A DNA stretch of 63,616 nt, filler included, from Globobulimina sp. (taxonomy: Eukaryota), in NCBI GenBank assembly GCA_003354225.1. It is 21 parts of 21 records of this genome, joined end to end, with 100 filler letters (N's around TTAATTAATTAA, not from the genome) between each part and the next. Parts side by side here need not be neighbours in the genome. Positions count along the whole stretch, not along the records: positions 27,321 to 30,254 come from PIVH01004300.1; 20 more parts are not named here. The stretch is one strand, 5' to 3'. The position numbers and the translations under genes were made by a program. A model generated the notes under the pieces. The model saw only the letters and a list, made by a program, of their open reading frames with translations. It had not been told where the DNA came from and did not search any database. Positions 1-63,616 of this stretch are shown piece by piece. Numbering within the stretch: position 1 is the stretch's first letter; every line of letters begins with the position of its first letter.

Positions 1-752
1 GGTTGGAAAATATGTCGGATTATATGTCGGATTTGAGGTCGGATTATATGTCGGATTTGCGGTTGGATTATATGTCGGAAAATATGTTGGATCTGTTGTT
101 GGATTATATGTCGGATTTGCGGTTGGATTTGCGGTTGGATTATATGTTGGATTATGCGTGGGGTGTGCTGTAGGATTATATATTGGACCTGACGTTGGAT
201 TATTTGTTGTATAATATGTTGGGTTTGATGTAGGGTTTGATGTAGGGTTTGATGTAGGGTTTGATGTTGGATTTGTGGTTGGATTATATGTTGGATTATG
301 CGTTGGGTATACTGTAGGATTATATGTTGGACCTGAAGTTGGATTATATGTTGGGTAATATGTTGGATTATTTGTTGGATAATATGTTGGGTTTGATGTT
401 GGATTTGAGGATGGATTTGAGGATGGATTTGGGGTTGGATGTGCAGTTGGATTATTTGTCGGATTATATGTTGGATGTGCTGTTGGATCATGTACAGGAT
501 TATATGTTGGATATTCTGTTGGATTAAATGTTGGCTCTGATGTTGGGTTTGATGTTGGATTAAGAGATGGATTAAAAGATGGATTAAGAGTTGGATTTGG
601 GGTTGGATGTCTTGTTGGATTTGAGGTTGGATTTGAGGTTGGAACATATATTGGATGTATGGTTGGATTATATGTTGGATGTGATATTGGATTAAATGTT
701 GGCTTTGATGTTGGATTTGCGGTTGGATTCCGAGACGGATTTGAGATTGGAT
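1..752. repeat. Degenerate 12-bp tandem repeat encoding Pro/Thr-rich tetrapeptides
   Basis: Many gttggattatat / gttggatttgag-like units. Confidence 0.9.
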
Positions 753-1441
753 CTATATATACGTCCATCATAATGCTTGGAACAAATATATAAAAAAAAT
801 ATATAACTTGGAGTTAGTGTGAAATCGGTACATATGGCATCGATGGGGTCGCAGTCATTAAATGTATTCTCACTGATGTTGCATTTCGAGCTATAACCTA
901 TTTCACAATGAATCTGTCCGCCGCGAACACAATTATTTTTATTACATTCTATAAACACATCATTGAATCCTTCGACTGCATAGATATTTATATCACGGAA
1001 TGCCACTCTGTCAAACCCTTCAAAAACACAATTAATCGATTCAGAATCCACAAATGGTCCTATGTAGTAATATACAGATTATATTCGTCTTCAAAGTAAA
1101 TATAACATTATATATAAATACATACCGTCGTTTGGACAATATACTTCAGCATTGTCTAAAGCTCTCGTTCCAGCAACAATGTGTAAATTGGATGATGTGG
1201 TTGCGTTGATATATGCATTGGAGCATGAATCCAATCCATTGCATTCAATATAACACTCGTGATTCGACGGACAATGAATGGCTGAATCTTGACATGAATA
1301 ATTTTCAGAACAAGTTACCTGGCAATCACCTTCTGGCTCACAATCAATAGTGCTTTCACTACAATCTGTGCAGTAATGGCTGCTGGATTCGACATCAGCG
1401 ACTAAACAGATGACATAAATAAAGAGCACAGATTTTGACAT
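1..1441 (-). CDS. Secreted Cys-rich protein with long PTxxPT mucin-like stalk (3' partial)
   Basis: Hydrophobic N-terminus MSKSVLFIYVICLVA and Cys-rich exons. Frame-consistent introns at 1060..1125 and ~753..807 lead into (N/H)PT(Y/S/A) repeats that run off the contig start. Confidence 0.8.
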
Positions 1442-1495
1442 TGTCCTTGTTTGGTTTTTGTTTTTTCAAAAATTAATTAATTTTACCGATACCTA

Positions 1496-2505
1496 ATGTC
1501 TTTAGAACTTGTTGGTTATTGGCAAGGGTATGCTTGTGATTCAACAGAGCCATATCCATTGAATAAAATACCAGAAACAGTGAAATATATTCCAATTGCT
1601 TTTGCGAAACCTGTATACAAAGCGGAATTAGTATCGGAAAAAACTAAAAATAAAAACGAAAAGAAAGGCCTAGAACCACTATGTAACACATGGTCCTTTG
1701 ATAATGATAATGATCCAAATCCGTTTACGTATTCAACCCAGAAAATTAAACAATGGGTAAACGAAATAAATGATCGAGGTACAAATCAATTGGTGTTATT
1801 ATCGTTACTGGACACATCTTATTGTCATTGGTATCCAAATGTTAATATTGAACTATTTGCAAAAAACGTGGCGAAGTCTGTACAAGAATGGAACTTAGGC
1901 GGTGTGGATATCGATGCTGAATCTGGTATGGAAGACAAATACGCGGAGACATTTATAAAATTAATAAAGTGTTTGAGGTATTTTGTATATGTATATGTCA
2001 TCAGATTGTATGTATTGTATACAACACATCACATCATTATAGATCTGAAATGGGTACAGATAAAATAATATCATATACATGTTATACTGAAAGTAGATAT
2101 GATACGGAAATATTGGCAATCTGCAAAAATGATATTGATTTTCTAAACACAATGGCTTATTGGAATGGTTGCCGTGGTCAGATAGCATTATTTAAGCATT
2201 ATGCCAAATGTATTGGCGATCCGAATAAAGTTAGTATTGGATGCAAAGCCGGCAGTGATGGGAGTGAACAATCCACGAATATTGATATTGTTAAACAATG
2301 TGCTATTTGGTGTCGAAAAAATGGATACAAAAGAATGATGTTATGGTCATTAACAAGAGATGTTCAACCAATTACTGATCTGAATGACGGTGAATATTTG
2401 GATACGATGGTGCAGCATATGCAAAAAGATAATGATTGGATTGAAATAAAAGAGAATGATAAAAATAATATTGACTATGAAAGTAAAAGTTGTTATATTC
2501 TATGA
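1496..2505 (+). CDS. Glycoside hydrolase family 18 (chitinase/ENGase-like), two exons
   Basis: VGYW start, IAFA, catalytic GGVDIDAE (DxDxE), LNTMAY, MMLWSL. Intron 1978..2042 joins the two listed ORFs in frame. Ends KSCYIL*. Confidence 0.85.
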
Positions 2506-2796
2506 TTGCAATTTAGAATTAATTATAATTTTGTTTGTGTTTCTTTTTTTTATTTTATTTAATTTGTCAGAGGAAAACATGGGAATAAAAAGCAACCAGA
2601 AACTGCGGAAAACCATCGAATTGTAAATTGATACGTAATTGACAATTTACTGTGTTCTGTAATTTTGATTGTGGTGATCGGACATCACCACAATAAATTA
2701 GCTCAATAGTTGTGTCTGCAGTGGTTAAAAGTTGTTATTTTGTTTAATTTGCCACCGAAATAAAAATCAACCAGAAAACTTTTCAACAATTAAAAC

Positions 2797-2937
2797 ATGT
2801 GGCTTTTTTCAGTTTATAGTCTGTTTGCTCTGTTATTAGGCAACGCAAATTCAGTCAGCTATTCAATTAAAATCGTATTAAACAACATCACAAACCCGAA
2901 AGTGTCACCATATATATTTGGTGTAAATTTTTATCAA
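2797..2937 (+). CDS. Secreted protein N-terminus, possibly a glycoside hydrolase (3' partial)
   Basis: Signal-peptide-like MWLFSVYSLFALLLGNANS. VSPYIFGVN resembles the ISPYIYGxN start of GH44-like enzymes. Confidence 0.35.
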
Positions 2938-3037
2938 NNNNNNNNNNNNNNNNNNNNNNNNNNNNNNNNNNNNNNNNNNNNTTAATTAATTAANNNNNNN
3001 NNNNNNNNNNNNNNNNNNNNNNNNNNNNNNNNNNNNN
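2938..3037. other. Artificial contig-join spacer (first of 20, recurring every ~3.03 kb up to 60585..60684)
   Basis: 44 N + TTAATTAATTAA (stops in all six frames) + 44 N. Flanking contigs shrink monotonically from 2937 to 2932 bp. Confidence 0.98.
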
Positions 3038-3314
3038 CCTCTAAAATAGCACTTGCCCTTTCTTCCAAAAATACAATTTTTCAATTTTTCGATGTCAGCT
3101 CGCTGAATTTGAAAGCTTGCTCAGCTGTACGGAATCTCTCTATTTATTTCAATTCTGAGTGGATCATTGTGGATTATATCGCCAAATATAGGAATAATTA
3201 ACAAAAAAAAATTGAAAACTCATCCTTCCTTTTCAACCTCAAATCCAACCAAACAAAACTCAATTGGTCATTGAATTGAAAACAAATCCAACGCCTACAC
3301 AAATTATATCAAAA

Positions 3315-5261
3315 ATGAATTTACTGATGATTGATATTTTAGAGTATCTCCCACAACTTTGTGACGAAATGTCACTAGCAATCATCCAGTTTTCGATAAT
3401 TTTAGGTGCTGCATATGTTTTACGTAAAATTGTGAAAAATATATATTTTCGATATTATGATAAAGTAAAATATGTTACATTAAATTCCATCATATCAGCC
3501 AAAACTTTGTACGATTTTATAATAGTAGGAAGTGGTACTTCAGGCTCGTGTGTGGCCGGAATATTAGCCAGAGATATTAGAAACCCCAAAGTGTTATTAA
3601 TCGAAGCAGGTGGTCCAGACAATTATCATCCATTATCAACACAAGTTATACCACTTACTGTGGGTCATGAAGAAAATACAGACAATGATTGGAATTATAA
3701 AACAAGAGCACATATGAAATGGCCAAGAGGTAAAATTATGGGTGGTTGCAGCGTATTGAATTGGATGGTTTATGTAAGAGGAAACAAAACAGATTATGAT
3801 TTATGGTGCAATAAATATGATTGTAAAGGTTGGTCGTATCAAGAAATTGAATCTATTTTTAAATACTTTGAAAAATGTATGTTTAGTAATACTGATAAAA
3901 AGGATGCACATGTCAGAGGACACTTTGGCTTACAGAAAATATTCAAAAAAAAAGACAATCAACAAAGTATAATTGCCAAATTATTTGTAAAAGCTGCAGT
4001 CAATGCTGGGTATAAATTTAATGATGATTACAATGGAATAAGACAAACAGGTGTGAGTTATACACAATTTACATGTGATGAAAATGGAAGACGGGTCACA
4101 AGTTTCAGATCATTTGTGTCTTCATTATTTGCTGCTGATGGAAATTGTTCAAACATTGATATTTTGCATTCATGTCAGGTGACAAAGATTTTGTGTTCCA
4201 AAAATAAGAATAAGAATAAAAATATTGCTATTGGTGTTGAAATTGGAGGGAATAAAAATCACCGTATATTTATTGATGAAAATAATCGAGGAGAAATTAT
4301 TATTAGTTCAGGTACGATTGGCTCAGCACATTTATTATTATTGTCAGGTATTGGTGATGCAAAACAATTGAAACAACATAATATTGAATGTATTGCCAAT
4401 ATATGCGGCGTAGGACAGAATCTAAGGGATCATATTGGACAATGTGTGTTTGTATCATTACCAGATAATATTGTACCTGATACGTCATTGTTTAAAGGTA
4501 TTATTTCACCATATTTATGCAACGGTTTAGGACTTTTCTCGACAAGTGGTGCTGATGCTATGTTATTTTGTAAATCATCAGTTGCAACACAAAATGGATT
4601 AAATACAAATGATTTACAAATTGGTTGTTCAGTAATTCCATACAATGCATCCAGCCAAAATCCAATTAATAAATATTTATATTGGAAATTAAAAGAACCA
4701 AATTGTTCAGAATTTATATTTAAGAGAAAAAAAACAGAATTGGGCAATAATAACAGTAAACATTGTTTTAAATTAAGTGTAATAAATAATCAACCTAATT
4801 CAGTTGGTTGTCTTAAATTGGCAAGTTCAAATCCATATGATCAGCCAATAATTGAACCACATTATTTATCAAATAAAAAAGATATACTACAATTAATTGA
4901 TGGTTTTATGATAATAGAAAATATTATTAAACAAGAACCATTTCAATCATTAGGATGTCAAATTATACAATATGAAAATTTTGATACATTTATTGATTAT
5001 GTAAAATGTATTACCCAAAATCATTTATATACATTTTATCATCCAATTGGTACATGTCGAATGGGAAATATTTGCAATGATAAATTCGCTGTTTGTGATG
5101 AGAGATTAAACGTATTAACATTTGAAAATTTAAGAGTTATTGATGCATCAATTGCACCTTCATTGGTATCAGGAAATATTCAAGCCATGTGTTATGTTAT
5201 TGGATGTAAAGGCGCTAAAATGATATTAAAAGATTGGCAATGCGAAAGTAAGAAAAAATAA
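3315..5261 (+). CDS. GMC oxidoreductase (choline/glucose dehydrogenase-like) with N-terminal hydrophobic helix
   Basis: YDFIIVGSGTSG, VLLIEAGG, WPRGKIMGGCSVLNWMVYVRG, GVGQNLRDH, YHPIGTCRMG, LRVIDAS. Intronless. Confidence 0.93.
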   Translation: MNLLMIDILEYLPQLCDEMSLAIIQFSIILGAAYVLRKIVKNIYFRYYDKVKYVTLNSIISAKTLYDFIIVGSGTSGSCVAGILARDIRNPKVLLIEAGGPDNYHPLSTQVIPLTVGHEENTDNDWNYKTRAHMKWPRGKIMGGCSVLNWMVYVRGNKTDYDLWCNKYDCKGWSYQEIESIFKYFEKCMFSNTDKKDAHVRGHFGLQKIFKKKDNQQSIIAKLFVKAAVNAGYKFNDDYNGIRQTGVSYTQFTCDENGRRVTSFRSFVSSLFAADGNCSNIDILHSCQVTKILCSKNKNKNKNIAIGVEIGGNKNHRIFIDENNRGEIIISSGTIGSAHLLLLSGIGDAKQLKQHNIECIANICGVGQNLRDHIGQCVFVSLPDNIVPDTSLFKGIISPYLCNGLGLFSTSGADAMLFCKSSVATQNGLNTNDLQIGCSVIPYNASSQNPINKYLYWKLKEPNCSEFIFKRKKTELGNNNSKHCFKLSVINNQPNSVGCLKLASSNPYDQPIIEPHYLSNKKDILQLIDGFMIIENIIKQEPFQSLGCQIIQYENFDTFIDYVKCITQNHLYTFYHPIGTCRMGNICNDKFAVCDERLNVLTFENLRVIDASIAPSLVSGNIQAMCYVIGCKGAKMILKDWQCESKKK

Positions 5262-5819
5262 ATTATAATATAAAATTTACAAATTCTTCAACTTTAAAAA
5301 TAACCTTTTGTATGATGTATATATCCACCATCCATTTAATATAATTTGCTACATGTATAAAAACGTCAAAGTATTAGTAAATGCAGAGTCTAAAAAACAT
5401 CAAGCTAGACCAAAATAGTTTTGTCCCATAAATATTTGTTGTCAAATTTATGTATGTTTATAAAGTGATTTGCAGCCGTACTAGAATCGTATTACAGTTG
5501 AGAACTTGTTATGAGTGGTGCCTGGGCGGTTACCTCTTCATATGCAGTTGTCGCTGCGCTCTGAACTTCCTGTGCTAATATCTCAAATGAAGAAATATTG
5601 TTCCAATCCAAATAAGAAAAATACAATACTGATTTGAGTAACCAACGAAACAGATCATATGCTTTGTGAATCAATATATTTTTACTCTTCTATTCTGTGA
5701 TAATACATTCCATAGCTTCATTTGTCACATATGAATGGCATTGGATACAATTTCGCGATCTGATCGGGGATTGTTGCTTCAACTTGAAGTTTGGTTTTTT
5801 ATCGATCGCTAGTGAAACC

Positions 5820-5973
5820 ATGTCGCAGAATAATGGGCAACCGTCACCGGCCGGTGACCCTCTGCCACAAAATGTCACACAGTTGCAATATCTCACCATG
5901 TATTTGCAAAAGTATGCTCAGCAACAGTACCTATACTCCCAACAATATTACCATCAGATCAATATGAATTGCA
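5820..5973 (+). CDS. Q/Y-rich hypothetical protein N-terminus (3' partial)
   Basis: ATG-initiated frame MSQNNGQPSPAG...QQYYHQ running to the contig end. Confidence 0.35.
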
Positions 5974-6334
5974 NNNNNNNNNNNNNNNNNNNNNNNNNNN
6001 NNNNNNNNNNNNNNNNNTTAATTAATTAANNNNNNNNNNNNNNNNNNNNNNNNNNNNNNNNNNNNNNNNNNNNTTTTCTGTAACCAGCAACGTAAAAATT
6101 ATCCGATTGCATAATGTGAAAACCTTGAATGTTCACGATATTTTAATTTCTAAAAACGTCTTGAATGTTTTTTTGAATGAAAATGACTTGGTTTATCTGT
6201 TTATTGTGTCATAATTGTGTATAAATATTTGAATTATGAGCTTAAGCGGCCACAAAAAAGCAATGAACATTCAAGATTACTAAATAGATAGATTATGCCA
6301 CGAAAAACTCCAATCACTCCCCGAAAAGTTAAAT

Positions 6335-7428
6335 GTGCGGAAAAATTTATGTTTTAACACGTTCTTGTCCAAAATATCAATTTTTGATCGTTTAGAAACG
6401 TGTGTATTGTGGCGTGATAGCACTATGAAATTATTCATTATTAATAAAATTAATTGCAACACATTGAAAGTATTAAAATTAGGGGAGTTCAATTTTAACA
6501 AAGAAATATTAAAAGCAATTATTAATTGTGTTAATTTAGAAAGTTTGACACTTAGAGCTGTTACAATTAATAATGATGAAAATATTAATAATGATCCAAT
6601 GTTATCGCAGTTGAAGCAATTAAATCGGATAAAACATTTTAAAACAGATTCTGTATTCGTACGACAATTATCTAACTTTGTTAAATGGATTTTAAATGGC
6701 AATAAAAAGAAAAAAGTGCTTACATTATCATGTTATTCAAATGTTAAATTATTTGAGTTTATTGGTGCAAATACATTACAAAATTTAAAAGAAATTAAAT
6801 TGAGTTTTCATGGTTCAAACGAGGTCAATTCGGTGTTGAGTGATATTGGAAATGCAATGAAAATCATGAAAAAAAAATATGGAACAAAATTGGAGAATAT
6901 ACATTTTGGATTTAGATCGATATCACAAAGTAATGAAAGTATGTCACAATGGAAAGATACCTTTAATAAAATGGGAATTATTTCATCATTGTGTAATTTT
7001 ACAAGTTTATCAGTGGATTTTGATTTTGTTGGGCGAACCGTTGATATGAATGAATTTGTATCATTGTTAATTAACGCAAAATACGAATTTTTACCGATTG
7101 TTATATCCAACCCCGACCAAATGCAAATGACACAGATAATGATTTACAAATAAAAAGTAAAAAAATTGCAACCCAATTCATAGAAGCCTATGATGCAAAG
7201 TTGAAACCATTTTTAAGGATTACAACACAAATAATGAAACAAATTGGAATTTCACGGATTGAAACTTCGATTATTGGAATTATGTACAGTCCAATCTTTC
7301 GTTTGTGTGAAAAAAATATATCAGACATTCAACAAACAATTGAACAAAACTGTGATGATGCATGTGTAGTGGAGGGAGATTCGTTTACCATGCAATTGAT
7401 ATTAATTAAAGAAACATCATTTGTTTAG
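6335..7428 (+). CDS. Hypothetical LRR-like protein, apparent frameshift near 7110
   Basis: LxxLxL segments (LKVLKL, LESLTL, LKEIKL). The coding frame appears to switch near 7110 into the 7201..7428 ORF. Confidence 0.4.
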
Positions 7429-7681
7429 CATTCAATTGTTCCCTTTTCCCCCTCAAATCTCTCAACCATTTACAGATTCATTGAATAAAATGTATAATTT
7501 ACAACTTATCGACAATTTGAATAAAATATCAATCAATAAAATATCACTCGATACAAACAAGAACTTCAAAAGTTTATGCTGGTATACGATGTTCTGCAAA
7601 GATAAAATTAAAACTACAACATAAATATAATTATATTTACACATAATTGTTGTTTTTATTTATACAAAATGTTATAAATAT

Positions 7682-8959
7682 TCAGGTCATATTCATATCA
7701 TACATAATTTTCATATCAGTTCTGCCAGTTTCAGATTGCGCTTTGGGATCTAACATTTTTAATGCATCCTCTAACTCTTTTATATCCCATGGATTCGCCC
7801 TATGTGTGATTAATTGCTTAACGTCACCAATTTTGCCTTGACTTATCATCTCAATCGCTCTTTCATACGTATATCTGTACCGAAACACCCCATTTAACGT
7901 CTTTTCCGATACATTCACATTACTTATATCCACATTCATATTCGAATCCGCCGCCATACCAATCACTGTTATCGTCCCTCCTCGTTTTGTAATATTACAT
8001 GCATCCTCCAATACCTTCATATTACCAACACATTCCAATGCATTATCACACAAATTCGATGCAATAAAATCTTCCGTTAATGGATTTTTCAGCGTATTAA
8101 CTGTACTTATTTTACACGTACTCGATATCGACGGATTATTGGCAATATAATCATTCACCATTTTTAATTTATCATCATTTATATCCGTAATAATTATCCT
8201 CGTCGCACCATAGCCAATGGAGGTCAATAAATTGATAATTCCAATCGGGCCCGCCCCAAATATTGCCACTGCGGCTCCGGGCTCGATATTGGCCACATTG
8301 CCGCCGGTATGGATGCCCACTGATAATGGTTCACACCACGCGGCATCCTCAGTGGTCATATTTGGAGCGATTTTATAGCAATATTCAAAATGGTGTTTCA
8401 TATATTTGCGCAGAGTGCCATGCACCGGCGGGGTGGCAAAAAATGTCACATCTGGACATAAATTGTATTTCTTGGCTTTGCAGGAGGTGCATTCACCGCA
8501 AACTAAGCCTGGTTCCAATGCCACTTTATCGCCAGCCTTCAATCCATTACTCACAGCTTTGCCAACTGCCAATACCGTGGCACCGGATTCGTGTCCCATT
8601 ATCATTGGTTGTTTTAGTAGAAATGGGCCGATCACGCCATGTTTATAATATTCTAAATCAGAGCCACAGATTCCTGTATTGTCGACGGATAACAATACTT
8701 CCCATGGTTGGATAATGGAGGGTCTTTCCATGGAATATATTTCAACGGATAATGCTTTCTTTAATACTGCAGCCATGTTATCGGCCGGCATTAATTGTTT
8801 TTGATCCGCTGCAGATAATGTTATTGCATCCATTGATCCATAGAGTCGGTTCTGTCGTTCATCAAACTTTGCTTTTAATGGATCCAGTGCTGATTCTTCG
8901 TAAAAATATGGCAATTCAATGCCTTGCGATCGCAATAATGGGCAGTATCGAACCCATCC
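7682..8959 (-). CDS. SORD: Sorbitol/xylitol dehydrogenase (Zn-MDR) with N-terminal extension, probably 5' partial
   Basis: GICGSD, PMIMGHE, structural Zn C-x2-C-x2-C-x7-C, FFATPPVHG, EPLSVG, GAGPIG, GVFRY, LITHR. Confidence 0.9.
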   Translation of the reverse strand, partial: GWVRYCPLLRSQGIELPYFYEESALDPLKAKFDERQNRLYGSMDAITLSAADQKQLMPADNMAAVLKKALSVEIYSMERPSIIQPWEVLLSVDNTGICGSDLEYYKHGVIGPFLLKQPMIMGHESGATVLAVGKAVSNGLKAGDKVALEPGLVCGECTSCKAKKYNLCPDVTFFATPPVHGTLRKYMKHHFEYCYKIAPNMTTEDAAWCEPLSVGIHTGGNVANIEPGAAVAIFGAGPIGIINLLTSIGYGATRIIITDINDDKLKMVNDYIANNPSISSTCKISTVNTLKNPLTEDFIASNLCDNALECVGNMKVLEDACNITKRGGTITVIGMAADSNMNVDISNVNVSEKTLNGVFRYRYTYERAIEMISQGKIGDVKQLITHRANPWDIKELEDALKMLDPKAQSETGRTDMKIMYDMNMT

Positions 8960-9284
8960 CTGACGCAACAAAGCAGCACAAATTCCGATTATTCTTGTCA
9001 GTCAGAGACNNNNNNNNNNNNNNNNNNNNNNNNNNNNNNNNNNNNNNNNNNNNTTAATTAATTAANNNNNNNNNNNNNNNNNNNNNNNNNNNNNNNNNNN
9101 NNNNNNNNNATACCGCATAACGAACGGTATCTTCGTAGCAAGTGTATCCTTCTTCACATATCAGTTGCGCCTGGAAAACAGGCATCAAACATAATGAGAA
9201 AGTAGCTATTAATGACCACATAGGTCCCATGATTTAAAGAAATTAAATTTAGACAGGTCGGTGAAGTGAAATAAACTTACAATA

Positions 9285-11144
9285 TTAATAGTTACTGCTT
9301 TCTTCTTCAGTACTCCACGTCGAAGAGGTATCATCGCCAAACAGATTAACAACAAATGAGCTTAATGAGGATCCATCAGTTTCTCTCTCGTATATGATAC
9401 GCTTAGGTTTGATCCACCAAAACTGCGTATCATCAATGGTTAGTGCATTGCTTTGCGTGCAAGTCACAGGCTTATGGTTTATGGATTTCTCACCATCAGA
9501 CAATGCATCAACATTTCCCTCATAGAGCTTAAAATTACAGCCATATCCTTGATGCATTGCAATGCCATTATCAATAATCACATAATGAAACCTATCATAT
9601 CCAACCAATGGAATCAATACATTCAACAAAACATCATTTGCTGCAATATACTGATACAAAAACCGTGATAATTGACATGATAACGGTAACAAACCAAAAT
9701 GTGGTTCATGGCATTCATTTATCTTCAAATGATCAGCACAATGATAAAATTTATTATATCCAAGCAAAGGAATCAATATATTTTCAATGATGTCGCCTGA
9801 TGGGATATATTCATGTAAAAACGCTTCAAAATCAAAAGTAACTGGCAACACATTACATTTGCTTTCATCGCATTTGTCAATAACAACACCATCGATATCA
9901 TCACCATCCACTGCATTCATCCCAGCTATCACTTCTTTTATGCATTGCTCCGCCACTCTCAACACAGGAGACTCATTAATAACTCTCCTAACTCTCTCAT
10001 TATAATTGTAACGATACACATTGAACCTCTCCACATCTGACACCACGCATACTGGGATTTCGATATTTGACTCAGGTTTTGGCTCTATTTCATATAAATC
10101 AATCGTATCAGTTCCCTTCCAATTTGCTTTGATTGTGGCAAAGCTGAGTCTAAATGTATGAGTTTTAAACCATAATTCAGCAAAAACATCCTTCCAATCA
10201 ATGATATTTATATCATCCGCAACGGCCAAAAACAAGGTTACTACAATTTGCACATTCTTTTGTTTGAGTGTGGTTGGTGCAGTAACTGCAGTTTCTGATT
10301 TATTAATATTCTGCTTCGATAAATCTGCAATTGCAACCTGAGAGTTATTGGTTTGCTGTTTTTTATGATATTCTGTCTCATATTCATCGATTGTTTGAAT
10401 TATGGCATTATAATGTTTCCCAATAATTTCACCATCAATGTAACTTTTCAATGTTTGAATAGAAATACCTTTGAAGACATTTTCAGTGAAATCTATCAGA
10501 CAATAACCATTTTGCAATGAGAACAAATGTTGTTTTCTTTTGTGTACTGTTCGAGCATATTTCCTATTTGCAGCTCGGTGGGATTTGCTCAGATAACATA
10601 TGAAAATATACATAAACTCTCCATGTTGTTTGATATAATATTTATCAAAATATTTATGTTCCATCACTTGGTGCAGAGCTAGCTGTTTCTCACTATATTT
10701 AACTAACAATATATCCATAAAACAGTTATCAAAACTATCACTGATCGGACTGTGCCCAAATTGAGAATAATAATAATTTAATCGATATGAATGGTCTGTA
10801 CACATTTTGAAAAGTATCCATTTCTTTGAAGCGGAATGATAATATTCTATGTCTGCAGATAAATAATTCAATTGTAACGGTTGTGTTGTTTGGGATTTTG
10901 GGTGCAATGCTTTTTGTTTCTGGTCACTATATTCAGTGTATTGCGTTTTGAATCCTTTAAATCCATTGACATTTAAAATCCCATTATCTAAAAAATCTTG
11001 CTTACATACACGTTGATTAAAAGATCGGGTTTTGCGCCGATTTGTTTTCTTAATGCGTTTACGAGTATGACTGAAAATTATGTTTCTATGTTTGTTATTA
11101 AATTTTCGTTTAATACATTGACTTTGCCATTTATTTGCCGTCAT
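9285..11144 (-). CDS. Hypothetical protein, 619 aa
   Basis: Long intronless ORF with a basic N-terminus and an internal repeat LIPL(L/V)GY(N/D)(K/R)F. No family recognised. Confidence 0.55.
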   Translation of the reverse strand: MTANKWQSQCIKRKFNNKHRNIIFSHTRKRIKKTNRRKTRSFNQRVCKQDFLDNGILNVNGFKGFKTQYTEYSDQKQKALHPKSQTTQPLQLNYLSADIEYYHSASKKWILFKMCTDHSYRLNYYYSQFGHSPISDSFDNCFMDILLVKYSEKQLALHQVMEHKYFDKYYIKQHGEFMYIFICYLSKSHRAANRKYARTVHKRKQHLFSLQNGYCLIDFTENVFKGISIQTLKSYIDGEIIGKHYNAIIQTIDEYETEYHKKQQTNNSQVAIADLSKQNINKSETAVTAPTTLKQKNVQIVVTLFLAVADDINIIDWKDVFAELWFKTHTFRLSFATIKANWKGTDTIDLYEIEPKPESNIEIPVCVVSDVERFNVYRYNYNERVRRVINESPVLRVAEQCIKEVIAGMNAVDGDDIDGVVIDKCDESKCNVLPVTFDFEAFLHEYIPSGDIIENILIPLLGYNKFYHCADHLKINECHEPHFGLLPLSCQLSRFLYQYIAANDVLLNVLIPLVGYDRFHYVIIDNGIAMHQGYGCNFKLYEGNVDALSDGEKSINHKPVTCTQSNALTIDDTQFWWIKPKRIIYERETDGSSLSSFVVNLFGDDTSSTWSTEEESSNY

Positions 11145-11370
11145 TTACAATGATTTTAAGCAATTTTTCAAAACCTCAAAGAATGTTTACAATCTGTAAT
11201 TCTCTAGCCTGTATTTGTATGCCTCTCCTTTATTGACAACGTTGTTGAAGTTCCAAAAGGGGACAAAGTACGTATACATAAATAGTTTACATAGAAAAAT
11301 TGGCACTGTGACCACAACACAAAACAGTAAACAGCACATTCAATGTTATTATTAAGTATGCTTTGTATGT

Positions 11371-11832
11371 TTATTTGGGACCAAACAATGGCACATCCGG
11401 ATGGCCAGCTAATTGTTTCACTTTATCCACATCTTCAAAAATGTTTCTATTCATTCTATTCACGTCTATTTTTCTTTGAAATCCGGGCGAGAGGGACTCC
11501 AAATAAGTGACAATGCAATCAGACTGAACATCGACAGGTAAGGCAGCACCGTAAAACATGCCGGTGCCAGGAACCATTTTTTGTGGATCGTGCATATATT
11601 CTTTGATTGTTTTACGCGACCAAAGAATACGCGATGCTTTTAATTCGGGTGAATATCTTTTATATCCCGACATACCGGCAACGCGACCAACCACACCAAA
11701 TAAATTGGGTCCTCCCCGATGTGACGCACCTTGTGCATTAGAGTGACAACGCCGACATTTTATTTGAAATATTAATGCACCACGTTGTATTTCATTCATT
11801 TTCATTAAATCTGGATTAGCTGTCATCGACAT
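11371..11832 (-). CDS. Divergent mitochondrial-type (class I) cytochrome c with C-terminal extension
   Basis: GALIF, CRRCH haem motif, GPNLFGVVGRVAG, conserved Trp, PQKMVPGTGM with the axial Met. Confidence 0.9.
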   Translation of the reverse strand: MSMTANPDLMKMNEIQRGALIFQIKCRRCHSNAQGASHRGGPNLFGVVGRVAGMSGYKRYSPELKASRILWSRKTIKEYMHDPQKMVPGTGMFYGAALPVDVQSDCIVTYLESLSPGFQRKIDVNRMNRNIFEDVDKVKQLAGHPDVPLFGPK

Positions 11833-12145
11833 CGTGTTCTATGGTTGTATTGTTTGGAAGTTGGTTTAGTTGGGATGCTTTTTGTGGATGAATAAGTTAG
11901 TTAAGGTTTTCAAATGATAAAAAAAATAGTTTACAAACATAACTCACAAGGCACGTACAATTATAATTACATTGAGTCTAACTTGATTTTTTAATAATTA
12001 TCTCTGTGATTGGGGTTTCTCGATCAATTTGAATGTCAAAATTTANNNNNNNNNNNNNNNNNNNNNNNNNNNNNNNNNNNNNNNNNNNNTTAATTAATTA
12101 ANNNNNNNNNNNNNNNNNNNNNNNNNNNNNNNNNNNNNNNNNNNN

Positions 12146-13299
12146 AAACAAGAATTATTAACTTATTTAAATGGTGATATTTCCGTTCAATTTCAGCGTT
12201 TTCGTTTGTGGGTTGCAGGTCATACAAATAGGATTATTTTTATATTGTTATCTTGTTCAGATATGATACTTGAAATATTTACGACCTCTATATCTTCGGA
12301 TGGCAAAGTCATTGTAAATAAGCCAGGATCAATACTTACATTATCTTGTTCGACGAATGCATATATTCGTTTCGTATTTTATATGTTATCAAATTTCATA
12401 TTTTCATTATTTTCATGGTACAAATGTCAATTGGTTTATACTTCAATGCAACCAACTGAATCAATTGCAAAATGCATCCCATTCTTAGTAAAATCAATAT
12501 TTTGGTATATCATTGCTACATATCCTATGTTTTTAATTTGGGGCAGCTTTGAATTGCATTCCAATTCATGGACTCAATCAGATGGAGGTATGTATAAATA
12601 ATATCGACCATTAATATCGTATCTACATATTTATTTATTTTAGATATGAGACTTTGTTACATTTATTTCCCCGCTCCGCTGTTTGTTATGTTTTTTGCGC
12701 ATGATTTGATGTTATTTGTTTTATTATTCATATTATTTATGATTCCGTTGGGGTATCAACATAAGAGAGCGAAAAGAGTGCAAACATTCAGTACCAAAAA
12801 ACAACAAAACATGAATTATAGCTATGATGAATACACTAAGTACAAGTATTGCAATATAATATCAAATGATTCAAACACAAAAAGCAAACAAAACTCACCA
12901 AACACACCATTTAGCCGCGGAACTGGCTCAAATTCATCACACAATGTAAATGATACTATTGCAGTTACTGATGAATTGCAGGCTGCAATGATAAGGAATG
13001 GCATTGCTGGCTCATTTGCCACTATTATTGCTACTCTGTTTTTAACCGCATTTTATTTTGCGTCCTGGCATATTGCGACTACCAAACATAGCCAAACTAG
13101 TCATGATTATCACAATAGACAACGACTCTGGACATCAGGATTTATGGTAATGGCAAATTTTTTACGATATTTGGTGTTATATATTTGCATGACAGTTACT
13201 TACAAAGATTGGAAAACCATGTTATGTCCGTGGAAATGTTGTAAAAATTATTCAGAAACACATTCGAATATTAACAGTGTATATGTTGCACAACACTGA
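12146..13299 (+). CDS. Multi-pass membrane protein, GPCR-like topology (5' partial)
   Basis: About six hydrophobic helices, a long polar loop before the last two, and a Cys-rich tail (LCPWKCC). Intron ~12589..12643. Confidence 0.55.
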
Positions 13300-13480
13300 A
13301 TTGACCTAAAATGTTAGTCGGACTTCCCTTGTAAAGAGTGTAGATGGTGACAGTTTCTAAAAGATTTTCATTCTGTGGGTCCCATGAAAAAACAAGTTTT
13401 TATAGCTGCAGTTAACCGTTTTTGGATAACCATGCCCTGCTTTGAAAAATAGAAACAGTCGAACGCAACCAACAGAACCC

Positions 13481-15081
13481 ATGCCACAAAACAACAAACA
13501 CGGATACAAAGATCCAACACGAAAATGGGGATATTATGCAGTCAAATATCTATTTAAAACAATGATGTTATGTTTCATCCTAATTGGATTATAAAATGCA
13601 CGCACTTTATTTCGCACAAACGATAACATTGATTTATAATTAAAATATTTTAATATTTAGAACTATCTTTTACTCGGAAGTCGAGGTGGTCGGTTCAAGC
13701 AATTTCCCGGTTGAAGGACCAGTCATTGTAGCCATAAATCATTGTAATTCATTAACGGACGCTGCGATTACACTACATTCGTGTCCAAGAGATGTGCGGT
13801 TGACGTGCAAAGACAGCTTATTAACACAACCTGGTTTTATGTCATTATTAATACGTAATATTGAATCTATTCCCTTTCAACGAAGAAGTGATTATAAAAA
13901 CGAAACAGTGACAGTGGATAATACAGCTTCTATCAATACATTATTGAAAGAATTGAGTGTTGGATGTTGTGTTGGTTTATTCCCAGAAGGACTCTGTAGA
14001 TATAAACCGCAATTAAGTGAGTTTAGAACAGGTGTGGCCCGAACAGCAATCGATTATGTTTTAAATGTATTGTCCGGCTCCGGAGACATTGAGTCTTCCT
14101 ACAAATATATCCACATTGTACCAGTTGCCATAACCTATATTCATCGGGAAAGGTTTGGAAGCGATGTTTCTGTTCGAATCAATTCAGCGATTAAAATTGG
14201 TAAAAAACTATTGGAGCAACATAATGTTAATATTAATGACAAAATACATTTGGCTGAAAATAAATATTTAATGGCAAAGGAAATCACAAAAAAATTACAT
14301 GATTCTATAATTAACGCAACCATATCGTCACCGGATTGGCATACGATATGTTTGTCACATTTATGTCGACAAATTGCTTTTGTTGAAAGCAGCAATCCGA
14401 GACAAGGAATATTTTGTGCTCAATATGTTGATTTAACATCAAAATTTTGTCATATATTTACTAAACATTGCGAGGACAGTCAGGTTAAGGAATGCATTGC
14501 AGCGTTGGCTAAATATTGGAAGTTATTATATTACTATGGATTGAAAGATGTTCGTATCTTTGAAATGCAACAATTGCAAAAAACAAGTAACAACAAAATA
14601 AGAATAAGTAAAATGTCAATATTTTTGCGAATTATTTATCGAGGAATTGCAGCGGCAATGTTATGTTCAATGGCAATGCCGGGATTTGTGTTGGCATTGC
14701 CATTGGTTATATCTTTTCGAATTATTAGATATAAAAAAATAAAAGCTGGGCTTTGCATGAATTATGACGAAATTGCTCATACTAAAATGGCTGCGATATT
14801 GCTTTTTGTTCCATTATTGACGATAATTTATTCGTTGGTCATTGGCAAGAAAATATCTTCATTTTGTGGGAAAATATTTGTTGTAATATTTCCATTTGTT
14901 TTATGGACGACAATGAGATTAAGCCAGGATGGCACAGCACAGTTACGTTCATTTTGGAGTTTATTGAAAATGTTATTTTTATCTCAAAAAAATAAAAAGA
15001 TATTGATTAAAAATCGAACAATATGTCAATTATTAGTAAATAAATTGGTGGAGAAGTTTAATATGAATTATGATTATAAAA
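13481..15081 (+). CDS. Glycerol-3-phosphate O-acyltransferase (PlsC domain, Sct1/Gpt2-like), 3' partial
   Basis: NHCNSLTD (HX4D), FPEG, RTGVAR, IVPVAITY and C-terminal TM helices. A short first exon from 13481 splices to 13661. Confidence 0.85.
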
Positions 15082-15181
15082 NNNNNNNNNNNNNNNNNNN
15101 NNNNNNNNNNNNNNNNNNNNNNNNNTTAATTAATTAANNNNNNNNNNNNNNNNNNNNNNNNNNNNNNNNNNNNNNNNNNNN

Positions 15182-15314
15182 TGTATAAATCAGAAATAAT
15201 ATTTTTGCAATGTATAACAACAACGATACTTAAAGAAAATGCAGCAACTATTGTCATAATCCAATGACTCCACCAAAACCAACTTGCTTTCTCCCAATCC
15301 ATCAAATCACTCAT
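15182..15314 (-). CDS. Membrane protein N-terminus (3' partial)
   Basis: MSDLMDWE followed by a hydrophobic helix, running to the contig end. Confidence 0.35.
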
Positions 15315-15566
15315 TTTAATGTAGTGTTGTTTATTATTATATCAATTTCGCAGTGGTTTCTACGGAAAACTTTTGAAATCAAAATAACCAAATCACAAGT
15401 TATCATCAAACTGAAATGGAGTGTGATGACAAAAATGACATCGATTGAGAGTGTAATGGCAACATATACAACCACATAAAAACCTAAATAATAATAATAA
15501 AATAATATATAAAAAAATCAAATGATCGAATGTGCAACAATTACAATAACATTATGGTTTCATTTG

Positions 15567-17931
15567 TTATTTAATGGTAGTTGCTGTAGATCCATAATCT
15601 ATTTTACCTCCATTGCCTACATTAACCATTCTTGAATTACCACTCCGTTTTTCATTATCATTATTGCAATGTTTTAATGGCTGCACTTCCGATACATCGC
15701 CAACAATATCGTTATTAATTTGCTTCTTTTTACAACAACAACAATAAATAAAACATCCAATAACAATGAGAGCCACACATAGTGGGATTACTATATAAAG
15801 AACACATTCATCCAAAGCAAAAGCAGTGGAATTATGTTCGAATTCATTTCCTCCATTTAAACTTTTCAATGCTTTATCAAATAATTTATATTCAAATTCA
15901 ACATCTTTATACATTTTAAAGGGACACCAAAACGTTGGATTATGACAGACGCGATCCGGTTCAATCACATCTTTACCAAATAATTCCGCCGCATTCTGCT
16001 CTCCCATTAATGGAATGGCCGCCATCTCTTCAAACTCATTCAATCTATTTTTGAATTTCCGTAAAATATCTGGATACAACGCAGACAAATCATAATATTC
16101 ACAAGCATCCAATTCCAAATCAAACAAACAGCCATTCTCTGTATTTGCACATTCAATCGAGTTAATTTCAAAAGTATTCACACCATGTTTCTCCATAAAT
16201 GTATCACTGTTTTTGTTACAAAATATTTCCGCCACACTGTTATTTAAAGCATATCCACGAAACCATTTGTCGCCATCCGTGTAATCGGGCAGTAGCGACG
16301 CCACATTGTCACCGCGAATAAATTTGTATCTGCCAATTCTGAGCGCACCGCACGATTTAAATGGGCACCAAACCTCTTTCAAATCTAATAATACCTCCCT
16401 CGCAGTGTCAAAATATTCCGCATCCTCAGCATTGCCCTGTATATAATCCCATATATCAATGCCATCCAGTTCTGTCTCCTCGGTCTCGTCCCATTTCTTA
16501 TCCTCTTTAAAGACTTGCAACAACGCATCGAAATTCTCTTCGATCTCATACAATCTCCTCGACCGTTCATAGTTAATCTGTTTTATTTTTAAAATCCAAA
16601 TAATATGCTTAGATATTTCAAATCTACACAAATGCGCAGATATTTATAGCCATATTATTCGGATTTTATCTTATTATAAATTTAAAATTAACAAAGCAAT
16701 AAACCATACATCCAAACCAGCAGCGGATAGCAATGTCGGATACCTTTAGTTGCAACACAAACAAATCCAAACTTAATATCAAATTAAAAAATAAAAACAA
16801 ATTACAAACCAATCAACAATATGTATCGGATAATTCATAATTTTCCCCCTTTGAGTTTCATCCAAATAGCCACCAGTCACAAAGCCAGGCACTTTGACCC
16901 CGCCCTCCCACGAAGTATTTTTAAATCCTCGATACGGCGCATTGTCGCCAAAGTGTCTCTTGCCGCCATTGTCAGAGGTAACAAGCACCAATGTATTATC
17001 CCATAGCTGTGAGCTCTTCAAATATTCCACCACAGCTTTGATGGCGTCATCTGCGGTGCTTGTCTGTGCCTGGAAAGTCACTCTGTTATTATTGTCACCA
17101 AACCTTCCATCCGCATACATCGCCATATATTCAACCGGTGCTTGTCGCGGTGAGTGGGAAGCCTGCAACGCAAAATAAAAGAAAAAGGGAGGCGCAGTGC
17201 CAGGGAATGATGCTTTTGACTGTAACAGTTTCAAAGCTTCAGATTGCTGCCACCAAACACCATATACACCGTCGTATGGATGCAATAAAGTGTTTCCATA
17301 CTGGTACAAAGCCGGCTTTTCATTGATAAACAAATCTGTGGAAGAAACCTGTCGCATAAAGGACCACGATCGGTGGTTAAAATAATCTTCGCCGCCTGCC
17401 CAATATCCATAAAATGAGTCAAAGCCACGGTATGTTGGCGTGTATTCATATGCCATCATTCCCAGATGCCATTTGCCTATGAGATGGGTGCTATATCCGG
17501 CGGATTGGAATTCATTTGAAAGCATTGATACTTGGCGCGTTAGAGATGCAGCTATGATATTTGTAATATGTGTGTTTTATTTGCAGAGGGAGCATATATA
17601 AATAATATATATATATACGTTGATTAGCAGCACAAACACCGGATTGTAACCCGAGATGAGATGGATAGCGTCCGCTGAGGAATGCGGCCCGAGATGCAGT
17701 GCATACACGTTCTGCATAATAGTTTGTTAATATTAAACCTTCTGTTTGGGCGAGGTTGTCTAAGTATGGAGTGAGTGTGTCTGTATTGTGATGGGTCCAT
17801 CCGACATCATTGATTCCCCAGTCGTCAGTTAATATGAATATTATGTTTGGATGTGATCCGTTTGCGAGGGTCAAATCTAGACTGTATTTTGGTGCTAATT
17901 GAGATTTAATTGCGTCAACTAACAGCAATAC
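15567..17931 (-). CDS. Arylsulfatase B-like sulfatase with C-terminal TM anchor, multi-exon, start uncertain
   Basis: PNIIFILTDDWG, CTASRAAFLSGRY, GYSTHLIGKWHLG, RGFDSFYG, SDNGG, DWYPTLL. Frame-consistent introns, e.g. 17552..17618. Confidence 0.9.
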
Positions 17932-18216
17932 TAAAGAAGATTAAAAGTAAAAAGTTTGTGGATTTTGGATCTAAAAAGATTACAAGTTTGTGGATCTAGG
18001 ATATAAAAATAATTGGTTTGTTCTGGGTTTATTTAAAAAAAAAGAAAACAAATAATGGATAAAACAAAACAAAATACATAAATCCGCAAAATAAATGAGG
18101 ACAAACTATATCAATGNNNNNNNNNNNNNNNNNNNNNNNNNNNNNNNNNNNNNNNNNNNNTTAATTAATTAANNNNNNNNNNNNNNNNNNNNNNNNNNNN
18201 NNNNNNNNNNNNNNNN

Positions 18217-18457
18217 TTTTTAATGATTTTATGATAGCCGCAGGGGTTTTGATTACTTGCAAATTCTTTCTTTTTATGATATCCTTTAATTTCTTTGCTT
18301 TCGATTTTGAATTCGATTTATGTGCATTCTTGTTTTTTTTCGATTTCTTTTTAGTCGTTGCCTTTTTCGTCGTCGCATTTGTCGTCAAATCTACGAGTGG
18401 TTTTCCATGAATCGACTCTGTCTTCACAATGGTGGCAGAATTGTTGGTATTATCCAT
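18217..18457 (-). CDS. Lys/Thr-rich hypothetical protein N-terminus (3' partial)
   Basis: Open frame to the contig end; very basic. Confidence 0.35.
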
Positions 18458-18613
18458 TGAATGGTGGCAGAATTGTTGGTCTTTGAGAAAAAAGATGTTT
18501 TGAAAACCAAGTTAGTGTTCACAGTGAAATTAAATCGTCGTCAAGTCAAAAGTTAGGTTCCTTTGTAGCAAAAGTAAAAGTAAAAATGAATAAAAAAGCT
18601 TTGTTATCATCGT

Positions 18614-21139
18614 TTAATTCCAAAAATTTTGAATCCATTTAGGGATAGTTATTGCATTATCGTATAGGGATTGAGATAAGAAGCGCAAGATATGCAAACA
18701 ACTCCATTTATTTTTTTTTATGCCATGCACATGATGACTTTGTAACATGCCTCCTTGACTGACCATTAGCAACACTGACCCTGGTCTTTGCGTAAAGTGT
18801 AAATTGAAACACTCTGCATTTTGTCCACACTTCCAATCAGAATCATCAAAACAAAATTTAATATATTCGTCGCCATTATAATCAAATGTTCCTTTGTCGA
18901 TATTTGGAGTGCCATTCCTCTCATATGCAATTAATAAAATTATATCCTTTGTGCCATGATTTATTTTCAAATTACATTGTGGGAAATCCTCAATGTCAAT
19001 CACTTCAAAATCATACATACATTTATCATCGGCGTGCTTATATTGTGTTTCATTTTTATAACACATTATTTCTTGCATCTGAATCTTACGACTCGCCAAC
19101 TTTAGATTTTCTAAAAAATGCGCTTCAGGGAATAATTCAAATGCTTTGTCAAATACTTTATCGCATAAACGTAATATATTTAAGGTATCCGTAAGATACT
19201 CAGCACCATATAATGTTCGATCGTCATTTTTTATTAATTCATACTTTGCCTTCGATATTCCGAATAAATTGACCATACCCCAAAGTAATTGATCATACCC
19301 CAAATTGGTCATCATGTCCCGAACTTTATATGTTAAACCATTGAAATATATAACGCTGTCAAGCTGCCCGCTTTTTCGGTGCCAATGTGTTGACGGATCT
19401 TTCTGGATTTTGACCGAGTTAGTGTCCGCGTCATATAACTCCTCCAAAAATATTTTTCTTATTTTGTCCCTTTGTTCGTGATACCAATTCCCGATTTCCT
19501 CGATATGAATTGCTCGGATGAACGCTCCATTATGCCTTCTTTTTAGATGGAATGTAATGTCTTTGTCGCAGCCTTCAATTGATACTGTTGCAGACGGGGC
19601 GCTTAATTTCGATTGATCGGCTAACGCTGGATAATTTGAAATAAAATCATTGATAGTAATGAATATAAATTGCTCGGATGGATGTAATTTTTGATCGAAC
19701 CCCAAAAAAGTATAATGCTTCGTACATTCTTTAACATTGACAAACACCAAAAAAAAATATATATCTGTATTGATTTTAACAATCTCTCGGCACTTCCAAT
19801 CACCTACTTTCTCGGAGGGGGCAGGTGTCCGTTCTGTGGTTAGTTCATCCTCGAAGGTGTTTCTGGAAGACGAAACAAACAATTTCCGTTTTCGCCACCA
19901 CATATAACCGCATTTATGACATACATCCCACCCGTCAATACATAGTAGATGTGAAGCACATTGATTTAATCTCACCACACCGCGATAAGAAGGACATTCG
20001 GTGTTATTGCACCCTCTAGCTTGCCATCTTTTCATGCTTCTTTTACATTTATCACACCGACTTCGTTTACCATGCGATTTACCTGGTTTATCATTATTAT
20101 ATTGAATATGTCGTCTCGTTACTTGAAGAGTGATGGGATATGTTTTGATGGATTCAGGATCTTCGATTTGCAAACAATCCGGGCATAACCAATGGGCCCC
20201 GTCGCTAATAAAGTGAACATTTTTGGTTGCGGCGCATTTGCCACACAGACATTTCGTACAGCCATCACATTCCATTAATTCTCCCCTTCTTTCGCAGATA
20301 TAACACTCGTCATCATTGTTGTCCAATTCTTTTAATTCATCATCTTCATCGCATTTCGGTTGTAACGCAGCGAAAGACTCGGCCGCAAATAACAAGTCAC
20401 TGGAATTTCTGACAGACTCCCTTGATGATATTGTCGCGGCGTGTAATAATATTTTATCATTTGATGATTTAAATGATAAAATGATGTCTCTTGATCGGGT
20501 CAGACCATGTTTCACCAATAATTGTTCGACTGTTAATTGCCTTTGTTTCATAATTTCATCAATTGCTGGGATCAGCCCATGTTTCTCCTTTAATTGTTCG
20601 ACTGTTAATTGAAGTGTTTTTTCTTCGTTTTCAATCTGAAACTCCACATTTTCGTCGACATTCAGATTGTAGTCAATTGAAGTGTTTTCATTCATATTTG
20701 TTTGATTTACTGCGTGTAGCGGATACTGTGGATATGCTGATGGATTGTACTTGAATGCTGATGGATTGTAATTGAATGCCATATCACGGCGCATTGATGA
20801 TACTGCGTTGTTGTTGAATGCCAGATCACGGCGTTGCTGTTGTTGTTGAAAAACGAATCTGAATGACTCCACGAAAGTCGGTGGCAACAAATTGACGGTG
20901 GATCGGAGTGACTGCGCGTAGCGCTTGTAATTGGTATGACTAGGCAACGTTTGCTTTAAACGTTGGAGTTTCGTGTCGTATTTCTCTGGCCGGTCTACAT
21001 ATTTCTTTATGAGACCGTGATGGTCTTTATATTTGAAGTTCAAATGAGTTCCCCAAATATTGCTTCTGCGTTGTCGTGGTAAATTTGTCCAGTTGGACCA
21101 GAGTTCAATGTTGAAGGTGACATTGGCGTCATGCGACAT
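18614..21139 (-). CDS. ADD/PHD-like zinc finger protein with putative C-terminal 2OG-Fe(II) dioxygenase domain
   Basis: CYIC-x7-CDGC-x4-CGKC...WLCPDC plus a second Cys cluster. C-terminal Y-x7-HAD...PGSVLLM...HGI...LRF pattern. Confidence 0.65.
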   Translation of the reverse strand: MSHDANVTFNIELWSNWTNLPRQRRSNIWGTHLNFKYKDHHGLIKKYVDRPEKYDTKLQRLKQTLPSHTNYKRYAQSLRSTVNLLPPTFVESFRFVFQQQQQRRDLAFNNNAVSSMRRDMAFNYNPSAFKYNPSAYPQYPLHAVNQTNMNENTSIDYNLNVDENVEFQIENEEKTLQLTVEQLKEKHGLIPAIDEIMKQRQLTVEQLLVKHGLTRSRDIILSFKSSNDKILLHAATISSRESVRNSSDLLFAAESFAALQPKCDEDDELKELDNNDDECYICERRGELMECDGCTKCLCGKCAATKNVHFISDGAHWLCPDCLQIEDPESIKTYPITLQVTRRHIQYNNDKPGKSHGKRSRCDKCKRSMKRWQARGCNNTECPSYRGVVRLNQCASHLLCIDGWDVCHKCGYMWWRKRKLFVSSSRNTFEDELTTERTPAPSEKVGDWKCREIVKINTDIYFFLVFVNVKECTKHYTFLGFDQKLHPSEQFIFITINDFISNYPALADQSKLSAPSATVSIEGCDKDITFHLKRRHNGAFIRAIHIEEIGNWYHEQRDKIRKIFLEELYDADTNSVKIQKDPSTHWHRKSGQLDSVIYFNGLTYKVRDMMTNLGYDQLLWGMVNLFGISKAKYELIKNDDRTLYGAEYLTDTLNILRLCDKVFDKAFELFPEAHFLENLKLASRKIQMQEIMCYKNETQYKHADDKCMYDFEVIDIEDFPQCNLKINHGTKDIILLIAYERNGTPNIDKGTFDYNGDEYIKFCFDDSDWKCGQNAECFNLHFTQRPGSVLLMVSQGGMLQSHHVHGIKKNKWSCLHILRFLSQSLYDNAITIPKWIQNFWN

Positions 21140-21313
21140 TTAAATAAAAAANNNNNNNNNNNNNNNNNNNNNNNNNNNNNNNNNNNNNNNNNNNNTTAAT
21201 TAATTAANNNNNNNNNNNNNNNNNNNNNNNNNNNNNNNNNNNNNNNNNNNNTTGAAACAAAGAAAAACAGAAACAAAATCAAAGAAGTGATTTGAAACAA
21301 AATGGAAAAAGCC

Positions 21314-22294
21314 TCATCGCCAAGCGCCAGAGACATGAGCCCTCTGCGCATTCGGGCAATTGACCGTAGTATGGGCATTGGCCAAACCACAGCTCTTACA
21401 ATAATGAGGCCATTGACAGCCCATAAAATTATGAGCAAAACGACATTTGCGAGCCGGATCATCAAAGTAACGACAAGGCGGAATGCCCGCGAATTGCGGG
21501 GCAATGAAATGATGACCTTGCTGCAAAACAAAATACTTCGACGACGGCGTAGGCGTAGACTGCTGCGCATTATTCGTATTCTGCGATGAGTCCGGCCCAA
21601 AGGAAGGCTGCTGGTACGGATGCATTGGCTGCTGCGGAACAGCGCGAGGCTGCGGAACAGCGCGAGGCTGCTGCGGAAAAGAACCGGTATGATTTGGGCC
21701 ATAACGCGCACGCTTCCGAGGAGGTGGCTGCTGCGCATACTGATAATTCTGAGCGATAACAGGCGGAGAACGCACATTCGGAGTATTCACCCTCTGCCTC
21801 GCGCGAAAAGCTCCATTATTCGTATGATTGCCTCGGAGCCATTTATTCGCTTTCCGCGTTCTGTTAATTTGTTTATGTAGCATCCGCGGACAGTTACGCT
21901 TAAAATGTGGGCCCTGACACTCATAACAACGCAAAGCGGGAACAGCCGGACGGGGTGCCACCTTATTTGCCATTGCGGGGACAGCACCCGATACGTTTGA
22001 CGATGCCGCAATACTGACGTAAGCCTGAAGACATTCATCGGGCAAATTCTGTATCGCAAACAGAGGCTTGTCATGCGACCGCATCATTTGCCTCCAAACA
22101 TGCACAAATTCCGCTGAATTCCAACGCAACGAACGTTCATTATTGGCGGTCCGAAACTTATTGACTTGAAACGCGATCGCAATCTGCTGCCAACATACTG
22201 TGACAGAAACGGAATGATCATTGATAATCGGAATGATATACGAATTAACAAAGATGCGAACATCCTTAAAACCCCTCAAAATATATGCAACCAA
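21314..22294 (-). mobile_element. Gag-like ORF of a tyrosine-recombinase (DIRS/Ngaro-type) retrotransposon, 5' disrupted
   Basis: Zinc knuckle CYECQGPHFKRNC and C-terminal CRYFD..C...C..PHYCKSCG...H....CP. Raised GC; an in-frame stop sits directly upstream. Confidence 0.6.
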
Positions 22295-22390
22295 TTAGGC
22301 CTCTCCAATAATGCTGCAAATTTCTAAAAGACAAATGGATTATAAATGGATGGGAATGGTTTCCATTGAAGAAATGTAAAATGAGAAATT

Positions 22391-22748
22391 GTGGCAATCC
22401 ACAGCCACAACAACAACAACAACAACACCAAAAAAAGTAAAAGAAAAAATGATTTAGTGGCAATCCACAGCCACAAGAAAACAATGAGATTTCCATTTGA
22501 AAACAATGAAAAATAGACAATAGCTACAAAACAGCACGCATATATTGATTTAAATGGGATTTAATTGAAGCAACGCCAACGTGGCAATCCACAGACAGCA
22601 ACACCAAAAAATGATATTTGAATAAATTATTTGGTGGCAATCCATGGCCACAAAACAACACAAAAACGATATATAAATATAGAAGATGAGTATGATGGCT
22701 GTCTGAATGGCCAAAAAATTGGCCATCAAAAAGTGGCAATCCACAGCC
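22391..22748. repeat. Five dispersed copies of GTGGCAATCCACAGCC-like motif
   Basis: Copies start at 22391, 22457, 22581, 22634 and 22733, in A/C-rich spacer sequence. Confidence 0.85.
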
Positions 22749-24310
22749 AATCGTCCCATTCCATCTAATTTTTTATGATGAGGCTTAACGAGATCAAGCA
22801 TATCTTATTAAAGATAATTTGTGTTCAAATCCCAATCATCACATTTTGTTTTGTTTGTTTTGCATGCAGGTGCTTTGAGTGCAGATCTATAGAAACGGAA
22901 AATTGACAAAAATGAATCTGCTGCAGTTTAAATAGGCATAGCGAATTAATGCAAGCTGTTTGATAAGTTTGCTGAAAAAAATGAAAAAAACTTTTTGAAC
23001 AGAAAAAAATTTTCAGCATTATCGGAGAGGCCTATTTACTATGCTTAGGGACGAATGTATGTTTACATAGGACCTCGACGGCACGCTCGGAGAGCGTGGT
23101 CCATAGCGTATGAAACGCCAACTTCGTCGATATAAATTTCGCCAAAGCCAAAGGTATGGTTTTGCCCCAATTCAGATGTAATTTCCACATAGAAATCCAA
23201 ACAAATTTAATCTGATAAAATACGCAGCCATAACCATCCAAAATGAAATGCAAGAATTCACGCAAAGCAATATCAATCTCAGCCTTTTTGGTGACATAAA
23301 TGCCTTCAAACTTCAACTGCTGTTGATACAAAATCTGATCTGAAAAGGTATTGTTGTACAAAATCTGTGCTCTGTGCTAGGTAAATGTCCCCAGTCTCGC
23401 CACGCAACGCACTGTCACTGTGGACAAAGAGAGGGACCGCATGTTGAACACATACGAGGTAAAAATGGATCGAAAAGTATTTGAAAAAGAAAAGGCATCA
23501 ACATATGACACAATACCAGTGTTATGCAGCCATAATGACGTCGGCCATGGCACATATTACAATCTCCCAACATACGCTAACTATGATGAAATTATACCAA
23601 TCGCATACATGCCATGAGCTGCCAACAGAAAAGAAACAGAAACTTTGTTGCATACTGCCTTACCACAACTATCCTTCCACCAAAAGACGTCGTGTTACCG
23701 TAAGGTCACAGATACAAACAAATGAGCTGAAAGGTGCCGGACATGTACCACAAATCAAGCAAATCTAGAAACAAAGTAACTGTATACACAAGAAACTCAA
23801 CTGGCTGCAATACATTTCGCCGCTGCTGACCATGATACGGCATCTTTGTTATCATCGATAATGCGCATGACAGCGTTATTATTCTCGAGCATGGTCTCAT
23901 CGATCAGACGCTGAGAGGCTTTCGGATTAAACAACGCCTTCACGACCTTCCGATCAGCCACAGTCACGACGTAATCGTACGCATTATTACCATGCACACC
24001 ATGCGACTGCGCATAATTGTGAATATTCTACATATCCAAAGCCGTGGTCTGACGCTCCCGACATTGCTTATTAAATTTCTTCAACAACGCCAACATTTGC
24101 TTGGCTTTTTCCGGCTGCAAACCCTCGGTAAGAGTATCCATTTCTGTCTTGGTTTCGGTGTCAACATCAATGGCATCAGTTTGCTTNNNNNNNNNNNNNN
24201 NNNNNNNNNNNNNNNNNNNNNNNNNNNNNNTTAATTAATTAANNNNNNNNNNNNNNNNNNNNNNNNNNNNNNNNNNNNNNNNNNNNTCAAAACGTTTTTC
24301 TTGTGTTTAG

Positions 24311-26580
24311 TGGCACTGTGGAGCATGGCACAGGATATTAACCAATTGGACAAAGCAAATGTTCGCCTCAGTAAACAAATGATTCAATCCAAATTGCTAG
24401 AAATGGATAAGCAGTTAGCCAGCTCCATACAGACACAAGTGGTTGAAACAAGCCGTGCCTTGGAATTACTAAAACTATCTTACAAAGACATCGTAGCTAT
24501 CGGGGCAAACTTCACCCGCATCGATGACAAGTGTCTAAAGTGTAAAAATTATTTAGCGCACTTCGACCAAATCAAAAAACTCTCCCTGGCTCGAAACAAC
24601 CTCCACATCACCACCAAAATCGGCAAGCTATTCCGCGAAGTACCCAACAAAGCAAAACATCTCTTAAATTTATTGAACGACAATCCCGACAAATATCTGT
24701 ATTATGTCTATAAAAACTTGCGCAAATTGGTCCGTTTACGCGACGAAACCTTGAACAAAGGCTTGAAATATATGTCCTCCTCACTTTCAGGCGAAGAACA
24801 GATGAAAAACCATTTCAAATTGATTGACAAAGTCATATTAAACTTGGAAAAGCAGTGTCGAATGAACATCTGCGACTGTTTATTTTTAGCGGTCAAACAG
24901 CCCCAAACCTTGGTGGTAACACTAAAAATCGCCGAGCCTGAAGATCGGACCAACAAAAAAAATAAAATATTGCGGTACACCATCAATGATTGGGGCAAAT
25001 GGAGAGAGGCAGAGTTGCAAAACCAGGAAGAAGACGAGAATGAGGAAGTTATTGTGGCCAAAGGCAACGATTCGATGAAAGATAAGATCAAATCTGAGAT
25101 CCTGTGCTCTATTATGAGCTTAGTGGAACACTTACAATCTGAGAAAGAAAAGGGCATTAAAGAGTTTTTGACCGCGATTGACGAGAATATGAAGGATTTG
25201 GACTACGTGAACGACAATGTTCGCGTTACCTTCCCGCCGCATTATGAGATCGTGAAATATTATGTGGAGACTTATTATAAGTTCCTGCAGCCGCTGATTT
25301 TGGCGCAGTTGGACGCGGACGCTGTGCCTACGCAGGAGAGGCTATTCGTGGTGTCTTGGATTGCGAAGTTCAAACAGAAAATTAATATCTTAGAGAAGGA
25401 TATGTTGATCAAATATGACGAGACGAGCGGTACCGACCGCAGTGAGATGATCTCGAATCTGTCAGATCAGGAAAATGCATTATTAGCGTCATATATTGAT
25501 ACTTGTAGCGATAAGTTAAGTTCTTGGATCTCGAATATCGTGCAACAGGAAAGCAAGAAACAGGAATATTTCATGGTGGACAACATTCCGCGCACTCATT
25601 GTCCGCAGGATTTGTTCACTGCGCTGAACCATCAATTTACGATCGCCACGCAACAATTGCGGGGTAAGCCGTTCGTGGACGTCATTCTGATGATATTGAA
25701 GAGCATGGATGAATTCAAATGTTTGTTGAATCAACATATTGAGAGCAATTGGCTGCAGTTTGATGATGAATATTTCTGTGCAATGCTGAATTCGACGTAC
25801 GATGTTAGCAATAAATTGAAGGATAAATCTGATGCGATATTGGATGAGCCGCAGTTGTATTCCATCAACGATACACAGATCACTTTGATTGACGACTCGT
25901 TCGATGACAGGATTTGTATGTTTACCAATATGGGCAAGGACTGCGCCAAGTTGTTGGCTGCAAAGGTTTACACCGACTCATTGAAGGAGAATATATTGGG
26001 CATCACCTTTAGCAGTGACAAAGAGAGCGATAATAATACGATTATTCAGTCGATTATCATGACTTTGAAAGAGTATTTTGATGATTTTAAACAGTGGATC
26101 GAAGAGGCGTACTTTTTCTGGGAATTGGTGAAAGAACTTGTTATAATTATTACCAATAAATATATCGAGTCGTTGTTGCTGAACAAACCGACAAATATCG
26201 ACTGTGAGGACTTGGCGTATTATATACGGAACGATGTGAAATTGTTGCACGACTATTTCGGAGATAAGGAGGAGTTTAAAGAGATTGCAAAATTATGGAA
26301 ACAACAACACAATATTTTGACGGCGATCTATGCTGTCTTGGAATGTGAAGCTGGTTTTTTTGAGAATTTGTCAAAACCGATTAAGGATCAAAAGTTGTTG
26401 CAATATATTCAAAAATTGAGGAAGAAGAAGGATAAGAAAGATAAAATGAATGAGTATGACTATGATGAGGAGGATGTTGGCGTTGGCTCATTTGGAAAAA
26501 AGCAAATCAATAAATTGGATCAATTGAAAGACTCGAAAATGGGCAGGTGGATAAATTCCAAAGTCACACAACAAGATTAA
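24311..26580 (+). CDS. SEC6: Exocyst complex component Sec6/EXOC3 (first exon may be missing)
   Basis: ~755-aa helical protein: QLDKA..., NL-x2-T, FPPHYEIVKYYVETY, PQDLFTALNHQ, TLKEYFDDFKQW. Confidence 0.8.
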
Positions 26581-26683
26581 TCGTGTTAGATCTTGACTTG
26601 TTTATAATTCATTACATGTTTTTACGTTGTTGCATTTTCAGGGTCAACAGAAAGTGTTTTTTTCTTCGATCACAACTTTTAAC

Positions 26684-27220
26684 ATGGCATCGCCTGCAGA
26701 ATCAAATCATAATAATAGAATATGTGTGGAAAAAGGACCAGACACACAATTAAATTATTTAATAAGTCCGCAATTATTAAACCATTACAAAAATAACATT
26801 TTGCCACAATGCGATCAAACACACATTCGGAAACACGACTTTTTGCCACATTACAGAGCCAGAAGCTACCCATTATACATTGACCCAAATTTCATTAAAA
26901 TCAGCAACGATAAAAAAGACACCACAGACAATAGCACCCCAATTTCGTCGACCTCCTCCTCTCCGCTCGAAAGGGCTGACAACGAACAAAAAAGCCTCCA
27001 AACCAACAAAATCATCACAGGCTACATAGTGAATGAAAAGGCCGCTCATAAATACAGCAAAGTGACGGAAGCCTTTGAATTAATCGACGACGACCATTGC
27101 ATCGCAGGCGAAGGTACCTACGGCGTCGTATTTCGCGCATACAGCAAACCAAACGGTTTGGACGTCGCCGTGAAAGGCATCCGTTGCGATGATGGCTATA
27201 TTTACCATTTAGACGAAAAA
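26684..27220 (+). CDS. CDK-like (CMGC) protein kinase N-terminal part (3' partial)
   Basis: GEGTYGVVFRA Gly-rich loop and VAVK. Confidence 0.75.
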
Positions 27221-27320
27221 NNNNNNNNNNNNNNNNNNNNNNNNNNNNNNNNNNNNNNNNNNNNTTAATTAATTAANNNNNNNNNNNNNNNNNNNNNNNN
27301 NNNNNNNNNNNNNNNNNNNN

Positions 27321-30254
27321 TGGGCACAAACGGACCAATACCTACCAATTGCGAAGAAAACCAGAAGCTGTATATGGAAATGTGGAACATTACAAATGTA
27401 TCACGGTCGGAAGAGTGGGAGAACAATACGTGGAAATATAACGGCACACAGCATGACATGGTATGGAGTCGGTATTTATTTGTAAGCACTGAAAACCCAC
27501 AGATTGGCTTGACTGGATCCAGGACGATAATCAACCCGCAAACTGGCGAATTATTAGCAATTGTTTCTGTCGATTATTCCTTAAAGTATTCATTTATTAA
27601 TTTATCTGTATTGCATGAGCAACAAAAACAGATGTTTTCATCTCCATAAACCTTTAAAATATAGACATGAAAACATTTGGTTCTGTTTCGTCTTCAGATA
27701 TCTGTCGAATATGCTCGCAAACACTGTCAACAACCCATACGATGACGGACGCTCAAACGTAAAATACGACCATTGGAAAGCCTGGATTTTTGAGACCAAA
27801 CCGGAATATGCCATGATAGCGTCGTCAGATGGCCAGGTATTGCGTAATGCGACGGAAACCGAAGGCTGTTATGGCTATTTAGTAACTGTGGAAAACCAAA
27901 AAGTGCCACATAACGCTAAGGAACATCCGGACTGGTTAATACAAGTATATTCCAAGGAAATGATCGACGTGCACGGCATAGACAGTTTGCTGATAAATGC
28001 TACATTGCCACAAAACGTGCGAGTGCCATATGGTTTGCCTACCTTAGAAGCAGGAATTGTGCAGTTTTATCCTGGCGGCGAGGCATCCATTGATTGGGTT
28101 GTATTGAAAACCATGGAAGTGTCAGACTCGTTTGTTAATGACTTGCATATTACTTTGATATGCATTTGTTGCATAATGGCATGTATCTGGGTATTACTGC
28201 GCGAATTGGATTATTCGGATAAGTTAGCAAATAAAAATAAACGTAAAAGTGCCTCAAAAAGTGCACAAATGCATGACATTGGTAATGAAGATAGCGATGA
28301 TTATAAAGCAATAATGGAGAAAATGAAACCAATCATCCAAGGTTTGTTAGGTTATAATAACTGGTATATTTTTGTTACGTATTGAATAAAATAAAAGGTG
28401 CAGCGAATGCAACATGGTACAGATTGATGACCCAAAATGAATCGCATTTGAATTCAATGGGATGTGCTTCGATTATAACCACCCAAAAAGCGAAAACATT
28501 TCTGGCGGCTCGAGCCAATAATCACATTGCGTCGGAAAACGAGAACAATGCCGTATTTCGTGAATGTGCGTGGCACGCTTGCGCTTATAATAGATATTGG
28601 AAACGGTTTCAACTGCGATATTGGGGGTTTATTGAATCGAATTATTATGACATCCCAGTTCAATTATTGTTGTTGGGCCACTTAGTTGCCACGTTTTGGG
28701 AGCCACCAACCCCAAAAGGGCTGCATGACAATGGCTTAAGTCGTAAATTAATAATCGTGCTATGTGCCTGTCAATTTATTCAATGGTTGGATTGTATATT
28801 GGTTGGATTGAAGAGATATTTCGAATTTAGTGTTTCCGAGCCATTTTTAACCTCTTTATATGAATTAAATTACGGATTCCATCATAAATATACAATTCGC
28901 GTTAAAGCCTCGCGCGATAAATATCAAAATGATAAATTGCGAGCGTTATACTTAGCATTCATGGGACCTCAATGCCGCCGGTTTATACTCCATGTTGTAT
29001 TGGTTGGAATCGATTTGATTAACTTTTTATTACAAATAACTTTATCCGTTGCTCCGTTCAGTTATTACATCCCAATATTACCGCTATTGATAATCATACG
29101 CAATCATCATGTCCTGGTATTTGGTTACGACTTTATCTCCGCCATCGTCTATGCCAAAGATGTTTTATTTTCCTATTTCTGCTTTATTTTAATATTCGCC
29201 ATCTTAACAATGTCATTATTTCGCGACACAGTCAATTATGACCAGGTCGCGGATTCCTTCCAAACCATAAACAGTGCCTTCATCACCGGATTTGTCTTCA
29301 TATCAACCTCTGAAAACTACGCAATTATGTACGACGTGTTTGAGTCGGAATATTACGATGCAACCTCGCAGCATTGGCTGGTGGTTGGAAATGTGGTGCT
29401 GATTACAATATTTTTCGCCATGATGGGCATGTTTTGTTGGATTCCAATGATTATCGACAAATTCGAGCATGCCTTCGAGCAAAGTAACATGAAACATGAC
29501 CAAAAGAATAAATTACGCAAAACCAATGCCATTATCGCTGCATTTGTGATGCTTGACTTTAATAATGATTTAGAGATAGATTCGTCGGAATTTAATTGCT
29601 TGATCACATCGTCGGTTCTAATCGATAAAAATAAGTTATTTTCGGCATTTGACACCAATGCCAATGACACGTTGGATATATACGAATTTGTGTCGTGTTT
29701 ATTGAAGCAGTCATTTCGAAGCAAAATAATATCCACAGCCTCTCATGTCCCACAGTTAAAATTCAACGCATGGTGCGAATGCAACATATTTCGAAATGAA
29801 CACTATACGATTTATATTTTTGTGTTTCTGGTGATTCCAGTAATCGGATTATCGGTAATTCGCGGATTACTCCATAGGTTTTCTGAAGTCGCCATCGATA
29901 AAAGTATTATTTTTTTTAGCTTATTAAATATGATTGAAATACATCTCCGCTGTTTTTGCTTTGGGATCCATCGCTTTTTAGATTTGTTAAAATATCCGAA
30001 TCCAAATTATATCATTGCGGCCATTCAAAAGTATCAAACAAATCATTTAAAAAAACATCGGAAAGCCCGCTTAAACACAACTTATAATTATAACAATGAT
30101 GCTGTTAACACCAACACAATCCGACTGACTTCGAGCGAACGAGACTGGGTTTCCAAACATTTAACGGCTGTTCGGCCGGCCTCCATTTTAGAAAAATCCA
30201 CGCAAACTTTAATAAATCGGGTCGAAATTATTGTTTTTTGGTTTTGTTTTTGTA
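27321..30254 (+). CDS. dCache-like domain + TM + two-pore-channel-like protein with EF-hand linker (5' and 3' partial)
   Basis: Three exons joined in frame by introns 27586..27697 and 28342..28397. Cache-like WS...LT.S..I....GELLAIVSVDYSL..LS; S1-FWEPP; pore SFQTINSAFITGFVFISTSENY; EF-hands DFNNDLEIDSSE and DTNANDTLDIYE; start of a second 6TM repeat. Confidence 0.75.
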
Positions 30255-30648
30255 NNNNNNNNNNNNNNNNNNNNNNNNNNNNNNNNNNNNNNNNNNNNTT
30301 AATTAATTAANNNNNNNNNNNNNNNNNNNNNNNNNNNNNNNNNNNNNNNNNNNNACAACCGATATGGTCTTCTCTGTCCGCGGCAACTGTTTTATCTTTG
30401 TCATAATTTGTGTCATTCGTTGTTTCATCATTTTCATGAAATGTCTCATTGACACAACCCATTATGTTTTCTTGTCGCGTCTATTGTACTACGAGTTTTT
30501 TAAAAGATTACAGGATTGATTTCCCTAAAACTAGCTACGATCCTACGCAACTTTTTTGTTATTTTTTTTTATTTTTTAATACTTTTATGTCAAATGTTTC
30601 AAAAGCTTTTATGCTCACTAAAATATATATTTATTTGTCTGAAGTAGA

Positions 30649-30868
30649 TCAATCCAAATCGAATGATGTAGCAGCCACCAAACCGAATAATATGACAGCA
30701 TTATTAATAGAAAATTGCAATAAACCAAACCAACCTGCAAAAATAAAACATGTGAAATCATATGTAAAAGATGGTGCAAACACTGTTGATTTGGTGGTAG
30801 TTGGTGGCGGTGCCACAGGTTTACATGCAATGCAGTTTTTAGATCAACACGAAAATACTGTTATATAA
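30649..30868 (+). pseudogene. Truncated Rossmann-fold (FAD/NAD-binding) fragment
   Basis: VDLVVVGGGATG followed by a stop ~15 codons later, just before the foldback element. Confidence 0.35.
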
Positions 30869-30913
30869 AAAATTATTGATTGGTGGGAATATTTTCAGTC
30901 ACTCCATATCATA

Positions 30914-31431
30914 TCACTCTATCTTCACCTATTAAACAAAAATCATCACTATACGATCAATATTCATCACCAGGAGACGATAAACATATCATTGGAAAGC
31001 TCTAATCGAGCTAGTTCATATGGTATTGGATGGGTGGAAATCCACTGATTAGTTTTGATTATATTGGTAAAAATGTATTCTAATGGACAGATAAACGGAT
31101 GTGCATACAACTGAGGTGACTATCTTTAGCGAAAATTTCCTTCTGCTAATTTAGTTATATGATTAAGAATTAAATCCTGATTCCAATCTCGTTTGAATGA
31201 GATCAATTCAATAAATATTCGCGGGATTAGATTTTTTGTATGTACTTCCATGCATTTGTCCATTAGAATACATTTTGACCAATATAATTAAATCTAATCA
31301 GCGGATTTCCACAGATTCAATACCATATTAACGAGCTCGATTAGAGCTTTCCAATGATATGCTTATCATTGAAATCCATGAATGTTAAATATTTATCTGC
31401 ATACACCTTATCGTTACTGAAGATAGAGTGA
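30914..31431. mobile_element. Non-autonomous foldback/MITE-like element (long imperfect inverted repeat)
   Basis: Outer arms TCACTCTATCTTCA (30914) and TGAAGATAGAGTGA (ends 31431). Inner arms ~30978..31110 and ~31236..31367 are largely complementary. Confidence 0.75.
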
Positions 31432-31658
31432 GGCCTTGCATCCAACGTTGAGGATTTATTTGTATGAATACTAATTATAACAAATGACACGTGAACTAAT
31501 TAACATTTTAAACTTGAACCTGATTGTTTTCATGAAATTGAGTGTATGATAATTTTTCATGCTCAAATACCAAATAATAAAATGATTTGACTTTACGTGC
31601 AAGACATGTCCAGACAAAAAAAAATAAACATGAACAACTGATTGCTGCAGACATAAAT

Positions 31659-31975
31659 TCAGTTTGTGATGATGCGTAAAACGATATAATTTCCCAAATT
31701 GCTATTGGTGTTACAACAACATATACTGAACAAATAAATATATGCCAATTTTAATTTTAATAAACCATAACTGCCAACATTGCAAAAAACAAACATATAA
31801 ACACCAAAAATAATACTAATTACACCAACAGTTGTTCCATCAAAACAATTTAATAATACACCGTCTTCATACCATTGGTAACCAAACATTGATGGAGCGC
31901 CAGAATATAAAATAACATAAATACCAAAGAATACAGAAAATAACCCTAAAAATGCTAATTTACATGCAATACGGA
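31659..31975 (-). CDS. Small hydrophobic membrane protein fragment
   Basis: Consecutive hydrophobic segments; start and splicing unclear. Confidence 0.3.
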
Positions 31976-32098
31976 ATAATGTCCATCATGTTCTTAACCA
32001 ATCATGTTCATATTTTGAACAAAATCCACATAAAACAAAAAAACAACTACTCATCTGTTATATAAATTGTTGTGTTTTCTAACATCGTAAGCTTTACC

Positions 32099-33108
32099 AT
32101 GGCCTCGTTAATTTACGAAGGACAACTAATGAAAAAAGGCAAGTTGCATAAAGCATGGAAAAATCGATGGTGTAAATTAATTTCAGTCAATGGAGAGATA
32201 CACATAGAATATTACGACAGCAAAATGAATGCAAATTTATGCGGAACCATCGAGATATCGCAAGTCTATGCAATTGAAGTGATCCAGTCTCCCGACTATG
32301 ACCTGTCAATGTTACACCAAATACCGAATCAGTGCATAATCACTGATAAAATAAAAACTCAACAAAAATATTCATTTTTACTAACCACACCACACAGAAA
32401 ATATCATTTCGCTGCATTTGACCCTCAGAATTTCTTTAAATGGCTTTCTATTTTTCATCAGTTTGTTTATGATGGAATTATTAAACAAGGCTGGCTCCAA
32501 AAACGCGGCGAAAAGAACAAAGGCTGGAAAAAGCGCTTTTTTGTGTTAAACCAATACAAACAAATCAAATATTACCACGACGAACAGAAATTAGGTTTTG
32601 CCGGCTCCATTTCTTTAAATTATGTGACTGCCATTACAAACGGCGAAATTGTGCAGTCAAAGCAGAAAAAGTATACATTCCAACTCAACACTGACAAAAG
32701 AGTGTGGATATTATGTGCGAGTGCGTTGGAAGAACGGGTTCGTAAATTCTAACATTTACAGCATACTATAAATCCAATATATTTATAACATTAACACAGA
32801 GAAATTGGACCGAACTGATTGAAAAATGGAGAAAGGTTCAATTTGAGATTGATTATAAAGAACAAAGCTTGTTTCCGAGTGATGATGATTTAAAACAGGA
32901 AGAAACCTCCGAACAACATGTCGATTTATATCAGGTATGTTCGTCTGGCGACGATGAGGATTTTCAAGAGGTTCAACAATTTCAATGCAATTTTTGCGGC
33001 AAAATATATGCATCGCATTGGACAAAATGTCCGGGCTGTTTAAGGCGAGGAACGCATGGCATTAAACCCAAAAAACATAATGTGTTCAACTGCAGCCTTC
33101 CACCTTGA
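32099..33108 (+). CDS. Tandem PH-domain protein with C-terminal zinc ribbon
   Basis: YEGQLMKKG..KAWKNRW and KQGWLQKRG..KGWKKRFFVL. Intron ~32739..32799. Tail CNFCG...CPGC. Confidence 0.85.
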
Positions 33109-33388
33109 TATATAATATAATATATTAATGTTGCTTTTTTTTTTGATTGAAACGAAATTCACATATTTTTGTGATTCAGTCAATTTAATTTCACCTGTTA
33201 AATTTTTTTGTTTTATCGTCTTCGTTTGCTTTTTGTGGTTTATTGTTTTATTGTTTTATTTGTTGCTTTTATTATTTTGTTTCCTTTTNNNNNNNNNNNN
33301 NNNNNNNNNNNNNNNNNNNNNNNNNNNNNNNNTTAATTAATTAANNNNNNNNNNNNNNNNNNNNNNNNNNNNNNNNNNNNNNNNNNNN

Positions 33389-35719
33389 GATAATATATTT
33401 GGTGCTTCAGTGCCATTGTTTCGAATTTGGTGTAAACATTCTCTGGGTTCAATCTTTGAAAATAGTCCATAATCCATTAAAGTAATCTGATCTGCTAATT
33501 CTTCGCCACTCGCTTTGGATAAAACAGAGTTTAATTTGTTAATATTTAAACCACCAACATACACATCGTCAAATAATGACACAATATTCATCTGTTTCTG
33601 TGATTAATTAATTATGTTTCCAGCGGTGCATAACATTCAAAAACACTTATTATATATTGCTGTTTCTCAATATTATGTACCGCAGAAACACAAAAAACAA
33701 TCATATTATACAAACGCCATTATTTAATTGCGACAGTACCTTAACATTCCAGTCAATCCCTTTCAATCTTAAATATTCCTTTTTTACTAAAAAGCATAGT
33801 TTCGAGATCCACACACAATCAATATTATGCATATCGAGTTCATGATAAACTGACAATTCGTCCAACCATTCTTCGAGCTGCCATTGAAGTACTTCATTTT
33901 TCTCAAAATCCTCATACCAATAAAGTTTCATCCAATCTTTCAATGATTTAATAACTTTCAATTGGATCCGTTTCTGCGTTCCATTTTGGAACTGTTTAAT
34001 CAACATTTCATTGTTTAAAATCTCACCAGGTATCGGCACAAAAAATCTTTTTCTTAATTGTTGCAATAAAGTGACTGAATCAGTAAACATTTTGTGAGTC
34101 ATAATTAACGTTTCCATACTAGCGTTATCTTCGATATTTTCGTGCGTTGACCAATGAATAATTTGCTCCAATGATAATATATCATTGTCACGTTGATTAT
34201 TGCTGTGATTCGCCATATTCTCATCCAAATAACCACCGGTTTGCACATTAACATTATTATAAAGTCCATTGTTTGTCACTTTAAAGCGTTGCTTATATGA
34301 ATCTAAAACATAAATTGCATCATCAACCACCCGCTGAGACGGCTTATGTCGACATCGCAATTTGATGCCCAAGGCATCACTTTCAAATCCTAGCAATTTC
34401 AAGAAATCAACAACGCCCTCATAGCCAATCAAGCGCTGCACAACAATGGCATTCGTCGTATCTAATACTGAATATTTTTCGTCGTCTTTTAGTAGTTTCC
34501 TTGCGACTGAACGTAGCGTCGAAAAAACAGGAACTGGCCAATCGTTGAAACATGCAATATCAGAGGCGGCGCGACTGAAATCATCCATTGTTGACTCGAA
34601 ATAATTATTATCAAAATAGTTATTAAGTACTACGTTAATCATTCTGTCATAGTCACATTGGTTATATTTCATATCATTCGCCTTCAAACAGAAACAAATT
34701 TTGCTGACAATAAACGCGCGGAAACACGAGCAAGTACCTGATTGTTGACGTTGTTTAATGCGAATGCATGGTTTGAGTTGACATTTCTTGCCGTATTACA
34801 AGCGTCGCATCGTTCGTCGGTTGATTTATTTAATAAAGTACAAATTGGACAATTCCAGGATTTGTTATTGCGTTCAAACGAAAAACGTTTGTCAGGAATG
34901 GTGTTATATAACGGCGAACCAATCACATTCATATTTATATCGGTGTCCATTCTGTGATGAGCGAAGTTTACATTGTTTGGTTTGTCGTTCACAATTCTTC
35001 GTTTTGCAGAACATATTTCACAGCGATCATTCCAGGAATAATTCGAGAATGTACACGCAGTGCATTTCCATTTATTTAGATCGTTATCGGACTCTGGATC
35101 CTCATAAATATCATCATTAAATTTGTTCGCATCTAAATTAAATATAAACAATTTTATAGAAACGGAAAATGTGTCAAAAATTAAACGAATGCGACGTACC
35201 ACCATATTTAGGTTGGGGGTTTGGTAAATATCCACAGAATGCACATTTTGCGCATGATTGGGCATTTTGATAGGTGCAAACACCGCATTTCCAATCTAAA
35301 TTCGGGTCAACTACGACCTGTTCCATTTTGGGTTTAGGGACGTGTGCTGGAGGCGGATTATATATGTTTATGTCTATACTCGTCATCGGGAATATTTTAG
35401 CATAAATTTCTGCAAATTGAAAGCAGGTTTGTTGTTGATTGAATCTTATGGCTAATATTTCTTGCTGGTTTGTATAAATTGTAAAGGCTTTTAAAATTAA
35501 GGCACGTTCACCTTTGGATTTTATTTTTGTGGAAGTCAATCTCCACCATAGGCCTTGTTCATTCTTTTCCCATTTTAAACGAATATCTTGTCGATTTTGC
35601 GAATTTTGGAACATTGTAACCAAGCCAGAGACACCGCGACCTGACCATTGTTTGGTATTTGCATCTAATGCGTATATGGATCCCCGTCCGCTAAATACTT
35701 GCAGCCAGGAATCTGCCAT
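33389..35719 (-). CDS. EVH1-like + three RanBP2 zinc fingers + PUB-like + REM/RasGEF protein (3' partial)
   Basis: Three W-x-C-x2-C-T-x2-N-x6-C-x2-C fingers; PUB-like KYSVLDTTN...DFLKLLGF; REM THKMFTDS...LKDW; CDC25 start ELADQITLMD. Introns 35133..35199, 34682..34737 and ~33592..33739. Confidence 0.8.
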
Positions 35720-35776
35720 TATTGTTAGTATGCGTTTAATTGCAACAATATTTTGAACAAGTTAGGTTTAATTTAA

Positions 35777-36322
35777 TTAGGTGTACATATATCTGGTAAT
35801 GGGAGATATTAACGACAATCGATCAAAATCAATTTCCAGGACTTCTTTATATGTTTGATAAGCAAACCATGGCACTAAATAATAATACCACGGCGTAACC
35901 TTTCTCACCACCGATTTGACCATTGGCTCAAACTGATAATTCCAATGTATTTCCTCCGCCGTATAACTCCACCAAATCTGAAAGTTATCCGATGTAATCT
36001 CATCAATCCCGCCCACAACGGCAATGATTTCAATCTTCTTATTGGCCAAATCCTGCTTAGTCTTCCCATACAGCGGGCTGTCCTCATCAATCTTATGCAC
36101 CACAGTCCAGGGTAGGGATAGAAACGGAACGTCGTTATCAGTGCTCCTCATTCGGCCGTGCTTTTTATAAATCTCAAAGTCTAACTCTTGATGCTTATGC
36201 TTCATCCAATCCACGTTCAGATTGTAAAAGGAGGCATTCTGACTCGCATTGTTGTCCTCAATATGATGTTCATAGTATATTAACTTCATAGACGGCATAC
36301 ACATTCTGCTGCGAGGCCGAAT
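35777..36322 (-). CDS. Inward-rectifier K+ channel cytoplasmic C-terminal domain (5' partial)
   Basis: PWTVVHKIDEDSPLYG, EIIAVVGGIDE, SYTAEEIHWNYQFEPMV. Confidence 0.9.
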   Translation of the reverse strand: MRPRSRMCMPSMKLIYYEHHIEDNNASQNASFYNLNVDWMKHKHQELDFEIYKKHGRMRSTDNDVPFLSLPWTVVHKIDEDSPLYGKTKQDLANKKIEIIAVVGGIDEITSDNFQIWWSYTAEEIHWNYQFEPMVKSVVRKVTPWYYYLVPWFAYQTYKEVLEIDFDRLSLISPITRYMYT

Positions 36323-36741
36323 NNNNNNNNNNNNNNNNNNNNNNNNNNNNNNNNNNNNNNNNNNNNTTAATTAATTAANNNNNNNNNNNNNNNNNNNNNN
36401 NNNNNNNNNNNNNNNNNNNNNNCGTACTCAATAAATATGTTGAAACATTCTCCGAATTGCTCTCAAATGATTCTTTTGATCACAACAATCATAATGATAT
36501 AATTATTGATGAATACAAATTTGCGCCCATTTCCAAGCAATTTATTATACCATCACAAGCATTGGAAATATCCAGAAATATAATTTTATTGTGTATCATT
36601 GTATCATTTTATAACTCGCAATCTTTGAATATGTCTCGTTTTAATATGTCTTGCCAGAAAAAGTAGGCGTTTATGGTTTGTTTACCCCCTAAAAGTAGGT
36701 GCTATAAATTATAAATTACAAGTTATATATATATATATCAA

Positions 36742-38086
36742 TTATTCATCAGTTTCTTTGATTTGTTTCATTTTGTTTGCAATCAATTTATTTTTTGCCG
36801 CATTTGTCCATTTGATTGTCCCTTGTCTAACCACTACACCCCATATAACTGAAAATTGATTTTTATGTTTCTCGATGATATTAACTACTTTTTTACGATG
36901 ACTTTCCGGCAAATATTCCATTGTAACGTACACGACCAAATCACCAAAATAATCCTCACTTGTCATTCCCATCAATGATAAATTATGACCGATTGTACCC
37001 AATATAGATGTTTGTTTTTTGGAGCATTCCAAACTTTGCTCTTGAAAATATTTTTTATCATGGAAATTTTTAGAATGATTTTTTAATCCATTTGTAATCA
37101 AATCATTTTCATTTTCATTTTTTGTATTTGTTTTCTGCTTTTTCCCATTTTTTTTATTCTCTCTATGATCCTTTGCAAATAAACCATTTTTTGCTGCTGA
37201 TATTGATGTCTTTTTTGTTGTCCCCATATTATATTTCTCTTTTTTTGCATCCTCGATTTGTTTAATCAATTTTTCATATTTCTTTGAAATACGTTTGTTT
37301 TTTAATAATTTATGTACCTTATTTTGTTGTGCAGCCTTTTCTACGCGGCCAAAACTATAACATTTTCAAATTATATACAAAATACAAACATATATTGTAT
37401 AAAAGTTATACACAAACATACAGAGCATCATATGCGTTCGGGTTGCGATATGGTAAATTATTTTGATGCATATGTTCTGGCATTTTTTGCTCCTTTATCC
37501 AGTCACCTTTTTTCATTATTTGTGCAAAATTCTTTGAGATAAAAAAATCAATCATTGCTTCAAACTCACATTCATTAAAACGAACCCCTGATGTATCATA
37601 TTCACGTGGTACCTCATCAGTAATTACATTATGTTTTTGTTCACTCGCTTTTGGAGTAAAAAATGATAAAACAGAATATGTTTTATATCCTCCATATTTA
37701 AACCACGTCGGAGTGTCAGCTGCTGCTTTCCATGCGGTATGTTGTCTAAATTTATCTAATCCTTTACCAAAATTATAATGTAGCGCAATATCTTGATATT
37801 CAGCGCAAAAACTAACCCATTCGTCAGAGGATAACTCAATGATTCTCCCATTATTCTTATTGTTATGCATTTTGTTTTGATTCAGTTCTGCTGCTTCACA
37901 ACCTTTGCATATATATCTCCACGCTCTCACCGATAAAAATGCTAAAATTATTCTGCCGAATGAACATTTATCTTTCTCTTGACTCAACAATACTTGGCCA
38001 TGCTTAAAATGTAATTCTTTCGACGTATGGAATCTCTGTAAACATGAATTGCATCTGAATTTTGGCTCAGCGTGTTGTGTCGTCAT
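36742..38086 (-). CDS. Hypothetical protein(s) downstream of transposase, with degenerate zinc-finger-like N-terminus
   Basis: ORF 37406..38086 (CNSC..FH...YICKGC) and Lys-rich ORF 36742..37269; possibly one spliced gene. Confidence 0.4.
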
Positions 38087-38145
38087 TGGAGCAAGTGAGT
38101 CAAGGGAAAAATGTAGTAAAAAGGGGGTTTGCTAAGGATGTTAGA

Positions 38146-39240
38146 TTAGATTTTACGATTTTTATAAAGCAAAAATGCCTGATGAGGACTCGTAAACACA
38201 CAACATAAAGATTTAATGTTACAATTTCTCATTCCATATTCCAATCGCATCCCTCCAAAATAATGTTTATACGGCGCCAATGAATTTGCAACTTGTTTCA
38301 CCATATGCTCAACACGCTCTTCATTAAGATATGATAATCTCAAACCATTCGAAAAAACAATCATATCCATAATGTGTTCCAAATAATGAATTTTTATTCC
38401 AGCATTACATTCTCCTTTCTCTTTATTTGCGGCAGGTGGTCCAAATTCATTCAGAAACTCATAATATAAAGGAATATATCCTGAGATTGTTGCTTTCAAT
38501 ATTTCTATTTCTTCAGCACTATATTTTGAGGTATATTTTTCTGCCATTGTTTCTGTTTTTCGATCATCATTTGACTGTTTATTTCGATGCTTTGCAATCG
38601 CATAATAAATAATGGAAAATTTATCCATCAAACTCTCATATTTTTCTCCTACATTTATTTCAATTTCCTCTTGAACCATATCACATAACTCTTTATAATA
38701 TTCTACATTCTTTTTCACTACAAAACCTTTCAATGAACCGGGTCTGTAATCTTTTTGAATCATTCCTTTACTGCTCATAAATTCATAAACTTTTCTATAT
38801 GCATTTTCTTCCTCTAATAAAAACATTTGTTGTTCAATTTTATCATTCAATTCTTTAATATTATTTTCCATGTCCCGGAAATTCATAGAAATACTCATTT
38901 CCAAATCATTCAAATCATAACCTGTATCAATAGCCTCCTCTGTTTGTAGTAATTGTATCATTTCAATTTCTTTTTCTCTTTTTTGATCTTGATATTTTAT
39001 TAATTCTTGCAATGTTTTATTATTTTCTTTATCATTCATATTGGTTTTCTCTCTGACATAAAATAATAATGCTGCTTGTTGTTTGTACATTATACCTTCA
39101 GGAACATGGAAGGTAGGCAATGTCCAACACCACGGATATATTGGAACCAAAGGTTTATGTCCAATGCCTTTGCAATCAACCAAGCAATCACCACTTAAAT
39201 AATTATTATAATTGCTCCAAACACTACAATTTGTTCGACC
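38146..39240 (-). mobile_element. Transib/RAG1/Chapaev-like DDE transposase, C-terminal exon (5' partial)
   Basis: RT-x6-Y, KPL..I, P-x-FH-x3-GI, helical insertion, then KIHYLEH...LSYLNEERVEHM (K-x-H-x3-H plus catalytic Glu helix). Confidence 0.6.
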
Positions 39241-39310
39241 TAGGAGGGGACAAGCCCCAAAAACCCAAGAGGAATTTTTCTTTTTTTGAAGTGGAAATGA
39301 GAATAATCCA

Positions 39311-39356
39311 TGAAAAATGAGAAAAATCGATGAAAAATGAGAAAAATCGATGAAAA
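39311..39356. repeat. 20-bp tandem repeat at contig end
   Basis: tgaaaaatgagaaaaatcga, about 2.3 copies. Confidence 0.8.
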
Positions 39357-39687
39357 NNNNNNNNNNNNNNNNNNNNNNNNNNNNNNNNNNNNNNNNNNNN
39401 TTAATTAATTAANNNNNNNNNNNNNNNNNNNNNNNNNNNNNNNNNNNNNNNNNNNNTTTGTTGTAATGTTTATATACAACAACTACATAATATAATATTG
39501 AAATTCTAGTGATTTGAACGCATTGCTAGTATGTTCAAATATGAATCCCAAAATAAGCTGTTTTTCACAACTGTGGAAAACAACTTCTTATTTCTGCAAT
39601 CTGTCAAAGAAAGCAAAACAACTGAGATCGACAAAAGAAGAAGGGGATGGTAAAATAATTTAGTAGTCATTTTTTCCTAGTTTGATC

Positions 39688-41532
39688 ATGGCACAACTGC
39701 AAATTTGCAGTGTCATCCAAGACATTAAACTCTACAACAACCCACTATCACAACTTAATTATAAGCACGTGCCCCTGAATAATAACCACAGGAAACCACA
39801 ATCCAACAACCAAGATACTGACAGCGTTCACAGCAATGATAGCAACTCCTTAATCCCATCAGAATATCAAAACATTTTATTATCTCCCAACTACAACTTA
39901 GCATTGGAATCAATATTCAAATGTCCACAAAATCACAAAATCTCCAGGCTTTCAAAAGGAAGAGGAAAATGTGTTAAATGTAAAAAAGATTTGTCAACAA
40001 AACCATGCAGACATTGCAATATTTGTAATTATTATGTATGCCTGCAATGTTGTACTGTATCAGCATCAAATTGTGTTGGTAATCATGGATTATCCGCATA
40101 TTCCCCTGACTGCAAACATGAGTTATTTACATATACATATACAATATACTTATAATATACAATGTGAATATATTTAAAATAATGACTCAATTTAACTATA
40201 TTTACATTGCGAAAAATTAAAATTTTACGTTGAATTTTGTAATTTTTATAAATAATACAGTTTTTTCTGTGATGTTTGTGGTGAAGAAGTCGCAACAAAT
40301 GACACAATGCATTCATGTCGCAAATGTGATTACGATGTATGTTCAAAGTGTTACGTAGCCAGAACTGTGTTGCATAACATTGATTTAAATAATATTCCAT
40401 TGGAGCCGCATAAATATGATGCTATTTTCGCAAATAATTATAATAAAAATGAATTATATCTGATAGATAATATACATTCATATGATAATGATAACGAAGA
40501 AGAAGACAACTTAATTATAAAAGATTTGGATTTGATTAATTTTGATTTTGAATTTAATGATATTTCCGCTGATTTTAATGTAGAAAAAGAAGAGGATTTT
40601 ATTGATTATGTAGTGTCTGAGATTGATAAAATTCGGGATGAAGTTATTGATTTAGAAGAAGAGATTTATAAAAAGAAAATAGTAATTGATAAATTGAGGA
40701 GAATTGAGATGAATAAAAGGTCGCAAGTGCATAAGGTCAATGTATGGATGAAAGAAAACAAACTGTTATGGGAATCATTTAAGGTATACATAGTTACATA
40801 CATCTTAAAAACGAAAATGTTTTTCAGTGAGTTTTCATGTATTTTAACATGATGTGTTTATAATTTGTATAGCTTCGATGGAAAGAATGGAATTTGGAAT
40901 GTTTTATAGAATTTTTGAAGCGGATCCAATTAGAATGCAGTACATTTGATGAATATTATGATGGGAATGATATAAATTGTAAGATTAAAATAGAAAAATA
41001 TATGGAGACACATATGGATAAATTTGGAAATAATATATTTTATGGTAATCATTTGAAATTATTTAACGAATTAAGTTTATATCGAATTGGCATAACAAAT
41101 GATAAAGACTGCAATATTATTTATGAGGAAATACAGAAATTAATTACATTTGATAAGAAACACAATCATTATCACAGGAAAAAGAAAAAAAAATTGAGTA
41201 AAAAAAAGAAGAAAAGCCATAGAAATAAAAGAGAAGTATCCGATGAAAGTGATGATGATAATTATAAAGGGAATGATAATGAATTATTAGTATTTTTAAA
41301 ACATATTAATATGGAAATGTATTATAATACATTAATGGATGATGGATTTGATGATATAAACGCTTTAAATATTTTGGAGAAAACAGATTTGGTGCAGTTA
41401 GGAATGAAAAATGGACACATTAAAAAATTGTTGAAAAATGTACAGCTTTTTAATCAAAAAAATAAAAATATGAATCCTAATCAAATCGAGGGCCAACTAC
41501 ACTTAGTACACTATTATCCATCACCAAAATAG
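39688..41532 (+). CDS. Cys-rich zinc finger + coiled-coil + SAM-domain protein, multi-exon
   Basis: Two C-x2-(N)H...CxxC...CxxC-x-Y-x-VCxxC units. SAM-like FLKHINMEMYY...DGFDD...DLVQLGMKNGHIKKL. Introns near 40123..40260 and 40784..40872. Confidence 0.7.
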
Positions 41533-42180
41533 GAAAATGAATACATCAAAACTTTAAATCTTTAATATAGAGTGTGTAAAATGTTAAAAAAAGTGTTGTT
41601 TTTGTGTTTTAACTTTTGTAGTTTGTTGATAGGGGATTGTATTATTGGTTCATTATTTTAGATTGATGTTTTTTTTTGATTGAAATGTTGTTATAATGCG
41701 TCACTTTCACTAAGCTACGAACAAACACATGTAAAGCGATTGCGAATGAAAGCAAATATGATTAGTTCATGATAAAGAATATTGATTGGATATTGATAGT
41801 AATTTAGTATAAACAACGTAAATAGAGCAACATAATTATATGCCTACCAGTTATTAGCGATTGCATTTTTCAAGGTGTTTTGTCTTGATTCCTGCATCAG
41901 TATTAAAATAAAATTGAGCTTATTACGGATAAGATTGTATATAAATTAGATTTTGTAACCCAAAGCAGACCAAATAGTGTACGTACAACTGCAACCAACA
42001 GTTTGCTGACAAGTCGAACTATTTCACTTAAAAGTTTTGTCGAGTTCCTCTCTCAACGAGATCACTTCATCGTTGCAGTCGCTTACCAACTCAAACAAAT
42101 AAATTGGATTTGTTGTGATCCCTTTTACTAAGCTCAACAGCAACACACAAAAACCAATTGCTAACACACACAATCAAACA

Positions 42181-42389
42181 ATGTCTTACGGCGGATATCA
42201 ACAACCAGCATTATCGTATCAACAAAGATACATTAATCAACCAGCAGGTCGTGCTGGTGGCGCTACGCACCAACAGCAAAACACATCAACCTCTGGCATC
42301 CCAGCAAGCAAACCTTTAACCTCAGTGGGTGGTGGATATTTACAGTCTTCGTCCAAACCCGGACCAGTGGCCCAACCGCATGGTGGCGG
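42181..42389 (+). CDS. Low-complexity protein N-terminus (3' partial)
   Basis: MSYGGYQQP..., G/Q/S/P-rich frame open to the contig end. Confidence 0.45.
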
Positions 42390-42688
42390 NNNNNNNNNNN
42401 NNNNNNNNNNNNNNNNNNNNNNNNNNNNNNNNNTTAATTAATTAANNNNNNNNNNNNNNNNNNNNNNNNNNNNNNNNNNNNNNNNNNNNTATATACTTTC
42501 TCTATCTTATGCTGTAATTAGACCTTTTTGAAGCTTCCTGGATATGTATTAAAATGACACTAGTACATCTAAACCCTATGAAAGGTTGGGTTCTAAATAA
42601 AGTGTAAATAAATTAGCTTAGTCAGCAAATATATTTCGATGATGATACAGTATGTTATTTAACATATATTATTAAATTTATATATAAG

Positions 42689-45422
42689 GATATCAGGCAC
42701 CGACATGACGTGTTTAAACCACTGATTATCATTGAAGCACTCCACCAACATAACATACTAAAACTTTATAACGATCCATACAATCTGATGGAGGCTTGTG
42801 GCGATGGAGGAAATGCTAAAATGGGAGCTCATGAATATTGTGTGAACAGAGCTGGACTGCCAATAAACGATGTGTCCAATCCGAAGCTGAAGAATGCCGA
42901 CCTCAAAGTGTATGACAACCAAAACTATGAGTGGTGGGAGGATGTGACCGTCCCAGTCATCACTTGCAGTAAAACCTCCAGCACGCAATGCACTGTGGAC
43001 GAGGGTACGGTGAATGGGGCGTACGGCGTAGCTGCGGATATTTATGCCTATGCCTTGAATACATGGGATATGTATTATGAGTGGGAGTATATGAATGAGG
43101 CTCCTATTTTGTCTCCTAAACCGTTTCCAATTTATGTGCATGTAGGCACCGATTGGGGGAATGCGAATTTTGCAGGCGATGAAATAAATTTTGGTGATGG
43201 TGACACTAATTGGCATCCATTGGGCACTCTATCCATTGCTGCGCATGAACTGGCGCATGGATATACGGATAGAGTGAGTGGGTTGGTTTATTCCGGGGAG
43301 TCTGGAGGAATGAATGTTTAGTTACTCACTCTCCGATATACGATTTGTCCCCGAAAACAGTGACGAATTAATCTGTTTTCACCATTTTTGGCGACAAATC
43401 GTAAACTAAGTACGATACAGTATTTTTTATATGGTTTCAGATTTTTAATATACTAAAGTTTATTATTTGAATGGCTACACAGGAAGCGTACAGTGACATA
43501 GTTGGAGAATGTGCTGAATGGTATTTGACGAAATCTGGAACTGTAAATTGGGAAAATGGCAACGATATTTTCAAAACAGGCGGTGCATTGCGATATTTGT
43601 TCAATCCGCCATTGGATGGAATTTCCATTGATCATTATTGTAACTTTCAGTCTGTACTGGATGTGGTATGCTACTATACTTCTTACAAATAATTTTAGTA
43701 TATATTAACTGTATATAATTAATTATATCAGCATTATTCATCTGGTCTGTATAACAAAGCTGCATATTTACTGAGTGTGGATAGCACCTATGCCTGGAGT
43801 ATGGAGCAAATATTTAAAGTATTTAGCACAGCAAATAAATATTACTGGACCAGCACAAGTACTTTCAATCAAGGCGTATGTGGTTTGTCCTCCGCATTGA
43901 ATTTGTTATACACCGGAAATACTGCGATGGAAACTGCTTTGATAAACTCATTTGCTGCGGTTGGATTAGAATGTGGTGGATCAACATACTGTGCTACCAA
44001 TGGCGATTTTGGTGTAGCTTGTGGCCTCAATACATATTGTTTTTACAGAGATGTGCCAGTATCATCCACTCAGCAAAGCACCTTTTCTATGGACATCAAA
44101 GGATATGCAAATGACGGCTCTCAAACCGCGTTTTTTATATATTTAACCATCACAAATTATAAGTGTATTAATCCAAAATTAACACTAAAAGTAGAACGAA
44201 TTGATTACGATGGATATCCATCGCTGGATGAAATGTTAGAAGTATATGACAATGATGGTGCAATGATTAAACGTTGTACGGCTGCTGACGTTGCCTGTGG
44301 TGTATTTGATAATTGCCTCAGTACGAGATCGCTAAATAATGGACAGACAATCAGCAAAAATACCCAATATCTCATCAAACTAAAAGGTGGATATGACGTA
44401 GGTGCTTTGTGTGGTGGTGCTATAAATGTCAATGCTATTTTAAAGTTTCGATGCGATCAGGCACCAACCCCATCTCCTACACCGTTACCCACCGCATTGC
44501 CCACTACCTCACCCACAGACCAGCCAACGTCTGACCCCACCACTGATCCTACCAACGATCCCACTGCAAATCCAACAAATGATCCCACTGCGGACCCTAC
44601 ACACGATCCAACTAACCATCCCACTCGAAATCCAACATGGCATCCGACCTGGCACCCAAGTATTGACCCGACCGCAGACCCTACAAATGACCCAACCGCA
44701 GATCCAACTACATTCCCAACCAATGTCCCAACACGAGATCCAAGTAAAGATCCAACCAGCGATCCAACCCTGGAGCCTACATTCATGCCCACGTCCATCC
44801 CTACATTGGAACCGAGCGCAAATCCAACAGGTTATCCCACATTTGACCCAACAAACGACCCGACAAGTCATCCAACCTTTGATCCAACCACATATCCAAC
44901 CACATATCCAACATTTAATCCAACTGCTGAGCCAACCATCGAGCCAACAACTAATCCAACAAACGATCCCACTGTCGAGCCAACCTTTGATCCAACATTT
45001 AATCCAACTGTTGAGCCAACCGTTGGGCCCACAACTAATCCAACAAACGATCCCACTGTTGAGCCAACAGTCGACCCCTCGACATACCCAACAAATGGCC
45101 CAACATCGGACCCAAGCACATATCCGACACATGAGCCAACCATTGAGCCAACATATGATCCCACTGCTGATCCAACAGTGGATCCAACCTCCAGTCCAAC
45201 AAATAATCCAACCAGTGATCCAACTATAGATCCTACCTACGATCCAACTGTGGATCCCACATCATATCCAACTAGCGATCCAAGTATATATCCAACTGTT
45301 GATCCCACTGTACATCCCACTGAGGATCCAACTACTGAGCCAACACACGATCCAACATTCAATCCAAACACTCCAACATTTGATCCAACAGCTCATCCAA
45401 CGTTTGATCCAACTATTGGACC
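42689..45422 (+). CDS. M4 (thermolysin/pseudolysin-like) metalloprotease with Cys-rich domain and PTxxPT stalk (partial)
   Basis: FGDG, AAHELAHG, GLVYSGESGGMN|EAYSD (intron 43316..43482), DV|HYSSGLYNKA (intron 43666..43731), ANKYYWT. Confidence 0.92.
44461..45422. repeat. Degenerate 12-bp tandem repeat encoding (D/N/E)PTx
   Basis: gatccaac-type units spanning ~960 bp. Confidence 0.9.
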
Positions 45423-45522
45423 NNNNNNNNNNNNNNNNNNNNNNNNNNNNNNNNNNNNNNNNNNNNTTAATTAATTAANNNNNNNNNNNNNNNNNNNNNN
45501 NNNNNNNNNNNNNNNNNNNNNN

Positions 45523-46743
45523 AACAATAACAATCAAATGCAAAGAGGATCATATATGGGACCATCCAATACAAATAATCGACAAAATCGAAATAATAAT
45601 AATAACAATCAAAGAGGTTCTTATATGAACAATCCAAACAATCAAAATCGTAATCCTCAAAATCAAAATCGTGGTGCACCCAATCAAAATAATATGGGCC
45701 CAAACAATCAAAGAAAACATATGAAGAATCCAAATAACAATGCTCCAAATAATCAAAGAGGATCTTATATGAATAACAATCCAAACAAACAAAATAATCA
45801 ACAAAGATCTTATAATAACGGACCTGGCCATAATCAAAATAACCAACGACAACCAAATCAAAATAATATGCATCCAAATCAACGCCGATCATACATGAAC
45901 AACAACAATAATAATAATAATATGAATCGAGGACCTAATCAAAATAATAACAACCGAGGACCACAGAATAAAAATAATATGAATCCAAATAATCAACGAC
46001 GTTCATACATGAATAACAACACAAATAACAGTAATAATCAACGCAGATCGTACATGAATAATGATACAAACAATAAAAATATGAATCCAAACAATAATAA
46101 CAATCAACGCGGCTCTTATATGCGGAGTCAGCCAAACAATCCAAATAATAATCAAAATAATCAAAAAGCACCAAATCAAAGCAGTAATAATAGCAATACA
46201 CCAAAAGCCGACCCAAAAGTAGGTTTATTTAAAAAAGTGGGTGGCTCAAAAAACAAAAAAGATGATGATAATGATTCAGTGATTGGATTTAAGCCACCGG
46301 CGCCTGCGTTTGCCACCAAACCAAAGAAGAAATTGCCACCAAAACCTAAACCTAAAGATAAAGCAGCAGAGAACAACGGATATGGTATGATGATGGCTCC
46401 GCCTTCGCGTGCACAAAGACAAGAATTCCGAGCAGCCACAGCACAGAAAAAAAAGGAGAAAAAGAAGCCTAAATCGATATGGGATGTCAATGAGAATGCG
46501 AGCGAAGTGGACGATGATGAGTACAAAAAGAAGAAAGTGTTGGGATTGTACGATCAGCGCAAATCTGCAATCAATGACATGATATCGGATGAATCGATGC
46601 GTCGGATTGATATTCAAGCAAAAAGGAAATCGATCTTTGATGAAAGTTCCAGTGACAGCGAGTCTGAAGATTCACGGAGATTAACTGTTGATATTACAAA
46701 TGCGAGAAATTTCTCTGTTTCTGGCAATATGGGTCGATTGTAA
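45523..46743 (+). CDS. N/Q-rich low-complexity protein (5' partial)
   Basis: Repeated NQR(G/R)SYM motifs in poly-Asn, followed by a Pro/Lys-rich and acidic tail. Confidence 0.75.
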   Translation, partial: NNNNQMQRGSYMGPSNTNNRQNRNNNNNNQRGSYMNNPNNQNRNPQNQNRGAPNQNNMGPNNQRKHMKNPNNNAPNNQRGSYMNNNPNKQNNQQRSYNNGPGHNQNNQRQPNQNNMHPNQRRSYMNNNNNNNNMNRGPNQNNNNRGPQNKNNMNPNNQRRSYMNNNTNNSNNQRRSYMNNDTNNKNMNPNNNNNQRGSYMRSQPNNPNNNQNNQKAPNQSSNNSNTPKADPKVGLFKKVGGSKNKKDDDNDSVIGFKPPAPAFATKPKKKLPPKPKPKDKAAENNGYGMMMAPPSRAQRQEFRAATAQKKKEKKKPKSIWDVNENASEVDDDEYKKKKVLGLYDQRKSAINDMISDESMRRIDIQAKRKSIFDESSSDSESEDSRRLTVDITNARNFSVSGNMGRL

Positions 46744-47143
46744 TCATTAATGTTCTGTTTTGTATATAATTATGACCTGACTTCTACTGTATAACCAATT
46801 GACGCACTGTGACTGTTGCTTTCTTTTCATTTTGTTTTATGTGTAATGTGTTTTTTTTCATTGTGTTCGAGTTTTTATATGACCATTTTTTCATTCTTAT
46901 AATTTCTTATATTGTTTTCTCTTTCAAATATCTATCTGTAATCACCATTATTAGCTTCAGTAATTTCTGAACTGCCTGCTTTTTCATCATCACTCAACCT
47001 ATATACTAGAAACGGTTTGCTATAGGTTTCTCTTGGATATGTTATCATTTAATCGATCAACTTGATGAATTTGTAGACAAAGTGCAAACTTTTTGGAGTA
47101 AAATCGAGTAAAATCTATCATTTGAAGTATTTTGAACTGCATC

Positions 47144-48455
47144 ATGTCTTTTTGGAGTAAAATCGAACAATTTGTGTCAGAAATCGAGACGTCACATAAT
47201 TTGTTGTCATTGTCTGGTTCAACTTCAAATACATTAGACATTGTCGACAATAAAATCATATTCATATTGCAAAACGTAATTAAATCAAATGTTGAAATTG
47301 ATGTAGCATTCATTGAGATTATCAAATTGATAGCGGATGCAACAAAACTGACTGATTCACAAAACACTTGCATTGGTTATTACAAATTTCTGTTTCATTT
47401 CTTGATTTTTGGAGGGTGTTTAGGCAAAAAATACAAGAGATATATTGTACTGAACGCAAATGATGATGATTATAAAAATAATACAGTATTACAATATTGT
47501 ATTGACGAATTTATACCAAATATGGATAAATCAAACATGAGATACAAATATCACAATACAAGAAGAAATTCAATAATCAGCGGAGCAACAAAATATTTGA
47601 ATAAATTGCAATTGGATAATTATAATATTGGGAATAATATTGAATATAATATTGCAGCGTTGATTGCTGATTTTACAGCATTCCAATTTGAAGAATTTTT
47701 CTGTTCACTGGTTCGTTTTTGTACCCTTCCGTCAAACAGCAACTATCTGTACAAACACTTGAATGCAGTTTGGACGCATTACCATTTTGCAGATGGATAC
47801 GTATCGTTTATGATGTCGAAATTATTGTTGTCATCGCAATTTATATCAATAAATGATGATAATTTAACATATTTTGCCCATCAAATGTTTTTTAAGTGTA
47901 TGTCATATGAAATGCAAATTTATCCGGGAATGGTCTATACTTTGATAGCAAGTTTCTTTTCAAATCACGCAACAATGCAGCCGTGGAACAATGCTATTCT
48001 TTTTATTGAATGTTTTGAAACATTATATTCGAATGCAAATGATATAAGAAATGCATTTGGAAAATGTATTATCGGTGACTGCAATTATGACAATCAAGGC
48101 CCATTCTCAATATTTTATAATGGAAATTTCGAACATATGAAGAATGTGAATATCTCATCGAATGTCTCCGATCTGGCAAACATTTCAAACATTTCATTGG
48201 ATGCAATGGATTATTTATTTACTCATTTTATTAATAAATATTTTATTCATTCGAATTCGGTGGATATTGTAAATAATTTGTTTTATCAAATAATTAATCT
48301 CATCATGTATTCACATAATTGTTTTATTTATTTTATGCACTTACATTCGAATCAATTGCAAAACACTTTGATAATGAATCAGAAGACAATGCAGCTTGAA
48401 TTAATGAAGAAATGTGCCTATTATATTGAGCACATTTTTTCGGCGGATTATGATG
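47144..48455 (+). CDS. Hypothetical protein (3' partial)
   Basis: Open frame of more than 430 codons; no motif recognised. Confidence 0.55.
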
Positions 48456-48891
48456 NNNNNNNNNNNNNNNNNNNNNNNNNNNNNNNNNNNNNNNNNNNNT
48501 TAATTAATTAANNNNNNNNNNNNNNNNNNNNNNNNNNNNNNNNNNNNNNNNNNNNTATCATCGACTGCTGTGATTAATTCATTCCTGAATAAACAATGGA
48601 TTTGCATCAATAGGGTTTAATTCAAATAACATTTAAATAACATTTAAATAACTAAACTGTAAAGGTGTAAGATTAAGAGTGTTACTACCAACATTCCATT
48701 TGCATTGTGATAACACTGTGACTGTGGATATTGCAAAAAAAAACACAAATAGCAGCATGGTGTTTACAAAGTTTTGTTGAGGTTTTCAGATTTTACTTGT
48801 GTTACTTACTGGAAGTGGACAGTGTTTTTGTATATCAAAAGCAAAAATTAATGTTAGAACAACTTTACAAAAACACGTGTTTTCATGAATT

Positions 48892-50697
48892 TTAATGCAA
48901 TATGTTGCGTAAATATTCATGTTCAAATATTTGTGGATTTTTATTATCTCTGTAGCGAATTTCATTTAGTTTATCAAATTTCTCTTTGTATTGATATTTT
49001 ATAAATGAATATATATCCGAATAATTCTGACTATTCCCATTTTGCACAATTTTCATAAACTTAAAGCTTTGTAAATTTCTCCAATGTGGTTTTATTCCCT
49101 CAATATTGCCACCATATACTTTATATTTACAGGTTTGAACAAATTCTTTATGAAATTGCTGAAATATTTTGTTCTGTTCAATATTAAAAACATTCATATT
49201 CACAGTGCAATAAAAATCCGCCTCATGTTTTGAAGTACAATGAGAGATTCCATTCGATTGTGAAGCTTTAATTACTTTTAAATTTAATGCGTGTTGGTAT
49301 GGATAAATGTTATCTTTTAACATATTTTGATTATAACAATTGATTGCTGACATAAATAAATGTGCCGCTAATTCCACATTTGGAACATGATGGCCATTTA
49401 TTAATATTTTTCTGTGCGATTTTGAATTCAATGGAAATAACCATTCGATATTTTGAAATAAATTATTATTACTTTGCGATGGGTAAAATTCGAATAAATG
49501 CAATGCGTCACAGGATACCAATTTCATTGTTTGTTGTCCATTATTTGCTTTTGGGGACGACACCGCTCTCATTTTTGGCCGCAAATTTAATTTTATCACC
49601 AAGTCATTCAACAAATTGACATTGATTTTTGTGATTAATTTTGTGGCCAATTTATTTGTCCAAAAACTATCCTCATTGCCATTTAATAATTGTATTGACA
49701 ATATCTCAGTTAATGCATTGATTTCTCTCTGTAAAATGAGCCAATTTGTCTCCCATGTTTTACTTGGAAAAACTTTTTAAGTTAAAAATTAATTCAAAGC
49801 ATGGCAACAATAATAAACACAAAAACATACGTTGTGATGGTGCATTGTCATCAATACAATGGTCCAATGACACTGAATATATTTGATTGGTCGTTGGAAA
49901 CCAAAAAAATTCGTTATATCGTGTCGAATTTATAATATCTTCAAATGCTTTGGAAAAGGTCCTGCCTTTATTTTTACTTTTTGTTTTTGTTTTGCTTTTT
50001 GGGAATAATTTATCAATATTTATCACTCCAACATTCAACTTACAATAATATTCTTCTACAAATTGCAATTCGATCTCAATCACAATGCCTAATAATCCTA
50101 AATTTGGTAATAACGATTTAAAATCATCATCACTTTCGTTTGAATATTCAATCTCTTTGCCATCACTGTTCAATACAACTATTTTGGTGCAATAATCACT
50201 TAATGCGGACGTCATATATCCGCCACCATGCTCGGAAATGCTTATTGCGCCAACAAATGAATGGTATAAACTCTGTACTGAGCATGGCTCGGACAATATT
50301 TTTTTTTTACATTCAATCCGTTTATGACACCATTCTCGATATAACCAGATCGGAGTTGCACCACCGATACATATCTTATTATTGCCAATGTCACGCACAT
50401 ACATTAAGTCATACTCTTTAATACGTGCACCCGACAAATCATCTGCATATTCTATGGAAATATCATAGGTATACACACGTAAATGATTTGGTATCATTGC
50501 TGCAACCAATGGACTGTCACTTTTCTTGTCATCATTATCGATGCAATTATTATTGTTCGATGCAATTGTTGTCGCATAACCAACTGCGCAAACAGTGCGA
50601 TTTAATTTATTTGCCTTTTCAAGCAAATTTATGATATCTTGTTTTCTTTTGATATATGTTATATCGTTTGGGTCGAATAAATATTCCAATCGATCCC
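48892..50697 (-). CDS. FAD-linked oxidase, aldonolactone oxidase (ALO/GULO)-like, divergent
   Basis: FVGAISISEHGGG, IVVLNSDG, NLGLLGIVIEIELQ, EFFWFP, KPHW. Intron 49773..49830; first exon unresolved. Confidence 0.7.
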
Positions 50698-51630
50698 TTG
50701 TGTTGTGTATAAATTATATATTTGCTAAAACAAAGATATATATTTGTTCAGTTTAACTGTGTTTGACTGTGGAAATGAAATGGATAATCTTTAGCTAATA
50801 CATCACTTAAAACTGGTAATATTGTCAATATTCTATAAAAATCCGCGTGCGTTAATACTAGTTCCCGTTCTATATAGTTTTCATATCATTTATTGTTATT
50901 ATTCAATTCAAATTAAGTTTGCAACGATTACTGACAATTAATCGAAAACGTTTCCGGTTTAATATTATCAAAAATGTGATCGTAGCAAACTTAATTTGCA
51001 GTAAAATATAAAAATGTTAACTGGAATCGACTAGTTTTATGAAAGAGTGTGTAACAGAATCAATCACATTGAATAAAAAGGGTTGAAACCAAAACTTTTC
51101 ATCATTCTCTGATATTTCATGGATTAAATTAATGATTGACGATTGTTGTTGTTCTTCGACTGACGCAGTTAACATTGTTCTCGTACGAAGGAGCTGTTGC
51201 ATGCGATATTCATTATTTGCATATATATTTGTTCATTGTTACAATGCACTTAACAGATTTAGAGGTATTTTGAATAATAGACTCAAATTGAGCCTGTTTC
51301 TGCGTTGAGTGCTGAGTTTGTCTCGCGGCGGATCTGAGTTTACGAATGCAATCATCATAAAAATTAGGCGGTTTCCTATAATGTAGATAACGTTGAGACA
51401 CTTCCATGTAAGTTAATGTATTGTGATAAGTTGAGTTCATATCCCATGGCGGAAGTTCTTTCGGTGTTAATGCAACTGTCATTGGTGCNNNNNNNNNNNN
51501 NNNNNNNNNNNNNNNNNNNNNNNNNNNNNNNNTTAATTAATTAANNNNNNNNNNNNNNNNNNNNNNNNNNNNNNNNNNNNNNNNNNNNTTTTGAGTTTAT
51601 GGTTCTTACGCGAACTTTAATTTAATTAAT

Positions 51631-52743
51631 TTGAGGTCATTTTACTTCTCCTTGGAAAAAAAAAAACTCTCAGTTAAGTTGTGTCGATTTACACAACTCC
51701 ATAATGAACCGTCGCGCTATCATAACCAATTCAATATCCCTGCATTTGAGAAATATTTAGAAGGAAAACCAAAGGGTAAATCCGATGTAAAATGGATCAA
51801 AGTCGGATTTCCACTTTGGTTGAAGACACACTTTCAATCAAAAACACAACAACAAACACACGCCATTCATAACAAACTCTCAACGAAGATTTCAAATATT
51901 GCCAATACACCACAAGAAACTTTGGCGATATTGGATAAAATGATTGATGAGGCAGAGAATGGACAAATTGAACCATTTCTTGGTACTCCTAAATATATGA
52001 TAATGATTTTCTGCACACAGAAGAAAGACGGACAAGGTAAATATACCAAGTTCCGTGTGATAAGAAATGGTTCATTCAAAACCAAATCAACCTCCTCCAT
52101 AAATGAATTGATCCGTCCCATTAAATGCAAGATACCCTCCTTACCAAATTTGAAAAAATATATAAAAACGTTAATTGATTGCAATTTCTTTGCAATTCGT
52201 GATTTATCCGATTTCTTTCGCCAAATCGGATTATGTGAGGAAGATAGCGACTATATTTGCTATTCCCTGTTCGGCTTAGTATGGCGAGATAGAAAGCAAC
52301 CATATGGAGTGGCGTCAGCGCCTGCCAACTCTCAGTACTTTGCCCAAATCCTAATCTGGATATTGGATAACAAGATATTTGATATAGGAGCGGTGACTGA
52401 AGCCGACTGTACCGAAATGGAAAAACGCTTTGACACTTTAATGAAAGAACTTAATGAAAGAACTTCTTCCAATGGATTATCCGATGCATTATCAAGAAAC
52501 CAAATGAATGCGTTTTGGTCCATTGTCCAAAATTTTAATCTCGAGATGACCAAAAATAAAACGAACACATTCTATTTTAATCAATTTAAATTCATGAATA
52601 AACAATTAAATAATGGTGATCCTGTGATTGATTATCAATATGTTGATGATGAATATAAAGCGTTTATTGATTTCCTACGCTTACCATTAAAAGAGAGAGC
52701 ACGGATTGGATATCCTAATTATGCATCCAATTTTACATTATAA
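51631..52743 (+). mobile_element. DIRS/Ngaro-type reverse transcriptase-RNase H remnant, internally deleted
   Basis: KKD..KFRVI, SINELI, DLSDFFRQI, PYGVASAP; no YxDD; jumps to the RNase H end NGLSDALSR. Confidence 0.8.
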
Positions 52744-52817
52744 TAACCTCAATATTCTATATTGTGTGCAGTTTGCCATTGTGTGAATATTAATTGACAA
52801 TGTTTTTTTCTGTCTAG

Positions 52818-54102
52818 CTTGGTACAGAAGACGTTTCCAGAGAACTCACAAATTAGCGTCTAAACGACCAAAGACGGCAGACTTTATTGTGGAAACTAAT
52901 GTTTTAGATAAATGTATTGGCACCAAAGTGCAATACATTTCCCATTTAAGAAACTGGGTGTTTTATTGTGTCACACTAAAAGAGAACCCTTTCAAACTAC
53001 CGACAAATCCATCCCTCGCTTTGTTTTGGATAGCTGACCGTATACAACAATCCAATAAGGTGACATGTATACGTCAGGCACAATCAATGTTGTTATGGTT
53101 GCATGACATTGATGACATATACAGCCAACATTCAATACTGACGGCGAGTATACCCGCTTCAAACTCAGTGCCACTAAGCGCTTTGATACGCCTTCCGATT
53201 CCAGATTGCCTATAAAACTTAAACATTTAATCCGATATACATTGCAATCCAATTGTGTCATAAATCACTACCAAACAATACCATTAGACACATTATTAAA
53301 AGTATTGATAATCCAAATGTATTTTTTCACCATGTCACGTCCATCGGAGCTATTATTATCCAGATACTCCACAACGAAAAGAGGCGTTCTATTCAAACAT
53401 ATTGCATTCATAAAACTAAAACCATCCGATCCAAGTACTCATTTCCTACGAATGCAAATAATATCTCATAAATCCATGAAATCGCTTAATGATTCCAAAT
53501 TATTATTTGTAGGACATTCCTATTGTTCAGAAGTACTACATTCCAATGTATCCTGTCCATGTAAACTGTTAAGCCCGTTAAGATTATTAAAAGTATATCT
53601 AAAAAGAAGAAAGCAGCTCGCCTCCACTCTCCATGATGGTAAACGCAAAAACAGTCTTCGATTATCAGCAAACAAAAACGTGTTTGTATGGTCGAGCGGC
53701 AAAGTGGTTGACACCACTTCATTAGCAAAAATAATTAAAGAAGTAGTCGCTGCAAATTCTAGATATATATTGGAGCCAAAACGTTTCTCCGCTTTCAGCT
53801 CCAGAATAGGTGGTACTACCAGAGCCTCCCAAGTCGGAATTGCTCACGGACTTATTTTGAAATATGTAGGATGGAGCGATGCCAAACTCCCGGATATCAG
53901 TATGCGGTATGTCCGCCCAGACGCAATAAGTCTCAGTCGCATGATCCATGACATCATCCATGGTCCATCCCATAATGATTTGAACACCAAAAATAGATTA
54001 TTCCTACAAACGAATGTCGTGTTTGATCCATGTGCGAAATGCGAGGATCGAAGATTCTGTTATCAACAAATCAAGAACAGACACAAAAGAAACAAGAGAT
54101 AA
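52818..54102 (+). mobile_element. Tyrosine recombinase of the same retroelement, frameshifted/deleted near 53110-53210
   Basis: N-domain T..QY....NW..YC; catalytic pattern SRPSEL, HKS, FSSRIGGTT, VGWS, MRYVR; lies directly downstream of the RT. Confidence 0.8.
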
Positions 54103-54620
54103 ATAATATTCTATTCTGATTCAATGGTTTGCCACTAAAAAATTTCTTACATTCTAGGCTCCATTGAAATTTTCCACACGTTACACGCGGGCAAATGGGA
54201 TTATTGAAATAGTTTTATGTTTAATAAAATCTATTTCCTCTCTTATTGATTATTAATATTTCATATTAATAAAATTATATTTTCCCGTTTGTGAATAAGC
54301 TGTAACTGACCCATATTATTATTAAATTTAAATATTAATTTATAACAACACTTCTTGAACTTTTTGTACTGTCTAATTATAACAAAACAATATTGGGTAC
54401 TGTATAGTGTGTTTTGTTGAACAATGTCTTATATATTGTTTTGTAATATTCGTAAAACTTGGACCTTTTTCGGAGTCATTTTAAACAATGTCATAAACAG
54501 TCTGTTGCTAGGAATCATTGNNNNNNNNNNNNNNNNNNNNNNNNNNNNNNNNNNNNNNNNNNNNTTAATTAATTAANNNNNNNNNNNNNNNNNNNNNNNN
54601 NNNNNNNNNNNNNNNNNNNN

Positions 54621-55369
54621 CATTTGCTAAGGAAAAATATAGGGAAAGAGGAGGATTGAGGCTGTCTTAGGGGGTGGAGCCTATCCCCCCATACTTTTCG
54701 TTGGTTGGATCCCAATCTTGTACTCCTAAATGACCCATTAATGTTTCGCAATTTACGTACTGTAAGTGCACAGACGGTATATTGATATTTAAATTATTGC
54801 CTGACAGTGCCGGGATGGTTCCCCTCACTTCATAGTCACAGAAAATCACAGCAGAAGCACCCATTTGTTGTGCGTGGTATACTGCATCGGTAAAAGAACA
54901 ACCTGAGGACCTGTCAATTAGTAAAATAAAGCCAGTGTTTGCTGGCAGTGCATTGATATATTGATTGGTTCCTGTTGCAATATGGATTTGTGGTTTAATG
55001 TTGTTGAATTTATGCGAATGTGCGGATAAAATATTGATAAAATTGAATGTAACTGTATATTACCTAAAGTTTCTTGTGTTGGACATTCTGTGTGATATGT
55101 TGTAGATTTTGGTAAAACTAGAACAGCTTCTACACCGCCAGGTGGTTGGTATCCAAAAAAAGCAGGACCTAAATCATATGCTGCATTATGTAAAGCACCA
55201 GAAGTTTCAAATGGAAACGTTAATAATACGCCATGTTCTGATTCCTATACAATATAAAATAGAAACGATACTTCATTTACAGATTTGTATTATTTCAAAC
55301 CTCAGGTGTTTGAGCATTGAGGGTGTTGATTACGTATGTATATGTTAGGAAAATTATTGCAGTGTTCAT
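54621..55369 (-). CDS. Secreted protease-associated (PA) domain protein, sorting-receptor-like (3' partial)
   Basis: Hydrophobic N-terminus, AFFG, LLIDR..CSFTDAVYHAQQMGASAVIFCD, NIPSV; two introns. Confidence 0.7.
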
Positions 55370-55708
55370 TTAGATACAGCTGGCGAGAGGATGGTTCGAA
55401 TTCTTTTTGGAGTTTTTTTGACCTCAGAGTAGTATAACACATTCTGTGAATATGGTATGATTGGTATCAATGCAGGCCCTCAATCTGACAATCAGGAGCA
55501 GGGTGAAACAATCAGGAGCAGGTTGGGTACGATTAAATTCCATTGTATATCCCCAATCAAAATGTAACAAATGAATCTGTCACAAAATTCGCACAAATCC
55601 GAGCACTTTTTTCCGCTCGACAGCTATAGTTTTTTCAATCATAAATTAATCACAAAAAATGCTGTTAAGTAAGTAAATAAATATATAGAGTTAATATATG
55701 CATAATCC

Positions 55709-57319
55709 TTATACATGAATTTTCGCGGCTGCACGTCTTATGTCATCCAGTATTGCGGGAACCTCATTTTTATCCAGTCGGTAATTACTGGTTATCATTC
55801 TAAAAAACGTAGGCAAATGTTTACACGGACTGTGATCAAGCGCTGTCGTGGCTTCTTGCTCCATTTCATAATGTATTGTTTTCGTACTCGTTTCCAACAT
55901 ATTAACAATATCCTTATCATTGCCATCAAATCCACAATCTTTCCATCTCCGCACTTTATCCATTTGTATACTACCAACAAACCAAAAACACACATTACAA
56001 AAAGCAGGGTCTTGCACCAAAATGAAATCATCAGATTCTCGAATTAATTCACATAAATATTGCGCATTCTCCATCGCATTCTCCACTCGCAAACACAAAC
56101 CATTTTTACCATAATACAACCAATTTAAATACAATTTGAGTGCATCACATTGCCGTCCACATTGCAGTGTTTTCAAACCAATGTCATTGCTGTCACCGTG
56201 GAATAGATACTTTGCATTCGGCGGTGCGCAAGAATTGAATAAATAGGCTTCGTCTTTGACCAATAAACAGCCGCATAACAAACCGGTGGATAGCAACTTA
56301 TGTGCATCAAAACTAATACTGTCCGCATGTTCTATGCCATCCACTAAACCATGCAAATACCGATCAGTGTCACGACAAAACGCAACGGCGCCGCCCCAAC
56401 AGCCATCGACATGCATCCATATATCGTATTTCCTACAAAGGCTATGTACAGCAACAAAGTCATCAAATGCTCCCAAAACAGTTGTTCCCGCCACACAACA
56501 TAGCATAAAGGGTTTGCAGTGTTTATCTATCAATTCTGCGATAACTTGCTCACATTTGTCAATATCAATGTTGCCGTTGTCATGCGTTTCTAATTTAAGT
56601 ATGTTATTTGTACCAATGCCAACCTGGGCTCCTGCGGTCATCATGCTGTAATGGCTTTGGTCAGAGGTCAATATTATTGGTCGAGAGTGGCCTGTTTCTG
56701 TTCCAATTCCGTGAGTGGTGATCATTGGGAAATATTTGTCTCTCGCTAATCGGACTGCGATCATATTCGAATAGGCGCCGCCTGGCATGAACACGCCACC
56801 AAATGGCTCGCAATCTTGTTTATAAAATACTTTACATAAATTCTTGATGGTTATATGCTCGACAACGTTGAGGATCTGCGCTGCTTTAAAAGTGTGAGTG
56901 TTGTTATTGACCACAGAGAGTAACAATGTGGCAAACTGCGTAATGCTATCCGAGCCACAATACAATTTGTCACAGAAACGAGCTTTTGCTGAACGTGGGG
57001 AATGATTTAGAATTAAATCTATTTCTGATATTAAGTCCTCATTTGACAATGGTTCATGCGGTAAGGTTTCTGGACTATGTACCAATGATTTTAATTCGTC
57101 AAATGATTTGTTAGTACTTATTGGAATGTTTGTATCTTCGTTGTTGGCGATATGTTTTTTGAGCTTTGGTAATATTTCGGAGGATAAATATTCAAATTGT
57201 TGCAAGTCGTTTGGACAAATTGCTGATCGAATTGCGATGGGTTTGCTTTTGCTGCAAAATAGCCTGGATTGCAAATGTTGGAACTTGTTAATTCTCCTTG
57301 ACACAGTTCCGAGAAACAT
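55709..57319 (-). CDS. Group II PLP decarboxylase (GAD/CSAD-like) with putative mitochondrial presequence
   Basis: PGGAYSN, SDQSHYS, AGTTVLGAFD, WMHVDGCWGG, DAHK (PLP Lys), TLQCGRQCDALKL, NVCFW. Confidence 0.9.
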   Translation of the reverse strand: MFLGTVSRRINKFQHLQSRLFCSKSKPIAIRSAICPNDLQQFEYLSSEILPKLKKHIANNEDTNIPISTNKSFDELKSLVHSPETLPHEPLSNEDLISEIDLILNHSPRSAKARFCDKLYCGSDSITQFATLLLSVVNNNTHTFKAAQILNVVEHITIKNLCKVFYKQDCEPFGGVFMPGGAYSNMIAVRLARDKYFPMITTHGIGTETGHSRPIILTSDQSHYSMMTAGAQVGIGTNNILKLETHDNGNIDIDKCEQVIAELIDKHCKPFMLCCVAGTTVLGAFDDFVAVHSLCRKYDIWMHVDGCWGGAVAFCRDTDRYLHGLVDGIEHADSISFDAHKLLSTGLLCGCLLVKDEAYLFNSCAPPNAKYLFHGDSNDIGLKTLQCGRQCDALKLYLNWLYYGKNGLCLRVENAMENAQYLCELIRESDDFILVQDPAFCNVCFWFVGSIQMDKVRRWKDCGFDGNDKDIVNMLETSTKTIHYEMEQEATTALDHSPCKHLPTFFRMITSNYRLDKNEVPAILDDIRRAAAKIHV

Positions 57320-57909
57320 TTTTTTTGTAATTATATCCTTTCAAAAAAACAGGTACATACAAGTTACGCAAAAATATATTGGAATTTGATGATAGTACTA
57401 ACTGTGAATTATATGATTCATATTAACAGTATGTGTTGACATTTGTTTTGATTCGTTGCCCGGTGTACAATACTATAATAAGATAAGTAATGTTTGGAAA
57501 AGGCACAATTAAGCTATTGTTGTTCGAAAGGAATTAAATACGGTGACACCATNNNNNNNNNNNNNNNNNNNNNNNNNNNNNNNNNNNNNNNNNNNNTTAA
57601 TTAATTAANNNNNNNNNNNNNNNNNNNNNNNNNNNNNNNNNNNNNNNNNNNNATGGATCTCTACTCGAAGTAAACAACATACCCGCAAAGTGAAAGCGGT
57701 AACTAGCAGAAGTAGCATTCAATCAGCACAATTTGTTTAAATATAGCCGTGACATACAATAATATTTAGTGGATAAAACATACTATGTCTATGATAGAAA
57801 TTAGGTAAAATTAACAACACAAAGGAAACAACAAAGAAATATTCAATATGTATAATTGGTACTATTGCTGATTATGTTGTATGTATAATTTAATTTAATT
57901 TAACTTAAT

Positions 57910-59803
57910 TTAATTATGATATGTGGTGAATACAGGAATTTGAGGATTCACACAATCGACATATTCACCTTGATTCGGATCATGATAAATATCCGGGATT
58001 GTTTTACTTAAATTCAATTTCTCCCAAATATCCAATAACGCACAAACCAAATCATCGATCATTTCATCACTGTGTAATGGCGATGGCGTCAATCGAAATC
58101 TTTCTGTGCCTTTAGGAACAGTCGGATAATTAATTGGTTGCACATAAATTTTATATTTATCCAATAAAATATCTGAAACAATCTTACATTTTTTCGCATC
58201 GCCAACCATCAAAGGTATAATATGTGAATTTGACCAAATAAGCGGTAAACCAGCAGCTTTCAATTTAGTTTTTAATCTTAATACTTGTAATTGTTGCTTA
58301 TCCCTTAAGTATTGCGCATGTTTTAAGTAATTGACAGAGGTATTGGCTGCGGCTGAAACAGAGGGCGGCAATGCTGTGGTAAATATAAAGCCCGGCGCAT
58401 AACTCCGAACTGCATCAATCATATGACTCGGACCAGCAATGTAACCACCAAATACACCAAATGCTTTGCCCAATGTGCCAGATATTAATGTAATTCTATC
58501 CGATTCGCCATTTCTTTGTGCAATCCCACCGCCTTTATATCCATACATGCCAACTGCATGAACCTCGTCGATATAGGTTATCGCATTATATTTCTCGGCT
58601 AAATTGTTTATCTCTGCAATTGGCGAGATATCACCGTCCATACTATACACAGACTCGAACACAATTAATTTGTTAGCTGCACCATCCGCATCAATGGCGT
58701 CGATTTGCTTTAATATTCTTTCTAAGTCACTCAAATCGTTATGTTTCCATATATGTTTTTTAACCCTCGCATTGCGGACACCTGCAATCATCGATGCATG
58801 ATTTAACTCATCCGATATTATATGACAATTGCTCAATAACTGTGGCAGGGTGGATAAGGCCGCCTCGTTTGCAACATATCCGGATGAAAACACTAATGCG
58901 GATTGCTTGTCATGCAAGTCGGCCAACGTCGATTCTAACTTTGTCATATCATGCGTAGTGCCCGATATATTGCGGGTGCCGCCTGCACCGCAACCACTGC
59001 CCCGAATGGCCGATATCATGGATTCAGTTACCTCTTCATGTTGACCCATATTTAAATAATCATTATTACACCACACAGTTATATCTTCTTTCACTGCTTC
59101 TGCCTCTGCCTCAGCCTCTGCTCTATGTCTATGTCTATGTCTGGTTGCTTTTGGAAATGAACCATTATGTCTCTCAATATCAATAAATTCGCGATAATTA
59201 CCAGCTAAATGTAATCCGTCCAATTTTGCTTGTAATTCCCTTCGTACATTTGGTGGTGTTGCTGCTTCAAATTTTGAGGCGTTCATGGAAATCATCGATG
59301 GCATATTTGAATCACCATCCTCTTCATCTTCATCTTCTTCGTGTTCGTGTTGAGGTTTTGCACTTTCAAACATACAACAATCTGTATATTAATATAATAT
59401 ATCATATTTTCTAGAAATTTCAAGAATGCACTGTCAAATAAAACGTTAGTAACGAGAGTAATGAGTAATGGCCGTCAGTCAAACGTTTCAGTTAAATTTG
59501 ATATTAACGATATGAAATATACCTTGGTTGGAACATGAAAAATTCTTTTCTTTAATTAAATGCCCAATGGATGGGTCAGCTTCTTGCGCATTAAAATTGC
59601 CTTTAGCCACTTCACTGTATATTTATTGCTAACTTATAGAAATATAACATTTATGTGGTTAACTTTAAAAATGGGCAATGTTCACTATAATTTGAAGCAA
59701 ACATTGGTAATGTCGATAAATCAATTTTATTCATATTCATTTGTCTCATAAATGGGCATTTAACCAATTGTTTAGACGCTTGGACTGCCCGTGAAGTTGA
59801 CAT
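57910..59803 (-). CDS. HEM1: 5-aminolevulinate synthase, mitochondrial
   Basis: [60 protein letters not shown]. Two upstream exons (59803..~59663 and ~59612..59523) carry KCPF and HCPF. Confidence 0.95.
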
Positions 59804-59950
59804 ATTGCGTTTAATGGGTTTCCTTGTGTTGGAAGTTGATGCCCAGATGATCACTGTGTTTTTTTCTTTAGAGTTGTAAACGCGAAAAAAAGTGTGTCAG
59901 AAAATAAACTGTGACACTAAATCCTCTCTTTAAAATTGGATAATAAGGAC

Positions 59951-60584
59951 ATGGACGCAACACAACAACGTGCAAATCTCGTAGACCAAAAATTGAAAGA
60001 TTTAAATACAACATTGCAACAACTTCAGCAGTCATTACCAATTATTGAGTCTCGGAATGCTTCGTTAAATCCAGCATTTGAACCAAAACCAAAAACCGAT
60101 CGCAATGCAATATTATGCCGATCAGATGCATTAAAAATATTATCACAATTAAAATCAATTAAAAACACAGTGATTGAATATGAGGCGGAAAGAACCAAAG
60201 AAAAACAACATCTTGCAACGGTTCGTAACAATATGAGAAATGAATTATTATCAATAAAAAAACAATTATTAACTGACAATTTCCGTCAAACACCTATAGA
60301 ATTTCGAACCTATTTGCAATCACAATTACAATTATTAAAGCAAGAATTAATTAAACTGAATAACGATAATAATAATAACAAGCAACAAGCACCGGTATTA
60401 ATATTAGAGAAAGTTAAAGCAGAATTAATTGCAATTCGCGGCGAAATGGCAAATAAATTGCATGAATTGGCACAATATGAAGAATTTAAGGCGGAATTTT
60501 GTCCATACAAAGAGAAAATAAATGAAAAATTATTGAGGATTAAAAAAGAAGTGGAAAAATATGAGAAAGAGAACAAAAATAGAA
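59951..60584 (+). CDS. Coiled-coil protein (3' partial)
   Basis: Heptad-rich K/E/Q/L frame, divergent from ALAS. Confidence 0.6.
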
Positions 60585-60684
60585 NNNNNNNNNNNNNNNN
60601 NNNNNNNNNNNNNNNNNNNNNNNNNNNNTTAATTAATTAANNNNNNNNNNNNNNNNNNNNNNNNNNNNNNNNNNNNNNNNNNNN

Positions 60685-61543
60685 GCAAAAACAACATATC
60701 ATTGTCATACTTTGATTTTAACACTACATTTATCAATGTATTATCTCTATGCATATCATTAATATATCCATGCATATCATTGCCCAATGCATAGGTCGCG
60801 CAGGCTAATTCTTGTGCGGTTTTTAACTCTGGAATAACAGACAGAATATGTGGATAATCAGTTAAATAGTTATTATGTACGTATTCAATAAGATTGATCA
60901 CCCAAAATAAGCCCGATTCGTTTTTACGAATTCTAATGTATTCATTGATATCATTTACTTCGACATCTGTTGATTTTGGTTCTGTGATAATACGATGAAT
61001 ACATTGTTTTACATTGGATAAATATCGTTGAATAAATTCGCAATTATCAATGTCAGATACTGTATGTTTAATTAATTTGGACAAGCCAGAATAAACAGGA
61101 ATACTCGTTTCAAACTCAGATAGTTCATAATTTGGATTATCTAAGATGTGATCGATTGTGTTTTCCATTTGATCCATAAAATTCAGACCATAGTACTTTT
61201 GTAAATGGCCTGGATTATCTTGCATAAACTTCTCAGGTTCATCACATAAATCGTCTAAATAAAATATCACCATAAACCAGCTCGACGCCACCATTACACG
61301 ATGCAAATCAGTGGCATCTGGGTAATAAAAAGAACCGACTGATCCTGGGTGAGGTCTAACATTCATTTCTAATTCGTTTACACAAAAATCATTTGCTTTG
61401 GTATGGATCCATTTTAATGCAGAATGAGGGCCATGATAACTGTCACGAGAATATAATAAGTCTGTCGAACGAAATGGTACACCTGTTATTGGATTTCGTA
61501 TTGCTGGAATATGGCGTACTGCTTTTTGGAGAACAGAGTTCAT
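60685..61543 (-). CDS. Class I microbial-type terpene synthase (3' partial)
   Basis: YPDA, W..IFYLDDLCD (DDxxD), EYIRIRKNESG sensor Arg, NSE-like NDMHGYIND, NVVL. Confidence 0.8.
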
Positions 61544-61693
61544 AATGATAGGGATGTGTAAGTTCAATAAAATGTTTCTAAATAATTGAACCAAAAACGG
61601 TTGAAATGTTCTATTCTGAAATTAGTGTTTCTGAGAGGTTTTTGATGACTAGCTCACTTCGTTAAAATAAAGACTTTGTGTTTTTCTAGCTAG

Positions 61694-62206
61694 AACAGTG
61701 TGGCCACAATAGTTGCAGGCTCCAAAGATTTACATAAGTTGAATAGAAATGAGACTGCTCCATTGACTAATTGTGGTATGGTTATTATACTCTATTTATT
61801 TATATTTATATATAAATTAAATATGTATAATAAATTAATAATATTAAATATTGCAGGAGGTAATTGCCCCGGAGGTTGTACAAGTTGTCCATGTGGTGAA
61901 ACCGTGGTAGATGTTAGTATTTCAGAGTGGTGTTCAAAACATGGATGGAATCAAGCCAACTGTGCATGTATAGTACGCCATGAGTCTGGCGGTGATGAAA
62001 ATGCAGTAAATGAAAATACAAATGGCTCATTTGATGTTGGTATATGGCAGGTCAACTCAATGAATTGGGCCTCATGTTCTGGTGGAGCTGCCCCATGCAA
62101 TCCAACTACAAATCTTAACTGTGCCATCCTTGTGTATGGCTGGGGAGGAAATACATGGAAATTATGGTCAACATGTGGTGCTTGTGGTTGTTGTAATTCT
62201 CCATAA
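61694..62206 (+). CDS. Lysozyme-like / lytic transglycosylase-fold protein with Cys-rich N-terminus
   Basis: CIVRHESGG...NAVNENTNGSFDVGIWQVNS. In-frame intron 61776..61856; first exon unresolved. Confidence 0.8.
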   Translation, partial: NSVATIVAGSKDLHKLNRNETAPLTNCGMVIILYLFIFIYKLNMYNKLIILNIAGGNCPGGCTSCPCGETVVDVSISEWCSKHGWNQANCACIVRHESGGDENAVNENTNGSFDVGIWQVNSMNWASCSGGAAPCNPTTNLNCAILVYGWGGNTWKLWSTCGACGCCNSP

Positions 62207-62314
62207 AATTAACCCTATGTATTATATTAAATCATATTAAAATGATATAAATATTCGTCAACACATAACAATGAGTAGACTAGAAAAAAACACAAAGTTT
62301 TTTTCAGACAAACA

Positions 62315-63616
62315 ATGCGTGCAAACTTTCATCGCAGACACAAACCTCCTCGAATCAAATGGCTCTTTGCAATATTATTAGTGTCATGCTTTTGTTGGAT
62401 ATTTTGGGTTATTATGGCAACCATGACACTAAATGATGACCAGAGGCGGCTGAGTCGACCAATAATAAAACAATTGAAAGAGCCGAGCCTGAGCCACGTA
62501 ATAACCACTCAGTCTCAACGGCAGACGGAGTCAGAAACAGAAACGTGGCGCAATACATTAAACACAATTGAAATTCGAGATATTTCTAATTATGAAAGAA
62601 TTATAGCTGTTGGCGATTTACATGGAGATTTCGAGCAAACCATAAAAATATTGACATTAACACAAACTATAAACGCAGAGCAAGATTGGATTGCAAACAA
62701 TACAATTTTGATACAAACGGGAGATATTATTGACAGAGGAGCGAACTCTATCGATATTTACAAATTATTTTTGAAATTAAACAAACAATGCACAAAATAT
62801 GGATCATTGGTTTTGAATCAAATCGGGAACCATGAACATCTAAATTTTATCAATGATTTTACTTATGTCAACAGGCAGGAAATTAATAATTTTGGCGGAT
62901 TTAATGAATGGAAAAAATTAATGAGCCTCCAATCAAAGATTGGTACTTTTTTGCGTAACTTACCCATTGCGAGAATTATTGGAAACACTTTATTTGTGCA
63001 TGCCGGAATATTGCCATTTATAGCGATGGAGTTTGGAAGTAACATAACTTCATTAAATGAAGGATTCCATGACATGGTGATGCATATTTCAGTGAATGCT
63101 GATATTGATCCTTTAACTTTCTATGAGTCAGCAACCCCATTCGAACAGCATTTGACTGGAATAAACTCACCAATTTGGACGAGATACTTTGAGCCTGCAT
63201 ACTATGATTATACTATGTTAAGTGCGGTGTTTCAGTATTGGAATGATGCAAATTTTACGCATTCTGCAACTCAAATGGATAAAATAAAGTCATTTATGTG
63301 TGATATATTGGAGCAAATACTGCGGATTTATGAGGTGAAACGTATGGTGATTGGACACAATGTGCAGACAAATGGTGCTGTAAAGACATATTGCAATAAT
63401 CAATTGTACGCAATTGATGTTGGTATGTCGGGATTTTATGGTGGCAATTTAGCTGCGCTTGAAATAGATCCTAAAACGGAGAATGTTCATATCATCACTG
63501 ACCCTGACAATCCACCTCATGCTTTGCAGCCATTTGGAGGTTTTGACATAAAGGCTCTGCTGCTTCAACTACAAAAGTTGGAGGTTAATGAAAGCTTCAC
63601 ATTTGGCAAAGCTCTC
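62315..63616 (+). CDS. Shewanella-like protein phosphatase (PPP/metallophosphoesterase) with signal anchor (3' partial; absent from the ORF track)
   Basis: Manual translation: IIAVGDLHGD, QTGDIIDRG, GNHE, LFVHAG, RMVIGHNVQ, IDVGMS; N-terminal hydrophobic helix. Confidence 0.88.
   Translation, partial: MRANFHRRHKPPRIKWLFAILLVSCFCWIFWVIMATMTLNDDQRRLSRPIIKQLKEPSLSHVITTQSQRQTESETETWRNTLNTIEIRDISNYERIIAVGDLHGDFEQTIKILTLTQTINAEQDWIANNTILIQTGDIIDRGANSIDIYKLFLKLNKQCTKYGSLVLNQIGNHEHLNFINDFTYVNRQEINNFGGFNEWKKLMSLQSKIGTFLRNLPIARIIGNTLFVHAGILPFIAMEFGSNITSLNEGFHDMVMHISVNADIDPLTFYESATPFEQHLTGINSPIWTRYFEPAYYDYTMLSAVFQYWNDANFTHSATQMDKIKSFMCDILEQILRIYEVKRMVIGHNVQTNGAVKTYCNNQLYAIDVGMSGFYGGNLAALEIDPKTENVHIITDPDNPPHALQPFGGFDIKALLLQLQKLEVNESFTFGKAL

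What the first reader, a model, noticed from the sequence alone, without database searches (positions are those of the whole stretch)
18614..21139. ADD/PHD histone-reader finger fused to a putative AlkB/TET-like 2OG-Fe(II) dioxygenase
Seen: an intronless 841-aa ORF with DDECYICERRGELMECDGCTKCLCGKC...WLCPDC (all-Cys PHD variant) and a second Cys/His cluster. The C-terminus reads MCY..TQYKHADD...IILLIAY...PGSVLLM...HHVHGIK...CLHILRF. Known: the all-Cys PHD is typical of ADD domains (DNMT3/ATRX). Y..HxD, GSlllM, HgI and a terminal-strand Arg match the AlkB-type double-stranded beta-helix; the first Arg of the AlkB RxxxxxR motif is absent here. Inference: a chromatin-targeted nucleic-acid or protein hydroxylase, possibly a new DNA-modification enzyme and possibly carried by a mobile element.
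Basis: partly seen in the sequence, partly recalled or inferred. Interest (0 to 1): 0.72.

Follow-up and report, generated by a model that had tools for sequence, protein, structure and literature searches.

The report
PHD-finger dioxygenase family in foraminifera
A real gene of a foraminifer-like protist joins a histone-reading zinc finger to a very divergent iron- and oxygen-using enzyme of the class that chemically edits DNA bases and proteins; it belongs to an undescribed multi-copy family linked to jumping genes, but what it modifies is still unknown.

Summary
The 841-codon ORF and every quoted motif are real, under purifying selection against own-genome paralogues (dN/dS 0.13-0.17 in the catalytic half). 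The zinc finger is a PHD finger (AIRE PHD1, E 1e-4), not a full ADD domain. An AlphaFold model (pTM 0.70) gives a 2OG-Fe(II) double-stranded beta-helix; AlkB, prolyl-hydroxylase and TET structures score within about 2 Z. HxD and the distal His are invariant. The 2OG-binding basic residue is probably not lost: it is Lys811, in TET/prolyl-hydroxylase register. Defining substrate residues of TET, AlkB and P4H all fail, and profile comparisons see none of them: a new clade. At least 11 copies, several broken, lie in this genome; one is fused to an integrase, and a neighbour gene recurs beside a Mutator-like transposase and a SET gene. Best guess: a chromatin-targeted DNA-base oxidase carried as transposon cargo (0.38); a histone/protein hydroxylase is a close rival. 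The scan had not noted this sequence before; one loosely similar transposon cassette was noted in another genome.

The parts
18217..21151 (.). The contig that holds the gene (G000:C4297, 2935 bp); everything outside it in the window is unrelated contigs
   Evidence: N44-spacer-N44 joints at 18117-18216 and 21152-21251
18614..21139 (-). 841-aa ORF: N-terminal region, PHD finger, second PHD-like Cys/His cluster, middle domain, 2OG-Fe(II) dioxygenase domain
   Evidence: paralogues; dN/dS
20765..21139 (-). N-terminal region (aa 1-125) of unknown function, shared with two own-genome paralogues (39-45% identity); conserved start
20165..20320 (-). All-Cys PHD finger (aa 274-325; C299 at the usual His site), AIRE-PHD1-like acidic N-terminal patch
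   Evidence: AIRE 1xwh E 1e-4, ATRX E 0.34; PHD E 0.006, zf_RING-like E 5.6e-4, both below cut-off; dN/dS 0.16; present in P0002, absent from P0005/P0006
19910..20056 (-). Second Cys/His cluster (aa 362-410), C-x2-C-x11-C-x4-C ... C-x2-H ... C-x2-C; distant members have a C4HC3, PHD-like pattern; the family-wide partner of the catalytic domain
   Evidence: alignment; ORFs; no Pfam hit for 5 of 5 excised clusters, so 'PHD-like' rests on ligand spacing
19571..19882 (-). Middle domain (aa 420-523), conserved (dN/dS 0.29 for aa 420-564), fold not predicted
   Evidence: no Pfam hit
18617..19570 (-). 2OG-Fe(II) dioxygenase domain (aa 524-841), double-stranded beta-helix
   Evidence: AlphaFold model; fold searches
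19028..19036 (-). H702-x-D704 iron ligands (Y694 on the preceding strand, 19058-19060, also invariant)
   Evidence: 12 of 12 covering rows each; this stretch has pLDDT under 50 in the model
18734..18736 (-). H802, distal iron ligand
   Evidence: 14 of 14 covering rows
18683..18709 (-). Last strand K811-x-S813-x-L-x-I817-x-R819: proposed 2OG C5-binding Lys, R-x-S-type Ser, invariant terminal Arg
   Evidence: register from PMC7854593 and PMC4396695; strand E289-297 in the model
18218..18457 (-). Start of a downstream Lys-rich ORF that runs off the contig; begins with the same six residues as the ORF downstream of paralogue C2723, otherwise no similarity
   Evidence: E 81

Best explanation
A nuclear 2OG/Fe(II) dioxygenase of a new clade that works like transposon-borne TET/JBP enzymes. 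Shown: DSBH fold, invariant HxD...H triad, PHD finger, purifying selection, multi-copy family with broken copies, relatives beside transposase-type genes. Inferred: H702/D704/H802 bind Fe(II), K811 with S813 and Y694 bind 2OG; the PHD finger(s) dock on the histone H3 tail, probably unmethylated K4 as in AIRE (recalled), i.e. on silent chromatin; the enzyme there oxidises the methyl group of a flipped-out 5-methylpyrimidine (5mC or thymine), with invariant R819 contacting the base as R418 does in CMD1; the family spreads as cargo of large DNA transposons (Mutator-like and rva_4/integrase types) as an anti-silencing device. Component odds: fold 0.95, catalytically active 0.85, chromatin-targeted 0.75, transposon cargo now or recently 0.6, 5-methylpyrimidine substrate 0.38.
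Confidence: 0.38

Rival explanations
1. A chromatin protein hydroxylase or demethylase: the PHD fingers hold a histone tail and the DSBH hydroxylates a Pro, Lys or methyl-Lys residue, as EGLN/P4H-class enzymes do on proteins.
Confidence: 0.27
2. An AlkB-like N-demethylase: removes N6-methyladenine or alkylation damage from DNA or RNA, with the PHD finger confining it to H3K4-unmethylated chromatin; it could be the eraser partner of PHD-fused adenine methyltransferase-like genes noted elsewhere in this genome.
Against: RxxxxxR not met in 0 of 12 rows; basic-to-Arg spacing is 8, not 6; no PF13532 hit; hhalign against 20 AlkB sequences at shuffle level (0.18%); no AlkB family among the 30 named Atlas rows' listed sets.
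Confidence: 0.2
3. A CMD1-like enzyme with another co-substrate, or a partly degenerate family in which only the reader fingers matter.
For: The basic residue at the 2OG site is missing in 5 of 12 rows (Met, Asp, Gly, Gly, Tyr) and a conserved Trp/Tyr follows it; CMD1 shows a TET homologue using vitamin C (PMC7854593). Extra invariant Cys pair (C763 14 of 14, C771 15 of 15) has no counterpart that I could assign.
Against: The window copy keeps Lys, its Bolivina relative Arg; iron ligands are invariant; dN/dS 0.13-0.17 in the C-terminal catalytic half.
Confidence: 0.1
4. On the separate question of mobility (not exclusive with the above): the PHD-bearing subfamily is a domesticated host gene family, or part of an integrated virus-like element, rather than active transposon cargo.
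For: The same PHD + Cys cluster + DSBH architecture is kept in Bolivina argentea (P0002, 32% identity); strong purifying selection; no mobile hallmark on the window contig; only three PHD-subfamily copies seen.
Against: Two near-identical copies with unrelated flanks, many broken relatives, integrase fusion, recurrent neighbour gene beside a transposase-like ORF; no relative in IMG/VR for 2 of 2 queries.
Confidence: 0.35

Closest known systems
Transposon-encoded TET/JBP dioxygenases of fungi (PU, AG, PE types; PMC12730594) and TET homologues NgTET1 (5cg8), TET2 (9hxv), CMD1
   Same: DSBH fold, HxD...H triad, basic-x-Ser...Arg/His last strand with spacing 8, extreme divergence, multi-copy with decayed copies, association with several transposase types
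   Different: No Pfam PF12851 or profile match; base-reading Asn/Asp and stacking aromatic not conserved; Lys at the 2OG site; fused PHD fingers (the word PHD does not occur in the main text of PMC12730594); host is a foraminifer-like protist
AlkB family (ALKBH1 5xoi, ALKBH5 4nj4/7v4g, E. coli AlkB 3khb)
   Same: Highest or tied structural scores, beta-I Tyr, G-S-x-x-x-M strand
   Different: No RxxxxxR, no PF13532 hit, histone-reader fusion
Prolyl hydroxylases (EGLN1/PHD2 5ox6, collagen P4H 7zsc, algal P4H 3gze; PF13640 type)
   Same: Tied structural scores, Tyr...HxD, beta-III Asn, His+9 basic residue, His+17 Arg
   Different: Substrate-binding Tyr and Arg of P4Hs absent; ~20-residue insert after beta-III; extra invariant Cys pair
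AIRE PHD1 / ZMYND8 / TRIM24-type PHD fingers and the PHD half of ATRX/DNMT3 ADD
   Same: Acidic patch before the first Cys, GEL-x-C-x-x-C core, W-x-C-x-x-C end; His-to-Cys change as in ADD
   Different: No GATA-like finger, so not an ADD; a second PHD-like cluster follows instead

Membership tests
2OG-Fe(II) dioxygenase superfamily | Double-stranded beta-helix fold | tested here: met
2OG-Fe(II) dioxygenase superfamily | HxD/E...H iron triad | tested here: met
   H702 12 of 12, D704 12 of 12, H802 14 of 14 covering rows; sequence only
2OG-Fe(II) dioxygenase superfamily | Triad geometry in three dimensions | tested here: inconclusive
   Model residues 176-206, which hold HxD, have pLDDT under 50; coordinates not returned
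2OG-Fe(II) dioxygenase superfamily | Basic residue (R-x-S type) for the 2OG C5 carboxylate | tested here: met
   K811-x-S813 in the window; K/R in 7 of 12 rows, S/T/N in 12 of 12; register inferred from PMC4396695 and PMC7854593
2OG-Fe(II) dioxygenase superfamily | Fe- and 2OG-dependent turnover | not testable with these tools
   needs enzyme assay
TET/JBP | Pfam PF12851 or profile match | tested here: not met
   0 of 16 rows; hhalign 0.11% against 33 phage sequences, which are one phage lineage and shallow; Atlas lead 0.85 only
TET/JBP | Asn/Asp three after the iron Asp (reads 5mC N4) | tested here: not met
   2 of 12 rows; Cys in the window (definition)
TET/JBP | Stacking Tyr/Phe six after the 2OG Arg | tested here: not met
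   0 of 12 rows; Ile in the window (definition)
TET/JBP | Arg/His eight after the 2OG Arg, Ser two after it | tested here: met
   R819 and S813; 12 of 12 rows with a last strand (rows were picked by a pattern that ends in Arg, and agree with alignment)
TET/JBP | Structural nearest neighbour | tested here: inconclusive
AlkB | C-terminal RxxxxxR | tested here: not met
   0 of 12 rows; S/T/N at the first position
AlkB | Pfam PF13532 or profile match | tested here: not met
Prolyl 4-hydroxylases (EGLN/P4H) | Substrate-binding Tyr (Y310 of PHD2) and Arg (R322) | tested here: not met
   Tyr in 0 of 12 rows, no conserved Arg before beta-III; definition PMC4396695; PHD2 H313 numbering recalled
ADD domain | All-Cys PHD finger | tested here: met
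   C299 at the His position of AIRE
ADD domain | GATA-like finger N-terminal to the PHD (definition recalled) | tested here: not met
   Only one Cys (C263) in aa 1-278; DNMT3_ADD Pfam E 0.16 for one paralogue only
PHD histone readers | Binding to the H3 tail (K4 unmethylated) | not tested
   Only sequence likeness to AIRE PHD1; no complex job was run
Cargo-carrying DNA transposon | Transposase, terminal repeats and target-site duplication around this copy | tested here: inconclusive
   Contig is 2935 bp with none of these; indirect links in relatives

The most novel reading that the evidence does not exclude
A separate lineage of DNA-base-oxidising dioxygenases, neither TET/JBP nor AlkB by their substrate residues, carrying its own histone reader, is carried by large foraminiferal DNA transposons together with SET and deubiquitinase cargo, and installs or erases a DNA mark (possibly an undescribed base) on H3K4-unmethylated chromatin to escape silencing.
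Probability: 0.25. Interest if true: 0.85.

Novelty: new variant of a known kind. Interest (0 to 1): 0.62.

Why it matters
TET/JBP and AlkB are the only established eukaryotic families that oxidise methylated DNA bases. This family has the catalytic core but fails the substrate signatures of both and of prolyl hydroxylases, and is invisible to Pfam and profile searches, so whichever substrate it has will be a new enzyme specificity or a new structural solution to an old one. A reader-eraser fusion on protist transposons would extend the anti-silencing arms race known from fungi and plants to Rhizaria, and it gives a concrete, single-polypeptide assay target for foraminiferal epigenetics, for which my searches returned no study of DNA-modifying dioxygenases.

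Tried and rejected
Pfam on the whole protein and on 16 family rows: no relevant hit. PDB sequence and profile searches of the catalytic domain: nothing significant. Single-sequence AlphaFold: pLDDT 37, discarded. Protein database searches: profile A2 found only P0005 and P0006 among 6456 candidates and missed P0002, A3 found 0 of 4954, P0005 found only itself and P0006 among 3011: sensitivity is low, so the family's range is not defined. IMG/VR, JGI metagenomes and phage records: no relatives. Local hhalign: no signal against TET, AlkB or PF13640 sets although references hit one another (TET-P4H 86%, AlkB-P4H 91%, TET-AlkB 1.9%); global mode gave unusable alignments. CMD1 and CcTET were not among the 50 rows listed; this does not exclude them. 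Tet_JBP search of the own genome: 0 candidates. Sequencing runs: no RNA holder listed; X2 and X3 gave nothing. The shared six-residue start of downstream ORFs was considered as synteny and dropped (E 81). An HMG-like N-terminus in C704/C3400 copies was suspected by eye; Pfam did not support it. JmjC demethylase: considered because of the PHD finger, ranked lower. Giant-virus origin: no evidence found. Literature searches that found no description of this family. The presence of a eukaryotic 6mA methyltransferase in the genome was not searched.

Full report
Observation. The ORF at 18614-21139 (minus strand, 841 aa) exists as described. The window is not a chromosome stretch: 20 N-spacers join 21 contigs of about 2.93 kb, so the gene's only real context is 18217-21151, which ends 12 nt upstream of the ATG. 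An in-frame stop precedes the ATG, and two paralogues begin with the same Met-Ser, so the start is probably right. One contig of run X1 spans 18545-21151 with one synonymous change in the ORF; this may be the source sample. Named relatives are two EukProt proteins of the foraminifer Bolivina argentea; a preprint treats that data set as a transcriptome, which is indirect evidence that relatives are expressed. The assembly also holds prokaryotic contigs (IS3-like L069/L070), but the PHD finger and the Bolivina relatives mark this gene as eukaryotic.

Zinc fingers. Residues 274-326 match AIRE PHD1 (E 1e-4), then ZMYND11/8, TRIM66 and PHF21A; ATRX ADD is weaker (E 0.34). The finger has Cys at the usual His position, as in ADD domains, but only one Cys precedes it, so the GATA-like half of ADD (definition recalled) is missing. 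The acidic patch before the first Cys resembles AIRE, a reader of unmethylated H3K4 (recalled; binding untested). The second cluster (aa 362-410) is kept in P0002, P0005, P0006 and several own-genome copies and has a C4HC3 pattern in the distant ones; Pfam names none of 5 excised clusters. It, not the first finger, is the family-wide partner of the catalytic domain.

Family. A search of 1.84 billion representatives with aa 524-841 gave 4 hits: P0002 (E 5e-36, same architecture), P0003, P0004 and P0005 (E 7e-4); P0006 was added. In the own genome, close paralogues lie on C4344, C35994, C2723, C25933 and C2180. Exact 119-bp overlaps chain C4344 to C35994 and then to either C25933 or C2723: two near-identical copies with different 3' flanks, C2180 being a second 5' variant. 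Searches with P0005 and divergent copies (some links weak, E up to 0.15 for one genome) raise the count to at least 11 distinct catalytic-domain copies; C704, C5825, C3159, C40732 and C47128 carry stops, C4231 and C1137 are truncated. Window copy against close paralogues: dN/dS 0.16 in the PHD, 0.28 in the second cluster, 0.39 in aa 528-776, 0.13-0.17 in aa 738-833.

Membership. TET/JBP: no Pfam hit, base-reading Asn/Asp in 2 of 12 rows, stacking aromatic in 0 of 12; only the last-strand spacing and a weak Atlas lead (ranks 1-27 of 30 named clusters carry Tet_JBP, scores 0.84-0.85) speak for it. AlkB: RxxxxxR in 0 of 12. P4H: the shared substrate Tyr in 0 of 12 and no conserved Arg. hhalign against 33 phage TET/JBP, 20 AlkB and 19 PF13640-type sequences stayed within shuffled scores, while two of three reference pairs matched each other. 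I therefore file it in none of them: it is a new clade with mixed features.

Context. The window contig shows no transposase or convincing terminal repeat. Relatives do point to mobile DNA. On C4231 a catalytic domain lacking its last strand runs in frame into an rva_4 integrase lacking its start (PF24764 E 3.5e-23): a deletion within one element or a nested insertion. Another rva_4 contig has a PHD-like ORF upstream. The gene head-to-head with the C2180 copy has relatives on 7 other contigs; on C158 it shares 7.4 kb with a 625-aa ORF that shows Mutator transposase motifs (recalled; no Pfam or PDB hit; 2 further relatives) and a terminal array of 10-nt repeats; on C3866 it faces a SET-domain gene. 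C25933 continues into a UIM-USP gene. These links are one step removed from the window copy. PMC12730594 documents TET-like genes, some barely detectable by HHpred, on 11 lineages of fungal DNA transposons, and SET genes on oomycete MuDR elements.

Substrate availability. The 5 C5-methyltransferase matches (6 candidates scored) look DNMT2-like (2) or prokaryote-like (3) by eye; spliced DNMT1/3/5 genes could be missed. CpG o/e over 21 window contigs is 0.64-1.29; intact PHD-bearing copies have 1.06-1.52 and the C4231 integrase 0.26, a weak hint that some elements were methylated and these were spared. Unchecked earlier notes report PHD-fused adenine-methyltransferase-like genes in this genome, which keeps 6mA in play.

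Mechanism and verdict. Most likely a chromatin-targeted, TET-like oxidase of a 5-methylpyrimidine, spread as DNA-transposon cargo against silencing (0.38); rivals are a histone/protein hydroxylase (0.27), an AlkB-like N-demethylase (0.2) and an unusual co-substrate or degenerate enzyme (0.1). Fold, triad, selection and copy number are shown; histone binding, substrate and mobility of this copy are inferred. Novelty: new variant of a known kind; interest 0.62.

Papers seen: PMC12730594 (abstract, passages, sections 1, 3.2.3, 3.4); PMC7854593 (passages; 59, 132); PMC4396695 (passages; 122); PMC4738411 (passages; 84); bioRxiv 10.64898/2026.05.21.726589 (passages; 94); bioRxiv 10.1101/2025.08.14.668559 (passages; 96); PMC6446971 (passages; 133); VANC papers (search listing only; 129). 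No figures or supplements were seen. Searches found no description of this family; subscription journals are not covered.

Noticed in passing
window, whole: The window is 21 unrelated contigs of 2932-2937 bp, sorted by length and joined by 100-nt N-spacers; neighbours across spacers mean nothing.
   Followed up: yes
window 51595-54102: A reverse-transcriptase-like fragment followed by a tyrosine-recombinase-like ORF, by eye a decayed DIRS/Ngaro-type retroelement; no significant Pfam hit.
   Followed up: partly
window 38146-39090: ORF whose C-terminus resembles, by recalled motif, a RAG1/Transib-type transposase end; no Pfam support.
   Followed up: partly
window 21314-22294: Gag-like ORF with a CCHC knuckle and further Cys/His clusters, on its own contig; no significant Pfam hit.
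   Followed up: partly
L005:516-734 and L008:3050-3161: A ~190-bp element with 26-bp inverted ends sits 3 nt behind the stop codon of one paralogue; the sister copy has a related sequence at the same place in the opposite orientation, and L009:83-214 is similar.
   Followed up: partly
L082 (G000:C158) 1-7423: Probable end of a large Mutator-like element: 10-nt tandem array, transposase-like ORF, a divergent 620-aa ORF and an unnamed multi-copy gene.
   Followed up: partly
L083 (G000:C3866) 1475-3053: SET-domain gene head-to-head with the same unnamed multi-copy gene; SAM-domain ORF nearby.
   Followed up: partly
L008:906-2165: ORF with a RING-like finger (E 0.27) and a C-terminal part that by eye resembles a Ulp1/adenain-type cysteine protease.
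   Followed up: no
L009:256-1203: ORF that by eye resembles an OB-fold single-strand-binding protein, beside the unnamed multi-copy gene; no significant Pfam hit.
   Followed up: no
L081/L062 (G000:C3783) and L064 (C25174): A prokaryote-like C5-methyltransferase start at the end of a eukaryote-looking contig, and a restriction-like domain fused to an intein-bearing C5-methyltransferase.
   Followed up: no
L069, L070: Bacterial IS3-like elements in the assembly, showing prokaryotic contigs mixed in.
   Followed up: no
L020:1621-2931: MYND-finger gene downstream of a broken family copy (PF01753 E 6.9e-9).
   Followed up: no

Follow-up and report, generated by a model that had tools for sequence, protein, structure and literature searches.

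A candidate amino-acid-sensing calcium channel in foraminifera, with dCache sensor domains fused to a two-repeat CaV-like pore

The DNA analysed here, referred to as the window, is a stretch of 63,616 nucleotides from Globobulimina sp. made up of 21 pieces of about 2.93 kb each, joined by N44/TTAATTAATTAA/N44 spacers. The spacer map showed that the feature under study, at positions 27321..30254, coincides with exactly one of these pieces; it is a whole assembly contig, and its ORFs run into the spacers at either end. Because the feature is exactly one piece, the flanking pieces are uninformative and the gene is open at both its 5' and 3' ends, and a tblastn search of the whole stretch with three homologues found no further piece of the gene or its family on the other 20 pieces. 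All features described below lie on the + strand, with coordinates read by hand from the sequence and from the residue numbers of the Pfam and hydrophobicity output. Exon 1 (27323..27585) is partial, with its frame starting at 27323, and is drawn from the sequence, the homologue alignment, and spliced contigs. It is followed by a 112-nt GT..AG intron in phase 2 (27586..27697) and by exon 2 (27698..28341), which encodes the end of the distal module of a sensor domain, its membrane-proximal module, a transmembrane (TM) helix, and a low-complexity cytoplasmic linker. A second GT..AG intron, of 56 nt and in phase 1 (28342..28397), leads into exon 3 (28398..30254), which is partial and open at the contig end and was delimited from its ORF, Pfam, and the homologue alignment; it encodes a pre-S1 cytoplasmic region, a first six-TM (6TM) repeat, an EF-hand pair, and a second repeat from S1 to the start of S3. 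Joining 27323-27585, 27698-28341, and 28398-30253 gives 921 codons with zero stops.

Intron 1 is absent from assembled contigs of the public runs X6, X7, and X3, which skip it exactly, and intron 2 is skipped in contigs of X6 and X7, where the joint was reported as 28338->28395 "cut +3", equivalent to 28342..28397. X6 and X7 are one sample, about 95% alike to our contig, and X3 is near identical to it; the spliced runs come from two studies. A single X6 contig of 3,581 nt spans the three exons and extends beyond both ends of our contig. The sequence-only reading had placed two GT-AG introns between three ORFs in one frame, and both are removed as it proposed; the joint at 28341/28398 that it singled out for checking is crossed by the X6 and X7 contigs, and the sensor and channel exons lie together on one spliced contig rather than in two separate genes. 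Contigs of run X1 keep the introns, with intron 2 retained in one spanning 28187-28421. Among the listed public runs that hold the stretch, zero are on record as RNA, and RNA status for X6 and X7 is a guess; the joints show a spliced form in assemblies, not a level of expression.

The 921-residue product matches P0008, a homologue of 2,754 aa, collinearly over residues 1591-2501 (65% identity), and end-to-end alignment gave 54% identity to P0009 and 39% to P0010-P0012, with foraminiferal proteins of 2,400-2,900 aa being matched without any break in the alignment. Judged by these alignments, the contig is an internal fragment of a very large channel gene and encodes the middle third of its product, which measures about 2,400-2,900 aa. 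The idea that the gene is nearly complete at this locus must therefore be dropped, as full-length relatives have two TM-dCache-TM modules, with about 700 additional residues at the N-terminus. The full-length order is a cytoplasmic N-terminus of about 300-900 aa, TM1, a dCache_1-like domain, TM2, a cytoplasmic linker, TM3, another dCache_1-like domain, and TM4, and then 6TM repeat I with an uncharged S4, the EF-hand pair, 6TM repeat II, and a long C-terminal tail that is helical in a low-confidence model. Of this layout, the window includes TM4, repeat I, the EF-hand pair, and S1-S3 of repeat II, preceded by the second dCache domain without its first third. Among 41 listed proteins of at least 1,000 aa, 18 carry matches to both the second dCache domain and the channel in the same order, and the same arrangement is found in Nonionella stella, Bolivina argentea, and Paulinella micropora proteins as well as in environmental assemblies. 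Paralogues are numerous in foraminifera, with eight representatives named Nonionella stella and four named Bolivina argentea. The proposed sequence of a Cache domain, a TM helix, six TM segments, an EF-hand pair, and the start of a second repeat is therefore borne out both on the window and in full-length relatives, and the search for the same architecture elsewhere that had been suggested was successful.

To gain insight into the sensor part, we compared it with known domains by profile and by structure. When window residues 24-255 (232 aa) were aligned with hhalign to a profile of 57 bacterial dCache receptors, a set that was chosen by the family profile itself and from which eukaryotic Incisomonas rows were left out, they matched profile positions 166-363 with a probability of 97.8% (E 7.5e-13), and the family profile built from 22 sequences matched the same receptors with a probability of 100% (E 5.7e-40) over 347 columns running from TM to TM. 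A profile of the second ectodomain retrieved 505 representatives at E<=1e-3 among 1.84 billion, and all 10 of the out-of-family matches that we sampled had Pfam dCache_1 above cut-off together with HAMP and kinase, cyclase, GGDEF, or MCP outputs. The five profile matches in the PDB were all dCache chemoreceptor domains, each of them weak (E 0.049-0.75). The modelled fold is that of P0008, the 65%-identical homologue, with an AF2 mean pLDDT of 57 and about 30 in the proximal module; this model is predicted to contain the long N-terminal helix and the two PDC modules of the dCache_1 fold. In a Foldseek search with its ectodomain, all 39 listed rows were dCache or tandem-PDC sensors, 19 of them at E<=1e-3 and the best at E 2.3e-5, and VIA-align, which is independent of Foldseek, gave tandem-PDC sensors in all of its best 31 rows (Z 12.2-7.9, 148-243 residues aligned). 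In the second dCache domain, the PDC module nearest the membrane lies at 27774..28142, as placed by the hhalign alignment. Single-sequence Pfam was too insensitive here and missed the sensor domain: with the threshold relaxed to E<=10, the seven rows of alignment A1 still showed no match to dCache_1 or any Cache family, and scans of the three exon translations of the window returned neither dCache nor Ion_trans. The HMMER check that had been put forward for the window thus came out for the EF-hands only, weakly and below cut-off, while the Cache-like character of the N-terminal region was upheld by hhalign and by the AlphaFold and Foldseek route, which recovered a PDC/Cache fold on the P0008 model. 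Taken together, these results confirm that the region ahead of the TM helix is genuinely homologous to dCache_1.

This TM helix, TM4 of the full protein, is encoded at 28143..28199 (spliced aa 237-255, Kyte-Doolittle 2.67 over 19 aa). It is present in five of five full-length homologues as one of four conserved TM helices around the two ectodomains, and hhalign matches it to the second of the TM helices in bacterial dCache receptors. The extra helix that had been read as S0 of the channel is therefore present, although not as a lone S0; it is the TM helix that closes a sensor module of the bacterial type at its C-terminal end. N-glycosylation sequons number six in the window's 236 ectodomain residues and four in the other 666 (2.5 vs 0.6 per 100 aa), and the dCache domains are predicted to face the outside or a lumen. 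No VWA family was found in Pfam scans of 11 full-length proteins, and Pfam did not find HAMP in the full-length homologues. A direct hhalign comparison of ectodomain 1 with ectodomain 2, using 5-row alignments, gave a probability of only 40% (E 2.9e-4); the kinship of the two is instead based on a motif common to both and on cross-matches of their two HMMs.

This motif is of particular interest for the putative ligand. Bacterial dCache_1 domains include an amino-acid sensor subclass, dCache_1AA (Gumerov et al. [quoted passage not shown] In the contig, a Tyr codon at 27473..27475 and an Asp codon at 27572..27574 fall at the Y144 and D173 positions in a HMMER alignment to PctA chain 5ltx_A, an alignment of the C-terminal half of the motif that is weak by itself (domain i-Evalue 150); in the alignment of 47 family sequences, these residues are carried by 34/37 and 35/37, respectively. 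The N-terminal motif positions Y121, R126, and W128 lie upstream of the contig and were read in homologues alone, where the second domain has them in 25/33, 33/35, and 34/35 sequences. For the first domain, W128 and Y144 are present in 20/20 and R126 in 17/20, but position 173 is Glu in 14/20 and Asp in only 3/20, so that this domain departs from the strict motif. [quoted passage not shown] It contains two conserved cysteines, the second of which is encoded at 27350..27352 (codon read by hand; Cys in 36/37 family sequences with a residue in this column) and the first of which lies upstream of the contig (34/35), making a disulfide possible. From this pattern of conservation in the family, we believe that the dCache domains probably bind amino acids or their near relatives.

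The channel part begins in exon 3 with S1 of repeat I at approximately 28652..28699, which was placed from alignment A2 and helix H65-80 of the low-confidence P0001 model, followed by hydrophobic segments corresponding to S2 (28748..28804, spliced aa 420-438) and S3 (28982..29038, spliced aa 498-516). An S4-like segment at 29057..29122 has no periodic basic residues; its 22 aa include one Arg, no Lys, and two Pro. S5 (29162..29218) is a hydrophobic segment that aligns to S5 of repeat II, pore loop I (29255..29338) was placed from hhalign of repeat I against repeat II and from the family alignment and carries a Glu at the filter position (codon 29312-29314), and S6 is a hydrophobic segment at 29378..29434. 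The inter-repeat linker contains an EF-hand pair (29528..29701) with 12-residue loops at 29555-29590 and 29651-29686, both of which, read by hand, have Asp, Asn, or Glu at positions 1, 3, 5, 9, and 12. Pfam gave EF-hand_6 at E 3.9e-5 (exon-3 aa 412-434) and EF-hand_7 at E 3.2e-4 (377-431), both below curated cut-offs, and EF-hand_7 in the homologue P0001 scored 32.6 bits, above the cut-off of 30. Repeat II begins with a hydrophobic S1 (29816..29872), an S2 read by hand from alignment A2 at approximately 29906..29968, and the start of S3 (30209..30254, alignment A2), which is cut by the contig end. The remaining S4-S6 and pore loop II lie off the contig, and in homologues this part is covered by Pfam Ion_trans, which matches five of five long homologues and P0001 in two stretches at 58-97 bits and reaches 139 bits for repeat II in distant family members. 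The two repeats align to each other in hhalign with a probability of 83.5% (E 8.3e-6), with S5, pore loop, and S6 conserved between them, and the Glu of pore loop I aligns with the Glu of a Gly-Glu-Gly-Trp motif in repeat II. Most family members retain this filter Glu in both pore loops, with exceptions. Repeat I S4 is charge-poor across the family. Repeat II S4 still has between one and three basic residues, with more in a distant subfamily, so the channel may be voltage-dependent to some degree. Both the absence of periodic arginines from the S4 equivalent and the 6TM-EF-6TM order, which had been proposed from the contig, agree with these data.

The kinship of the pore is a separate question from its layout. 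All five full-length homologues have two repeats only, rather than the four of CaV and NaV channels, and when language-model features were compared, the nearest named clusters were those of plant TPC1 (0.94, 195-196 of 256 features). When the channel profile was searched against the PDB, the best matches were CaV3, CaV2, and CaV1 (E 2.6e-24 to 1e-11), and the best 60 of 161 matches comprised CaV, NaV, NALCN, and BacNaV chains, with no TPC chain among those 60. Because the pore groups with CaV, NaV, and BacNaV chains in this PDB search, we use "TPC-like" for the layout only; the earlier description of the protein as two-pore-channel-like stands in that sense and is not borne out by the PDB search for the pore sequence. 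Repeat I is too divergent to be linked to any solved channel by sequence comparison: a PDB search with exon 3 of the window gave a single EF-hand match (E 0.85), and a 7-row profile of repeat I and the linker gave four matches at chance level. A model of the P0001 channel from an 8-row alignment was unusable (mean pLDDT 42, pTM 0.27).

Given this architecture, which is read directly from the sequences, and a mode of gating that is inferred from it, we lean modestly towards the view that the protein is an amino-acid-sensing, Ca2+-modulated, Ca2+-permeable channel. The two outward- or lumen-facing dCache domains would bind amino acids or near relatives through their versions of the AA motif, and on binding the TM helix after the sensor would move, as in bacterial receptors, with this movement being passed on to the pore domain. 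Two chains would assemble a four-repeat pore with one Glu per repeat as in CaV channels, admitting Ca2+, and the cytosolic EF-hands would feed back on gating. As the S4 charges are largely lost, ligand and Ca2+ are proposed to be the main stimuli rather than voltage. The stronger proposal, that this is a new class of ionotropic chemoreceptor in which bacterial-type dCache amino-acid sensors and their signalling TM helix directly gate a two-repeat, CaV-like, Ca2+-permeable pore, is one that we put forward tentatively and at less than even confidence.

It is also conceivable that the dCache pair acts as a built-in auxiliary subunit, contributing to folding, trafficking, surface stability, and the tuning of gating in the manner of alpha2delta, so that a ligand would at most modulate a channel that is opened by cytosolic Ca2+ through the EF-hands and/or by residual voltage sensing. 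In animals, the dCache domains of alpha2delta have roles in channel trafficking and modulation and are not known to act in gating. [quoted passage not shown] Set against it are the TM-sensor-TM form of the modules, which align TM to TM with bacterial receptors whose post-sensor helix carries the signal, and the absence of VWA from all 11 full-length proteins; strong conservation at the ligand-contact positions likewise speaks for the binding of a ligand, although these positions are also retained in alpha2delta. As a joint account of the sensor and the opening of the channel, we regard it as unlikely but still a serious competitor to ligand gating by the dCache domains.

Another suggestion would be that the channel-like part has lost conduction and now acts only as a scaffold or conformational transducer, comparable to non-conducting voltage-sensor proteins. 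The degenerate S4 and the divergence of repeat I, which escapes both Pfam on the window and PDB searches, would be in keeping with a dead pore, but the filter Glu and its surrounding motif are kept in both pore loops across distant paralogues, the repeats share conserved S5, pore-loop, and S6 segments, and repeat II of distant members scores as high as it does against Ion_trans, making this quite improbable. Finally, the assembly is highly fragmented, in pieces of 2.9 kb, and none of the listed runs holding the stretch is on record as RNA, so a chimeric assembly or two adjacent genes taken as one had to be considered as an artefact. The frame is open across both exon joints, spliced contigs carry the sensor and channel in one piece, and the domain order recurs in Nonionella stella, Bolivina argentea, Paulinella micropora, and environmental assemblies; we consider the artefact refuted by this evidence and give it hardly any credence.

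Eukaryotic Cache domains have been described mainly in alpha2delta, whose role is still debated, and in a few kinases and cyclases (PMC4822843, PMC8915833). A full-text literature search found no paper describing a fusion of dCache to a channel, and the expectation that such a fusion was without prior description, rather than an already described family, held within that search; Dataset S3 and Fig. S16 of PMC8915833, supplements outside its scope, may list such Rhizaria proteins. According to the main text of PMC8915833, every eukaryotic dCache_1 protein found in that study carries a VWA insertion, a statement that the foraminiferal family contradicts, with VWA in 0/11 proteins. If an amino-acid-sensing channel is indeed what this gene encodes, extracellular amino acids would be converted to a Ca2+ signal by one protein in the pseudopodial network, in foraminifera as well as other Rhizaria, and it would be the first case of Cache and a CaV-type pore in a single chain. 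This would suggest in turn that the pairing of alpha2delta with CaV channels in animals reflects an ancient functional connection of Ca2+ entry with the sensing of amino acids. Two dCache domains wired to a CaV-like pore also constitute a natural experiment on the role of Cache domains in calcium channels, and ligand gating, if real, would be another solution among the few designs of ligand-gated channels. Moreover, a two-repeat channel with a Glu filter bears on the origin of four-domain CaV and NaV channels, and the family, with its many paralogues, is a candidate route for chemosensation and Ca2+ entry in foraminifera.

Several known systems share parts of this design. Bacterial dCache_1AA receptors such as Pseudomonas PctA, Campylobacter Tlp3, and Vibrio Mlp24 and Mlp37 have the same succession of TM, long stalk helix, distal PDC, proximal PDC, and TM, the same YxxxxRxWY stretch with a later Tyr and Asp, and an extracytoplasmic sensor, as is predicted here. 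In contrast to these, the output of the foraminiferal protein is an ion channel in the same chain rather than a kinase, MCP, or cyclase, Pfam detects no HAMP, the host is eukaryotic, two sensor modules stand in tandem with their own TM pair each, and in the second module the two halves of the motif are separated by an insert of about 64 residues bearing a conserved Cys pair. Alpha2delta and CACHD1 also pair two dCache_1 domains with a CaV-type pore, and the amino-acid motif that one of these domains carries is interrupted by an insertion at the corresponding position, after WY and before the later Tyr (PMC8915833). However, alpha2delta is a separate protein in which one dCache domain is nested in the other and VWA forms an insertion (PMC8915833), whereas the foraminiferal domains are sequential, each flanked by TM helices, free of VWA in all 11 proteins, and covalently joined to the pore.

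Plant TPC1 carries two 6TM repeats in one chain with an EF-hand pair in the linker between them, and this layout is shared by the foraminiferal protein. The two differ in that both foraminiferal pore loops have a Glu of the CaV/BacNaV type instead of TPC filter residues, S4 is charge-poor in both repeats, and about 1,700-2,000 additional N-terminal residues contain the sensors. In four-domain CaV channels, each pore loop contributes an acidic filter residue to form a Glu ring. Pore loop II and S6 of the foraminiferal protein align to CaV repeats, best to those of CaV3 (T-type; E 2.6e-24), and with a filter Glu in each repeat, a dimer would give a four-Glu ring of the same kind. Unlike CaV channels, it would build this ring from chains of two repeats, not four, with EF-hands between the repeats, degenerate voltage sensors, and sensor domains fused to the pore.

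The gene under study fills exactly one (27321..30254, plus strand) of the 21 separate assembly pieces, nearly equal at ~2.93 kb each, that make up the 63.6-kb window (1-63616); the window is not one chromosome stretch, and spacers of the form N44/TTAATTAATTAA/N44 lie between the pieces. The gene is open at both ends, and as the part seen coincides with a single piece, the neighboring sequence is irrelevant. The adjacency of pieces is without biological meaning. No relatives of the gene were found on any other piece of the window. The preceding piece carries an open frame of 781 codons (24287-26580) and, after it, a frame start (26597-27220) that runs into the spacer and has a protein-kinase-like glycine-rich loop, both unrelated to this gene. 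On the following piece there is an inverted repeat (30979-31110/31236-31367; 132 nt, 88% complementary, 125 nt between arms), a candidate hairpin-forming element or one resembling a transposon end, as well as an open frame of 228 codons (32066-32752) in which two stretches resemble PH domains by eye.

The sequence-only reading had proposed two GT-AG introns joining three open frames, and contigs from public assemblies skip both. GT..AG ends are present at 27586..27697 and at the second intron of 56 bases, and the joined exons (27323-27585, 27698-28341, and 28398-30253) give 921 codons with no stop. The first intron is skipped in contigs of sequencing runs X6, X7, and X3, where X6 and X7 come from one sample and match the window at ~95% identity and X3 is nearly identical to it. 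The second is also skipped in X6 and X7 contigs (joint given as 28338->28395, “cut +3”), and a single X6 contig of 3,581 nt spans all three exons and extends past both ends of our contig. Contigs of run X1 keep both introns, as expected of genomic DNA. Because none of these four runs is recorded as RNA, we take the skipped introns as proof of the spliced form, not of expression level.

Residues 8-920 of the spliced protein align with residues 1591-2501 of a 2,754-aa homolog (P0008) at 65% identity, and four further proteins of 2,399-2,883 aa align likewise. In the collection, these relatives carry the label Nonionella stella, and Bolivina argentea is the label of a 468-aa fragment. Since both species are foraminifera, the window most probably comes from a foraminiferan as well. 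By hydropathy and alignment, all five full-length homologs have four TM helices ahead of the channel that are strong and conserved and bracket two loops of ~355 and ~415 residues. The full protein reads, in domain order and topology markers, as a cytoplasmic N-terminus, TM1-ectodomain 1-TM2, a cytoplasmic linker, TM3-ectodomain 2-TM4, a linker, 6TM repeat I, an EF-hand pair, 6TM repeat II, and a C-terminal tail, with two 6TM repeats in total. Of these parts, the window has the final ~235 residues of ectodomain 2, TM4 (28143-28199, plus strand), repeat I, and the EF-hands, and then repeat II from S1 as far as the start of S3. The “extra helix” noted earlier therefore belongs to a TM-sensor-TM module, as the second of its two TM helices. 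Following TM4, the cytoplasmic linker (28200-28340) is of low complexity and rich in Lys, Asn, Ser, and Asp, and close homologs differ in its length and sequence.

Pfam alone gave no Cache match in the window's exon translations or in the rows of the ectodomain 2 alignment (A1), but every method more sensitive than Pfam supports the N-terminal part as a Cache domain, as had been claimed. The PDB matches of profile A1 are all dCache chemoreceptor domains (5/5), each weak (E 0.049-0.75). Against 1.84 billion representative proteins, the profile matched 505 at E<=1e-3; those outside the family are proteins of 350-1,400 aa matched at their N-termini, and all ten sampled have Pfam dCache_1 above cut-off together with HAMP and histidine-kinase, GGDEF, MCP, or cyclase modules. 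Profile-profile comparison of the family (22 sequences) with 57 such receptors gave a probability of 100% over 347 columns from TM to TM, with an E-value (5.7e-40) that is not independent of the 505-match search, as the receptors were picked by the family profile, while their dCache identity is independent. As a single sequence, window residues 24-255 matched the 57 receptors at 97.8% probability (E 7.5e-13), the alignment running from the end of the distal module through the proximal module and the TM helix. The AlphaFold model of a homolog's ectodomain is only moderate (pLDDT 57; ~30 in the proximal module). All 39 rows listed by Foldseek for it are dCache-type sensor domains, and the best 31 rows from VIA-align, a Foldseek-independent method run on 48,161 chains, are all tandem-PDC sensor domains (Z 12.2-7.9).

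Gumerov et al. 2022 (PMC8915833) define an amino-acid-binding motif of dCache_1 whose first part is YxxxxRxWY; by the numbering of the Pseudomonas receptor PctA, the ligand's carboxyl group is held by Y121, R126, and W128 and its amino group by Y144 and D173. In ectodomain 2, these positions are kept in 25/33 (Y121), 33/35 (R126), 34/35 (W128), 34/37 (Y144), and 35/37 (D173) family sequences. The Tyr codon (27473-27475) and the Asp codon (27572-27574) for the last two lie on the window itself, plus strand; the first three positions fall upstream of the contig and were read in homologs. The motif halves are separated by an insert (W-to-Y ~80 residues in P0008, counted by hand, versus 16 in PctA) with a conserved Cys pair (34/35 and 36/37). 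Ectodomain 1 carries the same signature with bacterial spacing, keeping R126 in 17/20, W128 in 20/20, and Y144 in 20/20, with Glu at position 173 in 14/20. The predicted ligand class would be amino acids or related small molecules.

The proposed 6TM-EF-hand pair-6TM layout is confirmed. Pfam Ion_trans matches all long homologs, best over repeat II, and both EF-hand loops have canonical liganding positions. Repeat I is highly divergent and had no PDB match by sequence, but hhalign shows its homology with repeat II (probability 83.5%, E 8.3e-6), which extends across the end of S4, S5, and the pore loop. Its pore-loop Glu (29312-29314) aligns with the Glu of a Gly-Glu-Gly-Trp motif in loop II, and since both are conserved across most of the family, a dimer would bring four Glu together in a ring, the feature that marks CaV selectivity. 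The best PDB matches of the channel profile are CaV3, CaV2, and CaV1 (E 2.6e-24 to ~1e-11), followed by NaV, NALCN, and BacNaV, with no TPC chain among the best 60 of 161. In contrast, plant TPC1 clusters were nearest by language-model features (0.94). We provisionally read the channel as a TPC1-like layout with a CaV-like pore. The S4 of repeat I indeed lacks periodic arginines: its 22 residues include 1 Arg, 2 Pro, and no Lys, and the pattern is the same across the family. The S4 of repeat II, outside the contig, has one to three basic residues in homologs and more in a distant subfamily.

The feature is real and well supported; the sequence was read accurately, and the interpretation holds in its structural part. 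That it is an artefact is very improbable given the spliced contigs. The analysis establishes which domains are present and in what order, the topology markers, and the conservation of the ligand-contact and filter residues. For ligand binding, coupling, selectivity, and location, we infer a mechanism that we favor, if only somewhat: amino acids or related small molecules would bind the outward-facing dCache modules, and the TM helix after the sensor would shift, as in bacterial receptors, biasing a Ca2+-permeable pore to open, with the EF-hands contributing Ca2+ feedback and voltage being of little importance. A receptor with a dead pore is unlikely, and it is disfavored by the pore conservation. 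A more serious but still doubtful alternative has the sensors serving trafficking or modulation, like an alpha2delta built into the chain, while Ca2+ or voltage gates the channel.

Labeled family members comprise eight representatives from N. stella and four from B. argentea, the rest coming from environmental assemblies. The TM-dCache-TM-channel order recurs in a more distant branch, which includes a protein labeled Paulinella micropora (P0121), so the sensor-channel design is at least Rhizaria-wide. In this branch (proteins P0065, P0071, and P0121), Ion_trans scores far higher (77-139 bits), and P0065 and P0071 have more Arg in the S4 of repeat II (P0121 being outside the alignment used); voltage sensing may have been retained here. 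One of its metagenome proteins bears an automatic product name joining “Ion transport protein” with a PDC sensor domain. The design has thus already been met by annotation pipelines, though we found no paper on a Cache/dCache-ion channel fusion in the literature on dCache, amino-acid sensors, alpha2delta, two-pore and ligand-gated channels, foraminifera, and protists, and none on the combination of dCache_1 with Ion_trans. Within the literature on foraminifera, calcium channels, and EF-hands, the accessible portion of PMC10284544 makes no mention of a fusion.

The “ion channels” in the available part of Upadhyay et al. 2016 (PMC4822843) are only alpha2delta-type proteins. According to the main text of PMC8915833, all eukaryotic dCache_1 proteins found there have a VWA insertion, and that of alpha2delta is placed at the same spot as the ectodomain 2 insert. 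A stramenopile family labeled Incisomonas marina (P0044, P0162, and P0163) has as many as five dCache-like units in tandem, all with YxxxxRxWY, one C-terminal TM helix, and no channel part; the form scanned (P0044, 1,437 aa) had no VWA match, making it another eukaryotic dCache architecture. Whereas alpha2delta carries VWA at the motif-splitting site, our family has an insert with a Cys pair, and VWA was found in 0/11 full-length members scanned. Bacterial-type Cache amino-acid sensors joined to a two-repeat CaV-like pore are a novel variation on known themes, with good prospects for a direct experimental test.
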